A stretch of DNA of 52,454 bases, taken from contig JANNFC010000121.1 of NCBI GenBank assembly GCA_031379405.1, positions 1 through 52,454 on the forward strand. Direction: 5' to 3'. Under the pieces are notes generated by a model. It saw only the letters and a program-made list of their open reading frames with translations. It searched no databases and was not told where the DNA came from. This document shows positions 1 through 52,454 of the stretch, piece after piece. The position numbers and the translations under genes were made by a program. Source of the stretch: Betaproteobacteria bacterium (lineage in GTDB: Bacteria; Pseudomonadota; Gammaproteobacteria; Burkholderiales; SHXO01). Every line of letters starts with the position of its first letter. Within the stretch, counting starts at the first letter, position 1.

Positions 1-75
1 GCTCGCCAGGGTGCAAAAGTCGCCCTGGCAGTACGTCGTATCTAACTGGGAAAGTAAATCGTCGCTCGGCTCGCG

Positions 76-681
76 GTGGCGGGGCGAGCGACGATTGCCG
101 TCGCCCTGGACGTTACGCGGCGCGATAGTGTTGCGAGCGCCGTCGATCAGGTGGTGAGCGAACTAGGGCCGCTTTCGATATTGGTCAATAACGCCGGCGT
201 CGCAAACACCAAGCCCTTCCTCGAAGCAACCGACGACGACTGGAATGATGTGATCGATGTGAATCTCAACGGTGCCTGGCGCATCGCACAGGCGGTGGCC
301 AAGCACATGAGCGCCCATGGCAAAGGCGGCAGCATCATCAATATCGCCTCCATCACGGGCTTGCGCGTGGCAGGCGCGATGGCGTCGTATGCCGCTTCGA
401 AGGCCGGGTTGATTCAACTGACCAAGGCGATGGCGCTGGAACTGGCTCGTTATAAAATAAGGGTCAACGCGCTGGCGCCAGGCTACATCGAGACCGATCT
501 GAACCGGGATTTCTTTCAGAGCGCACCCGGGCAGGCGTTGATCAAGAGAGTCCCTCAGCGCCGCCTTGGAAAATTGGAGCACCTGGACGGACCACTTTTG
601 CTGCTCGCATCCGACGCCTCAGAGTTCATGACGGGTTCAGTGGTGGTGGTCGATGGAGGACATCTCGTGAGCACGCTCTAA
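76..681 (+). CDS. SDR family oxidoreductase, N-terminally disrupted (probable pseudogene)
   Basis: Classical short-chain dehydrogenase motifs are present: LVNNAG, the Ser...YxxxK catalytic set (ASYAASKAG) and PG. The same frame upstream (nt 1-42) reads ARQGAKVALAVRRI, which is SDR-like, but in-frame TAA codons at 43-45 and 55-57 separate it from the ORF. The Gly-rich NAD(P) loop would lie beyond the window edge. Confidence 0.75.
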   Translation: MAGRATIAVALDVTRRDSVASAVDQVVSELGPLSILVNNAGVANTKPFLEATDDDWNDVIDVNLNGAWRIAQAVAKHMSAHGKGGSIINIASITGLRVAGAMASYAASKAGLIQLTKAMALELARYKIRVNALAPGYIETDLNRDFFQSAPGQALIKRVPQRRLGKLEHLDGPLLLLASDASEFMTGSVVVVDGGHLVSTL

Positions 682-751
682 TCTTAAACTCCTATTCCCC
701 GCGTGCTTGGCGCGGGAAATACGAGTTGCGAGTTGCGAGTTGGCGGGCTCG

Positions 752-1573
752 CTACGGTCGAGTCGCCAGATAACTGTAGTAGTTGCTCGCGCCGAAAAAG
801 ATTCCGCGATTCGATCTCTCCACCATCGCATCGGCCCATGTATTGGCTTGTTGTGGGGACATCGCGCCGGATTTAGGCAATACCTTACGGAAAGACTCAA
901 TTCCGGGGCCCCAGTAGTCCATCTCACCGATGTCCGCGATCACATACGAAAACGAAGTCCCCAGTTTCAATCCCGTTTGCAACACTAACTCGGGCATCTG
1001 GCGCATCACTCGCGGTTGCGTCACGATGGCGTTGATAATGGTTTGCTCGTCGCGTTTACCCTGTTCGGGATCGCTGCTACCGAAAGTCATGGAGGCAAAG
1101 TCTCCGTCGAAGATGGCCGCCGTGGCGCCGGGCTTAAGGATTCTGTAGATCTCTCTCAACACCGCGCCGGGGTCGTCCACATGGCTGAGTAAAGTGTGCG
1201 CAACAACGGCGTCGAGCGAGCGATCCGGGATGCCCAGCGTATGCGAGTCCCCCGTCCTGAAGTCGATGCGATTGCCCACACCCTCTGCCTCGGCAAGGCG
1301 GGCGGCGGCCTGTGTGAGATAGGGGCTGAGGTCGATTCCGATCACCTTGCCGCTGAAACCATGGCGGCGCGCGATGGCTCGGGAAACCACACCGGTACCG
1401 CAGCCTATATCCAGCACGTCCTTGGCGTTGTCGATCTGCATGGCCTCCAGGTAGTCCTCCATCATCTCGATCACGCGCGGATGTTTGCCGCGTGCCTCTA
1501 AGCGAGCGGCGATGACATCCAAGGTGGGGTTATCCAGTTGGTTGGTAATGCGGTAGACATCGACGATGCGCAT
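752..1573 (-). CDS. class I SAM-dependent methyltransferase
   Basis: 273-aa ORF with the SAM-binding motif I VLDIGCGTG, followed by an acidic-loop (GIDLS) pattern. Confidence 0.8.
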   Translation of the reverse strand: MRIVDVYRITNQLDNPTLDVIAARLEARGKHPRVIEMMEDYLEAMQIDNAKDVLDIGCGTGVVSRAIARRHGFSGKVIGIDLSPYLTQAAARLAEAEGVGNRIDFRTGDSHTLGIPDRSLDAVVAHTLLSHVDDPGAVLREIYRILKPGATAAIFDGDFASMTFGSSDPEQGKRDEQTIINAIVTQPRVMRQMPELVLQTGLKLGTSFSYVIADIGEMDYWGPGIESFRKVLPKSGAMSPQQANTWADAMVERSNRGIFFGASNYYSYLATRP

Positions 1574-1624
1574 GCTTACTTTCTCCAGGTAAACCGTTAC
1601 AGTGAATGTTCAAGTATCGCGCAG

Positions 1625-3397
1625 TCAAGCAACAACCGCGGACCCAGCCATTGGGAGCGCTTGCGCACCCATCCTGGCTTCCCGCCACTTACGCACGGAA
1701 TTGATCACCCAAATACGTTGCGCCGCGCGTAAGTCGTCGAGTTTTATACACACCTCCTCAATCTTGCCCTCGCGCAGGAGCACTTGACGAAATACACCGG
1801 GGAGCAATCCGCATTGCAGCGGTGGCGTGATCAAACGGCCATCGCTTTCAATCACGATGTTAGCAATGGTGGATTCGGTGACTTCCCCCTCCTCATTCCA
1901 AAGCACCACATCGTCACATTCCGGATACGCGGCGGTGGCGGTTTCGTACAGACTGCGATGTGTTGTCTTGTGATAGAGAAAAGGATTGCCGCGTCGGACA
2001 GGAGTGGCGGCGATGGCGAGCGTTACAGGTTCGCTTTTGTTCGGCGGCATATCGCGCAAAACCACGTTGCAGTTCCCCGAGCGATCAACTACGAGCCGAG
2101 CCCGAAGCGCAAGCGTGGCCGATGCTGGCACTGCGCTCAGCAGAGTCTTTCTCACTTCCGCCATGTCCACCGGCACATCCAGATAGTGCGCGGAGTCGCC
2201 CAGCCGGTGCAAGTGCTCCTCCAGCAGAAAATAGCCGATGCCAGGCTCCCACAATAGCGTTTCAAGCAGCTCAAACGGCGGCGGTGCATCGGTGACGATG
2301 CGCGCCTTGAGAAGGCACTCCGCATACTCCGCAGAGCTGGTGGAATCCCACACGATGCCGCTCCCCAATCCGTATTCCACACGATTGGTTTCGCGATCGA
2401 CGACGGTCGTCCTGATCGCCACATTGAACTGTGCGCGTCGACCCGGTGCCAGATACCCCACACAACCGGTATAGACGCCGCGCGCTGTGGATTCCAATTC
2501 CGCGATGATCTGAGTGGCACGCGCTTTCGGCGCGCCGGTGATGGAGGCGGCCGGGAACAGCGCACGCACAATCTCCGAGAAACCGGCGTTCGACTGCGCT
2601 TGCACAGTCGAGGTCATCTGCCACAAGGTCGGATAGCGTTCGATATGAAACAATCTCGGCACCTTGAGGCTTCCCGTGCGCGCGATGCGCCCCAGGTCAT
2701 TGCGCACCATGTCCACGATCATCACATTCTCAGCGCGATCTTTCGCCGAATTGAGCAAGCGCAGAGCTTTCGCTTCATCGTCCTCTTTCCATAAGCCACG
2801 GCCCATGGTCCCCTTCATCGGCTTGCTGGTAATTGTATCGCCATCGATCTCGAAAAAAAGCTCCGGCGATGCGCTGCAGATGACGAAGCGTCCCATATCC
2901 AGATAGGCGCTATAGGAGGGTTTGTTGGCCTCTACCATGCGCGCGAACAAAGCCTGTGGCGATTCCTGCAACTCGCTGCATAGCCTTAGCGTGTGATTGA
3001 CTTGGTAGGTGTCTCCGGCGGCGATGAGCCGGCGTATGCGCGCAATGGCGGCGTCGTACGCTGCCTTACTCTCGCTGGCTTGCCAGGTATATCGCGGAAT
3101 GTGAGGTGAGTGCGCGATCGGGATCGAGTCGAGCATCCGCGGTTCTTCGTACAGTCCAAACCAAAGGAGAGGCAGCGCACCCGGCGCGTTTGCCATAATA
3201 GCGGCGTCGAACGCCGGCGCGGCCTCATAGCCGATGAATCCGACGGCCCAGACACCCTGTGTGCGAACCGCTTCCTCAATTTCTTGCAAGGCCGGAAATA
3301 CGTCCTGGATTCTTGCGGCATCAATGACGCGTCGTGGCGGGCCGAACGTCAGCCATCGGTTGCGGTGGCCGTCTTGTATGAGTGTGAGTGGTGTCAA
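1625..3397 (-). CDS. pabB: aminodeoxychorismate synthase component I fused to an aminotransferase class IV (aminodeoxychorismate lyase-like) domain
   Basis: 590-aa ORF. The N-terminal two thirds has the chorismate-binding enzyme signature (SPELFF, PMKGT, ENVMIVDMVRNDLGR, GAPK, GxGSGIV). The C-terminal ~200 aa is fold-type IV PLP-like (LLETLLWE..., NIVIE...TPP...GLLPGVFR). Confidence 0.85.
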   Translation of the reverse strand: MTPLTLIQDGHRNRWLTFGPPRRVIDAARIQDVFPALQEIEEAVRTQGVWAVGFIGYEAAPAFDAAIMANAPGALPLLWFGLYEEPRMLDSIPIAHSPHIPRYTWQASESKAAYDAAIARIRRLIAAGDTYQVNHTLRLCSELQESPQALFARMVEANKPSYSAYLDMGRFVICSASPELFFEIDGDTITSKPMKGTMGRGLWKEDDEAKALRLLNSAKDRAENVMIVDMVRNDLGRIARTGSLKVPRLFHIERYPTLWQMTSTVQAQSNAGFSEIVRALFPAASITGAPKARATQIIAELESTARGVYTGCVGYLAPGRRAQFNVAIRTTVVDRETNRVEYGLGSGIVWDSTSSAEYAECLLKARIVTDAPPPFELLETLLWEPGIGYFLLEEHLHRLGDSAHYLDVPVDMAEVRKTLLSAVPASATLALRARLVVDRSGNCNVVLRDMPPNKSEPVTLAIAATPVRRGNPFLYHKTTHRSLYETATAAYPECDDVVLWNEEGEVTESTIANIVIESDGRLITPPLQCGLLPGVFRQVLLREGKIEEVCIKLDDLRAAQRIWVINSVRKWREARMGAQALPMAGSAVVA

Positions 3398-3454
3398 CGG
3401 AGAAATGTCGAGAGATACGCATCGACCCGGCCCGCACTTAGACGAGTCCGAGTG

Positions 3455-6400
3455 CTATCGAGCGTGAATTTGGCCTAGATGGCGCAGCGTTTGAGCCGAC
3501 TGAAATCGAGAGCCCTGTGCTTCGAATCTGGACCAGGCTGCTTCAAGATCCTCCGCGCTTCTCATGCGAATCCCCCGTTCGCGATGAACGACGGCGGCGA
3601 GATACGGCGCATCAAGCTCACGTGCAGCTTCCAGCGCGCGCTCCCAGGCACGCTGGGCACGACGAGTCGACCCTTTGTTCCAATATAGGCATCCTTCAAG
3701 ACACATAGCCACGGGCGCGGCACCCGCATAGAGTCGGGCAATTCGGCGAAGCGCCCTCCAGGTTCGAACGGCCTGTCGATAAGCACTGCGTTGCTCCAAC
3801 TGTGTCGCGCTATCAAGTTTCGCCAGCGCCAACCACGCCTTGGCGTCATAGACGCTGGCGGCAAGCGAGGGTAAGATCGCGTGCTGACGTAGTAATCGCT
3901 CTCCCAATTCAATGTAATGATCAGCCTCCTGCAGATTCCCCTGCCACAAGGCACATACCGATAGTTTGCCATAGCAATAGCACACGACCTGGAAATCAGG
4001 CGCCACTTGAAGGACCTCGATCGCGGATAAAAGCGCACTGGACGCCAGATCGAATTCGCCGCGCTCCATGTGAATCACGGCATCAAAAGGACGGGCGTAG
4101 GCGCTGACGACGGCATCGTTTGCCTCCTCGCCCAGTTTCCCAAACTCGACAGAAAACTCTCGCGGATAGTCCAGATCTCCCCGTGCGTACTGAATGCATG
4201 CCAGTGCGCCACGGGCTGTGGCGCGTTCTCGCACCTTTCCCAGAGACTTGTAGCGCTCGTCGGCCGCCTCAATGGTGCCAATCGCCTCGCGCCATCGTCC
4301 CGCCGCGATCTGATGCACACCCATGCCCAATGCCGCCGTCGCGATCGAAACCGGATCGCCCAGGCGATGCGCGAAATCCACAGCCCGCTTATGATATCGC
4401 TGAGCGATGTTGGAGAACCCCAGAACATTCAGGGCCAAGGCGAGGCCTGAGGACGCCATGGTAGTCGCGATTCCAAGGTTCCGATTCTCGGCCCAATTCA
4501 GTGTCGTCAGGATGTCTAGAAGATAACTCTCTTGGTCGCGGAAGAAATCCATCCAACATAACGCGATCAACGCATCGATGCGTTCCTGTTCGGCGTTTCC
4601 GGGTTGCTCATTCCTGAGAGCGGGTTGGTGCCATCGGATTCGATGCCATGCTTGCACCAAGATCTGGCCAACGATACGCAGCCGCACGCCAGCGCGTGAC
4701 CTGGGATGATGGTGACCCAGGAGGCTAAGCGCACTCAACAGGTGTGTTCCCGCCGCATCGTACTGTCCCAGTCTGTACAGTACTTCACCGATCTTTCGTT
4801 CCACGCTCGCTCGTTCAACCGGGTCCCACTTGTCGCCCAACTCGGTCGAAAAGCTGCGCACCGCTTCGCGAAAGTAGGCAAGGGCCTCCACATCCGAGGC
4901 CATACGCGCGGCCTGATCTCCTGCCTTGAGTAGGTAGTGTTGCGCCTTCGGCAAGTTTTGGGCGTGCACGAAATGGTGCGCCAGGAGCCCCGTGAATTCC
5001 TCCCTCCTGTCAGGAAACAAAGATTCGATTGCCTCGGCAACCCGCTGATGCAGTTCACGCCTTCGCTCCACCAGGATGCTGTGATAACTGGCCTGTTGCA
5101 CGAGTACATGCTTGAAGATGTACTCCTGCTCCGGTATCTGACGACGCTTTCGTATGAGATCGATGTCCTGTAACTGCAACAGTGCCTGGTCCAGCTCCGA
5201 TGTCGCCTCATCTATAGCCTGCAGAATGCGACGATAGAAACTGCGTCCGATGATCGCCGCCAATCGCAGGACTTTCTTGACGTCGTCTTCCAGGCGATCG
5301 ATGCGCGCCAGGATGAGCGTCTCGATCGTGTCCGGGAGATCTATGGCATCCACGCCATCACGTGCGTCGGTTCGGCTCGATGGCGAAGGCGTGGGCGATT
5401 TATGGGCCTCTTGCAAGGAGCGAGCAATCTCCTCGATGAACAGGGGATTGCCCTCCGCTTTACGCAGAATCAAGCTCCGCAGCACCGATGTCAGTTGCCT
5501 GGCGCCGAATAGATTCTCCACCATGTGATTTGCCTCGCTATTCGAGAGCGGACTCAGCAAGATCTCTAGGTACCACTGTGAGTGGTCTCGAATCGCCAAC
5601 TGCCGCAGCCTGGTGCAGGGCGTCTCCGGATCCGGCCGTCCGGCGAACAGTATCAGCAGGGGAACGCCTCCAATCAATGGCAGCAAGTGCTCCAACAGAG
5701 CGCTGGACGCGGCATCGGCCCAATGCCAGTCTTCCAGATGAAGTACGACGGGGTGCTTCCTGGCCAGGCAATCGAACAATCTGCGGGCAGCGATAAAGAT
5801 GCGTCCCCGTACATCCGTAGGCGTGAGGTGCTCGACGAGCCCCTTTGCGACCATCGGCAGTTCCAAACCCATCAGCATGCCGAGGAAAGGCAGAAGTCCC
5901 GGCCCTTCACTACCAAAGTGGTCCGCGACAAAGCTTTCCAATTTACGCCAAGCCGCCTCGCCCGCCTCAAGTTCATCCAGGCCTGCGGCCGCGCGTAGGA
6001 TGTCGATGAAGGGTCCGTAACTAAAATTGCATCCAAAGGACATGGCATGCCCTTCCAACCAAAGTACATGCGGCGGTTGGCGATGCCGAAGCTCGCGCAG
6101 TAATCTCGATTTCCCCAATCCGGCCTCGCCGATCACTCCGATGACGCTACCTTGCCCTGCGTATAACCTCGCGATGCGCTCGCTTAGACGTGCAAGCTCC
6201 TGCTCACGTCCTATCATCGGTTGCATTTCGTCTTGAATTGCCGTCACGTCCCGTGAAGCGTGGCTGCGAGCGTCTGTGAGGCGAAACACCGGAACGGCCC
6301 TCTCGATGCCTTTGACTTTGCGCTCGCCCAGTACGTCGCAGTCGAAATGCTGGCGAATGTTCGCTCGTGTGGATTCGGTGAGAAGAATCTCGCCGGGTGC

Positions 6401-7225
6401 CGCCAGGTGCTGTATTCGTGCTGCTAAATTTGTCGTATCGCCGATAGCGGTATAGTCCATGCGCAAGTTGTCGCCGATCTTTCCGACGATCACCGGGCCC
6501 GTGTTCATGCCAATTCGCAATGGCACGCGGCCCGATGTCTTCTCCACTGCCTGTGCATGCAGTAAACGCCTTATCGCCAAAGCAGCATTCGCCGCTCGAT
6601 GAGCGTGATCTTCATGCGCGATGGGAGCACCAAACAACGCCATGAAACCATCGCCAAGAAACTGGTTGAGCGTGCCCTCGTATCGATGGATTTCGACCAA
6701 GGCGGCATCGAAGAATCTGTTGAGGAGGCGGTGCATGGCCTCGGCACCCATCGCATGGGCGATGCTGGTGGAACCTACGATGTCGCAAAAAACCACCGTA
6801 ACTTGTTTGCGCTCTCCTTCGATCGCGGCATGTAAAACGAGAATTTTTTCAGCGACGTAGGGTGGCGTATAAGAGGCGGGCGGGCGCTTCAAAACTTCCG
6901 GCTGATTGGGAAGCTTTGGCTTGCCGCACTGCGGACAGAAATTCTGCTGCGGCAAGCGCGGTGCGTAGCAGGCGTCGCACTTCTCGGAAAACGCAACCCC
7001 GCAGCGCGAGCACGAGGGCGCTAACGGGTCGTTCTCCCATTGACAGGTCGGACACAACATAGACGAGTGTTGTGATGCTCGTGAGAAGGACTCAGAGTAA
7101 TTGGCGTTTGCGGGGTAGTCAAACAATCCATAGATGAGACCAAGCCCGAACTTCTGGCAGGCGCGCGAAATGGGGTGGCTTCGCCAGCGCGATGCTAAAC
7201 TCCGCGCCAAACCGATATGCTGCAC
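3455..7225 (-). CDS. multidomain signalling protein: double zinc ribbon, class III adenylate/guanylate cyclase, AAA/STAND ATPase, TPR-like repeats
   Basis: CPTCQ...CSRCG...CDAC...CPQCG zinc ribbons. Cyclase core VTVVFCDIVGST...FLGDGFMALFGAP...GMNTGPVIVG. Walker A GEAGLGKS, then a long helical repeat region. The GTG at 7225 may be an over-extension; ATG at 7060 (MLCPTCQ) is an alternative start. Confidence 0.85.
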   Translation of the reverse strand: MQHIGLARSLASRWRSHPISRACQKFGLGLIYGLFDYPANANYSESFSRASQHSSMLCPTCQWENDPLAPSCSRCGVAFSEKCDACYAPRLPQQNFCPQCGKPKLPNQPEVLKRPPASYTPPYVAEKILVLHAAIEGERKQVTVVFCDIVGSTSIAHAMGAEAMHRLLNRFFDAALVEIHRYEGTLNQFLGDGFMALFGAPIAHEDHAHRAANAALAIRRLLHAQAVEKTSGRVPLRIGMNTGPVIVGKIGDNLRMDYTAIGDTTNLAARIQHLAAPGEILLTESTRANIRQHFDCDVLGERKVKGIERAVPVFRLTDARSHASRDVTAIQDEMQPMIGREQELARLSERIARLYAGQGSVIGVIGEAGLGKSRLLRELRHRQPPHVLWLEGHAMSFGCNFSYGPFIDILRAAAGLDELEAGEAAWRKLESFVADHFGSEGPGLLPFLGMLMGLELPMVAKGLVEHLTPTDVRGRIFIAARRLFDCLARKHPVVLHLEDWHWADAASSALLEHLLPLIGGVPLLILFAGRPDPETPCTRLRQLAIRDHSQWYLEILLSPLSNSEANHMVENLFGARQLTSVLRSLILRKAEGNPLFIEEIARSLQEAHKSPTPSPSSRTDARDGVDAIDLPDTIETLILARIDRLEDDVKKVLRLAAIIGRSFYRRILQAIDEATSELDQALLQLQDIDLIRKRRQIPEQEYIFKHVLVQQASYHSILVERRRELHQRVAEAIESLFPDRREEFTGLLAHHFVHAQNLPKAQHYLLKAGDQAARMASDVEALAYFREAVRSFSTELGDKWDPVERASVERKIGEVLYRLGQYDAAGTHLLSALSLLGHHHPRSRAGVRLRIVGQILVQAWHRIRWHQPALRNEQPGNAEQERIDALIALCWMDFFRDQESYLLDILTTLNWAENRNLGIATTMASSGLALALNVLGFSNIAQRYHKRAVDFAHRLGDPVSIATAALGMGVHQIAAGRWREAIGTIEAADERYKSLGKVRERATARGALACIQYARGDLDYPREFSVEFGKLGEEANDAVVSAYARPFDAVIHMERGEFDLASSALLSAIEVLQVAPDFQVVCYCYGKLSVCALWQGNLQEADHYIELGERLLRQHAILPSLAASVYDAKAWLALAKLDSATQLEQRSAYRQAVRTWRALRRIARLYAGAAPVAMCLEGCLYWNKGSTRRAQRAWERALEAARELDAPYLAAVVHRERGIRMRSAEDLEAAWSRFEAQGSRFQSAQTLRHLGQIHAR

Positions 7226-7253
7226 ACGGCGTCGCCAAAATGAACTGCTTTGA

Positions 7254-8132
7254 ATGACCCCGATCCTCGAAACTCAGCTTAGATCCCTGCGTTTTCTTCA
7301 CCGCGGGAAAGTGCGCGATCTGTATGAGATCGATAGCGAGCGGCTGCTCGTGATCCAGACCGATCGGCTTTCCGCCTTCGATGTGATCTTACCGACCCCT
7401 ATTCCCGGTAAGGGTGAGGTGCTTACCACTGTGTCCATCTTCTGGTTCAAGAAGCTGTCGCACGTCATTCCTAATCACTATCTCGATACTCCGCCCGAAT
7501 CGGTAGTGGCGCCCAACGAGCGCGATCAGGTCGCGGGCCGGGCGATGGTGGTGAAGCGCTACAAACCGCTACCCATCGAAGCCATTGTGCGCGGCTATGT
7601 GGCCGGATCGGGCTGGAAGGATTATCAGAAGACCGGCGCGATCTGTGGTATCGCACTACCGCGAGGGATGCGGGAAGCGGAAAAACTTCCCGGTGCAATC
7701 TTCACCCCCTCGACCAAGGCGCCCAAAGGTTCGCATGACGAGAATATCGACTACGCCGAAGCCGAGCGTTTGCTGGGCCAGGAACCGGCGGCGCTGGTGC
7801 GCGCAAAGACCATCGCGCTCTACACCGAGGCCGCGACTTACGCCGCGGCACGCGGAATCATCATCGCCGACACCAAGTTCGAATTCGGCACCGACGCTTC
7901 GGGGAAAATGCACTTGATCGACGAGGCGCTGACGCCCGATTCGTCGCGCTTCTGGCCCATGGAGAGTTATAAGCCGGGCAGCAGTCCTCCCAGCTTCGAC
8001 AAGCAGTTCGTGCGCGATTGGTTGGAGACGCAGAATTGGAATAAGCAGCCGCCCGCGCCTGCGCTGCCACAGGACGTTCTGCTGAAGACCGCCGGAAAAT
8101 ATCGGGAGGCGGTGACACGCTTGATTGGCTAG
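7254..8132 (+). CDS. purC: phosphoribosylaminoimidazole-succinocarboxamide synthase (SAICAR synthetase, long form)
   Basis: GKVRDLYE...[14 protein letters not shown]...ADTKFEFG motifs; 292 aa. Confidence 0.93.
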
Positions 8133-8177
8133 GTTCAAGCAACATCGAAGCGAATCTTGTAATCGCACGGAGACAAT

Positions 8178-8221
8178 GTAGGCTGCGCTTTGCGCACCGT
8201 GGTGCGTGGAACGCACCCTAC
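8178..8221. repeat. REP-like imperfect palindromic element (family GTAGGGTGCGTTCCNCGCACC)
   Basis: GTAGGCTGCGCTTTGCGCACC-GT-GGTGCGTGGAACGCACCCTAC. Two arms are related by reverse complementation, and the element is intergenic after purC. Related copies lie at 11153-11189 and 25988-26012. Confidence 0.6.
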
Positions 8222-8279
8222 TCCTATCGTAGCGAGGGCAGGTTCTAATGAAAAATCTACTACTGTCCCTTGGCAGTAA

Positions 8280-10181
8280 TTGGCGAAAAGGCGAACTCTG
8301 ATGAAGCCTGTCAACCAGTTCCAGCTGCTTACCGAACGCCGCTTTCTGCCGTTCTTTCTCGCCCAACTGGGCGGCGCCTTCAATGACAACCTCTACAAAA
8401 ACGTGCTGGTTTTGCTGGTTACCTACGAGGCAGCGTCATTCACCACCCTCAACCCCGGCATCCTGACCAATCTCGCAGCAGGTTTATTTATCTTTCCCTT
8501 CGTGCTGTTCTCCGCCTACGGGGGCCAACTCGCGGATCGCTACGACAAAGCCATGCTAATTCGTGCGATCAAACTGGCGGAGGTGCTGATCATGATCGTC
8601 GCCGGGTTTGGCTTGGCCAGCAAGAATCTCAGCGTGCTGTTGAGCGCGTTGTTTCTCATGGGCGCGCATTCGGCTTTCTTCGGTCCGGTGAAGTACTCGA
8701 TCTTGCCGCGCGTGCTCACGGATGATGAATTGACCGGTGGCAACGGATTGATCGAATCGGGTACCTTCGCCGCGATTCTGGTCGGCACCATCATTGGAGG
8801 CTTGCTAGTCGCCGCCAATGCCGATGCGATGACGTTATCCATCGCGTTGGTGGGAGTAGCGGTATTCGGATTTGTGTGCAGCTTGTTCGTACCCTCCACC
8901 GGCGTCGCCGATACGAGCGTGAAAGTCAGCTTTAATCCCCTTGGCGGTACGCTGGAAACCTTGCGCTTCGCCAAGCAAAAGCGCTCGGTGTTCTTGTCCT
9001 TGCTTGGGATTTCATGGTTCTGGTTTTTCGGTGCGCTTTTGCTGTCCCAGTTTCCCAACTACGGCAAGGATGTTCTCGGTGGCAACGAGCACGTGGTGAC
9101 GTTGCTACTCGCTCTATTTTCTGTCGGAGTGGCCATCGGTTCCTTACTATGTGAGCGCCTATCCGGCGGGCGTATCGAGATCGGCCTGGTTCCCTTCGGC
9201 TCCATTGGCATCACCGCGTTTGCGGCGGATCTGTATTTCGCTACTCCGCAAGTGACCGGCAGCATGCGTCCAATGATGGAATTCGTTCAGAGCACCGGCA
9301 GCGCGCGCGTGTTAGTCGATTTGTTCATGCTCGGTGTGTTCGGCGGTTTCTACATCGTGCCGTTGTATGCCTTCATTCAAACGCGCACCGAACGTACGTA
9401 CACCTCGCGCATTGTTGCCGCCAACAATATTCTGAACGCGTTGTTCATGGTAGTAGCCGCAGGCATGGCAGCGGCGCTGCTTTCGGCGGGATTGAACATA
9501 CCGCAATTGATTCTGACTTGCGCCCTACTCAATGCGGCGGTAGCGATCTATATTTATACGCTGGTACCGGAGTATCTGTGGCGATTCGTCGATTGGATCT
9601 TGGTACACACCATTTTCCGGGTGCGGAAAATTGGGCTGGAGAATATTCCCGAGACGGGCCCGGCGTTGCTGGTGTGCAATCACGTTTCCTTTGTCGATGC
9701 GATGGTGCTAACGGCGGCCGTGCACCGGCCGGTGCGATTCGTAATGGACCATCAGATCTTTAAAGTCCCGGTGCTCAGTTTCTTCTTCCGTGCCGCCAAG
9801 GCAATACCCATCGCACCGGCCAAGGCCGATGGCGCGATGTTGGAACGCGCCTTCGAGGAGATCGACCGCGCCTTGGCCGATGGCGAGTTGGTGTGCATCT
9901 TTCCCGAAGGCAGGCTGACCGATGATGGGGAGATCGGTGAGTTTCGGGCAGGATTCAAACGCGCGCTGGAACGCAGACCGGTGCCGGTACTGCCCATCGC
10001 ATTGTCCGGATTGTGGGAATCTCCGTTCTCGCGCTTCAAGCGGACGTTGCCTAAGCGCTTCGCCTTGGGAGCGCCTTTTCGACGGGTGCGCGTTGTCATC
10101 GGAGAGGTGATGGCTCCCGGCGCACTCACGCCTGAGTTACTGCGGGAGCGCGTGTTGTCGCTACGCGGCGATTGGAAGTAG
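8280..10181 (+). CDS. MFS transporter (LplT-like) fused to a PlsC-type acyltransferase domain
   Basis: About 12 hydrophobic segments in the N-terminal 430 aa. The C-terminal domain has the acyltransferase HxxxxD motif (CNHVSFVDA) and FPEGR. The ORF opens with TTG at 8280; ATG at 8301 (MKPVNQF) is the more likely start. Confidence 0.8.
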   Translation: MAKRRTLMKPVNQFQLLTERRFLPFFLAQLGGAFNDNLYKNVLVLLVTYEAASFTTLNPGILTNLAAGLFIFPFVLFSAYGGQLADRYDKAMLIRAIKLAEVLIMIVAGFGLASKNLSVLLSALFLMGAHSAFFGPVKYSILPRVLTDDELTGGNGLIESGTFAAILVGTIIGGLLVAANADAMTLSIALVGVAVFGFVCSLFVPSTGVADTSVKVSFNPLGGTLETLRFAKQKRSVFLSLLGISWFWFFGALLLSQFPNYGKDVLGGNEHVVTLLLALFSVGVAIGSLLCERLSGGRIEIGLVPFGSIGITAFAADLYFATPQVTGSMRPMMEFVQSTGSARVLVDLFMLGVFGGFYIVPLYAFIQTRTERTYTSRIVAANNILNALFMVVAAGMAAALLSAGLNIPQLILTCALLNAAVAIYIYTLVPEYLWRFVDWILVHTIFRVRKIGLENIPETGPALLVCNHVSFVDAMVLTAAVHRPVRFVMDHQIFKVPVLSFFFRAAKAIPIAPAKADGAMLERAFEEIDRALADGELVCIFPEGRLTDDGEIGEFRAGFKRALERRPVPVLPIALSGLWESPFSRFKRTLPKRFALGAPFRRVRVVIGEVMAPGALTPELLRERVLSLRGDWK

Positions 10182-11147
10182 ATGACGGCGCTGGATGAAG
10201 CAGTGCGCGTCCTGCGCGCGGGAGGGCTGGTAGCGTTTCCGACGGAAACCGTTTACGGATTGGGTGCGGACGCTTCCAATCCGGAGGCGGTCAAAGGTAT
10301 TTTCGCCGCCAAGGGTCGCCCCGCCGGTCATCCGCTCATCGTGCATCTTGCAAGCGAGGATCAACTTTCTTCATGGGCACGCGACACGCCTCCCTCCGCT
10401 CTGCAACTCGCACGCGCATTCTGGCCGGGACCGATGACGTTGATTCTGAAGCGCGCCCAAGGCGTCATCGATGAAGTAACGGGAGGACAGAATTCGGTCG
10501 GACTGCGCATACCTTCGCACCCCATGGCCAGAGACCTGCTGGCGGCATTTGGCGGCGGTGTGGCGGCACCCTCGGCCAATCGATTCGGCCGCATTAGCCC
10601 AACCACGGCCGAGCACGTCAGAACCGAACTGGGCGACCGAGTGGATCTGATACTCGACGGCGGCGCCTGCGATGTGGGCATCGAGTCCACCATCGTGGAT
10701 CTATCTTCTGGAGTGCCCGTGCTGCTGCGTCCCGGCCACATCTCCATCAGACAACTGGAGTCGGTACTCGGCCAACCTGTCGGGCGGGCGTCGCAGGCTT
10801 CTCCTCGGGCCTCGGGCACACTGGAGGCACACTACGCGCCGTCCAAACCTTTGCTGTTGGTGGAACCCGCTCGATTGAAGGCGACGATTGCGGAGCAATC
10901 CCGCGCCGGCGTCGTGGCGGTGCTGTCGCCACAAAGCCCTTTTACCGATGTCGTGGTCGCCATATGGCGCCAAGCACCTGCGTCGAGCGAAGACTATGCG
11001 CACGACCTCTATGCGGCGCTGCGCGAGTTGGATGCTTCCGCCTGTACAACCATCATCGTGGAAGCGCCACCCGAATCAGGGCAGTGGATGGCGGTGCGAG
11101 ACCGCTTGCAACGTTCCGCGGCAGGTTCGCAGACACACGCCACTTAA
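10182..11147 (+). CDS. L-threonylcarbamoyladenylate synthase (Sua5/YwlC/YrdC family, long form)
   Basis: GGLVAFPTETVYGLGADA, KGRPAGHPLIVH, SANRFG and a Sua5-type C-terminal domain; 321 aa. Confidence 0.9.
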   Translation: MTALDEAVRVLRAGGLVAFPTETVYGLGADASNPEAVKGIFAAKGRPAGHPLIVHLASEDQLSSWARDTPPSALQLARAFWPGPMTLILKRAQGVIDEVTGGQNSVGLRIPSHPMARDLLAAFGGGVAAPSANRFGRISPTTAEHVRTELGDRVDLILDGGACDVGIESTIVDLSSGVPVLLRPGHISIRQLESVLGQPVGRASQASPRASGTLEAHYAPSKPLLLVEPARLKATIAEQSRAGVVAVLSPQSPFTDVVVAIWRQAPASSEDYAHDLYAALRELDASACTTIIVEAPPESGQWMAVRDRLQRSAAGSQTHAT

Positions 11148-11152
11148 AACAA

Positions 11153-11189
11153 GTAGAGTGCGCAAGTAGAGTGCGTTCCGCGCACCCTA
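11153..11189. repeat. REP-like element copy (half copy plus hairpin)
   Basis: GTAGAGTGCGC-AA-GTAGAGTGCG-TTCCG-CGCACCCTA lies between convergent genes. The right arm overlaps the stop codon of the minus-strand aminotransferase gene. Confidence 0.5.
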
Positions 11190-12380
11190 TGCGGCTGCGT
11201 CGACAAGATCCTTGGTTTTGACGTCGGCTAGGTATTGCAACGCCGCGCTGACGCCTTCTCGCTGGATGGGTACGCCAGTGATGGCCAGTCCCATCTCCAC
11301 CCCGCACAGCGTCCCGGCCAAGGTCAGATCGTTGAAATCTCCCAGGTGCCCGATGCGAAACACCTTACCTTGCATCCTGCCCAACCCGCTCCCCAGGGAC
11401 ATGTCGAATTGCTGAAGGATGACCTTGCGCACTTGATCGGCGTCGTGACTCGCGGGCAATAGCACCGCCGTCAACGAGCCGCTGTGTTCCTCCGGATTGT
11501 TGCACAGGACGTCCAGGCCCCATGCCTTCACCGCGCGACGCGTCGCCTCGGCGTGTCGTTGATGGCGCGCGAACACGTGCTCAAGGCCTTCCTCTTGCAA
11601 CATAAGCAAGGCTTCGCGTAAGCCATACAGCAGATTGGTGGCCGGCGTATAGGGGAAATAACCCTTCTCGTTGGAGGCGAGCATCTCCTCCCAATTCCAG
11701 TAAGCGCGCGGCGACAACGCGGAGCGCGAGGCGATCTGCGCCTTGGGGCTGATGGCATTGAAACTCAATCCCGGCGGCAGCATGAGTCCCTTCTGCGAGC
11801 CGGCGACGGTAACGTCCACGCCCCACTCATCCATTCGATAGTCGATGGACGCCAATGATGAAATCGTATCCACCATCAACAGCGCCGGATGCTGTGCTCG
11901 ATCCAGTGCCCGGCGGATCAGCGGTACACGTGTTACCGCCCCGGTAGAGGTTTCGTTGTGCACCACGCACACGGCTTTGATGCGATGCTCGCGATCGGCC
12001 AGCAGTTCAAATTCGATGGCTGCCGCGTCCGCTCCTCGCCGCCAATCGCCCGGAAGAAACATGGTCTCCAATCCGAGACGCTCGGCCATCTTCTTCCACA
12101 GAGTGCTGAAGTGTCCGGTCTCGTACATCAGAACCCGATCACCCGGCGACAGTGTATTGACCAGCGCGGCTTCCCAGGCTCCCGTGCCGGAGGCAGGGTA
12201 GATGATGACGGGATGGCGGGTCTTGACCACGGCCTTCATTCCTTCCAGCACCTCGCGACCCAGGTCAGCGAACGCCGGTCCACGGTGATCCATGGTGGCA
12301 TTGTCGATGGCGCGCAGCACCCGGTCGGGGACGTTGGTGGGGCCGGGAATCTGAAGGAAATGGCGTCCTGCTCTGTACAT
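11187..12380 (-). CDS. class V PLP-dependent aminotransferase (serine--glyoxylate / alanine--glyoxylate aminotransferase-like)
   Basis: N-terminus HFLQIPGPTNVPDRVL, SGTGAWEA and GSQKGLMLPPG (PLP lysine region); 397 aa. Confidence 0.85.
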   Translation of the reverse strand: MYRAGRHFLQIPGPTNVPDRVLRAIDNATMDHRGPAFADLGREVLEGMKAVVKTRHPVIIYPASGTGAWEAALVNTLSPGDRVLMYETGHFSTLWKKMAERLGLETMFLPGDWRRGADAAAIEFELLADREHRIKAVCVVHNETSTGAVTRVPLIRRALDRAQHPALLMVDTISSLASIDYRMDEWGVDVTVAGSQKGLMLPPGLSFNAISPKAQIASRSALSPRAYWNWEEMLASNEKGYFPYTPATNLLYGLREALLMLQEEGLEHVFARHQRHAEATRRAVKAWGLDVLCNNPEEHSGSLTAVLLPASHDADQVRKVILQQFDMSLGSGLGRMQGKVFRIGHLGDFNDLTLAGTLCGVEMGLAITGVPIQREGVSAALQYLADVKTKDLVDAAA

Positions 12381-12456
12381 GAGTTGCTCCTCGAATGACC
12401 GGTGAGCCTACTCCAAGGAGCGCTCTGAGACAACCGCCGGTTATGCTTTGTGTCGG

Positions 12457-12921
12457 TTATGCTTTCCACATCCTAGGGTCGAAAGAGAAGGGCGTCGGCT
12501 GTTCCAAGCGAAGCCTGCGGAAATCGGGATGGGCGGGATTCCCAACTACGTTGTGCTCGCGTGGGGCGATAACGGAGGGCACTCGAAGAAATGCCGTCGT
12601 GCCCTCGCGAAACCATCGTGCGCCAACTTCTTGTGTCGATTTGGGCGCAGGCTCCGTTCGCCAATCAGACGGAAGATCTTCGAGCTTGATTGTGGAAACT
12701 TGAATTGAAATGGGCGTTTCGCCTTCTAGCGCGACAAACTCTAGGTGCCGCGCTGCCGTGGGCAAATGCACAAAGGTCTCGAGACACGCCAGGGACAAAG
12801 TCTCGGAAAAATAGATGGCGCGAGTTCCCGGCGGATTCCAGCGCGCGCCATGCACAAAGTTACCCTCTCCGCTTAACGCGCTGAGCGCGTATCGCGTCTT
12901 GCTAAGGCGCCAGAGATTCAA
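12457..12921 (-). CDS. RES domain toxin (RES family NAD+ phosphorylase) of a type II TA pair
   Basis: The RES signature order is present (GARWNPPG...YFSETLSLACLE). About 150 aa. The TTG start overlaps the stop of the upstream antitoxin gene (TTGA). Confidence 0.8.
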   Translation of the reverse strand: MNLWRLSKTRYALSALSGEGNFVHGARWNPPGTRAIYFSETLSLACLETFVHLPTAARHLEFVALEGETPISIQVSTIKLEDLPSDWRTEPAPKSTQEVGARWFREGTTAFLRVPSVIAPREHNVVGNPAHPDFRRLRLEQPTPFSFDPRMWKA

Positions 12922-13412
12922 ATGCTCTCGCTATGCTCGATTCGATAGAGAAGTTTGCGAACTTCCTCCGCGCCCGCTTCCGTCATCATTTCTTCGATTG
13001 GAAGGCGCTGGTTGAGGCCTATTTGGGCTTCACAAAGCCACTGTAGGGCCGCTTCTCTCGATTCGAAGACTTCCTCCGCCAGTCCGACCAGGCCGGCCAC
13101 TCGATAAAGGCGGTCGCTCTGCGCAAGCGACAAGCGCGTTTGGGCAGAGCGCATGCGAGACAAGGTTCGTTGAGTCACATCGAGTATCGTGGCGAGCCGC
13201 TCGTCGCTAAGCGCGAACCCATTCTTTAGGTGCGTTACTGCCGCGAAGGGCAAACCCCCACGCAAAATATCCGAAACGTTCAGACTGGTTGGGGCTTTTC
13301 GGCCTCCAGCGGGAGACCCACCTAGAAGCTCAAGGGTGTGCGAGGGCGACATGATTATCCACGGACTAGACAAAAGTCGCTCCATGATACGACAGTTAGC
13401 TAGTCGGCTCAA
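12918..13412 (-). CDS. Xre/MbcA/ParS-type antitoxin with a DUF2384-like C-terminal domain
   Basis: LSDERLATILDVTQRTLSRMR helix-turn-helix-like segment, then ALQWL...LNQRLPIEEM...AGAEEVRKLL, typical of DUF2384. It sits directly upstream of the RES gene and is translationally coupled to it. The true start is possibly ATG at 13352 rather than TTG at 13412. Confidence 0.75.
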   Translation of the reverse strand: MSRLANCRIMERLLSSPWIIMSPSHTLELLGGSPAGGRKAPTSLNVSDILRGGLPFAAVTHLKNGFALSDERLATILDVTQRTLSRMRSAQTRLSLAQSDRLYRVAGLVGLAEEVFESREAALQWLCEAQIGLNQRLPIEEMMTEAGAEEVRKLLYRIEHSESI

Positions 13413-13499
13413 GGGACTGGGACTGGGACTGGAACCAGGTGGCTAAAGGGAAGTCCCCTTCGCTGCTAGCATTGCCATCCATCACTCGATCTACCTACC

Positions 13500-16406
13500 T
13501 TGAGCAATCATCGGGCTGTCTCCGACCACTTCGACTCATCCCTTGCCCGTCGCCTACTACGCGAGGTAGAGGGCGATGTGCTATTCGACCGTTTCAGTCG
13601 CGGGCGCTATAGCACTGATGCGTCCATCTACCAGATCGAACCCATTGGTGTGGTGGTGCCGCGCTCCGAGAAGGCAGCGCGAGTGGCGATGCAGATCGCT
13701 GCCGAGGAACGCATACCGATATTGCCAAGAGGGGCAGGCAGTTCGCAATGCGGCCAGAGCGTCGGCCGTGCATTGGTGATCGACAATTCCAAGTACCTCA
13801 ATGAGATTGGCGAGCTAGACGTCGAGAAACAAGAAGTCACGGTGCAGCCCGGGGTTGTACTGGACCAACTCAACACCGGCTTGCGGCCACATGGGTTGTG
13901 GTTTCCCGTGGACGTATCCACCTCAGCGCAAGCTACGATCGGCGGCATGGCCGGCAACAATTCCTGCGGTTCGCGCTCCATCCGCTACGGCAATATGGTG
14001 CACAACGTGTTAGGTATCGATGCACGGCTGGCCGATGGAAGCGAGGTTTATCTTGGCGTGCCGGAGGCGTGTTCCACCAATGCCAAGGGGCTTGTTGATC
14101 ACATTCATGCGCTCGCGCAAAGAGAAGCCGCCGAAATTGCGCAACGCTGGCCGAAAGTTTTGCGAAGAGTTCAGGGTTACAACTTGGATATGGTGTTGCC
14201 CGCCACCGCCCACAATCTCGCGCATTTGCTGGTGGGGTCCGAAGGTACACTTGCTTACTCAAAGCGAATAAAACTCAAACTTTCCCGCATCCCCGTACAC
14301 AAGGTGTTGGGCGTCGTGCACTTCCCCACGTTCTACCGTGCGATGGAATGCACCCAACATATCGTCAAGCTGGATCCCGACGCGGTGGAATTGGTCGACC
14401 GCACCATGCTCGACCTGGCGTGCGGCAACGCCGCCTTCCGCCCCACCGTCGATCGCTTTCTGCGCGGCGATCCCGAAGCGATCCTCCTGGTGGAATTCGC
14501 CGGAGACACTCAAAACGATCCGCTACACAAACTGAAGGCTCTTGCGGAACTGATGGCCGACCTCTCCCTCCCCGGTTCGGTTGTCCCGATTACGGAAATC
14601 TCGCTTCAGCGCGACATCTGGGAGGTGCGCAAGGCGGGGCTTAACATCATGATGTCGATGAAGGGTGATGGCAAACCGGTGTCATTCATCGAAGATTGCG
14701 CGGTACCGCTGGAGCATCTTGCCGAGTACACGCGTCAATTGACCGAGATCTTCCACAAGCACGGTACGCGCGGCACATGGTACGCGCACGCTTCCGTCGG
14801 CACCCTGCATGTGCGCCCCATTCTGAATATGAAGCAAGACGGCGCGCGCCAGATGCGCGCTATCGCCGAGGAGGCCTGCGAGCTGGTCAAGCGCTACAAA
14901 GGCGCCTATTCCGGTGAGCACGGCGATGGATTGGTGCGCTCGGAATGGATCGAGCCGATTCTAGGGCGGCGACTGACCGCCGCGCTGGGCGAGATCAAAG
15001 CGCTGTTCGATCCGCACAACTTGATGAATCCCGGCAAGATCGTCAAGCCAACCAAGATGGACGAGCGTTCCCTAATGCGGGCCTCATTCAAATATCAGCC
15101 GGTGGTCCTAAACACCGCACTCGATTGGTCCGCCTGGGATGTGCATGGAAGAGGAGAAGGATTTCTCGCCGCCGCCGAAATGTGCAACAACAACGGGCAC
15201 TGCCGCAAGTTCGATGCGGGCACGATGTGTCCTTCATTCCGGGCCACGCGTGAGGAGCAACACCTCACGCGTGGGCGCGCCAACTCCTTGCGTCTCGCGC
15301 TCTCAGGACAACTGGGTCGCGAGGCAATTTCCGATCCCGCCATGCACGAGGCAATGTCGCTATGCGTAGGCTGCAAGGGATGCAAACGCGAATGCCCAAC
15401 CGGGGTGGATATGGCGCGCATGAAGATCGAGTTCATGCATCACTACCGCGAGCGACACGGACTCAGCATGCGCCAAAAGCTGGTGGCCTATCTTCCTCGA
15501 TATGCGCCGGCACTTTCCAAGTTCAGAGCGATGCTCAATTTGCGCGATCGGCTTCCTGGCGCTGCACACCTGTCCGAGATGCTCACGGGAATCAGCGCAC
15601 GGCGCAGCCTGCCGCCATGGCACCGTGACACCGAAAGCGAATGGCAGATTCCCGCGCAAGGCGAGCGCGAGGTCGTCCTCTTCGTCGACACATTCAATCG
15701 GTGGTTCGAACCCGAAAACGCCAACGCGGCGTTACGCGTGTTGGGTGCTGCCGGCTATCGCGTGCATCTGGCCAAGGGCACCGACAGACCATTGTGCTGT
15801 GGGCGCACTTTCCTGGCTGCGGGATTGGTCGACGAAGCACGCGTAGAGGCCCGACGATTGCTCGCCGCCGTCAAGCCCTTCGCCGATCGCGGCGTGCCCA
15901 TCATCGGTTTGGAGCCTTCGTGTCTACTCACGCTGCGAGACGAGTACAGCGTGATGCTGAAAGAGTCCGAGCTGGGCGCGGTGCCGAGCCAGGCGTTACT
16001 GCTCGAAGAATTTCTCGCGAGAGCGCATAAGGCGGGCGCACTGCAACTACCCCTTCGTTCCATGGCAGGTAGGAAGGCAATGCTGCATGGCCACTGTCAT
16101 CAGAAGGCCTTCGGCGTGATGGGCGATGTGGAGCATGTGTTGAAGTTGATACCGGATCTTGCAGTGGAGCAGATTCAAAGCAGTTGCTGCGGCATGGCGG
16201 GCGACTTCGGCTATCACGCCGAGCATTTCGACGTTTCAATGCAGATGGCCGAAGCATCGCTGTTGCCGAAGGTGCGCGAAGCGTCATCGGACGATTGGAT
16301 CGTGGCCGACGGCACCAGCTGCCGGCATCAGATCAAGGATGGAGCGAACAGGACTGCGGTTCATGTTGCTCGAGTGCTTGATGCATCGTTAGGTTTCGTA
16401 ACTTAG
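13500..16406 (+). CDS. FAD-binding and (Fe-S)-binding oxidoreductase (GlcD-GlcF fusion type, YdiJ-like 2-hydroxyacid dehydrogenase)
   Basis: N-terminal FAD-linked oxidase (PRGAGSS..G). A central CxxCxxCxxxCP 4Fe-4S motif (CVGCKGCKRECP). C-terminal Cys-rich CCG domains (CCG.., SCCGMAG). 968 aa, TTG start. Confidence 0.85.
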   Translation: MSNHRAVSDHFDSSLARRLLREVEGDVLFDRFSRGRYSTDASIYQIEPIGVVVPRSEKAARVAMQIAAEERIPILPRGAGSSQCGQSVGRALVIDNSKYLNEIGELDVEKQEVTVQPGVVLDQLNTGLRPHGLWFPVDVSTSAQATIGGMAGNNSCGSRSIRYGNMVHNVLGIDARLADGSEVYLGVPEACSTNAKGLVDHIHALAQREAAEIAQRWPKVLRRVQGYNLDMVLPATAHNLAHLLVGSEGTLAYSKRIKLKLSRIPVHKVLGVVHFPTFYRAMECTQHIVKLDPDAVELVDRTMLDLACGNAAFRPTVDRFLRGDPEAILLVEFAGDTQNDPLHKLKALAELMADLSLPGSVVPITEISLQRDIWEVRKAGLNIMMSMKGDGKPVSFIEDCAVPLEHLAEYTRQLTEIFHKHGTRGTWYAHASVGTLHVRPILNMKQDGARQMRAIAEEACELVKRYKGAYSGEHGDGLVRSEWIEPILGRRLTAALGEIKALFDPHNLMNPGKIVKPTKMDERSLMRASFKYQPVVLNTALDWSAWDVHGRGEGFLAAAEMCNNNGHCRKFDAGTMCPSFRATREEQHLTRGRANSLRLALSGQLGREAISDPAMHEAMSLCVGCKGCKRECPTGVDMARMKIEFMHHYRERHGLSMRQKLVAYLPRYAPALSKFRAMLNLRDRLPGAAHLSEMLTGISARRSLPPWHRDTESEWQIPAQGEREVVLFVDTFNRWFEPENANAALRVLGAAGYRVHLAKGTDRPLCCGRTFLAAGLVDEARVEARRLLAAVKPFADRGVPIIGLEPSCLLTLRDEYSVMLKESELGAVPSQALLLEEFLARAHKAGALQLPLRSMAGRKAMLHGHCHQKAFGVMGDVEHVLKLIPDLAVEQIQSSCCGMAGDFGYHAEHFDVSMQMAEASLLPKVREASSDDWIVADGTSCRHQIKDGANRTAVHVARVLDASLGFVT

Positions 16407-16432
16407 GTCCCTTGGCTTAGGTCCCTTGGCTT
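16403..16432. repeat. 14-bp tandem duplication (TTAGGTCCCTTGGC x2)
   Basis: Two perfect adjacent copies, read directly. The first copy overlaps the TAG stop of the preceding gene. Confidence 0.9.
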
Positions 16433-16507
16433 GTTACACCTCATGAATCCAATTAAACTAGCGACCTATCTGGCCAGATATCGGCCTCGCGAGAAGGAAA
16501 TTCCATC

Positions 16508-16795
16508 GTGAAAGAAATTCCAATCTCCGACGCGAAGAACTCCCTGACAAGCCTGGTACATCAAGCCGAAGCGGGTAAACCGGTTCGGTTGACCAGAAGA
16601 GGCAAACCCGTTGCGGTTCTACTCTCAAATACTGCGTATTGTCGTCTGGAGCAAAGTAAACCACCTCAGGACATCTGGCAGTTTGTCGAGCGTTGGCGCT
16701 CAGAGCTACCCGCGAATCTCCATGAACTCCGGTTCAGTGTGGCCATACTGGATACCAGCACTCGCAAGACCCAACTCTCAGTTTTTCTGTGGTGA
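16508..16795 (+). CDS. Phd/YefM family type II antitoxin (no intact partner toxin downstream)
   Basis: The N-terminus MKEIPISDAKNSLTSLVHQAEAGKPVRLTRRGKPVAVLLS is the canonical Phd/YefM fold signature. GTG start. The gene downstream is a cupin, not a toxin. Confidence 0.8.
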   Translation: MKEIPISDAKNSLTSLVHQAEAGKPVRLTRRGKPVAVLLSNTAYCRLEQSKPPQDIWQFVERWRSELPANLHELRFSVAILDTSTRKTQLSVFLW

Positions 16796-16865
16796 TGTCC
16801 CGGATTTGCATGTCGGAGGGCATCGCGGGTTACGATGCTGTCGCATCTAACCCACCCTACGAATT

Positions 16866-17363
16866 TTGTCTGCTGGGATGATCTCTATGAATGCTATGAA
16901 ATGGAAATTCAACGGCGTGCGAGTGGTTAAGGGGACCGACTTGGACACCAACACGGCACAAACGCCAGGCATGAACCGCGCGGCGGCCATTACCAACGCG
17001 CGCTGCGGCGCGCAGAAGTTGTGGGCAGGCACCGTGGTCATTCATCCCAAGGCCAAGACCGGCGCGCATCATCACGGTCCCGTGGAAAGCGTGATCTACG
17101 TCGTGAGCGGCAAGGCGCGCATGCGTTGGGGTGACAAACTTGAATTTACGGCTGAGGCCGGGCCGGGTGATTTCATCCATGTTCCGCCGTTCGTGCCGCA
17201 TCAGGAGATCAATGCCAGCGACGACGAACCGCTGTCTTGTGTGCTGTGCCGCAGCGGGCAGGAACCGGTGGTGGTCAACCTCGATATCCCTGTGGTGGAA
17301 CGTCCCGAAGAAGTGCATTGGACCGACGATATTCACAAGGGGCCGCAGGAGCCCGGCAGTTGA
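16866..17363 (+). CDS. cupin domain-containing protein
   Basis: G(A)HHHGPVES...Y....G and PPFVPHQEINAS form a two-motif cupin metal site. The start is uncertain (TTG 16866; ATG 16878/16887/16896). Confidence 0.75.
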   Translation: MSAGMISMNAMKWKFNGVRVVKGTDLDTNTAQTPGMNRAAAITNARCGAQKLWAGTVVIHPKAKTGAHHHGPVESVIYVVSGKARMRWGDKLEFTAEAGPGDFIHVPPFVPHQEINASDDEPLSCVLCRSGQEPVVVNLDIPVVERPEEVHWTDDIHKGPQEPGS

Positions 17364-17604
17364 GCGCAGTCATCACCTACGACTGGCCGGCGCTGTTCCT
17401 ATGCTTGGCAGCTTCTGCGCAAGTCAAACCAGCGCACGGCGCCGACGCATTGCCCCAAATCGATGCCATGCCGGTGGAGTTCGATGCGGCGGTCGACGAG
17501 CGGCGCGATAACGGCATCCCAGAATCGGACGAGCAAGCGTGTAGCTACTTCTTCTTCTGTTCTCGGGACTCAAGGTCGGGAAGATCCTCACCACGGGCGG
17601 CACC

Positions 17605-18279
17605 ATGCTGATCTCCGTGGTGGTCTATGCCTTCATCTTCGGGTGGTGGTACGCAGTGGGGTTTGTCGCGTTGATTTTCGTGCACGAAATGGGACACTAC
17701 TTGGCCGCGCGGCGTCGCGGATTGGATGTGGGTGCGCCCACCTTCATTCCCTTCGTGGGGGCGTGGATTCAGCTCAAGGACCTTCCGCATGACGCAGAAA
17801 CCGAGGCCTATATCGGTCTCGCAGGACCGGTCGTGGGCACACTGGGAGCGCTGGCCTGTTACTTTTTTGCACGCAGTTACAACAGCGATCTTTTGCTGGC
17901 ACTTTCCTACTCCGGCTTCTTCCTCAACCTGTTCAATCTCATTCCCCTATCGCCGTTCGACGGTGGAAGAGTGACGGCGGTGATCTCGCCGAAATTGTGG
18001 CTGATCGGTGTGCCGATTCTGGTGGCCATGTTCTTCTACCGCCCCAGCCCGTTGTTGATTCTGATGGCGCTGCTCGCTGCACCGCAGGTATGGAAAGCCA
18101 TCAAATTCGATCCCAACGCGCCGGAGAATGCGGCCTATTACACTGTTTCCTCTCGCAAGCGCTGGGAATATGGGATTTGGTATGTCGGACTCGCGGTTTT
18201 TCTGGCCATCATGTCGCACGACGTACATGAGATGTTGCAGGGTGTACGCATGAGTCGTGGTGGCGCGGAGACGATGTAA
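17605..18279 (+). CDS. site-2 protease family (M50) zinc metalloprotease
   Basis: HEMGH zinc motif in TM helix 1, FIPFVGA, the NLIPLSPFDGG second motif, and multiple TM segments. Confidence 0.85.
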   Translation: MLISVVVYAFIFGWWYAVGFVALIFVHEMGHYLAARRRGLDVGAPTFIPFVGAWIQLKDLPHDAETEAYIGLAGPVVGTLGALACYFFARSYNSDLLLALSYSGFFLNLFNLIPLSPFDGGRVTAVISPKLWLIGVPILVAMFFYRPSPLLILMALLAAPQVWKAIKFDPNAPENAAYYTVSSRKRWEYGIWYVGLAVFLAIMSHDVHEMLQGVRMSRGGAETM

Positions 18280-18415
18280 CCAGCACTGTGCATACACATC
18301 GACCCGTGGGCGGGCCAGGGGAGGGGGCGGATGGGGATTCCCTATGCCGAGATACCCAGCCGCACAGGCGCCAGGGGCGCCTCATCATCGAACTGCAGGG
18401 CGCCTAGAGCGTGCC

Positions 18416-18991
18416 CTACGGCGCCAACACTTTCCACTGCTCCGCCCATAGTTCGGTCGGATCGCGCTTGAACCCACTCTTCGCAAATTGGTGCCAGCGG
18501 CCGACCACATAGCTCAACATCAAATTTGCGCGAATGCCGGCATCAGCGTCTTGCGAGATCTCGTTCTGGCTGGCAGCGAAGCGCAGGCTCTGCCTCAGAG
18601 TGCTTTCCAGCCGATCGTGCAGTTGGTTGATACGTTGTTGCAAGCGTTCGTGCTCGTTCACCAGCGCGTCTCCTATCAATACTCGGGTCATGCCGGGGTT
18701 CTTCTTGGCGAACGCCAGCAGCATGGAGAGTATGCCTTCTATCTGCTTCACGCCGCTTTGCGTTTCGGTGGTGATTTTGTTGACCAAACCGAAAATGGTC
18801 TCCTCGCTGAACTCGATCAAACCTTCGAACATCTGCGCCTTGCTGGCGAAGTGGCGATAAAGCGCGGCTTCGGAGACATCCAGCCTTGCCGCCAGGGAGG
18901 CCGTGGTGATCTTCTCCGGGTTGGGTTTCTCCAGCATCTCGGCGAGGGTGTGCAGGATTTGTAGTTTGCGTTCTCCGGGCTTGGCAGGCAT
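18416..18991 (-). CDS. slmA: nucleoid occlusion factor SlmA (TetR family)
   Basis: Collinear similarity to E. coli SlmA as I recall it (ILHTLAEMLE...ITTASLAARLDVSEAALYRHF.SKAQMFEGLIEF.E). 191 aa. The slmA/argB neighbourhood is conserved. Confidence 0.85.
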   Translation of the reverse strand: MPAKPGERKLQILHTLAEMLEKPNPEKITTASLAARLDVSEAALYRHFASKAQMFEGLIEFSEETIFGLVNKITTETQSGVKQIEGILSMLLAFAKKNPGMTRVLIGDALVNEHERLQQRINQLHDRLESTLRQSLRFAASQNEISQDADAGIRANLMLSYVVGRWHQFAKSGFKRDPTELWAEQWKVLAP

Positions 18992-19000
18992 GGCGCACCT

Positions 19001-20574
<1,574 letters not shown>

Positions 20575-20616
20575 CTACACAAGGTGGCCACCCACTTACA
20601 TGATGTGTCGGGACAA

Positions 20617-20645
20617 CAAAAAAGGCGGCCGAAGCCGCCTTTTTA
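20617..20645 (-). terminator. Rho-independent terminator downstream of the hsp20 gene (symmetrical, could act bidirectionally)
   Basis: AAAAAAA-GGCGGC-CGAA-GCCGCC-TTTTT: a GC stem with a tetraloop, flanked by an A-run and a T-run. Confidence 0.8.
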
Positions 20646-20674
20646 TGGGTTTGATGCCGACTACTTGGTTTCTA

Positions 20675-21097
20675 TTACTGAACGCTCACCTGACGCGTCG
20701 CCGCCGCCGCCTTTTTCGGCAGAACCAACTCCAGTACGCCATTTTCATATTTGGCGTGAGCCGACTCCTGGTCGACATCCTGAGCTAAGGCAAACGCTCT
20801 GTATACCCTGCCACTGTAGCGCTCGGAGCGCAGGACGCGCTCGTCACTGTTTTGTTCCGACTCGCGCTTAACCTCCGCCGAAATGGCAATTTGATTGCCC
20901 TCGACGGTTACTTGGATCTCTTCCTTCTTCACACCCGGAATTTCCGCGTGCACGGTGTAGGCCTTGGCGTCTTCCGTCACATCGACTTTCAGGCGCGGTG
21001 CCCCAGGGTCGTCGCGTGTCATCGGTCGTAACAAGAACCCTCTCATCAAATCGTCGAAGGCGTCTTCAAACGGATACCAACGTGCAACATTTGCCAT
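20675..21097 (-). CDS. Hsp20/alpha-crystallin family small heat shock protein
   Basis: Alpha-crystallin domain (VDV.ED...Y.V.AE.PGVKKEEI.V...GN...I..E...R.F.L.....E...A.Y.NGVLEL.LPK); 140 aa. Confidence 0.9.
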   Translation of the reverse strand: MANVARWYPFEDAFDDLMRGFLLRPMTRDDPGAPRLKVDVTEDAKAYTVHAEIPGVKKEEIQVTVEGNQIAISAEVKRESEQNSDERVLRSERYSGRVYRAFALAQDVDQESAHAKYENGVLELVLPKKAAAATRQVSVQ

Positions 21098-21140
21098 GAT
21101 TTGTTCCCTTTTAACTCAGCTGGCGCGGCGCGCCCATGCT

Positions 21141-21172
21141 TGCTAAATGCGCTCAAGTCGCGAAATTTCAAG
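21141..21172 (-). promoter_or_regulatory. putative sigma-32 (heat shock) promoter for the hsp20 gene
   Basis: The minus strand reads CTTGAA-N14-GCGCATTT, versus the consensus CTTGAA-N13-15-CCCCATNT. It lies about 45 nt upstream of the hsp20 ATG. Confidence 0.45.
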
Positions 21173-21233
21173 TGTTGTCGCTTGCAATAAGCGGAACAAC
21201 GTCCTAGATTCCCGCCTTGACTCCATCGACTCT

Positions 21234-21507
21234 GTGAGGGTGGCTGCGCCCGATTCCGGTCACTCGGATCCAAAAGGTGTTGAGCGGTACCGAGACTATT
21301 TGTATCGCTACGCTTTACTTCGCCTACGCGACGAAGCGCGCGCGGAAGACGTCGTGCAGGAAACTCTGCTCGACGCTATTCAGAGCGACGCTCTTCGCTG
21401 GCAAGTCGTCCCTGAAGACCTGGCTCACCGGAATTCTCAAGCACAAGATCATCGACACCTATCGCCGCCATCCCGCCAGAAAGGATGAAGACGAGGATCG
21501 GTTGTAA
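21234..21507 (+). pseudogene. ECF-type sigma-70 family sigma factor remnant (frameshifted, lacks region 4)
   Basis: One frame gives ERYRDYLYRYALLRLRDEARAEDVVQETLLDAIQS (region 2.1/2.2). The continuation, TLFAGKSSLKTWLTGILKHKIIDTYRR (region 2.3/2.4), is in the +1 frame from about 21388. A stop at 21505-21507 follows an acidic linker. No region 4 and no anti-sigma gene follow. Confidence 0.7.
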
Positions 21508-21585
21508 AGCGGCCAGGCCACACGTTCTTCGCCCAAGGGATACAAAACACACGTTACACACCCAAACTTAGCCCGCTCGACTCAC

Positions 21586-21610
21586 ATCCAGCATAATAGC
21601 TCCGCCGTAT
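21586..21610 (+). promoter_or_regulatory. ATCCAGC-N13-CGTAT motif upstream of precursor gene 1 (candidate ECF-type promoter)
   Basis: Identical 7-mer and 5-mer, at identical spacing, to the motif at 23892-23916 upstream of precursor gene 2. xxATCC-N16-CGTAT has the geometry of ECF -35/-10 elements with a CGT -10 core. Confidence 0.5.
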
Positions 21611-21691
21611 AAGCCATACGGTGCGTGCACCGTGTGCCCTCGCACGCGAGTGGCAACGCCAACCAAACTAACCTAAATTGGAGATCAGACC

Positions 21692-22021
21692 ATGACTCGG
21701 AACAAAGCATTGACTCTCGCACTTGGCACCGCCTTCGCCGCGACCCTTGTTGCCTCCCCCGTATTGCGCGCTGCGGATAACCCCTTCGAGATGGAGTCCA
21801 TCAAGAGCGGCTTCCAGGTAGCGGACAACAAGGGTAAGGAAGGCGCCTGTGGCGGCGACAAGAAGAAAGAGGGCGCTTGCGGCGGTGATAAGGCCAAGGA
21901 CGGCGCTTGCGGCGGCGACAAGAAAAAAGAGGGCGCCTGCGGCGGTGATAAGAAGAAAGAGGGCGCCTGTGGCGGTGATAAGAAGAAAGAGGGTGCCTGT
22001 GGTGGAGACAAGGGCAAGTAA
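21692..22021 (+). CDS. secreted repeat-type RiPP precursor: signal peptide plus six KEGACGGDKK repeats (EGxCG, HvfA-like metallophore precursor)
   Basis: GGAGA Shine-Dalgarno sequence upstream. Sec signal peptide MTRNKALTLALGTAFAATLVASPVLRA/AD. Six in-frame 10-aa repeats, each with a single Cys. Lies immediately upstream of the DUF692 and DUF2063 genes. Confidence 0.8.
   Translation: MTRNKALTLALGTAFAATLVASPVLRAADNPFEMESIKSGFQVADNKGKEGACGGDKKKEGACGGDKAKDGACGGDKKKEGACGGDKKKEGACGGDKKKEGACGGDKGK
21836..22015 (+). repeat. 6 x 30-bp in-frame tandem repeat encoding K(E/D)GACGGDK(K/A/G)
   Basis: Read directly. The copies differ mainly at synonymous third positions (TGT/TGC, GGC/GGT, GAC/GAT, AAG/AAA). 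Confidence 0.95.
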
Positions 22022-22225
22022 CAACGCTTTAGGCGCTTAGGGGCCAAGGGTTGACAGAACTGGCGAAGACAATGATGCGACGATACTTTCCCCCGGGGGT
22101 CTACAAGGGGGCCACCCTCTGTTCATTCCTGGGGGATAAACAAGGGGGTGCTCCTCCTGTTCGTAGCAAGCATTTTGGCCGCACAGTCTCGACTGTCTTG
22201 GCTCCGGCGAGGCCAGCTTAAGTTT

Positions 22226-23092
22226 ATGGCCGGACCCCGGAACAACCCCGCGGGCGTGCAAGGCGCGGGGTTGGGTCTGCGGCGGGAATTGATTCCGTCG
22301 CTCAAAACCGCAGTCCCCAACGCCATCCAGTTTTTCGAGCTTGCCCCGGAAAACTGGATGGAGATGGGTGGGTCGAGCGCAAAGAACTTGCGCTTTTTCA
22401 GTGAGCGCTACCGCTTGACTTGCCACGGACTGTCGCTTTCCCTTGGCGGTCCTCAACCTCTCAATGAAGTGTTTCTCACGCGCGTGAAGCGCTTCCTGCG
22501 CGAGCACGATGTGGCGTTATATTCCGAGCACCTCGCCTACACCACGGACGAAGGTTATCTTTACGACCTGTTGCCGATCCCGTTCACGTCTGAAGCGGTG
22601 CGCTATGTCGCCGAGCGCATCAAGCGCACGCAAGACATTCTCGAACGCCGCATCGCCGTGGAGAACGCTTCCTACTACGTTGAAGCGCCGATTAGCGAAA
22701 TGAGCGAACTGGAGTTCGTGAACGCGGTATTAAGCGAAGCGGACTGTTGGCTGCATCTGGACGTGAATAACGTGTACGTGAATAGCGTAAATCACGCGTT
22801 CGATCCGCTCACATTCCTGCGTGGGTTGCCCGCGGAAAGAGTGGTCTACCTGCACATGGCCGGTCATTACAAAGAGGCGGACGATCTCCTGGTGGACACC
22901 CACGGCGCCGATGTGATCGATCAGGTTTGGTCACTGCTAGGGGTCACTTACGCCTTGTTCGGTGCCAAGCCTACGCTGTTGGAACGGGACTACAACATCC
23001 CGCCGCTCAAGGATCTTGCCCTGGAAGTGGAGCGCATCGCCCAAATGCAACGTCCGTACGCGCAGCAACAGCATGTCCGCAGCGCGTCCTGA
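22226..23092 (+). CDS. DUF692 family multinuclear non-heme iron oxidase (MNIO; MbnB/HvfB/BufB-like RiPP maturase), cassette 1
   Basis: GLGLRRE N-terminus, HGLSLSLGG, SEHLAY, VENASYY, LDVNNVYVNS, HMAGH, DTHGADV and TLLERD are the DUF692 TIM-barrel metal-ligand pattern. 288 aa from ATG 22226; the ORF track opens at GTG 22148. Confidence 0.85.
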   Translation: MAGPRNNPAGVQGAGLGLRRELIPSLKTAVPNAIQFFELAPENWMEMGGSSAKNLRFFSERYRLTCHGLSLSLGGPQPLNEVFLTRVKRFLREHDVALYSEHLAYTTDEGYLYDLLPIPFTSEAVRYVAERIKRTQDILERRIAVENASYYVEAPISEMSELEFVNAVLSEADCWLHLDVNNVYVNSVNHAFDPLTFLRGLPAERVVYLHMAGHYKEADDLLVDTHGADVIDQVWSLLGVTYALFGAKPTLLERDYNIPPLKDLALEVERIAQMQRPYAQQQHVRSAS

Positions 23093-23846
23093 ACGGCCGT
23101 CTTTCCAGCGCTATCAAGCAAGCTTTACGGCGCATATTCGTGACCCGAAGGCCAATCCCCGGCCGGCAGGCGTCAGCGCGCGGCGCATGCGTGTGTACAA
23201 CGAGTTACTGTTCAACAACGTGGAAAGCTTCCTTCTGGCGTGCTTTCCCATCACCCGAGAAATTCTGGGCGTTAGACGCTGGTCCAAGCTGGCGCGTGAG
23301 TTCTTCGCCCGTCACAAGTGCCAGTCACCGTTGTTTCGCCAGATACCGGAGGAGTTCGTCCGTTTTCTTCAATCCCGGCGCACGCTACCCATGGAACCGG
23401 TCTTCCTCGCCCACTTCGCCCACTACGAGTGGGTCGAGTTGGAGGTGGATATCTCCTCGGCAGAGCCGGACTGGGATCGCATCGATCGGGAAGGCGACCT
23501 TATACAGGGCTGTCCCGTGCTCAATGGCGCGCTTCGGGTGCTGGAGTATCCCTTCCAGGTCCATCGCATCGGGCCAAAGTTTCAACCCAAGGTGCTCGAC
23601 CCGGAGCCCACGCGCATCGTCGTATTCCGCAATCAGGACGACATGGTTCGGTTCGTCGTCATCAATGCTGTCACTGGGCGCTTGCTGGCGCTTATTTTGG
23701 AGAGGGAAGTCACCGGGGAGCAAGCCTGCCTGCAAATTGCGCAAGAGCTTGGTCATCCCAATCCACCGGCTGTTGTTGCGGGTGGCCGCGACATTTTGCA
23801 GGGACTCCGAGAGCAGGGCGCGATCCTGGGTGCTAGGCGTAAATGA
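23073..23846 (+). CDS. DUF2063 domain protein (HvfC/BufC-like MNIO partner), cassette 1
   Basis: FQ..F...IRDP, VYNELLFNNVESFL...FP and F..F....P pattern typical of the DUF2063 N-terminal domain. ATG 23073 overlaps the end of the MNIO gene by 20 nt. Confidence 0.75.
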   Translation: MSAARPERPSFQRYQASFTAHIRDPKANPRPAGVSARRMRVYNELLFNNVESFLLACFPITREILGVRRWSKLAREFFARHKCQSPLFRQIPEEFVRFLQSRRTLPMEPVFLAHFAHYEWVELEVDISSAEPDWDRIDREGDLIQGCPVLNGALRVLEYPFQVHRIGPKFQPKVLDPEPTRIVVFRNQDDMVRFVVINAVTGRLLALILEREVTGEQACLQIAQELGHPNPPAVVAGGRDILQGLREQGAILGARRK

Positions 23847-23891
23847 GCATGCACGCCGGTTTCGAAAGGTTTAATCTCCTGGGGCGAGTGA

Positions 23892-23916
23892 ATCCAGCCA
23901 GCCTCCGAAATCGTAT
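23892..23916 (+). promoter_or_regulatory. ATCCAGC-N13-CGTAT motif upstream of precursor gene 2 (candidate ECF-type promoter)
   Basis: Same motif and spacing as 21586-21610. It lies about 112 nt upstream of ATG 24029. Confidence 0.5.
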
Positions 23917-24028
23917 GTCCAGCAGGCGGCCTAGAGAGTCAAGCCCGACGATCTCTTGCGCCGTCCTGGTTAGTGTAGTGAGTACATCAGGCCTCGTCGG
24001 GCGTGATTTCCCCATTCGGAGAGAGCCA

Positions 24029-24286
24029 ATGACTACCAATACGAAACGAACCGGTGTCGCCCTCGCGGCCGCCGCCGCCGCCCTGTTTATGTCCGGTTGC
24101 GCCAGTACCGGCGGCGGCGAGAGCGCAACTGCCGCCAAAGTAATGTGCGGCGGTGTGAATGCCTGTAAGGCCCAAGGCGATTGCAAGACAGCCAGTAACG
24201 GATGCAAGGGCCAGAATGCCTGCAAGGGCCAAGGCGTCGTACAGTTGTCCAAGGATGCTTGCGTTCAGCAAGGCGGAAGGGTCTAA
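24029..24286 (+). CDS. bufferin-like Cys-rich RiPP precursor (6 Cys in the mature part) with a probable lipoprotein signal peptide
   Basis: GGAGAG Shine-Dalgarno sequence 5 nt upstream. MTTNTKRTGVALAAAAAALFMSG/C lipobox-like signal. The mature region has duplicated G-x-N-A-C-K-x-Q-G modules (CGGVNACKAQGDC...CKGQNACKGQG) and a C-terminal C..QGG. Lies directly upstream of the second DUF692/DUF2063 pair. 85 aa. Confidence 0.8.
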   Translation: MTTNTKRTGVALAAAAAALFMSGCASTGGGESATAAKVMCGGVNACKAQGDCKTASNGCKGQNACKGQGVVQLSKDACVQQGGRV

Positions 24287-24292
24287 GTCCCT

Positions 24293-24331
24293 AAAGAACG
24301 GGCTCTGCACAGGAACAGAGCCTGTTCTTTT
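24293..24331 (+). terminator. stem-loop with T-rich 3' side between precursor 2 and its MNIO gene (candidate attenuator or partial terminator)
   Basis: AAAGAACGGGCTCTG-CACAGGAA-CAGAGCCTGTTCTTT(T): a 15-bp stem with one G-U pair. The GC core is followed by TTCTTTT. It starts 7 nt after the precursor stop codon. Confidence 0.5.
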
Positions 24332-24338
24332 CCACGTT

Positions 24339-25205
24339 ATGAATCCGCCTTCCCAGTCTTTGACGCGGCCGAGCCTTGGCTTCGGGCTGGGTCTGCGCAC
24401 GGACCACTACGAGGACATCCTCAATAGCCATCCGCAGGTGGATTGGCTGGAGGTGATCTCCGAAAACTATCTTATCCCAGGCGGAAAACCGCTCTATTTC
24501 CTGGACCGAATCCGCGCCGAATATCCCTGCGTGATGCACGGGGTGTCGCTGTCCATTGGCAGTGTCGATCCTCTGGATCGAGAATACCTGATGCAGCTCA
24601 AGGCGCTCGCACAGCGCATCGAACCCGCGTGGATCTCTGATCACTTGTGCTGGACGGGGATGGCTGGAAAGAATTCGCACGACCTACTCCCGCTGCCGTA
24701 CACCGAAGAAGCTCTCAAGCATATCGCCCAGAAAGTGCGGCAACTACAAGATTTTCTTGGGCGGCGCATTCTGCTGGAAAACGTGTCGAGTTACGTGAGC
24801 TACAAGGAATCGACCCTTACGGAGTGGGAATTCCTGAGCGCTTTGACGCGGGAAGCCGATTGCCTACTGCTGCTCGACGTCAACAACATCTACGTTTCTG
24901 CCTTCAACCATCAGTTCGACGCGGAAGAGTTTCTGCGTGGCGTGCCTGCTGAGCGGGTGCAACAGATCCATCTAGCAGGTCACAGCGACTGCGGCGACCA
25001 CCTCATCGACACTCACGACGCCGATATCATCGATCCGGTGTGGGCGCTTTACGGCAAGGCCATCGAACTGCTGGGCCCCGTTTCCACCATGATCGAGCGT
25101 GACGACCACATTCCGCCGCTGGCCGATCTGGTGGCCGAATTGAGCATCGCGCGCGGCATGTTGGATAAGTCGTTACACAAGGCGCCGCAACAGGTGGCGG
25201 CATGA
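24339..25205 (+). CDS. DUF692 family multinuclear non-heme iron oxidase (MNIO; BufB-like RiPP maturase), cassette 2
   Basis: GFGLGLRTDH, HGVSLSIGS, SDHLCW, LENVSSY, LDVNNIYVSA, HLAGH, DTHDADI and MIERDD. 288 aa from ATG 24339, the same length as the cassette 1 paralog. Confidence 0.88.
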   Translation: MNPPSQSLTRPSLGFGLGLRTDHYEDILNSHPQVDWLEVISENYLIPGGKPLYFLDRIRAEYPCVMHGVSLSIGSVDPLDREYLMQLKALAQRIEPAWISDHLCWTGMAGKNSHDLLPLPYTEEALKHIAQKVRQLQDFLGRRILLENVSSYVSYKESTLTEWEFLSALTREADCLLLLDVNNIYVSAFNHQFDAEEFLRGVPAERVQQIHLAGHSDCGDHLIDTHDADIIDPVWALYGKAIELLGPVSTMIERDDHIPPLADLVAELSIARGMLDKSLHKAPQQVAA

Positions 25206-26053
25206 GCGCACTACAGACACTGCAACGCGAATTTCAGGACTTCGTCCTGGATGGCCGAGCTGAGATCGTGCAAAGAGTCGTCGGAACCTCGAGCGTCGAC
25301 CCCGCGCGCCGCTTGGGCGTTTACTACGATGCCTATCGTTTGCGGCTGATAGAAGCGCTGCAAACCGACTACACCTCCCTGAAAATCGTAATGGGCGAGG
25401 ATGACTTCGCCCAATCCATGGGCGCCTTTGTGGAGGCGACGCCATCGGTGCATCGTAATCTGCGTTGGTACGGCCAGTCTTTGCCAGAGTTCTTGCGCAC
25501 GCGCGCGCCCTCTGCGGAGCAGCCATGGTTGTGGGAGCTTGCGCTGTTCGAGTGGACCATCGCGCTCGCTTTCGATGCCGCCGATGAGCCTGTCCTGACC
25601 TTCGACGATCTGGCCGCCATGGACTCAGGAATTTGGCCATACCTGACCTTTAAATTTCATCCTTCGCGGCAACGCTTGTCACTGCGCACCAACGCCGCGA
25701 GTTTGCGCAAGGCGGTGGATGAGGAGGCGCCGATTCCCCCACCGGAACGCCTCGCGCAACCCATTCAGTGGTTGCTCTGGCGTAAGGACCTCACGGTCAT
25801 GTTTCGCTCGCTACTGCCGGAAGAGGCGTGGGCGCTGGACACTGCCCATGCCGGTGGTAACTTTACCGAGTTGTGCGAAGGTCTTTGTCAGTGGGTCGCT
25901 CCGGCGGCGGCGGCGGGCCGCCTTGCCGGGATGTTGCGCACTTGGGTGGATGATCAACTCATTGCGGCGGTGGGGTCTCCCGCGTCCGTAGGGTGCGTTT
26001 TAGGCACCGTGGCCGTGCATGCACACCTTATTGCGTCAGGGCGCGGACCGTAA
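25202..26053 (+). CDS. DUF2063 domain protein (BufC-like MNIO partner), cassette 2
   Basis: LQ.EF..FVL...., YYDAYRLRLIEALQTDY, F..FV...PS..RNLRWYG..LPEFL. ATGA start/stop overlap with the MNIO gene. The last ~25 codons read through a REP-like element and into the 3' end of the convergent gene. Confidence 0.78.
   Translation: MSALQTLQREFQDFVLDGRAEIVQRVVGTSSVDPARRLGVYYDAYRLRLIEALQTDYTSLKIVMGEDDFAQSMGAFVEATPSVHRNLRWYGQSLPEFLRTRAPSAEQPWLWELALFEWTIALAFDAADEPVLTFDDLAAMDSGIWPYLTFKFHPSRQRLSLRTNAASLRKAVDEEAPIPPPERLAQPIQWLLWRKDLTVMFRSLLPEEAWALDTAHAGGNFTELCEGLCQWVAPAAAAGRLAGMLRTWVDDQLIAAVGSPASVGCVLGTVAVHAHLIASGRGP
25988..26012. repeat. degenerate REP-like element copy
   Basis: GTAGGGTGCGTTTTAGGCACCGTGG matches the family seen at 8178-8221 (reverse complement GTAGGGTGCGTTCCACGCACCACGG) and at 11166-11189. 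Confidence 0.45.
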
Positions 26054-26483
26054 TCGCCGTCTTGAACGTCTTTTTCTTCTTGTTCTCCGAGACGATCAGT
26101 TCCAGCGCTATCTCGTCCCCTTCCTTGAGCGGTCCCTTCAACCCCAGCAACATCAAATGGATGCCCATGGGCGCCAGCGTGACCGTCTCGCTGGCCGGTA
26201 GCTCCAGCAACTTAAGCTGGCGCATGCGCATGATGCCCTCCTGCATGCTGGTGCTATGTATTTCGACTGTTTTCGCCACGCTGGTTTTCACCGCCAACAA
26301 CTGCGCTCGTTTAGGACTGGTGATCGTGAGATAGGCCGCGCCCACCGTTTGCCCCGGAACGGTGGCTCGCGCCCATCCGTCCGATATCTCCAAGGCTGCC
26401 GCGTTGGTGGCGCACAACCACAGTCCAAGTATGTAGCCCGACACCTGCGACTTCCCGATCCATCTACTTGTTCTACTTGTCAT
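26028..26483 (-). CDS. copper chaperone PCu(A)C (DUF461 family)
   Basis: Signal peptide, then DGWARAT.PG...GAAYLTI and the H(x)nM...M..HxM copper motif region (EIHSTSMQEGIMRM...APMGIHLML). The likely start is ATG 26483; the ORF track extends to 26570. Confidence 0.8.
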   Translation of the reverse strand: MTSRTSRWIGKSQVSGYILGLWLCATNAAALEISDGWARATVPGQTVGAAYLTITSPKRAQLLAVKTSVAKTVEIHSTSMQEGIMRMRQLKLLELPASETVTLAPMGIHLMLLGLKGPLKEGDEIALELIVSENKKKKTFKTAITVRALTQ

Positions 26484-26539
26484 TGCGTGTCCCGGCCATT
26501 GCGAGCATACGCTCGTATAATTCGTATTTTGCCATCGGC

Positions 26540-27691
26540 ATGCGCCCACACCTAGTTTCTCTGTCTGCATTGCTCTCTTTTGCCTTGCTCGCGCTGACTT
26601 TTTCCGCGCCGGGCTTTGCGAACCCTAATCCCACCCACCCCACCATAGCCGCCAAGGCTTACTACCTGCTCGACCTGCAAACCAATCAGGTACTCGTGGC
26701 CCATCGCGCCGACGAGCGCGTGGAGCCGGCTTCCCTCACCAAGCTCATGACGGCCTATGTGGTATTTGGCGCCCTCAAGCAGAAGCTTGTCACCACGGAG
26801 CAGCGCATCACGCCCTCGGTCAAGGCGTGGAAAACCTCCGGTTCGCGCATGTTTATCGAGCCCAATAGGCCCGTGGCTATCGACGAGCTTCTGCGCGGGA
26901 TGATCATTCAATCGGGCAACGATGCCAGTGTCGCCCTTGCCGAAGCGGTGGCGGGCGACGAGACCGCCTTCGCCGGCATGATGAATCGCGAAGCTCAGCG
27001 CCTCGGGTTGAAGAATTCGCACTTCGTCAACGCCACCGGATTACCGGACGACAAGCACTACAGCTCGGCGGCCGATCTGGTGCGCCTGGCGGCGGCGGTC
27101 ATTCGCGATTTTCCGGAGCACTATCCGCTCTACGCGATGCGCGACTACACCTATAACGACATCACTCAGCCCAATCGCAACCTGCTGCTCGGCAAGGATC
27201 CCTACGTGGATGGCGTGAAGACCGGATTCACCGAGAATGCCGGCTATTGTCTCATCGCGTCGGCGAAGCGGGAGACACGGCGTCTGGTCGCCGTCGTGTT
27301 GGGTGCCGCCTCGGAAAATTCGCGCGCCATCGAAGCGCAGAAACTGCTCAACCACGGCTTCCAATTCTTCGAGAATGTCCGCTTGTACGAGAAGGACGCG
27401 CCACTATCGAAGCTGGAAGTGTGGAAAGGCAGCGAGCGCGAAGTGCCCATCGGCTTTCACCAGGACTACATCGTCACCATACCGCGTGGACAGAAGGATC
27501 AACTCAAGGCGAAGATGGAGAGTGTCCAGCCATTGCTCGCGCCCATCAGCACGGGGCAAGTCGTGGGTACCCTGAGACTCACGTTTGCTGGTAAATCCTA
27601 TGGCGAGCGCTCCGTCGTATCGCTGGCCAACGTTGGAATCGCCAATTTCTTCGCGCGCACCTGGGACGGTATTCGTCTGCGGTTCAAGTAG
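26540..27691 (+). CDS. D-alanyl-D-alanine carboxypeptidase (serine-type, PBP5/6 family)
   Basis: Signal peptide. SxxK (ASLTKLMT), SGN (QSGNDAS) and KTG (VKTGFT) active-site motifs. PBP5 C-terminal domain. Confidence 0.9.
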   Translation: MRPHLVSLSALLSFALLALTFSAPGFANPNPTHPTIAAKAYYLLDLQTNQVLVAHRADERVEPASLTKLMTAYVVFGALKQKLVTTEQRITPSVKAWKTSGSRMFIEPNRPVAIDELLRGMIIQSGNDASVALAEAVAGDETAFAGMMNREAQRLGLKNSHFVNATGLPDDKHYSSAADLVRLAAAVIRDFPEHYPLYAMRDYTYNDITQPNRNLLLGKDPYVDGVKTGFTENAGYCLIASAKRETRRLVAVVLGAASENSRAIEAQKLLNHGFQFFENVRLYEKDAPLSKLEVWKGSEREVPIGFHQDYIVTIPRGQKDQLKAKMESVQPLLAPISTGQVVGTLRLTFAGKSYGERSVVSLANVGIANFFARTWDGIRLRFK

Positions 27692-27730
27692 CCTTGAGCC
27701 TTTCCGATAAGCCAAGCAACCGAGCCATTT

Positions 27731-28612
27731 ATGCTTCCAGTTAGCATTGCCCCCCCCGAGGCCATCGCCTACCTCAATGGCGAATTCATCGCACTCAAAC
27801 ACGCGAGGGTGAGCGTTCTCGACCGAGGTTTCATCTTCGGCGACGGCATCTACGAAGTCATCCCGGTCTACGATGGCGAACCATTTCGTCTGGCTGCTCA
27901 CCTGCAACGATTGCAAGCATGTCTGGATAGCGTGCGCATGACCAACCCGCACACTGATGCCCAGTGGGAAGAGTTAATTCGTCAAGTGGTCGCACGCAAC
28001 CCGCACGTCGATCAAGCGCTTTATCTGCAAGTGACGCGTGGACTCGCGCCGCGCGATCACGCTTTCCCCGCGGGCGTCGCGCCCACGGTATTCCTGATGA
28101 GCAACAAACTGAGTTCGCCTACGGCGGAAGCCATCTCCAACGGCGTGAGCGCCATGACCTTCCCGGACAATCGCTGGTTGCGATGCGATATCAAGTCCAC
28201 CTCCTTGTTACCTAATATCTTGCTACGGCAGGCTGCCGTGGACGCGGGCTGCGCGGAAGCGGTAATGGTGCGCGACGGATTTTTGACCGAAGGCGCGGCG
28301 AGCAATATCTTTGTCGTCAAGAACGGCGTGTTGCTGGCGCCGCCGAAAAGCCACCTGATACTTCCGGGCATTACCTACGACGTCGTGTTAGATCTCGCGC
28401 ACAAAGGGCGCATTCCGGTGGACGTGCGCCCCATATCCGAAGCCGAGTTAAAAAGCGCCGACGAAGTATGGCTAACTTCGTCCACGCGCGAAGCGCTGGC
28501 CATCACCACCTTGGATGGGAAACCCGTCGGCAGCGGCAAACCCGGCGAGCGCTTCAGACAGTTGCATACCCTGTTTCAGGAGAGCAAGCGAGCCCCGCGA
28601 GCGCATCGCTGA
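27731..28612 (+). CDS. D-amino acid aminotransferase (fold-type IV PLP enzyme)
   Basis: RGFIFGDGIYEV, CDIKSTSLLPN, EG.ASN.F.VK.G.L.AP....LPGITY. Conserved position between the dac gene and ybeD-lipB-lipA. Confidence 0.8.
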   Translation: MLPVSIAPPEAIAYLNGEFIALKHARVSVLDRGFIFGDGIYEVIPVYDGEPFRLAAHLQRLQACLDSVRMTNPHTDAQWEELIRQVVARNPHVDQALYLQVTRGLAPRDHAFPAGVAPTVFLMSNKLSSPTAEAISNGVSAMTFPDNRWLRCDIKSTSLLPNILLRQAAVDAGCAEAVMVRDGFLTEGAASNIFVVKNGVLLAPPKSHLILPGITYDVVLDLAHKGRIPVDVRPISEAELKSADEVWLTSSTREALAITTLDGKPVGSGKPGERFRQLHTLFQESKRAPRAHR

Positions 28613-28622
28613 TCGCTCACCC

Positions 28623-28886
28623 ATGGCGGACGAAACCCTCCTCGACTTTCCCTGCGATTTCCCCATCAAAGTGATGGGGCGCATGGAGCCCGGCTTCGCG
28701 CAGGATGTGGTCACCATCGTGAAGAGATTCGCACCCGATTTCGATGAATCAACCATTGCCATGCGTCCCAGCCGCAAGAAAAGCTACATCAGCCTGACCT
28801 GTATTATCAAAGCCACGTCGCGCACGCAACTTGACGATCTCTATCGCGAGCTTTGCGATCATCCGCAAGTGGTGATGGTGCTGTGA
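28623..28886 (+). CDS. ybeD: YbeD family protein (DUF493)
   Basis: FPCDFPIKVMG...S.KG.Y.S....I.A.S..QLD..Y.EL pattern; 87 aa. Lies directly upstream of lipB. Confidence 0.85.
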   Translation: MADETLLDFPCDFPIKVMGRMEPGFAQDVVTIVKRFAPDFDESTIAMRPSRKKSYISLTCIIKATSRTQLDDLYRELCDHPQVVMVL

Positions 28887-29551
28887 TGATGCGTAGCGGA
28901 GCGCGGGTGGCACCACGGCGAGCGCCGCCAGCGGCGCAAGCGGTGATTCGAGATCTTGGCTTGGCTGAGTACGAACCGACATGGCGCGCGATGCAGGCGT
29001 TTACCGCAAACCGCGACGAGTACACCGCCAACGAGTTGTGGCTGCTTGAACACTTGCCCATCTATACCTATGGCGTGGCGGGACGCGAAGCGCACTTGCC
29101 GAGAATCGCCAGCGATATTCCCGTACTGAAAGTGGATCGGGGCGGGCAGGTGACCTATCATGGACCCGGGCAGTTGGTGGTGTATGTACTGTGGAATCTT
29201 GCTCGCGACGGATTGTCGGTGCGGCAAACGGTGCGAAAATTGGAGAACTCGGTGATCGGATTGTTGCGCGACTACGGCGTGCTCGCCAGTGGCCGCGAAG
29301 ATGCACCGGGTGTTTACGTGAAGGCTGCGAAAGTGGCTTCGCTGGCCCTCAGGATACGCAAAGGCTGTAGCTATCATGGGCTGGCCCTCAACGTGGATAT
29401 GGACCTTACGCCGTTCGCTCACATCGATCCGTGTGGGTATCCCTCGCTGCCTGTCACGCAACTGCGCGATCTTGGCATCGCAGATAGCAAAACGGACATT
29501 GGCGAACAACTGCTGCACCACGTGCAAGTTCAACTTGGAGTGGCTTCATGA
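28886..29551 (+). CDS. lipB: lipoyl(octanoyl) transferase
   Basis: LGL.EY...[29 protein letters not shown] and KV.S.G.R...G.S.HGLALNV. The start overlaps the ybeD stop (TGATG). Confidence 0.9.
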
Positions 29552-30489
29552 GTCAATCAGATCACGCACGGCAAACCGGCAGCGACAAGACCGCTCGCAA
29601 CCCAATCAAGATCATTCCCATCGCAGCGCTCAAGAAACCGGACTGGATTCGAGTCAGGCTGGGCAACAGCGAAAATTTTCACGCCGTCAAGAAAGCGCTG
29701 CGCGAGAACAAGCTTCACACCGTATGCGAAGAAGCATCATGCCCCAACATCGGCGAATGCTTCGGCAAGGGCACTGCCACTTTCATGATTCTGGGTGACC
29801 TTTGCACCCGTCGCTGCCCGTTCTGCGATGTGGCCCACGGCCGTCCGAAACCGCCGGATGTCGACGAGCCCAACAACCTCGCTCGTACCATCGCCGCCAT
29901 GAAATTGAAGTATGTGGTCATCACCAGCGTGGATCGCGATGACTTGCGCGATGGTGGCGCGCAGCATTTCGTGGATTGCATCCGTGCCGTGCGCGAGCGA
30001 TCGCCCAATACCCGCATCGAAATTCTCACTCCGGATTTCCGCGGGCGTTTGGACAAGGCCCTCGACCTACTCGGACAAGGGCTGCCCGATGTCATGAATC
30101 ACAATCTGGAAACCGTTCCGCGCCTCTACAAACAAGCGCGTCCGGGGGCGGACTACACACACTCCTTGAAGTTGCTGCACGAGGTCAAAGCGCGTCATCC
30201 GGATGTGACCACCAAATCCGGCCTCATGGTGGGATTGGGCGAGACCGACGAAGAGATCCTGCAAGTCATGCGCGATTTGCGCGCACACCAAGTAGACATG
30301 CTGACAGTTGGTCAATACTTGCAACCCACAGGTGGCCACCTGCCAGTGTTGCGTTACGTCGAACCCGCGATGTTCAAGCAGTACGAGCGCGAAGCCAATG
30401 CGATGGGATTTGTACACGCCGCCTGCGGGCCGTTGGTACGCTCCAGCTATCACGCTGATGCACAGGCCCATGCTGCGGGCGTGAATTAG
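29548..30489 (+). CDS. lipA: lipoyl synthase
   Basis: [12 protein letters not shown] and the radical-SAM motif CTRRCPFC; SVDRDDL. 313 aa. Confidence 0.95.
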
Positions 30490-30496
30490 CCCTCCA

Positions 30497-31681
30497 ATGC
30501 CACAACAATTTTTCGCCCCATGTCCTACTGGACTGGAATCGGTACTGGCGCAAGAACTCATCAGCATCGGCGCGCATCAGGTCGTTGCAACGCGAGGTGG
30601 CGCCAGCTTCGAGGGTGGCTGGGCCCTGTGCTACCGAGTCAATTTGTGGAGCCGCATCGCTAGCCGGGTACTGTGGAGGATCGCGAGTCATCCCTACCAG
30701 GATGAGGAGGAGATTTACCGGCGTTGTTTCGCGGTGCAATGGGACAAGCACTTTCATGTGGGCCGGACCATTCGGGTAAACGTGTCGGCGATTGGTTCAC
30801 CGCTGCGCAGTCTGGATTTCATCACGTTGCGCATCAAGGATGCGGTGTGCGACCGCTTCCGCAAGGATACGGGCGAGCGTCCGAGCGTTTCCACCACCTA
30901 TCCGGATATTCGCATTCACGCTTTCTTCGAGCAATCGACGTTCTCTTTGTATCTCGACACCTCAGGCGAGGCGCTGTTCAAGCGCGGCTACCGGCTGGAA
31001 AACACCGAGGCACCGTTGCGAGAGAATTTGGCGGCGGGAATGCTGGCGTTAGCCAACTGGACACCGGATCAAGTGTTGTTGGATCCCATGTGCGGCAGCG
31101 GAACGATTCTGCTGGAAGCCGCCCTCATTGCGCGCGGCATTGCGCCTGGCGCCCACCGCGAGTTCGCGTTCGACAAACTTATTTCTTACGACGCCGATCT
31201 CTGGAAAAAAATTCGATCAAAGACCCAAGTAGCGACGTCGACGAGTGATCCGGTGCGCATCTTTGGTAGCGACCGCGATAGCCGCCAAGTCAAATTAGCG
31301 CAGAAGACTTTCTATTCCATGGGATTGGAGAATGCGGTCCAGATCGAACAGTGTGATGTACTGGACCGCACGCGGCCCACCGATTCGGGTGTCATCCTCA
31401 CCAATCCGCCCTATGGCGTACGCCTGGAAAGTGCCGAAGCCCTGGATAATTTCTATCCGAAGCTGGGCAGCGCGCTCAAACACAACTTTCCCGGCTGGAC
31501 TGCCTATGTGTTTACCGGAGATCCGGAACTTACCAAGCGCATGGGGTTGAAACCAGCGCGCCGCATTCCGCTGTTCAACGGGTCATTGGAATGCAGGTTG
31601 TATGAGATTCGGTTGGTGGCGGGGACAATGCGGCGCAATGCCGCCATCCACCCCAATCCCGATCAGACAATATCCAAATGA
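30497..31681 (+). CDS. THUMP domain-containing class I SAM-dependent RNA methyltransferase (RlmL N-terminal-like)
   Basis: FFA.CP.GLE..L..EL N-terminus, THUMP region, DPMCGSGT SAM motif and the NPPYG catalytic motif. Confidence 0.85.
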   Translation: MPQQFFAPCPTGLESVLAQELISIGAHQVVATRGGASFEGGWALCYRVNLWSRIASRVLWRIASHPYQDEEEIYRRCFAVQWDKHFHVGRTIRVNVSAIGSPLRSLDFITLRIKDAVCDRFRKDTGERPSVSTTYPDIRIHAFFEQSTFSLYLDTSGEALFKRGYRLENTEAPLRENLAAGMLALANWTPDQVLLDPMCGSGTILLEAALIARGIAPGAHREFAFDKLISYDADLWKKIRSKTQVATSTSDPVRIFGSDRDSRQVKLAQKTFYSMGLENAVQIEQCDVLDRTRPTDSGVILTNPPYGVRLESAEALDNFYPKLGSALKHNFPGWTAYVFTGDPELTKRMGLKPARRIPLFNGSLECRLYEIRLVAGTMRRNAAIHPNPDQTISK

Positions 31682-32799
31682 TCCAACCCTTCCATCAAAT
31701 CGCGCTCCTTGGATTCCTTGCCGCGCAGTTTAATGGCCAGGCGTAGTTCGTTCATGGAGTCGGCGTTGCGCATGGCGTCTTCGTAGCTGATCGAGTCGGC
31801 TTCGTAGAGATCGAACAGGGCCTGATCGAAGGTCTGCATTCCCAACTCGCGAGACTTGCCCACGATGGCCTTGAGTTCGTGCACCTCGCCCTTGAAGATC
31901 AGGTCGGAAACCAAAGGCGAGTTCAGCATAACCTCGAACGCCGGGACCCGTCCCGGAACGTTGCGTTTGGGTAGCAAGCGTTGAGAGATCATCGCTTTCA
32001 GGTTGAGGGACAGATCCATCAGCAACTGAGCGCGGCGTTCTTCGGGAAAGAAGTTGATGATGCGGTCGAGTGCCTGGTTGGCGCTGTTGGCGTGCAAAGT
32101 TGCCAGACAAAGATGGCCGGTTTCGGCGAAGGTGATGGCATGATTCATGGTGTTTTGATCGCGGATCTCACCGATCAGAATGACGTCCGGCGCCTGGCGC
32201 AAAGTATTCTTTAGCGCATTCTCCCAGGACTCAGAGTCGACTCCGACTTCGCGCTGGGTGATCAGGCAATTCTTGTGTTCGTGTACGAATTCGACGGGGT
32301 CTTCGATGGTGATGATGTGCCCGTGACTATTCTCGTTGCGATAACCCACCATCGCGGCCAGGGTAGACGATTTACCGGAACCGGTGGCGCCCACCACCAG
32401 TACCAAGCCGCGCTTGGTCATGGATACGTCCTTGAGCACTTCCGGAATATTGAGCTCGTGGAAGCTGGGAATGCGCACGTTGATCACCCGCAGCACCAGC
32501 CCTACGTGGCCCTGCTGAACGAAGGCGTTCACCCGGAATCGCCCCAGCCCGGGTGGATTGACCGCAAAGTTGGATTCCTTGGAGGCCTCGAATTCCTGCG
32601 CTTGCCGGTCGTTCATCATCGAGCGTGCGATCTCGAGGGTGTGCGTCGATGTCAATGTCTGATTCGATACCGGCGTCATGCGGCCGTCGATTTTCATCGC
32701 CGGCGGAAATCCCGCAGTGATGAAAAGGTCGGAAGCCTTCTTGACAACCATCACGCGCAGCAGTTCGTGCACGAATTTGATGGACTGATCGCGTTCCAT
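31663..32799 (-). CDS. pilU: type IV pilus retraction ATPase PilU (PilT/PilU family)
   Basis: Walker A GATGSGKS, IITIEDPVEF, Walker B ILIGEIRD, and the His box ETGHL..ATLHA. It is the second of two tandem PilT-family genes. Confidence 0.85.
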   Translation of the reverse strand: MERDQSIKFVHELLRVMVVKKASDLFITAGFPPAMKIDGRMTPVSNQTLTSTHTLEIARSMMNDRQAQEFEASKESNFAVNPPGLGRFRVNAFVQQGHVGLVLRVINVRIPSFHELNIPEVLKDVSMTKRGLVLVVGATGSGKSSTLAAMVGYRNENSHGHIITIEDPVEFVHEHKNCLITQREVGVDSESWENALKNTLRQAPDVILIGEIRDQNTMNHAITFAETGHLCLATLHANSANQALDRIINFFPEERRAQLLMDLSLNLKAMISQRLLPKRNVPGRVPAFEVMLNSPLVSDLIFKGEVHELKAIVGKSRELGMQTFDQALFDLYEADSISYEDAMRNADSMNELRLAIKLRGKESKERDLMEGLDHLDIV

Positions 32800-32813
32800 G
32801 AACTGGACTCCCG

Positions 32814-32831
32814 TTAGGTAGATTAGGTAGA
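32814..32831. repeat. 9-bp tandem duplication (TTAGGTAGA x2, plus a partial third copy)
   Basis: Read directly in the pilT-pilU spacer. Confidence 0.85.
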
Positions 32832-32832
32832 T

Positions 32833-33876
32833 TTAGCCTGGGAAGGCATCCTTGTTGGCGGCTTTGGTCCTCGCCTCGGCTGGCGAAACGACATTCTTCC
32901 GCACCAGGTCTTGCAGATTCTGATCGAGCGTTTGCATGCCGTACTGCTGGCCGGTTTGGATAGTGGAATACATCTGCGCCACTTTGGCTTCGCGAATCAG
33001 GTTTCGGATAGCCGGCGTGCCGATCATGATTTCGTGCGCCGCCACGCGGCCCGATCCATCCTTGGTCTTAAGGAGGGACTGCGATATCACTGCGCGCAAG
33101 CTCTCCGAGAGCATCGCGCGCACCATTTCCTTTTCCGCCGCCGGGAACACGTCGATAATACGGTCGATGGTCTTGGCGGCGGAGCTGGTGTGCAGCGTAC
33201 CGAAAACCAAGTGGCCGGTTTCCGCCGCAGTCAGTGCCAGTCGAATGGTTTCCAGATCGCGCAATTCGCCCACCAAAATGATGTCGGGGTCCTCACGCAG
33301 CGCGGAGCGCAGTGCATTGGAAAAACTCAGAGTGTGCGGTCCGACCTCGCGTTGATTGATCAGGCACTTCTTGCTCTCGTGCACGAATTCGATCGGGTCC
33401 TCTACGGTCAGGATATGTCCGTATTCCTCTTCGTTGATGTGGTTGACCATGGCCGCCAAGGTGGTGGACTTGCCCGAACCTGTAGGGCCCGTCACCAACA
33501 CGATACCGCGCGGTTGGTTGGAAATTTCCTTGAACACGGCGGGAGCCTTCAAATCCTCCAGCGACAGTACCTTGGATGGAATGGTCCGCATTACCGCGCC
33601 GGCGCCGCGATTCTGCACAAAGGCGTTCACCCGAAAGCGTGCAAGGTTTGGAATTGCGAAGGAAAAGTCGCACTCCAGATTCTCCTCGTAGTGTTTGCGC
33701 TGGGAGTCGTTCATGATGTCGTACACCATGGCGTGCACGTCTTTGTGCTCCATGGGCGGCAGGTTGATTCGGCGAACGTCGCCATTAACCCGGATCATGG
33801 GAGGTAGTCCCGAGGACAGGTGCAAGTCCGAGGCTTTGTTTTTGACGGCAAAAGCAAGGAGTTCAGCGATATCCAT
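32833..33876 (-). CDS. pilT: type IV pilus twitching motility ATPase PilT
   Basis: ASDLHLS.G.PP..R..G, GPTGSGKSTT, ILTVEDPIEF, ILVGELRD, ETGHLVFGTLHT and the AIRNLIRE motif; 347 aa. Confidence 0.93.
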   Translation of the reverse strand: MDIAELLAFAVKNKASDLHLSSGLPPMIRVNGDVRRINLPPMEHKDVHAMVYDIMNDSQRKHYEENLECDFSFAIPNLARFRVNAFVQNRGAGAVMRTIPSKVLSLEDLKAPAVFKEISNQPRGIVLVTGPTGSGKSTTLAAMVNHINEEEYGHILTVEDPIEFVHESKKCLINQREVGPHTLSFSNALRSALREDPDIILVGELRDLETIRLALTAAETGHLVFGTLHTSSAAKTIDRIIDVFPAAEKEMVRAMLSESLRAVISQSLLKTKDGSGRVAAHEIMIGTPAIRNLIREAKVAQMYSTIQTGQQYGMQTLDQNLQDLVRKNVVSPAEARTKAANKDAFPG

Positions 33877-34022
33877 GGCTATAATCGGTGAGCATTAATG
33901 ACACCTCCAGGCATTGGAGGACTCCACCTCGGGCATCCGGCCACGTATTTGGCCATGCAAACGGTTCGGGCAACTTCCCGGTACGAATGATGGCGATAGG
34001 CAATTGGTATGCCCATGGCGGA

Positions 34023-34739
34023 ATGAACTCTTTGGCGGACTACGAACGCTATATCGGCAGAAATCTGAAAGCAGTATATGCCCGCATCATCCAGGCCGCT
34101 GCCCAAGCCCAAAGGGACCCAGAGTCGATCGGACTGGTCGCGGTCAGCAAAACCTTCCCAGTGCACCATATCCAGGCCGCTTATCGCGCAGGCCAGCGCA
34201 TCTTTGGGGAAAGTTACGTCCAGGAGGCCGCACAAAAAATCGCTGCGCTGGGCAAGGAACCCCTGGATGAACCCATCGAGTGGCACTTTATCGGTCCGAT
34301 TCAAAGCAATAAGTCGCGTGGCGTGGCCGAGCATTTCGATTGGATTCATAGCGTAGATCGCCTGAAGATTGCCCACCGGTTGTCCGAGCAGCGCCCCTCA
34401 GGGAGGCCGCCTGTGCAGATCTGCCTTCAGGTCAATGTGAGTGCGGAAGCGTCGAAGTCCGGGGCGGCGCCGGCGGACGTGCTGGCTTTGGCCAAGGCGG
34501 TCGCCGTACTTCCCAACCTTTGTCTGCGCGGGCTGATGTGCGTACCGCAAGCGACTCAGGATGTGGCTGCGCAGCGCATCCAGTTCGCCTGCCTGCGCCG
34601 ACTCAGGGATGAGATCATTGCCAACGGTATTCACCTCGATACCTTGTCCATGGGTATGACGGATGATTTGGAGGCCGCCGTCCTGGAAGGCGCCACCTTG
34701 GTGCGCGTGGGGCGGGCGATCTTCGGGGACAGGACATAG
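34023..34739 (+). CDS. yggS: YggS family pyridoxal phosphate homeostasis protein
   Basis: LVAVSKT (PLP lysine), FGE.YVQE, WHFIGP.QSNK, SMGM..D. Divergent from pilT, as in many proteobacteria. The ORF track opens further upstream at 33888. Confidence 0.88.
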   Translation: MNSLADYERYIGRNLKAVYARIIQAAAQAQRDPESIGLVAVSKTFPVHHIQAAYRAGQRIFGESYVQEAAQKIAALGKEPLDEPIEWHFIGPIQSNKSRGVAEHFDWIHSVDRLKIAHRLSEQRPSGRPPVQICLQVNVSAEASKSGAAPADVLALAKAVAVLPNLCLRGLMCVPQATQDVAAQRIQFACLRRLRDEIIANGIHLDTLSMGMTDDLEAAVLEGATLVRVGRAIFGDRT

Positions 34740-34826
34740 TCTTCTTCCAAGTCTATATACTCCCACCCCGGCCGCATCAGAACAGCGGTGGAATCGATTC
34801 GATAATCAAATCAGGAGACCGGAATC

Positions 34827-35336
34827 ATGAAGAAGTTGCTCGCCTCAGTGTTGTTTAGCCTCGCTATGTTCTCGCTCAGCGTGCAAGCGGACGGCGTGTT
34901 GAACGCATATCAAACCATAAACATCAAGGCACCCATCTCGAAAGTATGGAACGCGGTCAAAGACTTCGATGGACTGCACAACTGGCACCCGGTTTTCGCC
35001 AGCGACGTCATCAAGTCCGGCACCAACAACGTGCCGGGCGCCATTCGTACCCTGACCGTCAAGGATGGTCCAAGCTTTGACGAAACTTTGCTGGCATGGG
35101 ATGCCGCCAAGCGTCGCTACACCTACAATGTCATCGATCCCAATCCGCTGCCCATCAAGAACTACGTGTCGACGATGGAAGTCATTCAATTAAGCGCAGG
35201 CGTTGCTACGATCCTGTGGCGCAGCAATTTCGAGAACAATTCCGGCGGCAAAATGAAAGACGACGAAGTCATCAATTTTCTGAATGGCGCCTACAAAGCC
35301 GGCCTGGACCCACTCAAAGCATCTCTCGAGCAATAA
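34827..35336 (+). CDS. SRPBCC (START/polyketide cyclase-like) family protein with a signal peptide
   Basis: MKKLLASVLFSLAMFSLSVQA signal. VW..V.DF..LH.WHP pattern typical of SRPBCC ligand-binding domains. Confidence 0.7.
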   Translation: MKKLLASVLFSLAMFSLSVQADGVLNAYQTINIKAPISKVWNAVKDFDGLHNWHPVFASDVIKSGTNNVPGAIRTLTVKDGPSFDETLLAWDAAKRRYTYNVIDPNPLPIKNYVSTMEVIQLSAGVATILWRSNFENNSGGKMKDDEVINFLNGAYKAGLDPLKASLEQ

Positions 35337-35389
35337 CCCCCGGCAACAGCTCGGCCCATCGGAGCGCGGTCGGTGGGCCTTCTGAATTC

Positions 35390-36235
35390 ATGAACACCAC
35401 ACCAATCCATACTGCCTCCACTCGCATTACCTTCGTCGGCGGCGGCAACATGGCCTGCGCCCTCATTGGCGGTCTGCTGCAACGCGGCTACGAAGCAAAT
35501 CGCTTTCACGTTGTGGAAATTAGCGATACCACACGGCAACATCTGACGCAGAAGTTTCGCGTGCGGACTTCGGCGGCTTTGCCCCATGGAAAGTTGGAAA
35601 CCGACGTGGTGCTACTCGCCGTCAAACCGCAACAATTGCGTGAGGTCGCTCGGGCCCTCAGGCCCGCCCTAGAGAGTCAGTTGGTACTGACCATCGCTGC
35701 CGGTGTACGTATCGTGGATCTTTCGAGGTGGCTGGGAGGCTACAACCGGGTTGCGCGTGCCATGCCCAACACACCGGCGCTGGTGCTGGCTGGCGCTTCG
35801 GCCGTTTGCGCTACCGCTGAGGTCGACGCAACCCAACGCGAGCAGGCCGAGAGCATCTTGGCGGCGGTGGGTTCGGTGATCTGGGTTGAGGATGAGACGC
35901 AGCTTGACGCCGTGACCGCCGTATCGGGCAGCGGACCGGCCTATGTGTTTTACTTTATCGAAGCCATCGACCAAGCCGCGCAAGAGATGGGGCTGAATGC
36001 CGCCCAAGCGCGGCAACTGGTGATCGATACCTTCGTGGGGGCGGCCAAACTTGCGTCCGGCAGCGAAGAGTCGGCCGCCATACTGCGCGCACGAGTGACC
36101 TCCAAGGGCGGTACTACCGAGCGTGCCATCTCGGAATTCGACGTGGCAAACCTCAAGCAACATATCATTTCTGCCGTTAAAAGTGCTGCGGCGCGTTCGC
36201 GCGAACTCGGCGATACTTTCGGTCAAGCCGGATAA
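35390..36235 (+). CDS. proC: pyrroline-5-carboxylate reductase
   Basis: ITFVGGGNMA Rossmann loop, AVKPQ, RAMPNTPA, SGSGPAY and TSKGGTT motifs. The ORF track start at 35096 overlaps the previous gene and is an over-extension. Confidence 0.92.
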   Translation: MNTTPIHTASTRITFVGGGNMACALIGGLLQRGYEANRFHVVEISDTTRQHLTQKFRVRTSAALPHGKLETDVVLLAVKPQQLREVARALRPALESQLVLTIAAGVRIVDLSRWLGGYNRVARAMPNTPALVLAGASAVCATAEVDATQREQAESILAAVGSVIWVEDETQLDAVTAVSGSGPAYVFYFIEAIDQAAQEMGLNAAQARQLVIDTFVGAAKLASGSEESAAILRARVTSKGGTTERAISEFDVANLKQHIISAVKSAAARSRELGDTFGQAG

Positions 36236-36804
36236 TGCTCATACAATCCATCGCCTTTCTCCTCGAGACCTTCGTTGGTCTGTTCGTGTTCGCGCTCTTG
36301 ATGCGCTTCTACCTGCAATGGTTTCGAGCCGCGCCGCGCAATCCGATCTCGCAGTTTTTAAGCGCCCTGACCGACTGGATCGTGCTACCGGCCCGGAGAT
36401 TCATTCCCGGACTGTGGGGGATGGACCTCGCCAGTTTGGTGATGGCTTGGGCATTCGAACTCCTGCTCATGTTACTGATCGCCTGGCTGCAAGGTGTTCC
36501 CATTGGCGTACTGAGCGGTGCGCACTGGCTGGCGCTGGCTTTGCTGGCCGTGGTGCGTTTAATCAAGTTGACGGTTTACATTGTGATGTTCGCGGTTATC
36601 GTCCAAGCTGTACTGTCCTGGGTCAACCCCTACAACCCGGCGGCATCCATTCTGACTAGCGTGACCAACCCCTTTCTTAAGCCTTTCCGGCGGCGCGTCC
36701 CCGCCATCGGTGGCGTCGATCTCTCCCCCCTGTTCGTGGTGGTGATCTGCCAGTTGATCCTAATGGTACCTATCGCTTGGCTGGAAAGAAGTCTAGCGTT
36801 GTAG
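36235..36804 (+). CDS. YggT family membrane protein
   Basis: Four or five hydrophobic segments. Duplicated YGGT-type repeat (P..N....FL...T.....P.RR.IP...G.DLSPL). Conserved position after proC. Confidence 0.85.
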   Translation: MLIQSIAFLLETFVGLFVFALLMRFYLQWFRAAPRNPISQFLSALTDWIVLPARRFIPGLWGMDLASLVMAWAFELLLMLLIAWLQGVPIGVLSGAHWLALALLAVVRLIKLTVYIVMFAVIVQAVLSWVNPYNPAASILTSVTNPFLKPFRRRVPAIGGVDLSPLFVVVICQLILMVPIAWLERSLAL

Positions 36805-37130
36805 GTGCGCCGGCCGCTTCCTGGTACCGCCTGGCGCCCGACGGGAATGCTCTTTGCATTTTTGTCCACGCCCAACCCAATGCGCGCACCACCGGTATCG
36901 TTGGCCTTCATGACGGACGCTTGAAAATCCGGGTGGCGGCCCCCGCTCTTGACGGTCGCGCCAATGAACTCTTGCTCGATACCATACGCCGCCGACTCGA
37001 TTTACCCGCCAGCCGGATCGCCCTGATTCAGGGCCACCGCAGCCGGACGAAGACTGTTCAGATCTTGAATCCTTCGGTGCAACTGGTCGCCACCTTTGTC
37101 GCCTTCCTTACCCGCTGGGATCTCGCATGA
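36777..37130 (+). CDS. DUF167 (YggU) family protein
   Basis: V.AQP.A....IVGLH...LKIRV.APA.DG.AN..L...I.....L..S.I.L..G..SR.K.V.I pattern. TTG start overlapping the end of the yggT-like gene. Confidence 0.8.
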   Translation: MAGKKSSVVGAPAASWYRLAPDGNALCIFVHAQPNARTTGIVGLHDGRLKIRVAAPALDGRANELLLDTIRRRLDLPASRIALIQGHRSRTKTVQILNPSVQLVATFVAFLTRWDLA

Positions 37131-39070
37131 ACAATAGCTCGCTCGAAGGCTTGATCGAAGGATATGGTCGGTGGCGCGAAGAGATCCGCACCGGCATCGA
37201 ATCCTATCAGGCCTGGCTCGACCGTAACGGGCATGTCGATATCCAGCAGAGTCTGCGCATATTCGACGTTTTGGAGAGTCTGAAGAACGACCGCTTGATC
37301 CTGGCCTTTCTTGCTGAGTACTCACGCGGAAAGAGCGAAATCATCAACGCCATGTTCTTCTCGGATTTTCAGCAAAGGTTGCTGCCCTCCGATGTCGGGC
37401 GCACCACCATGTGCCCGACCGAGATCTATTTCGATCCCAACGAAGAACCCTATATCCGGCTCTTGCCCATCGAAACACGCAAGGAGGATGTCACCGTGGG
37501 CATGTACAAAATGCAGCCGGGGGAATGGGTCAAGCTGCGCCTGAACATGACCTCACAGCAAGATGTCATAAAAGCCATGGCCAGTCTGGCCGAGACCAAG
37601 ACCGTCACCACGGAGCAGGCAAGCCAACTGGGTCTATTGGACCCGAACGAGGCCTATTCCACGACCGTCGTAACGCGCGGTAATCGCGTGCAAATACCGG
37701 CGTGGCGGCACGCCATGGTCAACTACCCGCATCCCTTACTCAAGAGCGGTCTGGTGGTGCTCGACACACCCGGGTTGAACGCCCTCGGAACCGAGCCGGA
37801 ACTCACATTGCGCATGGTGCCGAGCGCACATGCGGTGGTTTTCATGCTGGCAATGGACACCGGCGTGACCAAGTCGGACATGGAGATCTGGGAGCGCTAT
37901 GTTCAAAGCTACCAAACCAGGCGCATCGCCGTACTTAACAAGGTGGATTTGCTGTGGGATGAGTTGAAAAGCGATCAGGATATCGAACGTTCGATTCAGC
38001 GACAGGTCAAGCAAACGGCCGAACTGCTCAAGCTCGACAAAGATCAGGTGATCCCGCTGTCCGCGCAAAAGGCGCTCATTGGCCGAGTGCGCGATGACGC
38101 CGCCTTGGTCAAGCGCAGCAATATCGAGCAACTGGAAGCCTTGATCGCCAGAGATATCATCCCGGCGAAACAGCAAATCGTGCGCGACGCGGTGTCACGC
38201 GAAATGGGCGCGATGGTGGACAATTCGCTGCAGACTCTGCGCGTGGAACTCGCTTCCGTGCAAACGGAGCATCGCGAACTTACAAAACTTTCAGGCAAGA
38301 ATCGTGACCTCGCGCAGACCATGTTGGGCCGCCTCGAAAAGGACCGCAACGACTACCTCAAACGCATGACCAGCCTGCGCACTTCCTACGGCACCTTGCT
38401 TACGCAAGGTCATGAGTTGACGGCAGCGCTCTCGGAGCAGCAGATCGATGCGTTGTTCGACAAGAGCAAGAGTGAGATCGAAAGCAGTTGGACGACCGCC
38501 GGCCTCATGCGCAGTATGAATTCGCTGTTCCAGAATTTCTCGACACAGGCGGACAATATCCTCGCATTCGGCACGCAAACACGCACATTTGTCGATCGTG
38601 TCTATGTCGAGTTCCGCGAAAAGTACGGGATTGCCACCCTCGATTCGCCCGCTATCAATCTGGAGAAACACATTCTCGTGATGCAGGGCTTGCGCACGGC
38701 CACGGAGAAATTCTGCAAGGATCCGCTGAACGTCATGACCGAGAAGCACTTCTTGCTGAAGAAGTTCTATACCGGCTTGGTGAATGAGGCGCGCGACGTC
38801 TTCCGGGACACCCGCAAGGAACTCGATCACTGGGTGCGCAATGCCCTTCAGCCCATCGCCAAGCATCTGAAGGAGCAGCAGGCCATGCTGGAGAAGCGCG
38901 TCGAGAACCTGAAGAAAATCTCCAAGGACCTCTCCGGACTGCAAGAGCGTATCAGGCAGGCGGAAACGCAGAAGATGACGCTCGGCCGCCAAGTGGCTGA
39001 TCTGCAGCGCTTCAAGCATCAAATTCTCGGACTATCCGACACGCAGCAGCAACCCGCGCGCGCGGCGTAA
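37127..39070 (+). CDS. bacterial dynamin-like GTPase (dynamin family protein)
   Basis: G1 FLAEYSRGKSEIINA, G2 region GRTTMCPTE, G3 VVLDTPGLNA and G4 LNKVD, followed by a long helical stalk. 647 aa. ATGA overlap with the DUF167 gene. Confidence 0.8.
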   Translation: MNNSSLEGLIEGYGRWREEIRTGIESYQAWLDRNGHVDIQQSLRIFDVLESLKNDRLILAFLAEYSRGKSEIINAMFFSDFQQRLLPSDVGRTTMCPTEIYFDPNEEPYIRLLPIETRKEDVTVGMYKMQPGEWVKLRLNMTSQQDVIKAMASLAETKTVTTEQASQLGLLDPNEAYSTTVVTRGNRVQIPAWRHAMVNYPHPLLKSGLVVLDTPGLNALGTEPELTLRMVPSAHAVVFMLAMDTGVTKSDMEIWERYVQSYQTRRIAVLNKVDLLWDELKSDQDIERSIQRQVKQTAELLKLDKDQVIPLSAQKALIGRVRDDAALVKRSNIEQLEALIARDIIPAKQQIVRDAVSREMGAMVDNSLQTLRVELASVQTEHRELTKLSGKNRDLAQTMLGRLEKDRNDYLKRMTSLRTSYGTLLTQGHELTAALSEQQIDALFDKSKSEIESSWTTAGLMRSMNSLFQNFSTQADNILAFGTQTRTFVDRVYVEFREKYGIATLDSPAINLEKHILVMQGLRTATEKFCKDPLNVMTEKHFLLKKFYTGLVNEARDVFRDTRKELDHWVRNALQPIAKHLKEQQAMLEKRVENLKKISKDLSGLQERIRQAETQKMTLGRQVADLQRFKHQILGLSDTQQQPARAA

Positions 39071-39118
39071 CCTCCCCTATCGCTTACCCCGCCGCTGCGA
39101 TCACGGCATACTGCGGGC

Positions 39119-40375
39119 GTGAACCACCTTTTCGCTCACGCTACCCGCGCCTTCGCCCACCGCAATTTCCGGCTCTTCTTTATTGGACAAGGCCTGTCCA
39201 TGATCGGAACCTGGGTGCAGCAGATCGCGCAAAGCTGGCTCATGTACCGTCTCACAGGGTCCCCGTTGTATCTCGGACTCACTACGTTTGCCAGCCAGGC
39301 GCCCATACTGTTCATCGCACCCTTTGGCGGTTGGTTGAGCGATCGCTTCGATCGTCGACGCTTGCTGCTGCTCACCCAATCCTTACTTTGCTGCCAAGCG
39401 CTTGCCATGGCAGTACTGACGCTGAGCGACGCCGTGCAAGCGTGGCACATCCTTGCCCTCACGTTGTTCTACGGCTTGGTGCTCGCCATCGACACGCCTG
39501 TTCGTCAATCCTTGATCATCGGGCTGGTAGGCGACAAAACGGATCTACCCAGCGCCATTGCGCTTAACTCCATGTTGATGAATGGCAGCCGTCTCGTGGG
39601 TCCTTCCGTCGCCGGGCTCTTGCTCGTTTGGATGCCGGAAGGCGCGTGCTTTCTGATCAATGCGTTGAGCTTTGTTCCTATCTTGTACGCTGCATATAGT
39701 TTTCGCATTGCGCCGCGAACAACGAGCGTTGCAGGGCACTCTCCCCTCGACGGATTGCGCGACGCGCTCACTTATGTATGGCGTACACCCTACGCGCGTT
39801 TGTCTCTTCCAATGGTCGCCCTCCTCAGCCTGACGGCGTCGCCCTACACAACGTTGATGCCCGTGTTCGCCAAGGACGTTCTCGGTGGTGGATCGTCGTT
39901 GCTGGGCTATCTCGTGGGGGCGGCGGGCTTGGGAGCCATTCTGGGTTCGACTTGGCTCGCCACTCGAAAAGACACTGCGCAACTACCGCGTATGATCGAA
40001 CGCGGAACCTTTATCGCGGGGGGATCGCTCATCCTTCTCAGCTTTAGCCGATGGATTCCATTCTCGCTGGTTCTGATGATGGGTGTTGGCTTCGGCATCA
40101 TCGTGAGCGCTGCCTGTGTCAACACGCTGCTTCAAACCACCGTGGATGACAGCAGGCGTGGGCGGGTGATGAGTCTATATGTGATGTCGTTCCTTGGAGT
40201 GACTTCAATCGGCGGATTGCTTTTCGGTGTGCTGGCCATTCATTTCGGCGCGCCCGGCACCCTCAGCATCACCGGCACGCTCTGTCTGGCGGGGGCTTTC
40301 GTCTATAGATGGCGTCTGCGACGCATGGATGATGGGATCCTGCACGCACACGCCGATCAACATGCAAGGGATTGA
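39119..40375 (+). CDS. MFS transporter (EntS/MFS_3-like)
   Basis: NFRLFFIGQ..S..G.W....A..WL.Y.LT.S, G.LSDRFDRRR, and about 12 TM segments. GTG start. Confidence 0.8.
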   Translation: MNHLFAHATRAFAHRNFRLFFIGQGLSMIGTWVQQIAQSWLMYRLTGSPLYLGLTTFASQAPILFIAPFGGWLSDRFDRRRLLLLTQSLLCCQALAMAVLTLSDAVQAWHILALTLFYGLVLAIDTPVRQSLIIGLVGDKTDLPSAIALNSMLMNGSRLVGPSVAGLLLVWMPEGACFLINALSFVPILYAAYSFRIAPRTTSVAGHSPLDGLRDALTYVWRTPYARLSLPMVALLSLTASPYTTLMPVFAKDVLGGGSSLLGYLVGAAGLGAILGSTWLATRKDTAQLPRMIERGTFIAGGSLILLSFSRWIPFSLVLMMGVGFGIIVSAACVNTLLQTTVDDSRRGRVMSLYVMSFLGVTSIGGLLFGVLAIHFGAPGTLSITGTLCLAGAFVYRWRLRRMDDGILHAHADQHARD

Positions 40376-40377
40376 GC

Positions 40378-40842
40378 CTAGTAACCCGCAGCCGCCAGCC
40401 AGCCGCCCACCTTGCCGTCCCACACTTCGCGCACGACTAGCGTAGGGGCGATACAGCTACTGGGGAGCTTCAAATTGACGTCGATCTGCGCCTTGCCGTG
40501 ATTCGATAAGGCTGCCCATTCGGTTTGCACCGCGACTTTGCCGCTGCACAACACCGCACCCACGACATGGGTGACGCCATCGGCTGTGCCGTTGTATTGT
40601 CCGGTGGAAGCGTCGTCGAGTACCAAGCCTGTTACTTTGATGTGCAACCTGCCGTTTGAACTCAGACTGGCTTCGCCCGAGGCGATCTTCCAGACCTTCC
40701 CGCAAGACCCCACGTCACCGATTGCAACACCGGTGGGACATGCACGTAAATTGGCTGAGATGACGTCGTCCGCAGTGGCGGTTGGGATTGCGAAACTTGC
40801 GCATAACGTTGAAGCAATGACCGAAAGGCGAATGTTGTTCAT
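40378..40842 (-). CDS. hypothetical secreted protein
   Basis: Signal peptide MNNIRLSVIASTLCASFAIPTATA/DD, then a beta-rich mature part with 4 Cys. I do not recognise a family. Confidence 0.5.
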   Translation of the reverse strand: MNNIRLSVIASTLCASFAIPTATADDVISANLRACPTGVAIGDVGSCGKVWKIASGEASLSSNGRLHIKVTGLVLDDASTGQYNGTADGVTHVVGAVLCSGKVAVQTEWAALSNHGKAQIDVNLKLPSSCIAPTLVVREVWDGKVGGWLAAAGY

Positions 40843-41008
40843 GTTGGATCTCCCAAATTATTGGTTGTGGTTTTCCCGTCGGCAGACCACTTCGAAAGGG
40901 CATTTCTAGGAACATGCCAACGTTGCGCAAATTTTAACGACGATGCCAATATGCGGTCAATATAGTGTCCATATAACTAAAGATATAGCGAAAAGGCACG
41001 ACGGCGCA

Positions 41009-42475
41009 TTACGTCAATCCGAGATGTGCCCACAGGGCGTCCACTCTCGCCATGACCTGGGTATCCATCGCGATGGGCTTTCCCCAATGACGTGCGGTCT
41101 CTCCGGGCCATTTGTTGGTGGCATCGATCCCCATCTTTGATCCCAATCCCGCGACGGGACTGGCGAAGTCCAGGTAGTCGATGGGTGTGCGCTCTGCCAG
41201 GAGGGTGTCGCGCGCGGGATCGACACGGGTTGTAATGGCCCAGATCACTTCCTTCCAATCGCGCACGTCGATGTCATCGTCCACCACCACGATGAATTTG
41301 GTGTACATGAACTGGCGCAGAAATGACCAGATGCCGAACATGACGCGTTTGGCGTGACCGGCGTATTGTTTGCGCATGCTGACCACCGCCAGCCGATATG
41401 AACAACCTTCGGGCGGCAAGTAGAAATCGACGATCTCGGGAAACTGCTTGGTAAGCAGTGGGACGAACACTTCGTTCAATGCCACGCCCAGCACGGACGG
41501 CTCATCGGGCGGTTTGCCGGTATAGGTGCTGTGGTAGATAGGATCGCGGCGCATGGTGATGCGCTCGATGGTGAGGACCGGAAAAGTTTCCTGCTCGTTG
41601 TAGTAACCGGTGTGATCCCCGAAAGGGCCTTCAAGGGCAGTCTCGTCATGCGCGATGTGCCCTTCCAGGACGATCTCCGCGCGTGCGGGAACCTGCAAAT
41701 CCGAGCCCATGCACTGGGTCAGTTCGGTCTTGCCTCCCCGCAGCAAACCCGCGAATTGATACTCCGAAAGAGAGTCGGGCACCGGTGTCACGGCAGCCAG
41801 TATCGTGGCCGGATCGGCGCCGAGCGCCACGGCGACGGGGAAGGGTTGCCCAGGATTGGTTTCGCAGTGGTCTCTAAAATCCAACGCGCCGCCACGATGG
41901 GCAAGCCATCGCATGATGACTTTTTTGCGTGTAATGACCTGTTGGCGATAGATGCCCAGATTTTGCCGTGCCTTGCGCGGACCTTTGGTAACGGTCAACC
42001 CCCAAGTGATGAGCGGCCCGGCGTCACCAGGCCAACAAGTTTGAATGGGTAGTCGTGCAAGGTCGACATCGTTGCCTTCCCAGACGATGTCATGACAGGG
42101 TGCGCCGCGCACTTCCTTGGGCGCCATGTCCAGTACTTTTCTGTAGACCGGAAGTTTGTCCCAGGCGTCCTTCAATCCTTTGGGCGGCTCCGGTTCTTTG
42201 AGAAAGGCGAGCAGTTTCCCTACTTCACGCAAGGCATCCACGGAATCTTCGCCCATGCCCAAGGCAACGCGGCGCGGTGTGCCGAAGAGATTTCCCAGAA
42301 CCGGGATGCTATGGCCCTTGGGATTCTCGAACAGCAGTGCAGGGCCTTGCCGCTTGAGAACCCGGTCGCAGATTTCTGTCATCTCCAGATGAGGCGATAC
42401 CTCAACGGCGATGCGTTTGAGTTCGCCTAGTTTTTCCAGCTGCGCGATGAAGTCGCGGAGGTCTTGGTAGCGCAC
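41009..42475 (-). CDS. ubiD: 4-hydroxy-3-polyprenylbenzoate decarboxylase
   Basis: [22 protein letters not shown]-terminus (compare E. coli KYNDLRDFLTLLEQQGELKRI), then LGIYRQQV and other UbiD core motifs. GTG 42475 fits the family N-terminus; the ORF track opens at 42562. Confidence 0.92.
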
Positions 42476-42479
42476 GTTT

Positions 42480-43355
42480 CTATCCTGGGTACGCGAATAG
42501 GCAGCCCAGGAACACCGCGCCGCCCACCCAGTTGTTGAATCGAAAGGCTTTGAAACATCCATCGCGCTCGCGCGACTTGATCATCGGATACTGCATCGCC
42601 GCCGCAATAGCGGCCAGCGCCAATCCGGCGTAGTAAGACCAGGTGTAGTCCTGGCGCCATCCAACCCAGCCTAGGATGCCGATGAACAGCGCGTGCGCGA
42701 GCATCACGCCGGCGACATCGAATCGGCCCAGCAAAATAGCCGATGACTGGATGCCGATCTTCACATCGTCATCACGATCGACCATCGCGTACTCGGTGTC
42801 GTAGGCGATCGCCCAGAAAATATTGGCCAGCAATATCCACCAAGCGATCATCGGAACCAGATCTTTGTGGGCGGCGTAGGCCATGGGGATGCCGAAACCG
42901 AAAGCCACTCCCAGATAGGCCTGAGGCAGTGCGATGAAACGTTTGGTGAAGGGATAGCTAAAGGCAACGAACAATGCCGCGAACGAAAGCTTGATCACGA
43001 GTGGCTTCAGTAAACACACCAGTGTGAAAGCCAACAACGACAATACGCCGGCGACCATAAGCGCCTCCTTCGGTGTGATCCGGCCGGAGGCCAGCGGGCG
43101 ATCCTTGGTGCGTTCCACGTGCGCGTCGAAATGGCGGTCGGCGTAATCATTCATCGCGCAACCCGCGGAACGCATCAGCACAGTGCCGAGCACAAAAATC
43201 CACACCACTTTCCAGTCCGGACGACCATGGCTCGACAACCACAGCGCCCATAGGGTGGGCCAGAGGAGCAGTAAGGTTCCGATGGGCTTGTCGAGACGAA
43301 CGAGTTTTTCGTAGGCGTCGAGGCGATCGGCGATGCGGGCGAGAGTTAACGCCAT
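42480..43355 (-). CDS. ubiA: 4-hydroxybenzoate polyprenyltransferase
   Basis: [24 protein letters not shown], the NDYADRHFD Asp-rich motif, a second D..YA..D.DDD motif, and about 8 TM segments. ATG 43355; the ORF track opens at 43562. Confidence 0.92.
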
Positions 43356-43543
43356 GGTTTGGACGTTTGATTCACGGCAAGGATGTGCGAGGGACGATGG
43401 AATCATAACGCATGACGCCATGCACACAACGGAGATTCGCGAGCAATTCTTGTATGGCGCGGGCGGTTCACGGCAACAGTGTGACTGCCACGCTGCGCGC
43501 GATGCTTTCGGCCGCCAATCGGGCAGCAAGGGTTGTCGGTGAA

Positions 43544-43569
43544 AGCATGATTGTCTGGACAATCATGCT
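43544..43569. repeat. perfect 12+12-bp palindrome (AGCATGATTGTC-TG-GACAATCATGCT)
   Basis: Read directly. It overlaps the stop codon of the DUF4143 ATPase gene. Confidence 0.9.
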
Positions 43570-44750
43570 GGTGGTTTTGCGCCACGGCGCGAAGTGCTTT
43601 CTTTCCCAATCACCTCAAGTGCAACGGCGCACGGCAACGCTTCGGTACGCTCATTGAGCCGGTAGCGCTGCGAACCTGGGTAGACGACGTACAAGGCGTC
43701 AAGCCTAAGGTCCTCGATCGCGATCGCCATGGACTTTGTCGTTCTCGGAGCGTCGGCATACTTCACTTCAATACCTATGCGCCGAGTCCCCAACATCAGC
43801 ACCAGATCCAACTCAGCTCCGCTTTGCGTTGCCCAAAAGAACGCGCTGCGCTCCCCCACTTGGCCAACGATCTGTTCGATAACGAACCCCTCCCATGAGG
43901 CACCAAGTTTTGGATGATTCCCGAGGGAAGACATGTCGCGAATTCCCAATAACGCATGCAGCAATCCAGAATCTCGAACATAAATCTTGGGCGCTTTGAC
44001 TTGACGCTTGCCTAGGTTTTCGAACCAAGGCTGAACCTGTCGCGTCACCAGGGTTCCGCTTAGCAGATCGATATGCCGCCGAACGGTCGTGTGACCCTCG
44101 CCCAGTGAGCGGGCGATCTCCGAGACGTTGAGTACCTGCCCATGGTAGTGCGCCAGCATCATCCATAGCCTGCGCAATGAAGAAGCGGGTACGTTGATTC
44201 CAAGCATGCGAATATCCCGCTCCAGAAAAGTGCGAACAAAATCCTCTCGCCACTCAAGACTATCCTGAAGACTTCGCGCGAGGTAGGATCGTGGAAGGCC
44301 TCCGCGCACCCAAAGCCGTTCAAGGGCGTCCGGGCCAACTTCCTTGAGATCAAAGCCAGCCATCTCGACAAAAGCAATTCGGCCGGCTAGTGTTTCGGAG
44401 CCTTGGCGTATCAACTCCGGAGATGCACTGCCGAGTATAAGAAAGCGCGTATTTTTTCGCGCGCGATCCGCCAACACGCGCAATACCGGAAATAGGTCTG
44501 GCCGGCGCTGGACTTCATCGATCACAATCAACCCTCGCAAACTGTCTAGCGCGGATATTGGTTGCTCTAAACGAGCAAGATGTAATGGGTCCTCCAGGTC
44601 AAAATAGATACTCTCAGATGCTTCCGCCAGTTGCCTAGCGATGGTTGTTTTGCCGCACTGACGGGGCCCAAGGAGTGCGACGATTGGCGAACGTCGAAGC
44701 GCGGCCGTGATTTTACGGCTGAGTATTTGGCGATCCATTAAGCTTGCCAT
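43563..44750 (-). CDS. AAA ATPase with a DUF4143-type C-terminal domain
   Basis: Walker A GPRQCGKTT, Walker B VIDEVQR, and a C-terminal region with WEGFVIEQ and ELDLVL...IEVK (restriction-endonuclease-like fold, as in DUF4143 proteins). Confidence 0.75.
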   Translation of the reverse strand: MASLMDRQILSRKITAALRRSPIVALLGPRQCGKTTIARQLAEASESIYFDLEDPLHLARLEQPISALDSLRGLIVIDEVQRRPDLFPVLRVLADRARKNTRFLILGSASPELIRQGSETLAGRIAFVEMAGFDLKEVGPDALERLWVRGGLPRSYLARSLQDSLEWREDFVRTFLERDIRMLGINVPASSLRRLWMMLAHYHGQVLNVSEIARSLGEGHTTVRRHIDLLSGTLVTRQVQPWFENLGKRQVKAPKIYVRDSGLLHALLGIRDMSSLGNHPKLGASWEGFVIEQIVGQVGERSAFFWATQSGAELDLVLMLGTRRIGIEVKYADAPRTTKSMAIAIEDLRLDALYVVYPGSQRYRLNERTEALPCAVALEVIGKESTSRRGAKPPA

Positions 44751-45091
44751 GATTCCTGCATTTTGATTGTTATATGATCAAATTACAAGGATCTAAATGA
44801 TAGAAACAGATAGAGAAAGGACAGAAAATACAACGCCCCCTGCACGATATCGCAAGCACGGAAATGCGAGTTTGAGGGGAGGAGAGAGTTGGATTTGGTG
44901 TTGTTGATCAAGGCCGCGGCAGATGTAGGTGTGAATGTAGCGTTCTATACGGCGGCCGGATTCCTGTGGGGGGCAACCAGGGTCATGGGTACGTCCACGA
45001 TGGACAATGAATGGGTGTGCCCTTCCAGGGGTCAGATGAAGCGGCCGGCGCGATCCTAGCCGTCACTTCGGGTCCATTTTGTCAGTAAGAC

Positions 45092-47197
45092 GTGGCTACG
45101 GGCCTTGAGGCACAATTAACCCCTTTCCTTCAGCGCCCGAATCCCTTCGTGAGCTTCTTCAATCTATACAACCACAATTTCATCCGCGCTGCGGTGGCCA
45201 TCCCCGAGGTACGCGTCGCCGATCCGCAGTTCAATCTCGCGCAGACCTTGGCGTTGATGGAGCAGGCCGCGCAGGAAGGCGCGCTGCTGTGTGTGTTTCC
45301 CGAACTGGGACTCTCCGCCTATTCGTGCGAGGATCTGTTTCACCAGCAGGCGTTGCTGGATGCGTCGAGGGACGCTCTGGCGGAACTCATGCGCAAGACC
45401 GAGAGCTTGTCGTTGATCGGCGTGGTTGGGTTACCACTGCAAGTGGATGGATCGTTGTACAACTGCGCGGCGGTGTTTTTTCAGGGCAAGCTCTACGGCG
45501 TTGCGCCTAAGACTTACTTGCCGAACTATCGCGAGTTCTACGAAATGCGGCAATTCACGCCAGGCGATTTCAGCGCACGCGCGACGATCGATGTGTGTGG
45601 ACAACGCGATGTTCCCTTCGGTACGCGTCTGTTGTTTCACGCACCACAGCAGCCCCTACTCAAGTTCTTCGTGGAGATATGCGAGGATCTATGGACGCCC
45701 GTGCCACCGTCGTCGCTGGCGGCCGTCGCCGGGGCCACGGTGCTGATCAATCTGTCCGCCTCCAACATCACCGTGGGCAAGGACGAATATCGCCGGCAGT
45801 TGGTGGCTAATCAGTCGGGGCGCTGCATCAGCGCGTATTTGTACTGCGCAGCGGGCTACGGCGAATCCACTACGGATCTGGCTTGGGATGGCCATGGCAT
45901 GATCTACGAAAACGGATCGCGCGTAGCGGAAACCGAGCGCTTCGCCTATGTCTCGCATTTGGTAACCGGCGATATCGATCTGGATCGCATCGCGCAGGAC
46001 CGCATGCGCGCCACCAGCTTCGGGCAATCCCTGGCGCGCTACCAGGAGACCGCGAAGAGTTTCCGCATCATCGCGATCCCTATCGGTTTGCCGACGGACG
46101 CCACCCTGGCGCTGAATCGGCGCTACGAGCGCTTTCCCTATGTACCGTCCGATCCGGCGACCCGTGACGGGCGCTGCAAGGAGGTGTACGAAATTCAGGT
46201 GCAAGGGATGGTTAAACGCTTGCGCGCCATGAATTCGCAGAAGGTGGTGATTGGCATTTCGGGTGGTTTGGATTCCACCCAAGCCCTTATCGTGTGTGCG
46301 CGCGCCATGGACGTGATGGGGCTTCCGAGAAGAAATATCCTGGCGTACACCATGCCGGGTTTCGCCACCAGCGAACGCACCTTGGACCAATCCCGGCGCC
46401 TAATGAGCAGCGTCGGCAGCACGGCGCACGAAATCGATATCCGGCCCAGTTGCATGCAGATGTTCAAGGACATCGGCCACGCCTTTTCGGAAGGCAAGCC
46501 GGTCTACGACATCACGTTCGAGAACGTCCAGGCCGGGGAGCGCACCAGTCATCTGTTTCGTTTGGCCAACGTCAACAACGCGCCGGTGGTCGGTACCAGC
46601 GATCTATCGGAACTTGCACTGGGATGGTGTACCTACGGCGTCGGCGATCATATGGCGCACTATCACGTGAATGCCAGCGTGCCGAAGACGCTCATTCAGT
46701 ATCTGATTCGCTATGTGGCACGCACGAACCAGTTGGGCGCACAGGTCAGTATGGTGTTGACCGACGTGCTCGATACGCCCATCAGCCCAGAGCTGGTGCC
46801 GGGCAAAAGCGAGGTCGAACCCGGCCAAAGCACGGAAGCCGCCGTGGGGCCATACGAACTGCAGGATTTTCATCTATATTACCTGTTGCGGTTCGGCTTC
46901 TTGCCAAGCAAGGTGGGATTCATGGCGTGGAGCACATGGAAAGATCGCTCTGCGCAAGGATGGCCCGATCTTGCGCCCGAGCAGCGGCACGAATACACCA
47001 TTGGCGAGGTGAAGAAGTGGCTGAAGGTGTTCCTGCGGCGCTTTTTCCAGTATTCACAGTACAAACGCAGCGCCATGCCGAATGGGCCGAAGGTGGGTTC
47101 CGGCGGCTCCCTTTCACCGCGTAGCGACTATCGCGCCCCCAGTGACAGCGAATCCGCGGTGTGGCTCGCTAACGTAGAAACCATTCCCGACCGATAA
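45092..47197 (+). CDS. nadE: glutamine-dependent NAD(+) synthetase (long form, CN-hydrolase plus NAD synthetase domains)
   Basis: N-terminal nitrilase-like domain (FPELGLS.Y...DLF, ..EICEDLW). C-terminal SGGLDS ATP-pyrophosphatase motif. GTG 45149 (MSFFNLYNHNFIR) is an alternative start. Confidence 0.9.
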   Translation: MATGLEAQLTPFLQRPNPFVSFFNLYNHNFIRAAVAIPEVRVADPQFNLAQTLALMEQAAQEGALLCVFPELGLSAYSCEDLFHQQALLDASRDALAELMRKTESLSLIGVVGLPLQVDGSLYNCAAVFFQGKLYGVAPKTYLPNYREFYEMRQFTPGDFSARATIDVCGQRDVPFGTRLLFHAPQQPLLKFFVEICEDLWTPVPPSSLAAVAGATVLINLSASNITVGKDEYRRQLVANQSGRCISAYLYCAAGYGESTTDLAWDGHGMIYENGSRVAETERFAYVSHLVTGDIDLDRIAQDRMRATSFGQSLARYQETAKSFRIIAIPIGLPTDATLALNRRYERFPYVPSDPATRDGRCKEVYEIQVQGMVKRLRAMNSQKVVIGISGGLDSTQALIVCARAMDVMGLPRRNILAYTMPGFATSERTLDQSRRLMSSVGSTAHEIDIRPSCMQMFKDIGHAFSEGKPVYDITFENVQAGERTSHLFRLANVNNAPVVGTSDLSELALGWCTYGVGDHMAHYHVNASVPKTLIQYLIRYVARTNQLGAQVSMVLTDVLDTPISPELVPGKSEVEPGQSTEAAVGPYELQDFHLYYLLRFGFLPSKVGFMAWSTWKDRSAQGWPDLAPEQRHEYTIGEVKKWLKVFLRRFFQYSQYKRSAMPNGPKVGSGGSLSPRSDYRAPSDSESAVWLANVETIPDR

Positions 47198-47264
47198 GTC
47201 TGAGATCGTGCTTCTGAAAGCCTATTAACTCGTATTCCTCGCGCGCTTGATTGGAGGTAACTTG

Positions 47265-47834
47265 ATGAAACTCACGCATTGGATTCCGGCGTTGGCAATT
47301 CTGACTCTAGGTGCCTGCTCAACCGATGAGGCACCCTCGGAGGCCGCCATCAAGGCCGGCCAAGCCGCTATCGAGGCGGCGCGCGAAGAAGCGGTGAAGT
47401 ACGCCCCCGATGAGCTCACGAAACTCGAAACCGTCCTGAAGAACGCGCAGGACAAATTTCAAAAGAAGGAGTTCACCGCAGCACTAACCGACGCCAGGGA
47501 GCTGGCAGCAAAAGCCCAAGAGATGGCGAAGGCTGCCAGCGCTCGCAAGGACGAGCTAACGCGTACTTGGGAGGACATAAATCTGGGTCTGCCGGGCGAG
47601 TTGGAGCGTATCGGCGCCCATTTCGAGAATCTAGGTCCCTCCCTTCCAAACGGGCTCGATCAGGCCAAATTGGCCGAGATCAAAGCCACATTCGCGGGTC
47701 TTGGACAACAATTGCAGGAGGCGCGTCAGGCAGCGCAATCGGGAGAGATTCCAAAGGCAGTGGACATGGGCAGTGCCGCCAGGGCTAAGGCCGTCGAAAT
47801 AGCTCAGGCCATCGGCGTTACTGAGGCGCAATGA
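47265..47834 (+). CDS. alpha-helical lipoprotein (possibly DUF4398-like)
   Basis: GGAGG Shine-Dalgarno sequence. MKLTHWIPALAILTLGAC lipobox. Ala/Glu/Lys-rich helical repeats. ATGA-coupled to the TlpA-like gene. Confidence 0.6.
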   Translation: MKLTHWIPALAILTLGACSTDEAPSEAAIKAGQAAIEAAREEAVKYAPDELTKLETVLKNAQDKFQKKEFTAALTDARELAAKAQEMAKAASARKDELTRTWEDINLGLPGELERIGAHFENLGPSLPNGLDQAKLAEIKATFAGLGQQLQEARQAAQSGEIPKAVDMGSAARAKAVEIAQAIGVTEAQ

Positions 47835-48370
47835 CCCGTCCCATCCGAATACTTCTCATCGTATTGGTTGCCGCCGCGGCGCTGAGCGCGGGTTACTTCG
47901 TCCAGCGCGGCGGCAGCGGTAGTGCACGCGACGTACCCCTCGATAAGGCTTCCTCGAGTACGCTCCTGAGCGCCGAACTGCCAAACCTCGAAGGTAAGAC
48001 GAGCCGGCTGTCTGACTGGCAGGGCAAGGTGATGGTAGTGAACTTCTGGGCGACTTGGTGCGCCCCCTGCCGGGAAGAAATGCCCGCACTGGTTCGAACG
48101 CAGACCAAGCTGGGCGCGCGTGGGCTTCAGATCATCGGCATCGCACTCGACGGAATCGAGCGAGTGAAGCCCTTCAGCGCGGAAATGGGTGTCAACTACC
48201 CCATCTTGCTCTCTGGTGTGGAGGGCTTGGAGTTGGCTAAGGCGGCCGGAAACGATATCGGCGCCCTTCCATTCACCGTCTTCATCGACCGGTCAGGCAA
48301 GGTCATCAAGGCGGAACTCGGCGGCGTAACGGAGAAGAGCCTCGAGAACATCCTTCTGCCTCTTCTCTAG
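47831..48370 (+). CDS. TlpA family thiol:disulfide oxidoreductase
   Basis: N-terminal membrane anchor and the thioredoxin motif NFWATWCAPC; 179 aa. Confidence 0.85.
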   Translation: MTRPIRILLIVLVAAAALSAGYFVQRGGSGSARDVPLDKASSSTLLSAELPNLEGKTSRLSDWQGKVMVVNFWATWCAPCREEMPALVRTQTKLGARGLQIIGIALDGIERVKPFSAEMGVNYPILLSGVEGLELAKAAGNDIGALPFTVFIDRSGKVIKAELGGVTEKSLENILLPLL

Positions 48371-48457
48371 CCAAACCCGCGGAGCGGGATTGGCTTCCAG
48401 CGTGAAAATCTCCGAAACTCTGGACAATTTCGCCGATTTTGCGGCAAACTTGCTGTC

Positions 48458-48946
48458 ATGACGCCTCCCGATTCGACCGGTGGGGGTGCGGGAAAGGGGA
48501 TTAGCAGGGTACTCGTCCTCAATGGCCCGAACCTCAACCTCCTCGGCACACGAGAGCCCGGAGTCTACGGGCGAGTGACCCTTGAATCGATACACGAGCG
48601 CCTGTTACAGCGTGCTCAACAGGCAGGTATCGCATTGGAATTTCTGCAAAGTAACGCCGAAGTGGTGCTTATCGAGCGTATTCATCTGGCACGCACCGAT
48701 ACGACCGATTTCATCATCATCAATCCGGCAGCCTTCACCCACACCAGTGTCGCGCTGCGAGATGCGCTTTCCGCGGTGAAAATTCCCTTCGTGGAGGTGC
48801 ACTTGTCGAATGTTTTTGCGCGCGAACCTTTCCGCCATCATTCCTACTTTACGGACCTGGCGGTGGGGATCGTCTGCGGATTGGGCCCTAAAGGCTACGA
48901 ATTAGCCTTGGAATATGCGCTGTCACATCATGAGAGAGACGCCTGA
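48458..48946 (+). CDS. aroQ: type II 3-dehydroquinate dehydratase
   Basis: [45 protein letters not shown]...RE.FRH.S. Confidence 0.93.
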
Positions 48947-49428
48947 TGGACCTTAGGAAGCTGAAGAAGCTCATCGATCTGGTGCAGGAATCCGGCATCG
49001 CTGAGTTGGAAGTCAGTGAGGGCGAGGAAAAAGTCCGCATCACCAGCATTCGAAACTCGACCCCGTACTATCCGCCCGCACCGGCTCCGACCTATGTCTC
49101 GACGTCGGTGCCTGCAGTGGTCGCCGCATCGGCGGCATCGGCCGCTACGCCAGGCAGCGCGGAAGCGACGCCGCCTGCCGCTCCCGCCGTTGAAGGCCAC
49201 ATCGTGAAGTCGCCCATGGTCGGTACCTTTTATCGGTCGTCGGCGCCGGGATCCAAGTCCTTCGTGGATATCGGATCCAAAGTCAGTCCCGGCGATACCT
49301 TGTGCATCATCGAGGCGATGAAACTGCTCAACGAGATCGAGGCCGATCAAGGCGGTGTAGTCAAGGAGGTCTACGTGGAGAACGGCCAGCCGGTGGAATA
49401 CGGCGAGCCACTTTTCCTGCTAGGTTGA
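48946..49428 (+). CDS. accB: acetyl-CoA carboxylase biotin carboxyl carrier protein
   Basis: Pro/Ala-rich linker and the biotinylation motif [11 protein letters not shown]; 160 aa. Confidence 0.93.
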
Positions 49429-49463
49429 TGTGGCCCGCTACCGCGACGCTTTGTAACCCTGTC

Positions 49464-49485
49464 ATTTAGATACTATTTAGATACT
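49464..49485. repeat. 11-bp tandem duplication (ATTTAGATACT x2)
   Basis: Read directly in the accB-accC spacer. Confidence 0.9.
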
Positions 49486-49544
49486 AACTGGATATGGCCG
49501 CCTTGCGTGCCCAGCGAACTCCACCTTCGACTCGAAAATCCTCA

Positions 49545-50900
49545 GTGTTCGAAAAAATCCTAATCGCCAATCGCGGAGAGATTGCCCTGCGTGTGCAACG
49601 CGCTTGCCGCGAACTCGGCATCAAAACCGTTGCCGTGCATTCAGAGGCCGATGCCGAAGCCAAGTACGTCAAGCTGGCCGACGAATCGGTGTGTATTGGC
49701 CCACCAGCGCCGGGCCAGAGCTATCTTAACGTGCCGGCCATCATCAGCGCGGCCGAAGTCACCGACGCCGAAGCCATTCATCCGGGCTATGGCTTCTTGT
49801 CCGAGAACGCCGATTTCGCCGAACGCGTGGAGAAGAGCGGATTCGTCTTTATCGGTCCGCGTGCGGACACCATTCGACTGATGGGCGACAAAGTCAGCGC
49901 CAAACAAGCCATGATCAAGGCCGGCGTGCCGGTGGTTCCGGGCTCGGAAGGGGCGTTGCCCGAAAAGCCCGAAGAGATTATCAAGATCGCCCGTTCGATC
50001 GGCTATCCCATCATCATCAAGGCCTCAGGCGGCGGTGGCGGACGCGGCATGCGAGTTGTGCATACCGAAGCAGCCCTGCTGAATGCGGTCAACATGACAC
50101 GCGCGGAAGCCAAGGCTGCTTTCGGCAACCCCATGGTCTACATGGAGAAGTTCCTGGAAAAGCCGCGTCATGTGGAAATTCAGGTGCTGGCCGATGAGCA
50201 CAAGAATGCGGTCTATCTGGGCGATCGCGATTGCTCCATGCAACGGCGTCATCAGAAGATCATCGAAGAAGCCCCCGCGCCTCTGATCAATCCTCGACTC
50301 AAAGCCCGCATCGGCGAACGTTGTGCGGATGCTTGCCGCAAGATCGGCTACCGTGGGGCCGGAACCTTCGAATTTCTATACGAGAACGGCCAGTTTTTTT
50401 TCATTGAGATGAACACCCGCGTGCAGGTGGAACACCCGGTTACCGAAATGATTACCGGAGTGGATATCGTGCAGATGCAGATTCGCATCGCCGCCGGAGA
50501 GAAGATGACGTTGCGCCAGAAGGACATCGTGCCTAAAGGCCACGCCCTGGAGTGCCGCATCAATGCGGAGCACCCTTACAAATTCACGCCATCGCCTGGG
50601 CGCATTACCTCGTTCCATGTCCCGGGCGGACCAGGCGTTCGGGTGGATTCGCACGCGTACGCCAATTATGTGGTGCCGCCCCACTACGATTCCCTGATCG
50701 GCAAAGTGATCACTTGGGGTGACTCGCGCGAGCAGGCCGTCGCCAAGATGCGTATCGCTCTCTCGGAAATGATTGTCGAAGGCATCGATACCAACCTCGC
50801 CTTGCATCAGGAACTGATGCTCGATTCCGCCTTTTTGCGCGGCGGGACCAGCATTCACTACCTCGAAGAGAAACTGGCCAAACAGTTAAGAGGCGACTGA
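49545..50900 (+). CDS. accC: acetyl-CoA carboxylase biotin carboxylase subunit
   Basis: [17 protein letters not shown]-terminus (E. coli [16 protein letters not shown]), [10 protein letters not shown] and [17 protein letters not shown] 49545 fits the family N-terminus; the ORF track opens at 49494. Confidence 0.95.
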
Positions 50901-50954
50901 AATGCAGGCTAGGAAGTGAGCGCCGGATCAGGTTTTCGCCCCTCGGACAGCCAG

Positions 50955-51860
50955 GTGTGGTTAGCGCTTACTTTTCAACTGTCCTCCGAATTCGTTGAGC
51001 AGATTTCCGACGCTCTGCTCGAACTGGGAGCGTTGTCGGTAGAGCTCACCGATGCGCATGCCGGCTGTGCGCTGGAAGTCCCGTTGTTCGCCGAACCGCC
51101 TTGGAATTCCGATGCGCATTGGTCGCTGGCTCAGGTTCGTGTGCTGCTTGAGCACGATTCGAATGGCGCACAGGTGTTGCGGTCCGCTTGCCAAGCCGTG
51201 GGGCTCGACCCGATCCCAGAGCACGCTTCGGAGAAAATTCCGGATCGGGATTGGGTTCGGGCAACGCAGGCGCAGTTCGCTCCCGTACGTGTATCCGAGC
51301 GCTTATGGATCGTGCCGTCGTGGCATGAACCGCCTTGCGCGCAGGCCATCAATCTTCGGCTGGATCCCGGCCTGGCCTTCGGCACCGGATCGCATCCCAC
51401 TACGTGGCAGTGTCTGCGCTGGCTCGACGCCAATATGCGAGGTGGCGAAAGCGTGCTGGACTATGGCTGTGGCTCAGGCATTCTCGCCATTGCCGCCGCC
51501 AAACTCGGCGCTACGCAAACCCTGGGAACCGATATCGATCCTCAAGCATTGGTGACGGCACACGATAACGCGGTTAGCAACGGAGTCGAGATTGCGTGGG
51601 TCCCGCCGGAGGACTTGCCAGCGCACGCTACCTATGACATCGTGTTGGCGAACATTTTGGCGAATCCCTTACGAGCACTCGCCCCCTTGTTGAGTTCGAG
51701 GGTGCGGTCCGGAGGGTACTTGGTTCTGGCTGGAATTCTCGACCGACAAGCCGTTGAAGTCGTCGATTCGTATGCGCCCTGGGTGGAGTTGGCAGCCTTC
51801 GAGCCGCATGCTGGCTGGACGTCTTTGGTTGGGCAGCGAACAAGAGTCGACGAACATTAG
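50955..51860 (+). CDS. prmA: ribosomal protein L11 methyltransferase
   Basis: W..L.....SE..E..SDAL.E.GA.SV, PGLAFGTG.HPTT, LDYGCGSGILAIAA and NILA. Conserved position after accC. The start could be GTG 50955 or an upstream alternative at 50916. Confidence 0.9.
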   Translation: MWLALTFQLSSEFVEQISDALLELGALSVELTDAHAGCALEVPLFAEPPWNSDAHWSLAQVRVLLEHDSNGAQVLRSACQAVGLDPIPEHASEKIPDRDWVRATQAQFAPVRVSERLWIVPSWHEPPCAQAINLRLDPGLAFGTGSHPTTWQCLRWLDANMRGGESVLDYGCGSGILAIAAAKLGATQTLGTDIDPQALVTAHDNAVSNGVEIAWVPPEDLPAHATYDIVLANILANPLRALAPLLSSRVRSGGYLVLAGILDRQAVEVVDSYAPWVELAAFEPHAGWTSLVGQRTRVDEH

Positions 51861-51881
51861 AACATCAGGAGCCTTTGCCCC

Positions 51882-52454
51882 ATGAGCATGTACACGCGTT
51901 GCGCATCTTGCCACACGCATTTTCGCGTTACCGTGCAGCAACTCCAGGCTTGTAGCGGACAGGTGCGCTGTGGCCGTTGCGCCACCGTGTTCGATGCGTT
52001 CGCCACCTTGACCGCACGCCTGCCGGGGAACAGTGATGACCCGCCACCGTTGGAGAGTTCGGAGCGCGGAGGACCGCAGGCGACGGAACCTTCGTCCCTG
52101 GCGGGTGCCATGCAGGCGGCATCCGATCGGGCATCCCCACTCCCACCCCCCCTCCCTTCCACGGTTCCGCCCATTTCCACACAACGCCAAGGCGTGTTTT
52201 CCGCGGCCAGCGTACGGGAGTCCTTGTCGCTTCCTGCCGGCATGGCGGGCGCGTCGCGAGCGGAAGGGAAAATCGAAACGCTGACGCTTCCCGAAAACCT
52301 TTTTGGTGCGCACGCCAGTCAGGCGCTTCCCGGACCGGCCTGGGTATGGTCCACCGGTATCGGCGTGCTGGCGGTGTTGGCATTGCTGCAGGTACTTTAT
52401 TTTTTTCGGGCGGAACTGGCGGAGGGCATGCCGAGTTTCAGACCGGTACTCCTG
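51882..52454 (+). CDS. zinc-ribbon (MJ0042-type) and DUF3426-like protein, 3'-truncated by the window end
   Basis: My own translation from ATG 51882 is open to the window end. MSMYTRCASCHTHFRVTVQQLQACSGQVRCGRCATVFDA zinc ribbon, a Pro-rich linker, then a TM segment (VWSTGIGVLAVLALLQVLYFF). Typical gene following prmA. Confidence 0.75.
   Translation, partial: MSMYTRCASCHTHFRVTVQQLQACSGQVRCGRCATVFDAFATLTARLPGNSDDPPPLESSERGGPQATEPSSLAGAMQAASDRASPLPPPLPSTVPPISTQRQGVFSAASVRESLSLPAGMAGASRAEGKIETLTLPENLFGAHASQALPGPAWVWSTGIGVLAVLALLQVLYFFRAELAEGMPSFRPVLL

Follow-up and report, generated by a model that had tools for sequence, protein, structure and literature searches.

A likely compound captophorin locus carrying HvfABC-type and bufferin 2-type cassettes head to tail in a betaproteobacterium

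Two subfamilies of captophorin, both experimentally characterised between 2024 and 2026, have documented copper binding and 5-thiooxazole chemistry (PMC11626156, PMC11252979, PMC13097082). The 'Lys-Cys' or Buf_EGKCG captophorins comprise HvfABC/oxazolin from Haemophilus influenzae, fontiphorin (FonABC) and gonophorin (NgoABC), repeat-type systems for which experiments are available on HvfA (PMC11252979) and on FonA and NgoA (PMC13097082). Oxazolin has since been re-assigned from an oxazolone/thioamide to a 5-thiooxazole product, identical to that of the bufferins (PMC13097082; bioRxiv 10.64898/2026.07.17.739211). The 'Cys-Lys' or Buf_6/12Cys captophorins are represented by bufferin 2 (BufA2B2C2) of Caulobacter vibrioides, where one ECF sigma factor, SigF, controls both buf1 and buf2, two captophorin clusters per cell (PMC11626156). 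In Neisseria, the sigmaE/MseR operon NMB2140-2145 encodes sigma factor and ZAS anti-sigma together with an EGKCG-type cluster (PMC2893595).

We analysed a 52,454-bp window, the whole stretch of DNA that was scanned for the promoter-like motif and for sigma/anti-sigma, DoxX and efflux genes. Its six co-oriented ORFs (Table 1) are all present as given in a preliminary description of the sequence, as are the overlaps between enzyme and partner genes, 20 nt for hvfB/hvfC (23073-23092) and 4 nt for bufB/bufC (ATGA, 25202-25205). We consider it likely that these genes form a compound captophorin locus, in which two complete precursor-MNIO-partner cassettes of different characterised subfamilies follow one another head to tail, occupying a chromosomal slot that is conserved. 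As judged from profile matches, cassette 1 is an HvfA/HvfB/HvfC set (oxazolin, 'Lys-Cys captophorin') and cassette 2 a BufA2/BufB/BufC set (bufferin 2, 'Cys-Lys captophorin'). Both sets come from well-studied families; what is new is only their side-by-side placement and, in one peptide, an unusual repeat. Experiments exist for repeat-type systems as such, and the lack of characterisation noted earlier concerns the tandem arrangement and the natural EGACG precursor.

Table 1. Features of the locus and its flanks
Feature	Coordinates	Strand	Length (aa)	Evidence
ECF sigma remnant (pseudogene) fused to last 12 codons of zinc-binding (ZAS) anti-sigma	21255-21507	+		tblastn, L165 comparison
Promoter-like motif ATCC-N16-CGTAT before hvfA, candidate ECF-type promoter	21586-21610	+		sequence match, conservation
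hvfA-like precursor: signal peptide, NPFEMESIKSGFQVAD segment, six repeats	21692-22021	+	109	ORF, tandem repeat, phmmer
Structured 204-bp insertion in hvfA-hvfB gap, specific to this genome	22022-22225	+		absent from L165-L168
hvfB: MNIO (multinuclear non-heme iron oxidative enzyme), HvfB / Lys-Cys captophorin type	22226-23092	+	288	HvfB equivalog, PF05114
hvfC: PME1 partner protein, DUF2063 + RRE-type C-terminal domain	23073-23846	+	257	HvfC equivalog, PF09836 + PF22106
Promoter-like motif, second copy (TGAATCC…CGTATG), before bufA2	23892-23916	+		sequence match, conservation
bufA2: bufferin-2 type precursor, lipoprotein-type signal peptide, six core Cys	24029-24286	+	85	BufA2 equivalog
bufB: MNIO, bufferin (Cys-Lys captophorin) type	24339-25205	+	288	BufB equivalog, PF05114
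bufC: diverged PME1 partner protein	25202-26053	+	283	PF09836, profile-profile comparison
PCu(A)C periplasmic copper chaperone gene, convergent, conserved slot neighbour	26028-26570	-		PF04314 5.9e-33

The preliminary description had proposed MNIO and DUF2063 partner families serving a repeat-type and a six-cysteine bufferin-type substrate, and curated equivalog thresholds are indeed passed, five of the six proteins having matches at this level, with profile scores far above chance. HvfB scored 410.6 bits against its NCBIfam equivalog (cut-off 360), matched PF05114 at 1.7e-102 and was related to PDB 3BWW (E = 1.9e-77), while HvfC scored 279.5 bits (cut-off 142) and matched both DUF2063 (PF09836, 1.1e-26) and PF22106. 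BufB reached 388.6 bits (cut-off 310; PF05114, 1.4e-111). BufC passed PF09836 with 64.1 bits (cut-off 27.2; DUF2063, 1.4e-17) and gained only 30.9 bits from the NCBIfam HvfC model (cut-off 142); profile-profile comparison nevertheless aligned its residues 34-257 with positions 35-254 of the HvfC alignment at 97% probability, so that both domains are covered. Its final ∼25 residues extend past the part with homology, and their codons run into the 3′ end of the PCu(A)C gene.

Precursor 1 had no match among Pfam and NCBIfam models, and phmmer related it to precursors preceding HvfB in 60+ related loci. By inspection it has a Sec-type signal peptide (…PVLRA/ADNPF, cleavage at the slash), after which come the conserved segment NPFEMESIKSGFQVAD and six 10-residue repeats (KEGACGGDKK) with one cysteine each. 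The repeat noted in the preliminary description was recovered by Tandem Repeats Finder (21842-22012; period 30 nt, 5.7 copies, 82% matches) and encodes six [ED]GACG units, the lysine of the family being missing from all six sites. Precursor 2 scored 81.3 bits against the BufA2 equivalog (cut-off 60), with six core cysteines of which the central four form Cys-Lys dyads, and a lipobox, LFMSGC, judged by inspection and kept in relatives as LF[MVAI][SAT]GC. The expectation that it would prove to be a DUF2282 protein (BufA1) was rejected, since it has no Pfam DUF2282 match and passes as BufA2.

The two MNIOs, correctly described earlier as diverged paralogs of 288 aa, are 43% identical and share the blocks HG[LV]SLS, S[ED]HL, ENxS, LDVNN[VI]YV, H[ML]AGH and DTHxAD. 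Both keep all nine iron ligands in the list defined by MbnB numbering (PMC9060507) as well as the catalytic aspartate: H67, H102, E146, D179, N182, H210, D224, H226, E253 and base D255 in HvfB, and H67, H102, E147, D180, N183, H211, D224, H226, E253 and base D255 in BufB. Published work found N175, D242 and H244 of HvfB essential (bioRxiv 10.64898/2026.07.17.739211) and placed the catalytic base of FonB at D249 (PMC13097082). Ka/Ks values of 0.05-0.19 for all six genes, measured against four to five related loci (0.05-0.09 for HvfA), indicate purifying selection, and with the complete active sites they dispose of the idea that one cassette is a decaying duplicate.

The residues that distinguish the subfamilies also follow the published specificity rule (PMC13097082), to which the positions in related loci conform. 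HvfB carries Arg-Arg (19-20) and D255-Y256, the tyrosine being found in the dual-cassette clade where phenylalanine is expected at a published substrate-contact position (FonB F250); BufB carries Arg-Thr and D255-D256. RR with DF occurs in 72/85 loci with HvfB-type enzymes and R[VT] with DD in 83/88 with BufB-type enzymes (DD in 87/87 with a readable site). FonBC leaves NACKG-type sites unprocessed and processes a synthetic EAACGEGACG substrate (PMC13097082); the cysteine sites of the present BufA2 are of the NACKG type. Since each enzyme retains its own subfamily's recognition residues, the prediction is that HvfBC and BufBC each serve their own precursor specifically and are not redundant.

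The genome-neighbourhood check proposed earlier showed that the tandem recurs in six further loci (L165, L166, L167+L081, L169, L170 and L172) and was not found in the 160 closest single-cassette loci (0/160); the arrangement is conserved across a small clade of uncultured bacteria, whose HvfA has EGACG in place of EGKCG. In other lineages, either cassette can occupy the slot argB-hsp20 / … / PCuAC-dacC by itself, and the PCu(A)C gene directly follows hvfC or bufC in related hvf-only, buf2-only and dual loci. Its true start is probably an internal methionine, since relatives are 147-158 aa long. The surroundings are housekeeping genes, with no metal-resistance island around the locus, no efflux genes in the 52-kb window and, in the whole window, no DoxX gene, which is frequent in clusters of this kind.

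The motif ATCC-N16-CGTAT matches twice in the window when both strands are scanned (0.24 expected by chance), once before each precursor, 82 nt upstream of the hvfA ATG and 113 nt upstream of the bufA2 ATG. The hvfA copy does not vary among the aligned related loci; the bufA2 copy is kept in L165, L166, L081 and the buf2-only L082, and is also found before bufA2 in many other buf2-only loci. Exact hits in 168 loci numbered 24, of which 18 precede a precursor or MNIO gene by ∼350 nt or less and have the matching orientation. Position and conservation suggest an ECF-type promoter, although the motif is missing before hvfA in Thiobacillus loci with an intact sigma gene. The shared motif and the six other tandems support the proposal that the cassettes are deployed as one unit.

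An intact ECF sigma/ZAS anti-sigma pair lies just upstream of the locus in two relatives, L165 and L166. Here, tblastn with intact sigmas of related loci placed sigma residues ∼11-55 at 21255-21386 and ∼59-83 at 21394-21468 in different frames, and the remnant frame runs on as HPARKDEDEDRL to a stop codon, matching the end of the L165 anti-sigma (…FHRHPARKDEEEDRP and stop). Judging by L165 gene lengths and spacer, this implies a ∼520-bp deletion and a frameshift. Pfam found only Sigma70_r2 fragments in the remnant, and the window holds no other sigma or anti-sigma copy. Control must therefore come from elsewhere or have been lost: of the co-regulation proposed in the preliminary description, the shared motif survives as support, whereas a local regulator is excluded because the adjacent pair is destroyed. 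Nor would co-regulated dual clusters be a novelty, given the Caulobacter SigF precedent (PMC11626156). The 204-bp insertion is structured (MFE −85.8 kcal/mol, z = −3.2); L165-L168 lack it and have an hvfA-hvfB spacing of only 3-62 nt, and part of it recurs, at 79-85% identity over 40-56 nt, in an unrelated intergenic region of a related MAG (L167, 1268-1340). With the sigma/anti-sigma pair dead and this element inserted, expression in the present genome is uncertain.

Reading across from the literature for enzyme chemistry and substrate specificity, copper binding, localisation and regulation, we propose that HvfB and its RRE-containing partner HvfC would turn the cysteines in the six HvfA repeats into 5-thiooxazoles by oxidation in the cytoplasm, and that Sec export would yield a soluble, Lys/Asp/Glu-rich, low-complexity periplasmic copper binder. 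BufB and BufC would act on the four central Cys-Lys dyads of BufA2, making 5-thiooxazoles of their cysteines, the first and last cysteines of the peptide would pair in a disulfide as those of Caulobacter Buf2 do, and the exported product would be lipid-anchored, as its lipobox suggests. One sigma factor would switch on both cassettes together through their own ECF-type motif copies. The preliminary description had called the products chemically distinct, a view that current literature does not support (PMC13097082; bioRxiv 10.64898/2026.07.17.739211): both families are assigned identical cysteine-to-5-thiooxazole chemistry, so that what separates the products is not chemistry but scaffold and, probably, location, one being soluble and the other a lipoprotein.

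The cassettes might instead cooperate in one pathway, both enzyme pairs acting on both precursors or BufBC completing the modification of HvfA. The MNIO landscape paper raises the prospect that two-MNIO clusters need both enzymes for long precursors; moreover, L170 retains hvfB-hvfC-bufB-bufC without bufA2, so that BufBC there has another substrate or is idle, and several related loci carry bufB-bufC with no detectable precursor. The present HvfA is, however, short, with six sites, the specificity residues of each enzyme fit its own subfamily, FonBC fails when a charged residue follows the cysteine, NACKG included (PMC13097082), and a separate precursor and promoter-like motif for each cassette are seen in 5/7 dual loci with the region present. 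We regard cooperation as very unlikely, and two parallel pathways remain our preferred reading.

It is also unlikely that the locus is silent or being lost, its intact ORFs reflecting recent inactivation after sigma deletion and insertion. The sigma/anti-sigma remnant, the 204-bp insertion, the failure to find a sigma-70-like promoter in the intergenic regions and the repeated part losses from the slot in relatives (hvf in L082, bufA2 in L170, bufC split in L171) would fit such silencing, but none of the six ORFs is broken and no catalytic residue is missing, both motifs are perfect, and Ka/Ks is low, though blind to recent silencing. Relatives with no sigma gene at all (L167/L081, L168) or a frameshifted one (L169) keep their cassettes intact, which argues that a cis sigma is dispensable. 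Copper supply rather than detoxification, with soluble and anchored peptides feeding PCu(A)C and cytochrome oxidase assembly, appears similarly doubtful. PCu(A)C adjoins the cassettes in each of the three slot configurations and in many lineages, the setting is one of housekeeping genes free of efflux functions, and a chalkophore role is among the possibilities raised for oxazolin; yet PCu(A)C is convergent and outside the cassette transcript, so its adjacency may be plain synteny, and published phenotypes point to genes that are induced under copper stress and protect the cell when copper is in excess (PMC11626156).

Compared with HvfABC, FonABC and NgoABC, cassette 1 agrees in an enzyme and partner that pass the HvfB and HvfC cut-offs, and with FonB in particular in the Arg-Arg at the R15/R16 positions and the catalytic aspartate, while differing from F250 in its tyrosine. 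Unlike the EGKCG captophorins, all six of its repeats read [ED]GACG, with one motif per 10 residues against two per 17, and its precursor has no N-terminal cysteine pair; unlike HvfABC-type clusters, it has no DoxX gene and is followed directly by a cassette of another subfamily. Cassette 2 resembles bufferin 2 in a BufA2 and BufB above the equivalog cut-offs, in its six core cysteines with Cys-Lys at the central four, in the aspartate at the substrate-lysine contact position and, like Caulobacter buf2, in lacking DoxX. It differs from Caulobacter bufferin 2 in its lipoprotein-type signal peptide, reported for ∼16% of Buf2 precursors, in being physically joined to an hvf cassette rather than alone, and in its ECF association with a ZAS anti-sigma instead of SigF/NrsF. 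Methanobactin MbnABC shares the enzyme superfamily, the iron ligand set and a cysteine-derived copper ligand; nevertheless, the present MNIOs score only 30.5 and 58.7 bits against the MbnB cut-off of 325, the precursors have Sec signal peptides where methanobactin has a leader peptide, methanobactin chemistry is oxazolone/thioamide, and mbn transport genes are absent here. As in the Caulobacter SigF regulon and the Neisseria sigmaE/MseR operon, the captophorin genes would be under one ECF sigma. Unlike in either, the sigma/anti-sigma pair is a pseudogene in the present genome; the candidate motif, ATCC-N16-CGTAT, is distinct from GTMAGBWTT-N12-13-CGTCTAAH, the consensus in Neisseria, and here two adjacent clusters each have their own copy.

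Of the two captophorin cassettes in the window (captophorins being MNIO/PME1-matured copper peptides), one is of the Lys-Cys type and the other of the Cys-Lys type, and both are ordinary representatives of large, well-studied families. The six co-oriented open reading frames proposed in the preliminary description were recovered at precisely the same positions, together with the overlaps between hvfB and hvfC (20 nt) and between bufB and bufC (4 nt, ATGA), and all the motif blocks it had listed are common to the two 288-aa MNIOs, which are 43% identical to each other. Pfam and NCBIfam profile searches also upheld its assignment of these genes to DUF692-type MNIOs and DUF2063 partners. Both enzymes matched PF05114 (1.7e-102 for HvfB, 1.4e-111 for BufB; Pfam), DUF2063 was found in both partners, and the NCBIfam equivalogs separated the two subfamilies: HvfB passed its own model (410.6 bits, cut-off 360) and failed that for BufB (271 bits, cut-off 310), while BufB passed its own (388.6 bits, cut-off 310) and failed that for HvfB (275.6 bits, cut-off 360). 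HvfC, a PME1 partner in which DUF2063 is joined to an RRE-type C-terminal domain, scored 279.5 bits against the HvfC equivalog (cut-off 142) and matched PF09836 and PF22106. The Pfam match of BufC (PF09836, 64.1 bits) is confined to the N-terminal DUF2063 model, and a PDB sequence search returned no match for this protein. Profile-profile alignment with hhalign, however, placed BufC residues 34-257 on positions 35-254 of the HvfC profile with 97% probability; since this alignment spans both domains, BufC is a full two-domain partner.

Coordinates of features in the window and in related loci (L numbers)
Locus	Coordinates	Strand	Feature
Window	3455-7225	-	1256-aa adenylate/guanylate cyclase-AAA-TPR protein, upstream among housekeeping genes
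Window	12457-13412	-	RES toxin / Xre antitoxin pair, upstream among housekeeping genes
Window	16508-16795	+	Phd/YefM-type antitoxin gene, upstream among housekeeping genes
Window	21586-21610		ATCC-N16-CGTAT, upstream of hvfA
Window	21618-21650		palindromes ACGGTG..CACCGT and CTCGC..GCGAG
Window	21692-22021		hvfA
Window	21842-22012		30-nt tandem repeat in hvfA
Window	22022-22225		204-bp folding segment
Window	22226-23092		hvfB
Window	23073-23846		hvfC
Window	23892-23916		ATCC-N16-CGTAT, upstream of bufA2
Window	24029-24286		bufA2
Window	24339-25205		bufB
Window	25202-26053		bufC
Window	26028-26570	-	PCu(A)C copper chaperone gene
L013	9581-9967		Thiobacillus HvfA homologue with EF-hand-like insert
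L018	9554-9976		Thiobacillus HvfA homologue with EF-hand-like insert
L083/L084	1-18900		metal-resistance island with BufB relative
L088	896-1780		two bufA2 genes, divergent, with a single enzyme pair in common
L097	756-3430		sigma and anti-sigma genes, then bufB-bufC; no detectable precursor gene between
L119	4303-11692		two buf2-type cassettes, divergently oriented
L155	1098-3650		as L097
L167	1268-1340		partial copy of the 204-bp segment
L169	4631-5151		ECF sigma gene split by frameshifts
L170	1-3434		tandem locus without bufA2

Other identities for the cassettes were weighed against these assignments. The second precursor had been expected to belong to DUF2282 (BufA1), but it matched no Pfam family at E ≤ 0.01 and the sole NCBIfam model found even at E ≤ 10 was BufA2 (81.3 bits, equivalog cut-off 60), which rules out BufA1, or bufferin 1. 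The first precursor matched no curated model, either in Pfam or in NCBIfam down to E ≤ 10. Membership of the methanobactin family (MbnABC) was likewise rejected, the two MNIOs scoring 30.5 and 58.7 bits against an MbnB cut-off of 325; moreover, methanobactin MbnA has a leader-peptide precursor, whereas the window precursors carry signal peptides. That one cassette might be a decaying duplicate of the other was addressed by mapping the MbnB ligand set (H54, H90, E133, D163, N166, H192, D208, H210 and E239; PMC9060507) onto both enzymes via PDB alignments. Both MNIOs retain all nine iron ligands as well as the catalytic Asp, and the HvfB site-3 residues N175, D242 and H244, reported to be essential (bioRxiv 10.64898/2026.07.17.739211), are among those kept. 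For every one of the six genes, comparison of the window with four to five related loci gave a Ka/Ks of 0.05-0.19 at Ks ≥ 0.7 (Nei-Gojobori). The retained ligands and low Ka/Ks rule out decay of either cassette, and the locus is thus read as two intact systems.

The two precursors differ in scaffold. The tandem repeat of HvfA (5.7 copies, 82% matches) encodes six KEGACGGDKK-like units, all of which read [ED]-G-A-C-G, so that the acidic residue, Gly, Cys and Gly of the 5-mer are kept and none of the six has Lys. Because its repeats carry Ala rather than Lys before Cys, the first cassette is filed as an HvfABC variant; the fontiphorin enzyme pair FonBC accepts an EAACGEGACG substrate in vitro (PMC13097082). 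Inspection by eye showed an Ala-x-Ala type signal cleavage site in HvfA. In the Thiobacillus loci L013 and L018, HvfA homologues have an EF-hand-like insert (DANKDGKISKEEF…) between Cys motifs, matching the published Buf_EGKCG|EF-hand chimaeras. BufA2 has six core Cys, with Lys after each of the four central ones, and the lipobox LF[MVAI][SAT]GC, seen by eye in BufA2 and its relatives, makes a lipid-anchored product probable. Only in this genome are hvfA and hvfB separated by a segment of 204 bp, which folds strongly (MFE -85.8 kcal/mol, z = -3.2). Part of it recurs in a related MAG at an unrelated intergenic site, and the segment may represent a small repeat or a MITE-like element. Rfam returned no RNA family anywhere in the window.

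Published work on FonB provides a basis for comparing the two enzymes, since its substrate-reading residues are Arg15/Arg16 and Phe250, the latter beside catalytic Asp249; Cys-Lys enzymes have Asp at the Phe250 position, and FonBC leaves sites with a charged residue after Cys unprocessed, including NACKG (PMC13097082), a site that occurs in the window BufA2. Among the loci examined, HvfB-type enzymes have RR and DF in 72 of 85 cases and BufB-type enzymes R[VT] and DD in 83 of 88, with DD in all 87 where the site is readable. The window BufB has RT and DD (D255-D256) and the window HvfB has RR and DY (D255-Y256), Tyr standing in for Phe. We infer that each enzyme pair acts on its own precursor. 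Species-representative genomes supplied the 80 closest HvfB loci; in these, Cys is mostly preceded by Lys, and the substrate-contact position is Phe in all but two (Tyr in L068, Asp in L075). Ala precedes Cys at at least six sites in HvfA of the window and of L165-L169, relatives that share its tandem layout or lie close to it (L166 also keeps two EGKCG units), and HvfB has Tyr in the window and, where the site is readable, in L165-L170, as against one of the 80 other loci; the L170 precursor falls off its contig. The window and these relatives form a single lineage, and the correlation is therefore one evolutionary event and no statistical proof. The paired substrate Lys-to-Ala and enzyme Phe-to-Tyr change falls at a contact previously probed by mutagenesis alone. 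It is conceivable, though we consider it improbable, that EGKCG to EGACG in HvfA and Phe to Tyr in HvfB form a natural co-evolved switch that insulates both maturation systems, a reading that concerns only the clade with HvfB and BufB systems side by side. Were it true, one cell could produce two kinds of copper peptide side by side, a soluble sponge of high capacity and a copper site anchored to lipid, both peptides might feed the adjacent PCu(A)C chaperone, and the repeated loss of sigma genes described below would signal that expression had become constitutive or had been rewired in some other way.

A survey of gene neighbourhoods, as the preliminary description had proposed, showed that the tandem is rare overall and conserved within a small uncultured clade. 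No second MNIO was found in the 80 closest HvfB loci, 60 of which reach at least 2.5 kb past hvfC, and no HvfB-type gene in the 80 closest metagenomic BufB loci, 34 of which include 3 kb or more of upstream sequence; L119, with its two divergent buf2 cassettes, belongs to this BufB set. An exact-sequence look-up of the window BufB gave no match, and for both window MNIOs the nearest relatives (77-88% identity) share the same contigs. The tandem loci are L165 (ENA), L166, L170 and L172 (Logan), L169 (JGI) and MAG GCA_046714645.1, in which the locus is split over L167 and L081; related MAGs are labelled Burkholderiales at NCBI. L170 keeps hvfB-hvfC, the promoter-like motif and bufB-bufC, with bufA2 absent and ~120 nt between hvfC and bufB. 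The chromosomal slot is flanked by slmA, a HAD hydrolase gene, argB and hsp20 on one side and by PCu(A)C, dacC, a D-amino-acid aminotransferase gene, ybeD, lipB and lipA on the other. It is filled by hvfABC alone (Thiobacillus, L073, L021, L001 and others), by bufA2BC alone (L082/L085, L093, L096, L102, L103 and others) or, in the tandem clade, by both. The proteins flanking the window cassettes score best against the tandem clade, next against buf2-only loci and then against hvf-only loci; in the buf2-only relative L082 no remnant of sigma or hvf genes was found. Whichever cassette fills the slot, the PCu(A)C gene is a constant convergent neighbour; in the window, 26 nt at its 3' end are shared with the extended 3' end of bufC. 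Elsewhere, bufB-bufC also occur without a bufA2 match (L109, L121, L129), and the substrate of such precursor-less loci may be encoded elsewhere or be too diverged to find. A BufB relative (72% identical) in L083/L084 lies with BufA1-like precursors inside an island of MerR, a CusCBA-like RND pump, a P-type ATPase, a multicopper oxidase, MerB and an IS element, in contrast to the housekeeping context of the window.

Separate alignments of related loci revealed an invariant ATCC-N16-CGTAT upstream of hvfA and of bufA2. The window contains only these two matches on both strands (0.24 expected), and across 168 loci (~2 Mb) there are 24 exact matches, 18 of them correctly oriented and no more than ~350 nt upstream of a gene for a precursor or an MNIO. 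The motif, which we take by inference to be a putative ECF promoter, is common to both cassettes, and this supports their co-regulation. Directly after the putative -10 of the hvfA promoter are two palindromes, kept in L165, L167 and L168, that may serve as an operator or form a 5'-UTR stem-loop. A scan for sigma-70 promoters and terminators gave fewer matches than shuffled sequence did, and none in the intergenic regions was of use. An intact ECF sigma gene with its anti-sigma partner lies just upstream in L165 and L166, the anti-sigma of L165 having an H-x3-C-x2-C motif. An adjacent intact pair of ECF sigma and ZAS anti-sigma genes is ruled out in the window, where only a frameshifted remnant is left (sigma residues ~11-83 over two frames, fused to the last 12 anti-sigma codons); the factor that reads the motif in this genome, if existent, must be encoded elsewhere. 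The sigma gene is split by frameshifts in L169, has an internal deletion beside an intact anti-sigma gene in L096 (between hsp20 and bufA2) and is absent in L167, L168 and L082, a pattern which suggests that the dedicated regulator was lost repeatedly in several independent relatives. The idea that the motif precedes hvfA wherever sigma is present was ruled out by the Thiobacillus loci: there it is missing before hvfA, its nearest counterparts, with one mismatch, are located upstream of the sigma gene, and sigma, anti-sigma and hvfA seem to be transcribed together.

About half of the Pseudomonadota reference genomes contain MNIO and PME1 captophorin clusters, but the basis of enzyme-substrate specificity and the reasons why a cell should have several clusters are poorly understood. 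The clade is a natural test case: a single locus unites two subfamilies that have separate precursors, and it shows the paired change in substrate and enzyme. That one slot has taken up either cassette or both, and that the dedicated ECF regulator was repeatedly lost, are both relevant to the exchange and rewiring of stress systems. No description of the tandem hvf/buf2 layout was found in the literature searched; the tables that supplement the MNIO landscape paper are accession lists only, and two-enzyme clusters are not described in the Microbulbifer paper. Three points are new here: two subfamilies are paired head to tail in a conserved arrangement, with a copy of one promoter-like motif in front of each; a natural EGACG precursor goes with a matching Phe-to-Tyr change in its enzyme; and comparison of loci depicts a slot whose contents are swappable and whose regulator has been lost repeatedly. 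The known chemistry and function are unchanged, and the value of these observations is therefore incremental.

Both types of system were characterised in 2024. In the HvfA/HvfB/HvfC system of H. influenzae, which binds Cu(I), the AEGKCGEGKCG repeats contain six modified Cys (PMC11252979). Bufferins 1 and 2 were described in Caulobacter, where the central four Cys of Buf2 carry the modification and a disulfide joins the outer two (PMC11626156). The oxazolin was re-assigned in 2026 to 5-thiooxazole (PMC13097082). Formation of a 5-thiooxazole takes 4 Da from each Cys and gives absorbance at ~305 nm, and both window cassettes would be expected to produce this same chemistry on two different scaffolds. 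The preliminary description had proposed two chemically distinct products; this part falls, because the literature assigns 5-thiooxazole to both Lys-Cys and Cys-Lys types. DoxX (HvfX), frequent but not universal in such clusters according to the MNIO landscape paper, is absent from the window locus: neither DoxX nor copper efflux genes were found anywhere in the 52-kb window, which otherwise holds housekeeping genes. In Caulobacter, the buf1 and buf2 clusters both belong to the copper-induced SigF regulon (PMC11626156), and the sigma arrangement of the tandem loci L165 and L166 is reminiscent of the sigmaE/MseR operon of Neisseria, of which the gonophorin genes are part (PMC2893595).

Follow-up and report, generated by a model that had tools for sequence, protein, structure and literature searches.

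The stretch of DNA analysed here, which we refer to as the window, comprises 52,454 nucleotides and carries two successive cassettes on its plus strand, each with the layout of the bufferin and oxazolin RiPP clusters, namely a Cys-rich precursor with a signal peptide, an MNIO (DUF692) maturase and a DUF2063 partner. Along the locus, we distinguished the following features:

21255 to 21507, plus strand: what is left of an ECF sigma gene of the TIGR02943 family, with no region but region 2, in the frames 21255-21392 and 21394-21465
21578 to 21589, plus strand: -35 region of the predicted promoter P1, CGACT-CAC-ATCC, read from the sequence, with the ATCC core at 21586-21589
21606 to 21610, plus strand: predicted -10 element of P1, CGTAT, 16 nt past ATCC
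21692 to 22021, plus strand: oxazolin/HvfA-like precursor of cassette 1, an open reading frame with a signal peptide and six EGACGGDKxK repeats
22226 to 23092, plus strand: HvfB-type MNIO maturase of cassette 1 (PF05114, 342 bits; NF003818 HvfB, 410 bits, above the cut-off)
23073 to 23846, plus strand: HvfC-type partner of cassette 1, DUF2063 plus NGO1945_C (PF09836, PF22106; NF050145 HvfC, 279 bits)
23885 to 23895, plus strand: -35 region of the predicted promoter P2, CGAG-TGAATCC, with the ATCC core at 23892-23895, beginning 39 nt past the hvfC stop
23912 to 23916, plus strand: predicted -10 element of P2, CGTAT, of which CGTA is invariant in the leader alignment A1 (see below)
24029 to 24286, plus strand: BufA2, bufferin-type periplasmic metallophore precursor of cassette 2 (NF050166 Cu_RiPP_BufA2, 81 bits, cut-off 60)
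24301 to 24330, plus strand: hairpin GGCTCTG...CAGAGCC followed by a T-rich run, just past the bufA2 stop
24339 to 25205, plus strand: BufB, MNIO maturase of cassette 2 (NF050167 MNIO_BufB, 389 bits, cut-off 310)
25202 to 26053, plus strand: BufC-like DUF2063 partner of cassette 2 (PF09836, 64 bits)

BufA2, BufB, HvfB and HvfC all scored above their NCBIfam cut-offs, and DUF2063 was found in both cassettes. The precursor of cassette 1, whose repeats read EGACG and not EGKCG, gave no match to Pfam or NCBIfam; it lies directly upstream of HvfB/HvfC and shares 53% identity (E 1e-30) with the EGKCG-repeat precursor of a related hvf locus, L073. Oxazolin (HvfA) and bufferin-2 are families of periplasmic copper-binding RiPPs (PMC11626156, PMC12452194). 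Past cassette 2, a gene for a PCuAC copper chaperone lies on the opposite strand, and no msrAB gene was seen in the neighbourhood of the window cassettes.

Both precursor genes are preceded by the same two-block motif. The exact pattern ATCCAGC-N13-CGTAT occurs on the plus strand at 21586-21610 (ATCCAGCATAATAGCTCCGCCGTAT, with the N13 spacer ataatagctccgc) and again at 23892-23916 (ATCCAGCCAGCCTCCGAAATCGTAT, with the N13 spacer cagcctccgaaat), letter for letter as the earlier note had read it, and recomputing the distances to the precursor start codons returned the same 81 nt (ATG at 21692) and 112 nt (ATG at 24029). A pattern search of both strands gave 2 matches in the window versus 0.03 expected, in agreement with the claim that no other ATCCAGC is followed by CGTAT at N13; ATCCAGC by itself is present 11 times versus 8.4 expected, that is, without enrichment, and the list of further copies given at that stage had missed four of these 11. 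The accompanying chance estimate of ~1e-3 proved overstated, since the pattern had been picked after looking: when the intergenic regions before the two precursors, of 184 and 182 nt, were shuffled, 149 of 2000 pairs (7.5%) shared some post hoc match of this kind, with 12 or more positions in two blocks and a spacer of 5-25. Because shuffled pairs match this often, the two window copies taken alone are only suggestive, and the same frequency speaks for the notion that two G+C-rich intergenic regions resemble each other by chance, at least as regards copy 1. The significance of the motif derives from comparative evidence across related loci, not from the two copies.

For cassette 1, an HvfB scan with one genome per species yielded 80 loci with identities of no more than 70%; Nitrosomonadales, Thiobacillus, Lysobacter and Cellvibrio are among the groups represented. 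At 16 of them, hvfA-hvfB-hvfC is directly preceded by an intact homologue of the sigma remnant of the window, ~190-210 residues long, and by a ZAS anti-sigma gene of ~60-100 residues; argB and hsp20 often come before the pair, as they do in the window. At least 6 of these 16 sigma-bearing loci (L016, L020, L024, L025, L027 and L030) carry TGC[A/C]TCTAAA-N13/14-CGT[A/C][A/T] upstream of the sigma gene, and the Thiobacillus-type sigma genes have a conserved upstream TGC(A/C)TCTAAA-N13-CGTAT, with the spacing and -10 of the window motif. At hvfA loci devoid of an adjacent sigma gene, the motif stands directly upstream of hvfA, as GTGAATCC-N16-CGTATAAG in L073, whose CGTATAAG is common to P1, and as GTGAATCC-N17-CGTATA in L021. 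Four Lysobacter loci and a few others have TGCATCC-N16-CGTAT upstream of hvfA; across the Lysobacter loci, L046 (Tahibacter, N17) and L068 (Thiothrix), TGCATCC or ACATCC is followed by CGTA, and L043 (Cellvibrio) reads GCATCT, a 15-nt spacer and CGTAT. Other hvf loci (e.g., L039, L054 and L051) have a Neisseria-like GTAAG...CGTCTAA promoter instead. Upstream of hvfA in the closest hvfB relatives (the Nitrosospira loci, L001 and L031), the motif was not seen, and the Nitrosospira loci showed neither the ATCC-class nor the GTAAG-class form. Since other loci thus have a GTAAG-type promoter or neither form, the motif, judged from these sequences, marks a subset of hvf clusters and is not shared by every hvf cassette. 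When all 50 hvfA upstream regions were tested for dyad (4-mer-N-4-mer) enrichment, no dominant motif emerged. At least two promoter classes are in use among the hvf loci, and in many of them the promoter precedes a sigma gene instead.

As none of the 80 hvf genome loci contained a BufA2 cassette, we scanned metagenome contigs with BufB, which gave the loci L081-L160. Conservation upstream of orthologous clusters, which the earlier note had proposed as a test, held for bufA2, where 23 of the 25 closest loci carry ATC[CT]-N15-17-CGT[ACT] at 350-400 nt before the bufA2 stop (394 nt in the window), and held for hvfA in a subset only, the closest hvfB relatives lacking it. A more distant bufA2 group does not carry the motif. 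In a MAFFT alignment of 16 leader regions (A1), ATCC and CGTA were the sole invariant columns upstream of the ribosome-binding site, with the spacer free to vary. In this alignment, P2 and the leader behind it are similar to bufA2 leaders from elsewhere, and the TGAATCC of P2 is identical in L081/L082, L084, L085, L094, L096, L108 and others. The -35 of P1, CACATCC, departs from the family consensus cgacTG(A/C)ATCC and has no extended TG; ACATCC variants like this one are also present in L091, L097, L099, L113 and L068. The flanks of copy 1 and copy 2 are otherwise unrelated and each copy resembles its own cassette type, so the two are not recent duplicates of each other; each cassette would thus have brought its own promoter, both of one class.

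Pooling of 33 distinct instances gave the consensus cgacTG(a/c)ATCC(a/g)-N15-CGTA(t/c). The GC of ATCCAGC varies between loci, the conserved part being TG(A/C)ATCC(A/G) together with CGTA(T/C). Columns outside the search pattern (the TG, the A/C and the base after ATCC) hold 1.0-1.5 bits each, and the spacer ~0-0.4. The strict form ATCC-N16-CGTA matched 53 times in 3.17 Mb of strand length (160 loci), and 29 of the 53 matches fell into 28 kb of target regions, defined as the same-strand stretch from 30 to 250 nt before a precursor or sigma gene, versus 0.21 expected from the background density; probabilities for this enrichment are not to be taken literally because the loci are phylogenetically related, although their spacers do differ. 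The extended form TG[AC]ATC[CT]-N16-CGTA matched 30 times in 168 loci plus the window, always co-directional with the cassette and in all but one case directly upstream of a sigma, hvfA, bufA2 or bufB gene. A weight matrix of all 33 columns including the spacer was too noisy, with shuffle maxima up to 22 bits, and was therefore replaced by one of the informative columns only, built from 31 non-window instances. With this matrix, 23892 ranks first among the ~105,000 window positions, its 23.9 bits exceeding the best score of 200 shuffles; 21586 comes second at 14.7 bits, a score expected 0.28 times in a shuffled window.

These scores bear on whether the resemblance arose by chance. A site of the score of copy 1 does turn up at that rate in shuffled windows, but the expectation for the 184-nt hvfA upstream region is ~0.28 x 184 / 105,000 = ~5e-4, and copy 2 outscored all 200 shuffles. 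In addition, both L073 and L021 have the motif upstream of hvfA, each with CGTATA, and copy 1 follows an anti-sigma remnant, as the motif does in L161, L091, L093 and L166. We consider a chance origin very improbable, also for copy 1. The reading of the motif as ECF promoters is supported by the sequence comparison, strongly for copy 2 and moderately for copy 1, whose support comes from position and the match of the core (14.7 bits, no TG).

We read the two blocks as a promoter of ECF type because the boxes are asymmetric, the 16-nt spacer is fixed in length and unconserved, the orientation is constant, the distance to the gene is promoter-like and sigma genes are linked to the motif. In both copies ATCC-N16-CGTAT is intact, with two boxes, a 16-nt gap and a CGT-type -10, and the proposal made earlier that xxATCC-N16-CGTAT has ECF architecture was borne out by its conservation in orthologues, its linkage to sigma genes and its fit to the ECF18/ECF11 consensus. 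Alternatively, the blocks could form the operator of a conventional transcription factor, e.g., a metal-sensing regulator. DNA binding was once proposed for DUF2063 proteins (PMC2954202), and the -10 of copy 1 lies inside an inverted repeat, CCGTAT-N5-ATACGG (6 bp, 21605-21621). This repeat, however, is absent from copy 2 and from the orthologues, and no dyad is found in the asymmetric blocks across loci. The motif always points in the same direction as the downstream gene, keeps a promoter-like distance and a fixed, unconserved 16-nt spacer, fits the published ECF -35/-10 consensus, and co-occurs with sigma/anti-sigma genes and not with a regulator gene. We accordingly give the operator very little credence.

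With ECF promoters at both positions, transcription is predicted to start at ~21615-21619 from P1 and at ~23921-23925 from P2, leaving leaders of ~75 nt and ~105 nt. No sigma-70-like promoter was predicted upstream of either precursor. An Rfam search of the leaders gave no match, and single-sequence folds of the leaders were no better than those of shuffles (z -0.05 to -1.95). The cassettes, which the earlier note had taken for separate transcription units, each have a promoter-like site of their own; no terminator was predicted in the 45 nt between the hvfC stop (23846) and the second motif, and read-through from P1 into cassette 2 is therefore possible. Terminator-like matches on both strands at 24301-24325 coincide with the hairpin after bufA2, which might act as a partial terminator, lowering transcription into bufB, and could determine the ratio of precursor to enzyme.

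Just upstream of copy 1 lies a decayed ECF sigma gene that the earlier note had overlooked. Its frames gave only partial matches to Pfam Sigma70_r2 and to NCBIfam TIGR02943/PRK12520. In a tblastn search with the intact sigma of L001, residues 11-57 and 59-82 aligned in different frames, and the frameshift falls inside region 2, while nothing of region 4 and hardly any of the anti-sigma gene is left. A homology search with the 85-residue reconstructed remnant returned short or partial proteins only, P0002 being the sole informative match. The tail of the remnant, which reads YRRHPARKDEDEDRL before the stop, resembles the C-terminus of the partner anti-sigma: its end (KHKIIDTYRRHPARKDEDEDRL before the stop) compares with anti-sigma C-termini such as LRNHPLLKDRRD and FRNHPVVKGDREDK, and it aligns with the anti-sigma 3' ends of L091, L093, L161 and L166. 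The sigma remnant is apparently fused to an anti-sigma tail, and probably this C-terminal tail is all of the anti-sigma that the window preserves. By-eye inspection of 21098-21250 did not reveal an ancestral promoter upstream of the remnant. A profile of 18 intact relatives found no other sigma of the TIGR02943 family in the 52 kb. That a decayed sigma gene adjoins copy 1 supports the ECF idea, and also means that a working sigma must be encoded elsewhere.

The intact relatives give a picture of what was lost. The linked sigmas exceed the TIGR02943 cut-off; no close solved structure was found for a sigma of this family. The anti-sigmas linked to them in related loci are soluble ZAS proteins of 62-97 residues with no hydrophobic segment visible on reading their sequences; those of L001 and L151 match NCBIfam NF052368 (antisigmaE) and have Cys4, His30, Cys34 and Cys37. 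The sigmas of loci with the Neisseria-like promoter (L039, L058) are also TIGR02943 members. Since both promoter classes thus go together with TIGR02943 sigmas, the family appears, from these sequences, to contain subgroups that differ in -35 preference.

Loss of the local regulators was observed beyond the window. Among the buf loci L081-L160, a sigma homologue is present within 6 kb in only about 5, and five buf loci have a sigma and/or anti-sigma homologue next to them. The motif stands between the anti-sigma gene (or its remnant) and the cassette in L166-L168, L093, L151, L091 and L161; the place of copy 1, just past an anti-sigma remnant, is that of the motif in L161, L091, L093 and L166. 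L166-L168 present an intact form of the chromosomal site of the window, bordered by the genes that flank it there as well: slmA, a HAD hydrolase gene, argB and hsp20 (minus strand) on the left, then sigma, anti-sigma, the motif (GCGCATCC-N16-CGTAC), bufA2, bufB and bufC, and on the right PCuAC (minus strand), dacC, dat, a DUF493 gene, lipB and lipA. L161 and L162 have a truncated 89-residue sigma and the last anti-sigma codons followed by the motif and bufA2, a deletion of the same kind as that in the window, and L081 has bufA2-bufB-bufC at the same site with no sigma whatever. The window, L161/L162 and the sigma-free L081 all keep the motif, and the local regulator pair has thus disappeared on more than one occasion, with the promoter left in place. 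A sigma gene is missing from the 6 kb around most motif-bearing buf loci, and the contig Ga0070741_10000713 has a motif-bearing bufA2 cassette with a sigma/anti-sigma pair of this family at a distance of ~24 kb (L115, L163). A sigma acting in trans is hence the most economical reading, and we infer that it usually does so, in this genome as well. A working sigma partner is assumed for this genome, the adjacent gene being a pseudogene and no other sigma of this family being found in the 52 kb.

A less favourable outcome of the same history would be that the sites are genuine ECF promoters by descent, now orphaned and unused, with the cassettes silent or run by other signals. It would fit the truncated and frameshifted sigma gene beside P1 with its deleted anti-sigma partner, the lack of another TIGR02943-family sigma in the window, and the departure of copy 1 from the extended -35 consensus. 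We nonetheless judge it improbable: the invariant ATCC and CGTA at N16 are intact in both copies, and the six cassette genes are all intact and score at or above family cut-offs. Likewise, most related buf loci keep the motif with no adjacent sigma, L161/L162 retained it after a similar sigma/anti-sigma deletion, the 24-kb contig places a TIGR02943-family sigma at a distance from a motif-bearing cassette, and an alternative sigma-70 promoter was not predicted. Our favoured reading, which we hold to be likely on the sequence evidence, is that the repeated motif represents promoters for one ECF-type sigma upstream of the two metallophore cassettes. The earlier suggestion that both cassettes are under one alternative sigma is supported by the same two-block signal at the bufA2 and hvfA loci.

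The promoter sequence fits those of the ECF18 and ECF11 groups very closely, with consensus sequences GCATCC / CGTAT and GTGATC / CGTATA, respectively (PMC13492112), and the ATCC-N16-CGTA core is the same as in the sites bound by PSPTO_1043, which read TGATCC-N16-CGTA (PMC5507510). Compared with the ECF18 elements, the 31-locus consensus reads TGcATCC...CGTAt, and the window copies read ACATCC and GAATCC, each with CGTAT. The anti-sigmas differ, as RskA-like proteins have been described for ECF18 sigmas, whereas the linked ones here are ZAS proteins (NF052368), and ECF11 sigmas have ChrR anti-sigmas with a cupin-like domain in place of the short soluble ZAS type.

Control of such cassettes by ECF sigmas has precedents. 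In Caulobacter, SigF (ECF16) controls two buf operons, buf1 and buf2 (PMC3511200, PMC11626156). As in Caulobacter SigF/NrsF and S. meliloti RpoE7, one ECF sigma would here use a shared motif upstream of each precursor; the bufferin cassettes of both species respond to copper or other metal stress. In contrast to the window, the Caulobacter system has a GTAACC-N16-CGAA promoter, the membrane anti-sigma NrsF and an ECF16 sigma, none of which match. In Neisseria, sigma-E (NMB2144)/MseR drives its own operon, including hvf-type genes, from the published promoter GTMAGBWTT-N12-13-CGTCTAAH, and in H. influenzae RpoE2/HrsE controls a DUF692/DUF2063/DoxX cluster in response to HOCl. The likeness to these two systems comprises an ECF sigma with a small soluble ZAS anti-sigma (here from related loci), in which the Cys4, His30, Cys34 and Cys37 of MseR recur in the L001 and L151 anti-sigmas, a regulon with a cluster of EGKCG-repeat precursor, DUF692 and DUF2063 genes, and a CGT core in the -10. 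It does not extend to the promoter, as the window has CACATCC or TGAATCC at -35 and CGTAT at -10 where Neisseria has GTMAGBWTT and CGTCTAAH; moreover, the promoter here would also serve a BufA2 cassette, and the sigma/anti-sigma genes of the window are reduced to a pseudogene. Read from the sequence, the present case would work like those of Caulobacter, Neisseria and Haemophilus, with the Neisseria/Haemophilus type of sigma and anti-sigma, and would be set apart from them by its ECF18/ECF11-like -35, by serving both an oxazolin-type and a bufferin-2 cassette, and by a non-functional local regulator.

In the mechanism that we propose, RNA polymerase with one ECF-type sigma would read both copies, recognizing a -35 of (TG[A/C])ATCC, a 16-nt spacer and a -10 of CGTA(T/C), and would start ~5-9 nt downstream. 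P1 would feed the oxazolin-type hvfA-hvfB-hvfC and P2 the bufferin-2 bufA2-bufB-bufC, such that both periplasmic metallophore cassettes would form one stress regulon. The cognate sigma would be a TIGR02943 member, whose partner in related loci is a small ZAS anti-sigma, soluble and of the same type as MseR of Neisseria; with the local pair destroyed by a deletion and a frameshift, this sigma would be supplied from elsewhere on the chromosome. Judging from related systems, induction would probably be by copper or by oxidative stress (thiol or HOCl). A broader scenario, which we regard as rather unlikely as a whole, is that one trans-acting sigma of the TIGR02943/MseR type coordinates several interchangeable oxazolin- and bufferin-2-type cassettes that slot between hsp20 and the PCuAC gene, with the local sigma/anti-sigma genes repeatedly lost (in the window, in L161/L162 and possibly in L091/L092) and the promoter kept. 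In this scenario, the surviving open reading frames of sigma region 2 and the anti-sigma tail might even retain a regulatory role, for example as a decoy.

ECF control of MNIO metallophore operons is already known from Caulobacter, Neisseria and Haemophilus, and a specialist would not be surprised by this case. A survey of MNIO clusters reported sigma/anti-sigma genes in Buf1 but not Buf2 clusters (PMC12452194), a statement that is qualified by the minority of Buf2 loci that do have them (L151, L093, L156 and L166-L168), with many more carrying the promoter; if the broader scenario of a trans-acting sigma is real, it would revise this statement. The consensus TG(A/C)ATCC-N16-CGTA(T/C) is offered as a testable signal for the widespread bufferin-2 and oxazolin-type copper-metallophore clusters of beta- and gamma-proteobacteria, and links such clusters to TIGR02943 sigmas and small ZAS anti-sigmas. 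It would allow regulon prediction from genome sequence and give a pointer to likely inducing conditions for natural-product expression. Overall, the two promoters suggest that two chemically different metallophore cassettes can share one regulon.

Comparing the site (window 19648-30489) with L081, a metagenome buf locus, and with the related loci L161 and L166-L168, we found it to be syntenic in relatives, where it lies between hsp20 and the PCuAC/dacC/dat/lipB/lipA genes and varies in content, holding sigma/anti-sigma genes with the bufferin-2 cassette (buf2), a truncated sigma gene with buf2, or buf2 alone. A variant in Thiobacillus and the genome-derived hvf locus L001 places sigma/anti-sigma and hvf genes downstream of argB and, in many such loci, also of hsp20. 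Among the loci compared, tandem hvf and buf2 cassettes at the hsp20-PCuAC site occurred in the window only. Two features of this stretch are:

20675-21097, minus strand: hsp20, small heat-shock gene
23943-24002: bufA2 leader stem region (alignment A3)

Directly 5' of the first copy of the promoter motif (ATCC-N16-CGTAT) lies a pseudogene, window 21255-21507. This ORF encodes ECF sigma region 2 and is interrupted by a frameshift; the sigma remnant apparently runs, across a deletion, into the final ~12 codons of its partner anti-sigma gene, giving the tail RRHPARKDEDEDRL*. Similar truncations were found in L161 and L162, related loci from other samples, where an 89-residue sigma is followed by an anti-sigma 3' remnant. 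Upstream of hsp20, a sigma-32-like heat-shock promoter, CTTGAAAT-N13-CGCATTTA, is seen at window 21165-21172 on the minus strand. L001 and many Thiobacillus-type loci keep CTTGAAA(T) at this position; the hvf loci L073 and L021 have it almost touching the ECF-type -35 box.

Within the hvf cassette, the hvfA-like precursor (21692-22021), which matched no Pfam or NCBIfam model, carries EGACGG repeats in which Ala replaces the Lys that precedes Cys in the canonical EGKCG. The hvfA-hvfB gap (window 22022-22225) spans ~200 nt, compared to ~20-30 nt in most relatives, and holds ACAAGGGGG twice (22103, 22140) as well as CCCCCGGGGG; candidate explanations for the gap are an attenuator, a repeat element and the scar left by an insertion.

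In the bufA2 5' leader, GCCCGACGA (23943-23951) pairs with TCGTCGGGC (23994-24002) in a long-range stem, and orthologous leaders contain GGTCCG...CGGACC at the equivalent position. RNAalifold predicted a 6-bp consensus helix for alignment A3, with weak covariation (term -0.23), while single-sequence folds of the leader were no better than shuffles and an Rfam search of it gave no match. The stem may represent a conserved leader structure. Immediately 3' of the bufA2 stop, a hairpin (GGCTCTG...CAGAGCC, window 24301-24330) with a T-rich tail resembles a partial terminator separating the precursor from the enzyme genes.

At the promoters themselves, a perfect 6-bp inverted repeat, CCGTAT-aagcc-ATACGG (window 21605-21621), encloses the -10 box of motif copy 1; because this repeat is missing from copy 2 and the orthologous promoters, it is probably incidental. 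The hvfA upstream regions of four other hvf loci (L039, L054, L051 and L058) instead carry a Neisseria-type promoter, TGTAAG...N12...CGTCTAA. For both L039 and L058, the associated sigma also falls in TIGR02943, the NCBIfam family of linked ECF sigmas, which suggests that this one sigma family comprises two -35 specificity classes.

Follow-up and report, generated by a model that had tools for sequence, protein, structure and literature searches.

Organisation of the locus

The window we analysed, a 52,454-nt stretch of a betaproteobacterial contig (JANNFC010000121.1), carries on its forward strand a short gene for a repetitive protein with a Sec-type signal peptide, followed by genes for the two peptide-maturation proteins HvfB and HvfC and, further downstream, by a second captophorin system and a copper chaperone gene. 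The features of the three-gene unit are as follows.

21692-22021, + strand: hvfA-like precursor gene, ATG start, 109 aa
21692-21772, + strand: Sec-type signal peptide, 27 aa, n/h/c-region layout by inspection, kept in every homologue
21773-21835, + strand: conserved leader ADNPFEMESIKSGFQVADNKG, 21 aa, with NPF and G(Y/F)QVA (near-)invariant in the family alignment
21836-22015, + strand: six 30-nt units encoding K[E/D]GACGGDK[K/A/G], with six predicted Cys modification sites at 10-residue spacing
22226-23092, + strand: hvfB, MNIO (DUF692) peptide maturase, NF003818 410.6 bits (cut-off 360), PF05114 E = 1.7e-102
23073-23846, + strand: hvfC, DUF2063/RRE partner (PME1), NF050145 278.9 bits (cut-off 142)

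A preliminary description had recognised an open reading frame made up of a signal peptide, a 21-aa spacer and six 10-aa units at 21836-22015, and these coordinates proved exact. The encoded protein reads MTRNKALTLALGTAFAATLVASPVLRA / ADNPFEMESIKSGFQVADNKG / six 10-aa units / final K, and a GGAGA ribosome-binding site lies 7 nt 5' of the start codon. On inspection, the putative signal peptide has the positively charged n-region, 20-aa hydrophobic core and Ala at -1 of a Sec signal, and its hydrophobic segment, ALTLALGTAFAA, is conserved across all homologues. The cleavage previously proposed at LRA/AD fits this layout and aligns with the homologue ends ...NA/AENPF or ...NA/DENPF. The leader motif is present in 135 of the 150 best cluster representatives (of 1,299) and the window leader aligns with that of FonA, SVFQASDLGAGYMVA; this 21-aa segment is the probable docking region for HvfC (RRE).

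Tandem Repeats Finder (TRF) described the repeat region as 5.7 copies of a 30-nt period with 82% matches and no indels, and a motif census of the six units gave five EGACG and one DGACG, none with Lys-Cys. Because AlphaFold2, run with the family alignment, gave a pLDDT of 44.6 and no secondary structure, we treat the precursor as disordered; the same model lends no support to a beta-helix of the kind that certain long EGKCG proteins are reported to form.

HvfB and HvfC both exceed NCBI equivalog cut-offs. HvfB has all of the expected motifs (HGLSLS, EHL, ENAS, DVNNVYVN, HMAGH, DTHG and ERD), keeps GLGLRR, and carries Tyr at the position corresponding to the FonB selectivity residue Phe250, as do the enzymes of loci L081, L083, L084, L089 and L110. 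HvfC scores above the gathering thresholds for PF09836 and PF22106 (NGO1945_C), and its gene, the start codon of which was checked, overlaps hvfB by 20 nt. Assignment of HvfB to MbnB was rejected, given 30.5 bits against TIGR04159 (cut-off 325) and a precursor that is Sec-type and repetitive. With this set of neighbours, the short reading frame is most likely gene A, encoding the precursor, of a captophorin operon of the hvfABC/fonABC type, whose product would bind copper.

Family membership and the Ala-Cys variant

Homology searches recovered 49 close homologues, 80 genome loci from Beta- and Gammaproteobacteria and 1,299 cluster representatives (E ≤ 1e-3), and the ~1,300 representatives have in common a signal peptide, an NPF…GYQVA leader and 2-12 [E/D]G[K/S/A]CG units. 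Over the signal peptide and leader, alignments to proteins that carry EGKCG reach E-values as low as 1e-40, and BLASTP against FonA gave 9e-14 over the full length. The closest loci come from betaproteobacterial metagenome-assembled genomes (Sulfuricellaceae, Rhodocyclaceae, Thiobacillaceae and 'uncultured beta proteobacterium'). An HvfB homologue accompanies 64 of the 80 genome loci, with hvfB and hvfC immediately downstream in 61 of the 80. The precursor is thus an uncatalogued, otherwise ordinary member of the HvfA/EGKCG ('captophorin') family; it is not new in kind, since it belongs to the published Buf_EGKCG/oxazolin/captophorin family, in which FonABC is the closest studied system, and the current picture of that family is left unchanged by this locus.

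What distinguishes the precursor is the residue before Cys. Compared with EGKCG, the [E/D]GACG motif retains the acidic residue, both glycines and the cysteine and differs at position 3 alone, and no Lys-Cys pair is present. Among the 150 best cluster representatives (of 1,299) this residue is K in 68%, S in 19% and A in 3%, and those 150 include one further all-Ala representative only; an all-Ala-Cys precursor is therefore rare. K-type and A-type sites coexist in single proteins (P0004, P0007 and P0010), which links the window precursor, with its exclusive use of Ala-Cys sites, to the canonical EGKCG precursors.

This substitution has a practical consequence for annotation. Neither NF050137 (KCGExKCG_twice) nor NF050188 (HvfA) matched the precursor even at E ≤ 10, the all-Ala relative P0003 was likewise unmatched by the curated HvfA models, and a Pfam and NCBIfam scan of the precursor returned nothing meaningful, while NF050137 scored above its cut-off for the K-type proteins P0005 and P0038 and for the Alteromonas, Cycloclasticus and Thiohalophilus precursors. 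The NCBI HvfA models key on KCGExKCG, so Ala-Cys precursors are invisible to them; the missed proteins are labelled 'hypothetical' or 'low-complexity' and their clusters appear to lack a precursor. With a whole precursor built on Ala-Cys sites, the locus would widen the natural substrate range of the very widespread MNIO-PME1 pathways, for which the literature uses the classes Lys-Cys, Cys-Lys and DUF2282.

The combination of Ala before Cys with Tyr at the Phe250 site makes the locus a natural test of MNIO selectivity. ERDY enzymes in the window and in L081, L083, L084 and L110 all adjoin Ala-rich precursors. We nevertheless rejected Tyr250 as an Ala-Cys specificity switch, because ERDY also occurs in L089, whose sites are three K and one A, and ERDF enzymes (L090, L091, L093 and L112) adjoin precursors with up to 50% Ala sites; Tyr, so distributed, marks a single clade and is no demonstrated switch of specificity. 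On a low-probability reading, the Ala-Cys clade and its Tyr250 MNIO would make up a captophorin subclass apart, with a substrate code and a copper stoichiometry of their own.

Comparison with characterised systems

The preliminary description had named EGxCG repeats as modification sites of HvfA-type MNIO substrates, and this was borne out by the adjoining enzymes, which pass the HvfB and HvfC cut-offs, and by the precedents of HvfA, FonBC and NgoA. The modification in this family, formerly assigned as oxazolone/thioamide, has been reassigned to 5-thiooxazole, with the revision for oxazolin given in 10.64898/2026.06.05.730506; in relatives its marks are a loss of 4 Da per Cys, absorbance at ~305 nm and the ability to be alkylated.

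FonABC from Fontimonas thermophila (PMC12668002) shares with the window a minimal A-B-C gene set without DoxX, and FonA, like the window precursor, joins a signal peptide to a leader of the F...GY.VA type and to repeats of E-G-x-C-G. The window enzymes are 57% (HvfB-FonB) and 42% (HvfC-FonC) identical to their counterparts, and the window HvfB keeps Arg15/Arg16 of FonB (GLGLRR) as well as its catalytic Asp249 (ERD) but has Tyr in place of Phe250. The seven sites of FonA are Lys-Cys, arranged in doublets and triplets 5 residues apart, whereas the six of the window precursor are Ala-Cys and all 10 apart. All seven FonA sites have been demonstrated to be modified (PMC12668002); for the window precursor we infer modification from its characterised relatives. 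FonBC tolerates Ala before Cys, tested as EAACGEGACG, and left a one-repeat substrate unmodified in vitro (PMC12668002).

Oxazolin, the product of HvfABC(X) in nontypeable Haemophilus influenzae (PMC11252979), is a Sec-exported, HvfB/HvfC-matured peptide that binds Cu(I), and the window enzymes match the NCBIfam models named for these two proteins. Like the window precursor, HvfA has six Cys in repeated motifs; those of HvfA, within its EGKCG motifs, are the modified residues (PMC11252979) and those of the window are predicted to be. In HvfA, by contrast, the motif is AEGKCGEGKCG, present three times, the N-terminal region is unrelated and carries a C38-C43 disulfide, and a DoxX gene accompanies the system; the H. 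influenzae proteins are 45% (HvfB) and ~21% (HvfC) identical to the window enzymes. In the gonophorin system NgoABC(X) of Neisseria gonorrhoeae (PMC12668002), as in the window, single Cys recur every 10 residues and each follows a small residue. All seven Cys of NgoA are modified, including those of three xGSCGASKSA units 10 residues apart (PMC12668002), and the decapeptide layout finds its best experimental precedent here. NgoA departs from the window precursor in its additional EGKCGEGKCG doublets, in its leader and in the presence of a DoxX gene in its cluster; identity with NgoB is 50%.

The bufferins BufA1 (DUF2282) and BufA2 (Buf_6/12Cys), with BufBC (PMC11626156, PMC12452194), are likewise Sec-exported, MNIO/DUF2063-matured, copper-binding 5-thiooxazole RiPPs, and a BufA2BC set lies immediately downstream in the window. 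They are, however, folded domains without repeats that bear Cys-Lys or DUF2282 signatures, and the window precursor matched neither DUF2282 nor NF050166; the BufA2 member here is the product of 24029-24286. Methanobactin (MbnA/MbnBC) likewise owes its copper ligand to the action of an MNIO on Cys residues in a ribosomally made peptide, but its precursor is a leader-core peptide without a Sec signal and with two sites only, its chemistry is oxazolone/thioamide and its function is copper acquisition.

Surroundings of the operon and the question of expression

The following features flank the precursor and enzyme genes.

21288-21471, + strand: remnant of an ECF sigma-factor gene, with a frameshift near 21392 and cut off after about residue 76 of ~195
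21585-21613, + strand: putative ECF-type promoter, CATCCA-N15-CGTATAAG, ~107 nt 5' of the start codon
22022-22225, + strand: hairpin-rich spacer of 204 nt between the precursor gene and hvfB
24029-26053, + strand: second captophorin system, with bufA2 (24029-24286), bufB (24339-25205) and bufC (25202-26053)
26028-26570, - strand: PCuAC copper chaperone gene, PF04314 E = 5.9e-33, convergent with bufC

A tblastn search with the intact L084 sigma factor matched the remnant as two segments in different reading frames, with region 4 absent, and of the anti-sigma gene at most a C-terminal trace may be left; in L084 and L088, intact sigma and zf-HC2 anti-sigma genes stand 5' of the precursor. The CATCCA-N15-CGTATAAG motif would be an ECF-type promoter, judging from its recurrence at equal distance in the close relatives L081, L082, L084, L086 and L088 and from the frequency of CATC[CT]-N14-18-CGTA, a pattern carried by 15 of 72 distinct upstream regions versus 0.7% of random 220-nt windows. 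A sigma-70 scan upstream of the precursor found no promoter. The spacer is long compared with the 6-23 nt that separate precursor and hvfB in relatives, has no similar sequence elsewhere in the window or in loci L001-L085, and folds with a modest z of -2.35. As a mobile element it was rejected, having no second copy in the window or in those loci and only weak, imperfect 9-nt inverted repeats, and as a known RNA it had no Rfam match.

Downstream, bufA2 matches NF050166 with 81 bits (cut-off 60) and bufB matches NF050167 with 388 bits (cut-off 310), while bufC matches DUF2063; BufB carries GLGLRT and ERDD, as in Cys-Lys-type MNIOs (PMC12668002). In L001, L005, L006, L013 and L045 a PCuAC homologue comes right after hvfC on the opposite strand. 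A DoxX gene is frequent, though not universal, in clusters of this type, and no DoxX match was found among the scanned ORFs of the window.

The degraded ECF sigma/anti-sigma pair and the 204-nt insert make expression uncertain. They also lend weight to a reading in which the Cys of a translated precursor stay unmodified, as in a thiolate metal-binding peptide, or in which the operon is decaying and no longer expressed, and Tyr at the HvfB selectivity site could be read in the same way. We regard this as unlikely: all three reading frames are intact, with catalytic and metal-ligand motifs preserved, dN/dS against the closest relative is low (~0.09 for hvfB, ~0.13 for the leader), and the putative promoter is still present, as is the ribosome-binding site. 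Moreover, L082 and L083 keep the operon though the sigma gene is entirely absent, and the HvfB Tyr variant recurs in six independent contigs with intact operons.

Proposed maturation and copper binding

For a functional operon, modification, export, copper binding and physiological role can be sketched by analogy with characterised relatives. In the cytoplasm, a complex of HvfB, an iron- and O2-dependent MNIO, and its RRE partner HvfC would bind the precursor, and each of the six [E/D]GACG Cys would be oxidised together with the preceding Ala carbonyl to a 5-thiooxazole, each site losing 4 H. Sec would then export the modified peptide and its signal peptide would be cut at LRA/AD, as the HvfA signal peptide is cleaved in E. 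coli (PMC11252979), to leave a disordered, Lys/Asp/Glu/Gly-rich periplasmic peptide of 82 aa, whose average mass would fall from 8114.95 Da unmodified to 8090.76 Da with six modifications.

The N,S ligands of the thiooxazoles would bind Cu(I), probably with two sites per Cu and thus ~3 Cu per chain, possibly between chains; oxazolin binds ~1 Cu(I) per two modified sites (PMC11252979) and fontiphorin up to 4 Cu for its 7 sites (PMC12668002). The multivalent metal binder envisaged in the preliminary description is consistent with these relatives, but multi-site binding is the published norm of the family and does not set the window peptide apart. Spacing may do so: in every captophorin studied, at least some Cys are paired at a distance of 5 residues, such a pair having been proposed to hold one Cu, and the window peptide has no such pair, all its Cys being spaced by 10, so that stoichiometry and binding geometry could differ. 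The locus could show whether evenly spaced single thiooxazoles bind copper in a manner unlike 5-spaced pairs. The likely role of the peptide would be copper-stress buffering alongside the neighbouring BufA2 bufferin and PCuAC chaperone, whose genes supply the contextual evidence for Cu(I) binding at this locus.

The repeats could also be read as a multi-core precursor, in which Lys-bounded decapeptides (DK-x-KE) are cut apart after modification and export; if true, this bacterial metallophore precursor would be multi-core and yield six ~1-kDa mono-thiooxazole Ala-Cys peptides. In favour, the uniformity of the units is unusual, K1 and K9 being the same in all 31 units of seven related genes, and the authors of PMC12668002 leave open whether an EGKCG protein acts as a single polypeptide or is cut by host proteases. 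Several observations nevertheless make such processing very unlikely. The cluster contains no protease gene, the nearest being an M50 peptidase at 17605-18279 with housekeeping genes in between; position 10 varies (K/A/G/Q/N), which leaves no strict dibasic site; linkers are altogether absent from the EGKCGEGKCG of many family members; and relatives take about two sites to bind each Cu(I) (PMC11252979).

Selection on the individual repeat units

That the six units are maintained as peptides could be read directly from their codons. Every one of the synonymous variants noted earlier (TGT/TGC, GGC/GGT/GGA, GAC/GAT, AAG/AAA and GCC/GCT) was found, and the 15 pairs of units differ by 62 synonymous and 14 non-synonymous codon differences, corresponding to a mean pS of 0.70 (saturated), a pN of 0.075 and a pN/pS of 0.11. 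Within nine core codons, all eight variable DNA columns are third positions (chance P≈4e-6). The claim that EGACGGDK is invariant stood for GACGGDK and failed for E, since unit 3 reads DGACGGDK; without exception, the six units share K-x-GACGGDK, x being E or D, and their tenth residue is K, A or G. The same codon scrambling is seen in six other related genes, so that the 31 units of the seven genes, although spelled by 27 distinct DNA sequences, translate into only 3 peptides.

The earlier argument for purifying selection on each unit over recent slippage is thereby upheld, and the codon-scrambled repeats offer a clean example of selection on every unit of a repetitive peptide. Units 4 and 5 are, as had been described, a single nucleotide apart (TGC/TGT), and copy number ranges from 4 to 6 among the closest relatives and from 2 to 12 across the ~1,300 cluster representatives, so whole-unit gain and loss also happens. 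The variation in number leaves the Cys register intact: homologues hold it strictly at 5 or 10-11 residues, contrary to the hypervariable junk against which the repeat region had been considered.

This near-identity of units 4 and 5, with the 4 to 6 copies among the closest relatives, is what concerted evolution by gene conversion or replication slippage would produce, and the units might owe their likeness to it in place of selection on the peptide. Homogenisation, however, predicts alike DNA, and we find saturated synonymous sites with unvarying first and second positions in the core, a pattern repeated in the six other genes; concerted evolution is refuted on this ground for five of the six units, and as an account of the whole array it is highly improbable. 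That the precursor is a chance low-complexity reading frame, or that the real gene is one of the two long antisense ORFs that span the repeat (21668-22024 and 21685-22047, minus strand), is scarcely credible despite the JGI name 'uncharacterized low-complexity protein' for homologues, because the substitution pattern is frame-specific, the third-position variation being compatible with the + frame only, and because the signal peptide, leader, ribosome-binding site and place directly 5' of hvfB are kept in more than 100 loci.

Anatomy of the precursor gene and selection on its repeats

The hvfA-like precursor gene (precursor 1) has the layout assigned to it in the preliminary description, with a signal peptide, a 21-aa stretch and six repeat units on the forward strand:

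21692-22021, + strand: precursor ORF, 109 aa, with its ATG start 7 nt past a GGAGA ribosome-binding site
Precursor N-terminus, + strand: signal-peptide-like segment of 27 aa, MTRNK + ALTLALGTAFAATLVASPVL + RA
Between signal peptide and repeats, + strand: leader stretch of 21 aa, ADNPFEMESIKSGFQVADNKG
21836-22015, + strand: six 10-aa units, K[E/D]GACGGDK[K/A/G], followed by one last Lys

TRF detects 5.7 copies of a unit with a period of 30 nt (82% matches, zero indels). The cysteines are spaced 10 residues apart throughout, with zero pairs 5 residues apart, and every predicted site is Ala-Cys. Each synonymous alternation previously listed between units was found again, as was the single nucleotide separating units 4 and 5, which look like a recent duplication. 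The proposed invariant EGACGGDK core held for K-x-GACGGDK, which is strictly invariant, but not in full, as unit 3 reads DGACGGDK.

A count over the aligned units, proposed earlier as a check on purifying selection, gave 62 synonymous versus 14 non-synonymous codon differences (15 unit pairs), with a mean pS between units of 0.70, which is saturated, and a pN of 0.075. Nearly all non-synonymous changes fall at linker position 10. Across the nine core codons, variation is seen in 8 columns, each of them a third position, and in 0 of the 18 first and second positions; this pattern has a chance probability of 4e-6, fixes the + reading frame and excludes the long antisense ORFs. The substitution pattern refutes both concerted evolution as the cause of unit likeness and a non-coding reading of the repeat ORF. 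Six related metagenome genes show the same codon pattern; together with the window gene they hold 31 Ala-type units with 27 distinct DNA sequences that encode three peptides only (KEGACGGDK in 23, KDGACGGDK in 7 and a decayed KEGASDGDK in 1). Judged by these substitutions, purifying selection acts strongly on every unit that has been kept, as had been proposed. The search for repeat-number variation in homologous loci found 4, 5 or 6 copies among close relatives and, given also the likeness of units 4 and 5, whole-unit gain and loss therefore occurs.

Codon choice for the unit lysines differs by position: across the same seven genes (21836-22015 and loci L081, L083, L084, L086, L087 and L088), the Lys codon at position 9 of the unit is always AAG (31/31), while position 1 is split between AAG (21) and AAA (10). 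The preference at position 9 may reflect avoidance of long A-runs over K-K-K junctions.

Relatives and class membership

A search of 5.8 billion proteins returned 49 homologues (E 1e-14 to 1e-50), and a profile search of 1.84 billion representatives returned 1,299 cluster representatives at E<=1e-3, 315 of them at E<=1e-10. The homologues share a common build, in which a signal peptide and a [D/E]NPFxMxSLKxGYQVA leader precede 2-12 [E/D]G[K/S/A]CG units with cysteines spaced by 5 (EGKCGEGKCG) or 10-11 (EGxCGGDKxK). The Cys register is therefore conserved, and the hypervariable repeats that would have spoken against the original reading were not seen. We located 80 genome loci in Beta- and Gammaproteobacteria, among them Sulfuricellaceae, Thiobacillaceae, Rhodocyclaceae, Alteromonas, Pseudomonas, Thiohalophilus and Cycloclasticus; an HvfB homologue is present in 64, and in 61 the precursor is followed directly by hvfB and hvfC in the same orientation. 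In the other 16 (L004, L010, L011, L030, L033, L034, L051, L053, L055, L056, L068, L070, L073, L077, L079 and L080) the precursor is an orphan, with MNIO absent from the fetched stretch, which extended no further than 8 kb to either side (some contigs being much shorter). Orphan precursor genes have been reported for bufferins too (PMC12452194).

In the best 150 of the 1,299 representatives, Cys is mostly preceded by K (68%), less often by S (19%) and rarely by A (3%), and the only all-Ala precursor besides the window type is P0123. Its repeat consists of five EGACGGK(M/V)K units, its leader and tail differ from the window's, and it is apparently a second, independent all-Ala precursor. Other all-Ala precursors are confined to the window's immediate clade (P0001, P0002, P0003, P0006 and L110), which K/A-mixed precursors (P0004, P0007, P0010 and others) link to canonical members. 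Because its sites are all Ala-Cys, the window protein is missed by the NCBI HvfA models NF050137 ('KCGExKCG_twice') and NF050188 (HvfA), which do detect K-type relatives; neither matched the window protein or P0003. Under the literal family definition it thus lacks two features, a Lys-Cys dyad and a match to the HMMs, yet homology and gene context clearly place the precursor in the HvfA/EGKCG family. This family, 'Buf_EGKCG/oxazolin', comprises ~2,000 proteins of 31-506 aa (PMC12452194) and is the 'Lys-Cys' group of captophorins (PMC12668002). The original observation and its interpretation were correct, but the family's repeat layout, its modification at multiple sites and its multivalent binding of copper have been on record in detail since 2024. 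What the locus adds is modest: a naturally occurring precursor with only Ala-Cys sites at even spacing, which current HMMs miss, together with some unusual local features.

Maturation enzymes and upstream region

Around the precursor we identified the following:

21288-21471, + strand: ECF sigma-factor gene remnant, two segments in different frames, frameshifted and truncated, region 4 missing
21585-21613, + strand: CATCCA-N15-CGTATAAG motif, ~107 nt ahead of the precursor ATG
22022-22225, + strand: hairpin-rich spacer of 204 nt between precursor and hvfB (6-23 nt in relatives)
22226-23092, + strand: hvfB, MNIO maturase (NCBI HvfB-family model 410.6 bits, cut-off 360; Pfam MbnB_TglH_ChrH)
23073-23846, + strand: hvfC, RiPP maturation protein (HvfC model 278.9 bits, cut-off 142; DUF2063 + NGO1945_C), its start overlapping the hvfB end by 20 nt

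The zf-HC2 anti-sigma gene has been lost upstream of the window precursor; an intact sigma/zf-HC2 pair precedes the precursor in L084 and L088, and neither gene is found in L082/L083. A CATCC-N15/16-CGTA motif is conserved in relatives: of 72 distinct upstream regions taken from homologous loci, 15 carry the pattern, versus 0.7% of random windows. The window copy is plausibly an ECF-type promoter retained after the decay of its sigma gene. The spacer is unique to the window, with no similar sequence among the other fetched sequences and no Rfam match; candidate origins and roles are an attenuator, an mRNA stabiliser or an insertion scar.

FonABC (fontiphorin) is the closest studied system by sequence: identity is 57% between HvfB and FonB and 42% between HvfC and FonC, and the window leader aligns with FonA SVFQASDLGAGYMVA, whereas the N-terminal regions of HvfA and NgoA are unrelated to it. 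FonB Phe250 influences selectivity for residues flanking Cys (PMC12668002). With Asp249 and Phe250 mapped from the published FonB sequence, the residue after the catalytic Asp in the window HvfB (23050-23060) is Tyr (ERDY), whereas FonB, HvfB and NgoB have ERDF and ~95% of homologues carry Phe. The ERDY variant is common to the window, L081, L083, L084, L089 and L110. In a test for covariation with substrate type, Tyr proved to be confined to the window's clade, but one precursor of that clade, L089, is K-rich, and half-Ala precursors occur with Phe enzymes; on this distribution the Tyr marks a clade and is not a proven specificity switch.

Proposed maturation pathway

In H. influenzae, HvfBC modifies six Cys in three AEGKCGEGKCG motifs of oxazolin/HvfA to give a Cu(I)-binding product (PMC11252979). 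The modification was first called oxazolone/thioamide and is now assigned as 5-thiooxazole by an independent group and the original authors. FonBC tolerates Ala before Cys, tested as EAACGEGACG, and requires a small residue after it (PMC12668002), which the window motif provides as Gly. All 7 of 7 Cys are modified in NgoA, including those of three xGSCGASKSA units (PMC12668002), which, like the window units, place lone Cys sites at 10-residue intervals, each preceded by a small residue.

The analysis itself establishes the gene, its reading frame, the selection on it, its homology and the identities of the two enzymes. For modification, export, copper binding and the copper-stress role, the published family pathway, applied by analogy to the window peptide, is the best-supported account. 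HvfC would dock the precursor, probably via the conserved leader, and HvfB would oxidise each Cys to a 5-thiooxazole with the carbonyl oxygen of the Ala in front of it. Sec would then export the modified peptide, with signal peptidase cleaving at LRA/AD, to yield an 82-aa chain in which six N,S ligand sites would bind Cu(I), presumably in a copper-stress role. With an AlphaFold pLDDT of 44.6 the chain is taken to be disordered, and its computed average mass would fall from 8114.95 Da in the unmodified form to 8090.76 Da once all six modifications are in place.

A silent operon or an unmodified peptide is possible but disfavoured. The degraded regulator and the 204-nt spacer make present-day expression uncertain; dN/dS values of ~0.09 for hvfB and ~0.13 for the leader indicate purifying selection, which argues for a history of function of the hvfABC system in this lineage. 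A multi-core reading, in which the chain would be cut at the invariant Lys residues to release six small peptides, is unlikely here, since no protease is associated with the cluster and the linker is not strictly dibasic; the literature on the family still treats the matter as open (PMC12668002).

A second captophorin system downstream

The hvfABC genes stand in tandem with a bufA2BC system, which is followed by a convergent PCuAC gene (24029-26570 for this second part):

24029-24286, + strand: bufA2 (BufA2 model 81 bits, cut-off 60)
Directly downstream of hvfC, with bufA2, + strand: bufB (BufB 388 bits, cut-off 310) and a DUF2063 gene
Up to 26570, convergent with the second system: PCuAC copper-chaperone gene

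By these model matches, BufA2, BufB and the DUF2063 protein form a complete second system. The rest of the window holds ordinary chromosomal housekeeping genes (argB, dacC-like, lipAB, accC and others), and none of the scanned ORFs of the window is a DoxX gene. In five related genomes (L001, L005, L006, L013 and L045) hvfC is followed directly by convergent PCuAC, so the bufA2BC cassette between them in the window looks inserted; BufA2 lies beside the precursor in 0 of the 80 genome loci. The BufA2 precursor has six further Cys, four in a Cys-Lys context, and its signal peptide end, ...AALFMSGC/AS, resembles a lipobox, so this bufferin may be a lipoprotein.

Follow-up and report, generated by a model that had tools for sequence, protein, structure and literature searches.

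Among the known systems nearest to the peptide examined here are the Buf2/BufA2 (BUF_6/12Cys) bufferins, whose founding member is CCNA_03001 of C. vibrioides (PMC11626156). Cys I and Cys VI of C. vibrioides Buf2 form a disulfide, each of the four central Cys is shifted by -4 Da, and the signal peptide is not required for thiooxazole formation (PMC11626156). The locus that we analysed shares with this founder the six-Cys spacing, a Sec signal and a bufA2-bufB-bufC gene set without DoxX. However, whereas CCNA_03001 carries a signal peptidase I signal and is described there as soluble and periplasmic, the bufA2 product studied here bears a lipobox and ~15 additional residues of tether.

Bufferins with lipoprotein signals have been predicted before. 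In their survey, Leprevost et al. (Microb Genom 2025; PMC12452194) give ~16% of Buf2 bufferins as predicted lipoproteins by SignalP 6. The bufA2 product falls into the same class as this subset, with a Buf2 core behind a predicted lipoprotein signal, and it differs in nothing of kind; it is a further member, from a Burkholderiales clade with a convergent PCuAC gene. For two other MNIO-modified peptides, DybA (chryseobasin-like) and NedA (an oxazolin), triacylation in E. coli was established by mass spectrometry, and such products are termed DAG-RiPPs (PNAS 2026; PMC13056109). In this second paper the peptides are modified before they are exported, the MNIOs lack signal peptides, and genome mining lists lipobox bufferins and oxazolins (PMC13056109). 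Lipo-DybA and lipo-NedA thus resemble the present case in having a lipobox and a signal-less cytoplasmic enzyme, with Lgt, LspA and Lnt leading to a triacylated Cys; copper binding is proposed for NedA (PMC13056109). They differ in the peptide itself, which has a ChrH-type macrocycle or EGKCG repeats where the bufA2 product is a six-Cys bufferin with thiooxazoles expected by homology, and in the kind of evidence, since lipidation comes from mass spectrometry for DybA and NedA and from prediction for bufferins (PMC13056109). In the literature searched we found no demonstration of lipidation of a bufferin itself. A further parallel lies outside the RiPPs: Neisseria Laz, a lipidated azurin, likewise holds a small copper domain on the outer membrane by means of a lipidated Cys and an Ala/Gly/Ser/Pro-rich linker. 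Unlike a bufferin, Laz has an unrelated fold, is an ordinary protein and undergoes no enzymatic Cys modification.

We analysed a stretch of 52,454 nucleotides from a Betaproteobacteria bacterium, referred to below as the window. The LipA that it encodes shares 87-89% identity with proteins from uncultured Burkholderiales and Betaproteobacteria (MAGs); the host is therefore a diderm proteobacterium and hence has Lol. The genes at the centre of the analysis are the following:

24029..24286, stop codon included, + strand: bufA2, an 85-aa BufA2-family bufferin precursor (NF050166 match).
24146..24283, + strand: bufferin core, residues 40-85, with Cys I-VI in invariant columns of alignment A1.
24339..25205, + strand: bufB, an MNIO (DUF692) bufferin maturase (NF050167 MNIO_BufB, 388.4 bits, cutoff 310; PF05114, 372 bits).
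25202..26053, + strand: bufC, a DUF2063 partner protein (PF09836, 64 bits, cutoff 27.2).

When compared with NF050166.1 Cu_RiPP_BufA2, a model named 'BufA2 family periplasmic bufferin-type metallophore', the bufA2 product scored 81.3 bits (cutoff 60, E = 4.5e-23) over residues 9-85, corresponding to profile positions 1-78 of 79. A total of 195 homologues were retrieved, the closest being a metagenomic protein with 77% identity; the best BufA2 match among species-representative genomes was 54% identical. The six core Cys form invariant columns with the spacing of the family (alignment A1, 56 sequences). The N-terminus of BufB (MNPPSQSLTRPS... / MNPPSQSLTRPSLGFGLGLRTDHY) is not hydrophobic and has no signal peptide, and there is an in-frame ATG at 24339; no obvious Shine-Dalgarno sequence was seen ahead of this gene. 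The start of bufC overlaps the bufB stop (ATGA), and its product reached only 30.9 bits against the HvfC equivalog model, under the cutoff of 142. The bufA2-bufB-bufC order recurs in relatives L002-L004, L086 and L087, and the operon has no DoxX gene. The proposal, made earlier from the sequence alone, that the peptide is a bufferin precursor is thus borne out by the NF050166 score of 81.3 bits, the BufB-type MNIO at 388 bits and the DUF2063 neighbour. Because the NF050166, MNIO_BufB and DUF2063 matches lie side by side, 24029..24286 is assigned on sequence grounds as the precursor gene heading a bufA2-bufB-bufC operon of the Buf2 type. An AlphaFold2 model built from the 56-sequence alignment was poor (mean pLDDT 61, pTM 0.35) and backs neither a core fold nor disorder of the tether, and a profile search of PDB sequences gave nothing meaningful (best E-value 0.11).

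Translation of bufA2 gives MTTNTKRTGVALAAAAAALFMSGCASTGGGESATAAKVMCGGVNACKAQGDCKTASNGCKGQNACKGQGVVQLSKDACVQQGGRV (85 aa), which can be divided into the segments MTTNTKRTGVALAAAAAALFMSGC-ASTGGGESATAAKVM-CGGVNACKAQGDCKTASNGCKGQNACKGQGVVQLSKDACVQQGGRV. The elements of the gene and its product that bear on export are:

24018..24025, + strand: Shine-Dalgarno sequence GGAGAGAG, read from the sequence, 3 nt 5' of the bufA2 ATG.
24029..24097, + strand: predicted signal peptidase II signal peptide, residues 1-23 (PROSITE PS51257-type rule).
24098..24100, + strand: TGC codon of Cys24, the predicted lipid-attachment residue (+1), a Cys invariant in the lipobox clade.
24101..24145, + strand: tether, residues 25-39 (ASTGGGESATAAKVM), running from the lipid Cys to the first core Cys.

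The sequence-only reading had described an 85-aa ORF with a good Shine-Dalgarno sequence, and both translation and the orthologues confirm this: GGAGAGAG is invariant in three orthologous loci (L086, L087 and L001) in the upstream alignment. The charged n-region, h-region, M-S-G-C and linker of that description are all present. Besides the lipobox Cys at position 24, the product has six core Cys at 40, 46, 52, 59, 65 and 78, and the two related modules occupy residues 42-50 (GVNACKAQG) and 61-69 (GQNACKGQG). Here the six Cys and both modules stood, but the length after the ASTGGGESATAA linker is 49 aa and not the 48 given before. The C-terminal motif had also been misread: it is not C-x5-GG but C-x3-GG (C78-VQQ-GG).

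Within the signal peptide, K6 and R7 make up the n-region, a 15-residue uncharged stretch (GVALAAAAAALF) the h-region, and M-S-G occupies -3 to -1. We applied our own implementation of the PROSITE PS51257 rule, which asks for a Cys at 15-35, an uncharged stretch before it and K or R near the N-terminus. ALFMSGC with Cys24 passes this rule, the ten positions ahead of the Cys being free of charge. Among 1971 candidate ORF starts in the window (at least 60 aa), only 9 (~0.5%) satisfy it, and just two of these nine, 24029 and 47265 (+), have a proper hydrophobic core. The ORF at 47265 (+) encodes 189 aa and has the sole other convincing lipoprotein signal in the window, MKLTHWIPALAILTLGAC|STDEAPSE. 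The bufA2 product does not match the strict consensus [LVI][ASTVI][GAS]C, as it has Met at -3, an uncommon residue there, although Ser at -2 and Gly at -1 fit. The twin-arginine motif is absent, and we judged the signal to be of the Sec type from its pattern and alignment. A Pfam scan of the full peptide and N-terminal fragments (E up to 10) returned no lipid-attachment-site model; such short models are uninformative. Taken as a sequence prediction, the bufA2 product appears to carry a lipoprotein-type (signal peptidase II) signal and is probably membrane-tethered when finished. It can also be placed among the DAG-RiPPs, defined in PMC13056109 by a precursor with an SPII signal beside a modifying enzyme that has no secretion signal.

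We then turn to relatives of the peptide, which give weightier evidence for the lipobox than does the match to the pattern. Syntenic orthologues read FMSGC|ANTG (L086), FAAGC|ANTG (L087) and FMAGC|ASPG (P0001), so that the Cys and a Gly or Ala at -1 are retained despite diverged n- and h-regions. The 42 lipobox relatives span Betaproteobacteria, Thiotrichales-type Gammaproteobacteria, Francisellaceae and Kofleriaceae. Of these, 37 have G and 5 have A at -1, all have one of A, S, T and G at -2, and 33 carry F at -4. Position -3 is more varied (I/L/A/M/V/T), with I, L or V in 29/42 and Met in 5/42, and +2 is A in 29 and otherwise G, S, T or a single E, with Asp in none. The codons of the lipobox Cys over 18 loci are TGT (10) and TGC (8); the use of both is the pattern expected under selection on the amino acid, and retention of the Cys across relatives argues further against a chance lipobox. 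Seven Cys are the usual number in lipobox forms, against six in most SPI forms. The tether is always 13-25 residues long in the 42 relatives (median 18; A 20%, G 15%, S 15%, T 11%), whereas in SPI-type relatives a rough heuristic estimate puts ~4 residues from the likely point of cleavage to Cys I of the core. That the signal is of the lipoprotein type, as the sequence-only reading had it, is therefore supported by the PS51257-type rule, by conservation of the Cys with both codons in use, and by the tether in lipobox relatives.

In non-lipobox relatives the aligned positions -4 to -1 read F-x-[S/T/A]-[G/A], the place of the Cys is taken by A, P, T, S or G, and the hydrophobic region runs on to an ordinary AxA signal peptidase I site. 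The ordinary signal peptide of the family is thus already most of a lipobox, and this near-lipobox state may be a reason why lipoboxes occur in several distant taxa. These include Methylotenera, Pseudomethylobacillus, Burkholderiales MAGs, Thiotrichaceae, Cocleimonas, Francisellaceae and Kofleriaceae. We claim no number of origins for this distribution: a neighbour-joining tree of the 48-residue core suggested up to 17 state changes, but so short a sequence does not yield a trustworthy tree. Two members of the family are unusual. The lipobox BufA2 P0021 has a His-rich tether, C|ATKTRHHEHEHGHADAGMVH, which may be an additional metal-binding segment. A Cocleimonas MAG (L022, 4989-6100) has three tandem bufA2 genes, two with lipoboxes (LLAGC|SS and LLAGC|GG) and the third with an ordinary signal, an arrangement that, judged by sequence, resembles a natural combination of anchored with soluble bufferins within a single operon.

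A survey of bufferin precursors for lipoboxes, suggested together with the original description, gave an overall frequency of 16-19%. A lipobox was present in 13/84 BufA2 genes from the 80 best loci of species-representative genomes, and counting one further gene whose start is mis-set raises this to 14. When 1.84 billion cluster representatives were searched with a profile (E up to 0.001), 2604 belonged to the family, and among the best 145 of these 2604 representatives with a recognisable core 27 (18.6%) had a lipobox. These counts agree with the ~16% given in PMC12452194. When the top 150 family representatives (P0241-P0296 included, a sample biased towards high scorers) were divided by architecture, lipoboxes were found in 13/19 two-domain bufferins (11 or more Cys; the 12-Cys forms) and in 15/131 single-domain ones (Fisher p = 3e-7). 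We saw no mention of this enrichment in two-domain bufferins in the passages of the literature consulted. In public records, the lipobox members P0018, P0003, P0005, P0010 and P0012 are named 'periplasmic bufferin-type metallophore' (NCBI) or 'uncharacterized membrane protein' (JGI), and the lipoprotein prediction is therefore missing from current product names.

Whether the gene begins at 24029 bears directly on the signal, since a mechanical ORF list runs the frame from an ATG at 23843 to 24286 (147 aa), and were this the true gene the apparent signal peptide would be internal. We give this next to no credence: the extension begins within the end of hvfC and has no homologues, relatives are 80-90 aa long with the same start Met as 24029, and the DNA 5' of the conserved Shine-Dalgarno sequence and ATG aligns as non-coding with indels. 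The start at 23843 was accordingly rejected on homologue lengths and conserved start signals. Given the start at 24029, the product might still be an ordinary soluble periplasmic bufferin, cut by signal peptidase I near G-C-A|S-T or downstream and not lipidated, with Cys24 lost along with the signal peptide or left as a free thiol. Counted from Ser26, G falls at -3 and A at -1, as the (-3,-1) rule asks, the Ala at +2 in 29/42 lipobox relatives would create this alternative site there too, Met at -3 is atypical of a lipobox, and NCBI calls both the family and its lipobox member P0018 'periplasmic bufferin-type metallophore'. Yet a Cys shed with the signal peptide would not be selected, and this one is invariant across divergent lipobox relatives with both codons in use and absent at the aligned position from the 39 SPI-type sequences of alignment A1. 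The AxA site of SPI-type relatives lies ~8-12 residues further downstream, the long Gly/Ser/Thr tether is found only together with the Cys, and the share of lipobox forms equals the SignalP 6 lipoprotein share in PMC12452194. We therefore regard a soluble, unlipidated product as unlikely.

The final location of a lipidated product is a separate matter. Lipoproteins without a retention signal go to the outer membrane by default, and Asp is absent from +2 in all 42 lipobox BufA2, where A, G, S and T dominate; both points favour the inner leaflet of the outer membrane over retention in the inner membrane or a place on the cell surface or vesicles. However, the +2 sorting rule was established in E. 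coli and is specific to it, other Proteobacteria using +3 and +4. In addition, PMC13056109 gives four possible destinations for lipopeptides and suggests vesicles for related ones. A destination other than the inner leaflet of the outer membrane is accordingly a possibility to be kept in mind, if the less probable outcome.

The joint reading that we favour, a BufA2 bufferin precursor with a signal peptidase II export signal that reaches copper chelation at the membrane by a five-step route, appears to us quite probable as a whole. In this scheme bufA2-bufB-bufC would be transcribed from its own ECF-type promoter, and a stem-loop after bufA2 would favour precursor over enzyme transcript. Cytoplasmic BufB and BufC would then convert Cys46, 52, 59 and 65 to 5-thiooxazoles, as expected by homology to C. 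vibrioides Buf2. Thiooxazole formation does not depend on the signal peptide (PMC11626156), so exchanging one signal type for another poses no mechanistic problem. After Sec export, Lgt would add diacylglycerol to Cys24, LspA would cut between Gly23 and Cys24, and Lnt would N-acylate the new terminus, steps to which the lipobox and its conservation point. The resulting triacylated lipopeptide of 62 residues would consist of a flexible tether of ~15 residues and a folded core closed, by homology, by a Cys40-Cys78 disulfide. With Ala and not Asp at +2, it may be carried by Lol to the outer membrane, on the side of the inner leaflet; this extrapolation of the E. coli rule is the weakest step. Copper would finally be chelated at the membrane and not free in the periplasm, again by homology.

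The proposed transcriptional steps draw on two elements flanking bufA2:

23890..23916, + strand: promoter-like motif of the ECF-sigma type, GAATCC-N16-CGTA(T), 113 nt 5' of the bufA2 start codon.
24293..24330, + strand: stem-loop of 15 bp with a short U run, in the bufA2-bufB intergenic region.

The string ATCCAGC-N13-CGTAT has exactly two copies in 52 kb, at 21586-21610 and 23892-23916 (+), where 0.15 would be expected by chance. The first copy lies 82 nt before the start codon of a second precursor gene (precursor 1, below) and reads ACATCC where the bufA2 copy has GAATCC. In an upstream alignment of the window with L086, L087 and L001, the motif is retained by L087 and almost fully by L086. 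Its form resembles that of an ECF-sigma promoter; if it is one, the two copper-peptide operons would be co-regulated, as the shared motif suggests. A simple sigma-70 promoter scan found nothing 5' of bufA2, and no part of the window matched Rfam at gathering thresholds. The remnant of an ECF sigma gene (21147..21507, +) lies between hsp20 and the first RiPP operon, reduced to region 2, with a frameshift near 21380 and region 4 missing. The stem-loop folds with -24 kcal/mol (z = -5.8; 0/200 shuffles as good) and is terminator-like on both strands. It is likely a partial terminator or mRNA stabiliser, a role that would suit an excess of precursor transcript over that of the enzyme. By eye, L086, L087 and L002 have hairpin-capable, sequence-unrelated intergenic DNA at the same place.

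The other copy of the motif precedes a second operon:

21692..23846, + strand: second MNIO operon, directly 5' of buf.
21692..22021, + strand: oxazolin-like precursor 1, 109 aa, with an SPI-type signal (…VLRA|AD) and six EGACGG repeats.
22226..23092, + strand: hvfB (NF003818, 410 bits, cutoff 360).
23073..23846, + strand: hvfC (NF050145, 279 bits, cutoff 142).

The repeat of precursor 1 has a 30-nt tandem period with 5.7 copies and compares with the published oxazolin motif EGKCG; no NCBIfam or Pfam model matched this precursor. On the other side of the buf genes lies a further copper gene:

26028..26483, - strand: PCu(A)C copper chaperone gene (PF04314, 113 bits), convergent with bufC, the 3' ends overlapping by 26 nt.

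A PCuAC gene is adjacent in 4/16 lipobox loci (L021, L030, L086 and L087, all Burkholderiales-type) and in 0/67 SPI-type loci. In two close relatives the buf genes are degraded to the 3' part of bufC, or to the end of bufB and a bufC fragment (L085, 5679-6254; L088, 3-1061). Their LipA is 87-88% identical and the site is the same, from argB/hsp20 to PCuAC/dacC, and PCuAC persists. The remnants therefore indicate that the copper-peptide island was gained or lost between near relatives. Since PCuAC was kept where buf decayed, its adjacency may be synteny by descent and not a functional link, and the chaperone may not belong to the buf system.

It is very doubtful that the lipid anchor marks a functionally separate bufferin class, whether as a membrane copper station exchanging with PCu(A)C or for surface or vesicle display, alongside the soluble oxazolin-like peptide under the shared ECF-type motif; the lipobox enrichment in 12-Cys bufferins would fit a distinct membrane-bound subclass. 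The idea of a lipid-anchored bufferin is supported by this locus but is not new: it is already in print, predicted for bufferins and demonstrated by experiment in two other families of MNIO peptides, and bufA2 adds one member to a predicted class. The value of the present analysis is confirmatory, providing an independent lipobox frequency and evidence of selection on the Cys, and the locus could serve as a test case for bufferin lipidation and final location. If the favoured reading is true, the same organism would have one membrane-held copper-binding RiPP and another, from the adjoining operon, free in the periplasm, and the bufA2 product would be a small natural example of a signal-peptide swap that re-targets a natural product.
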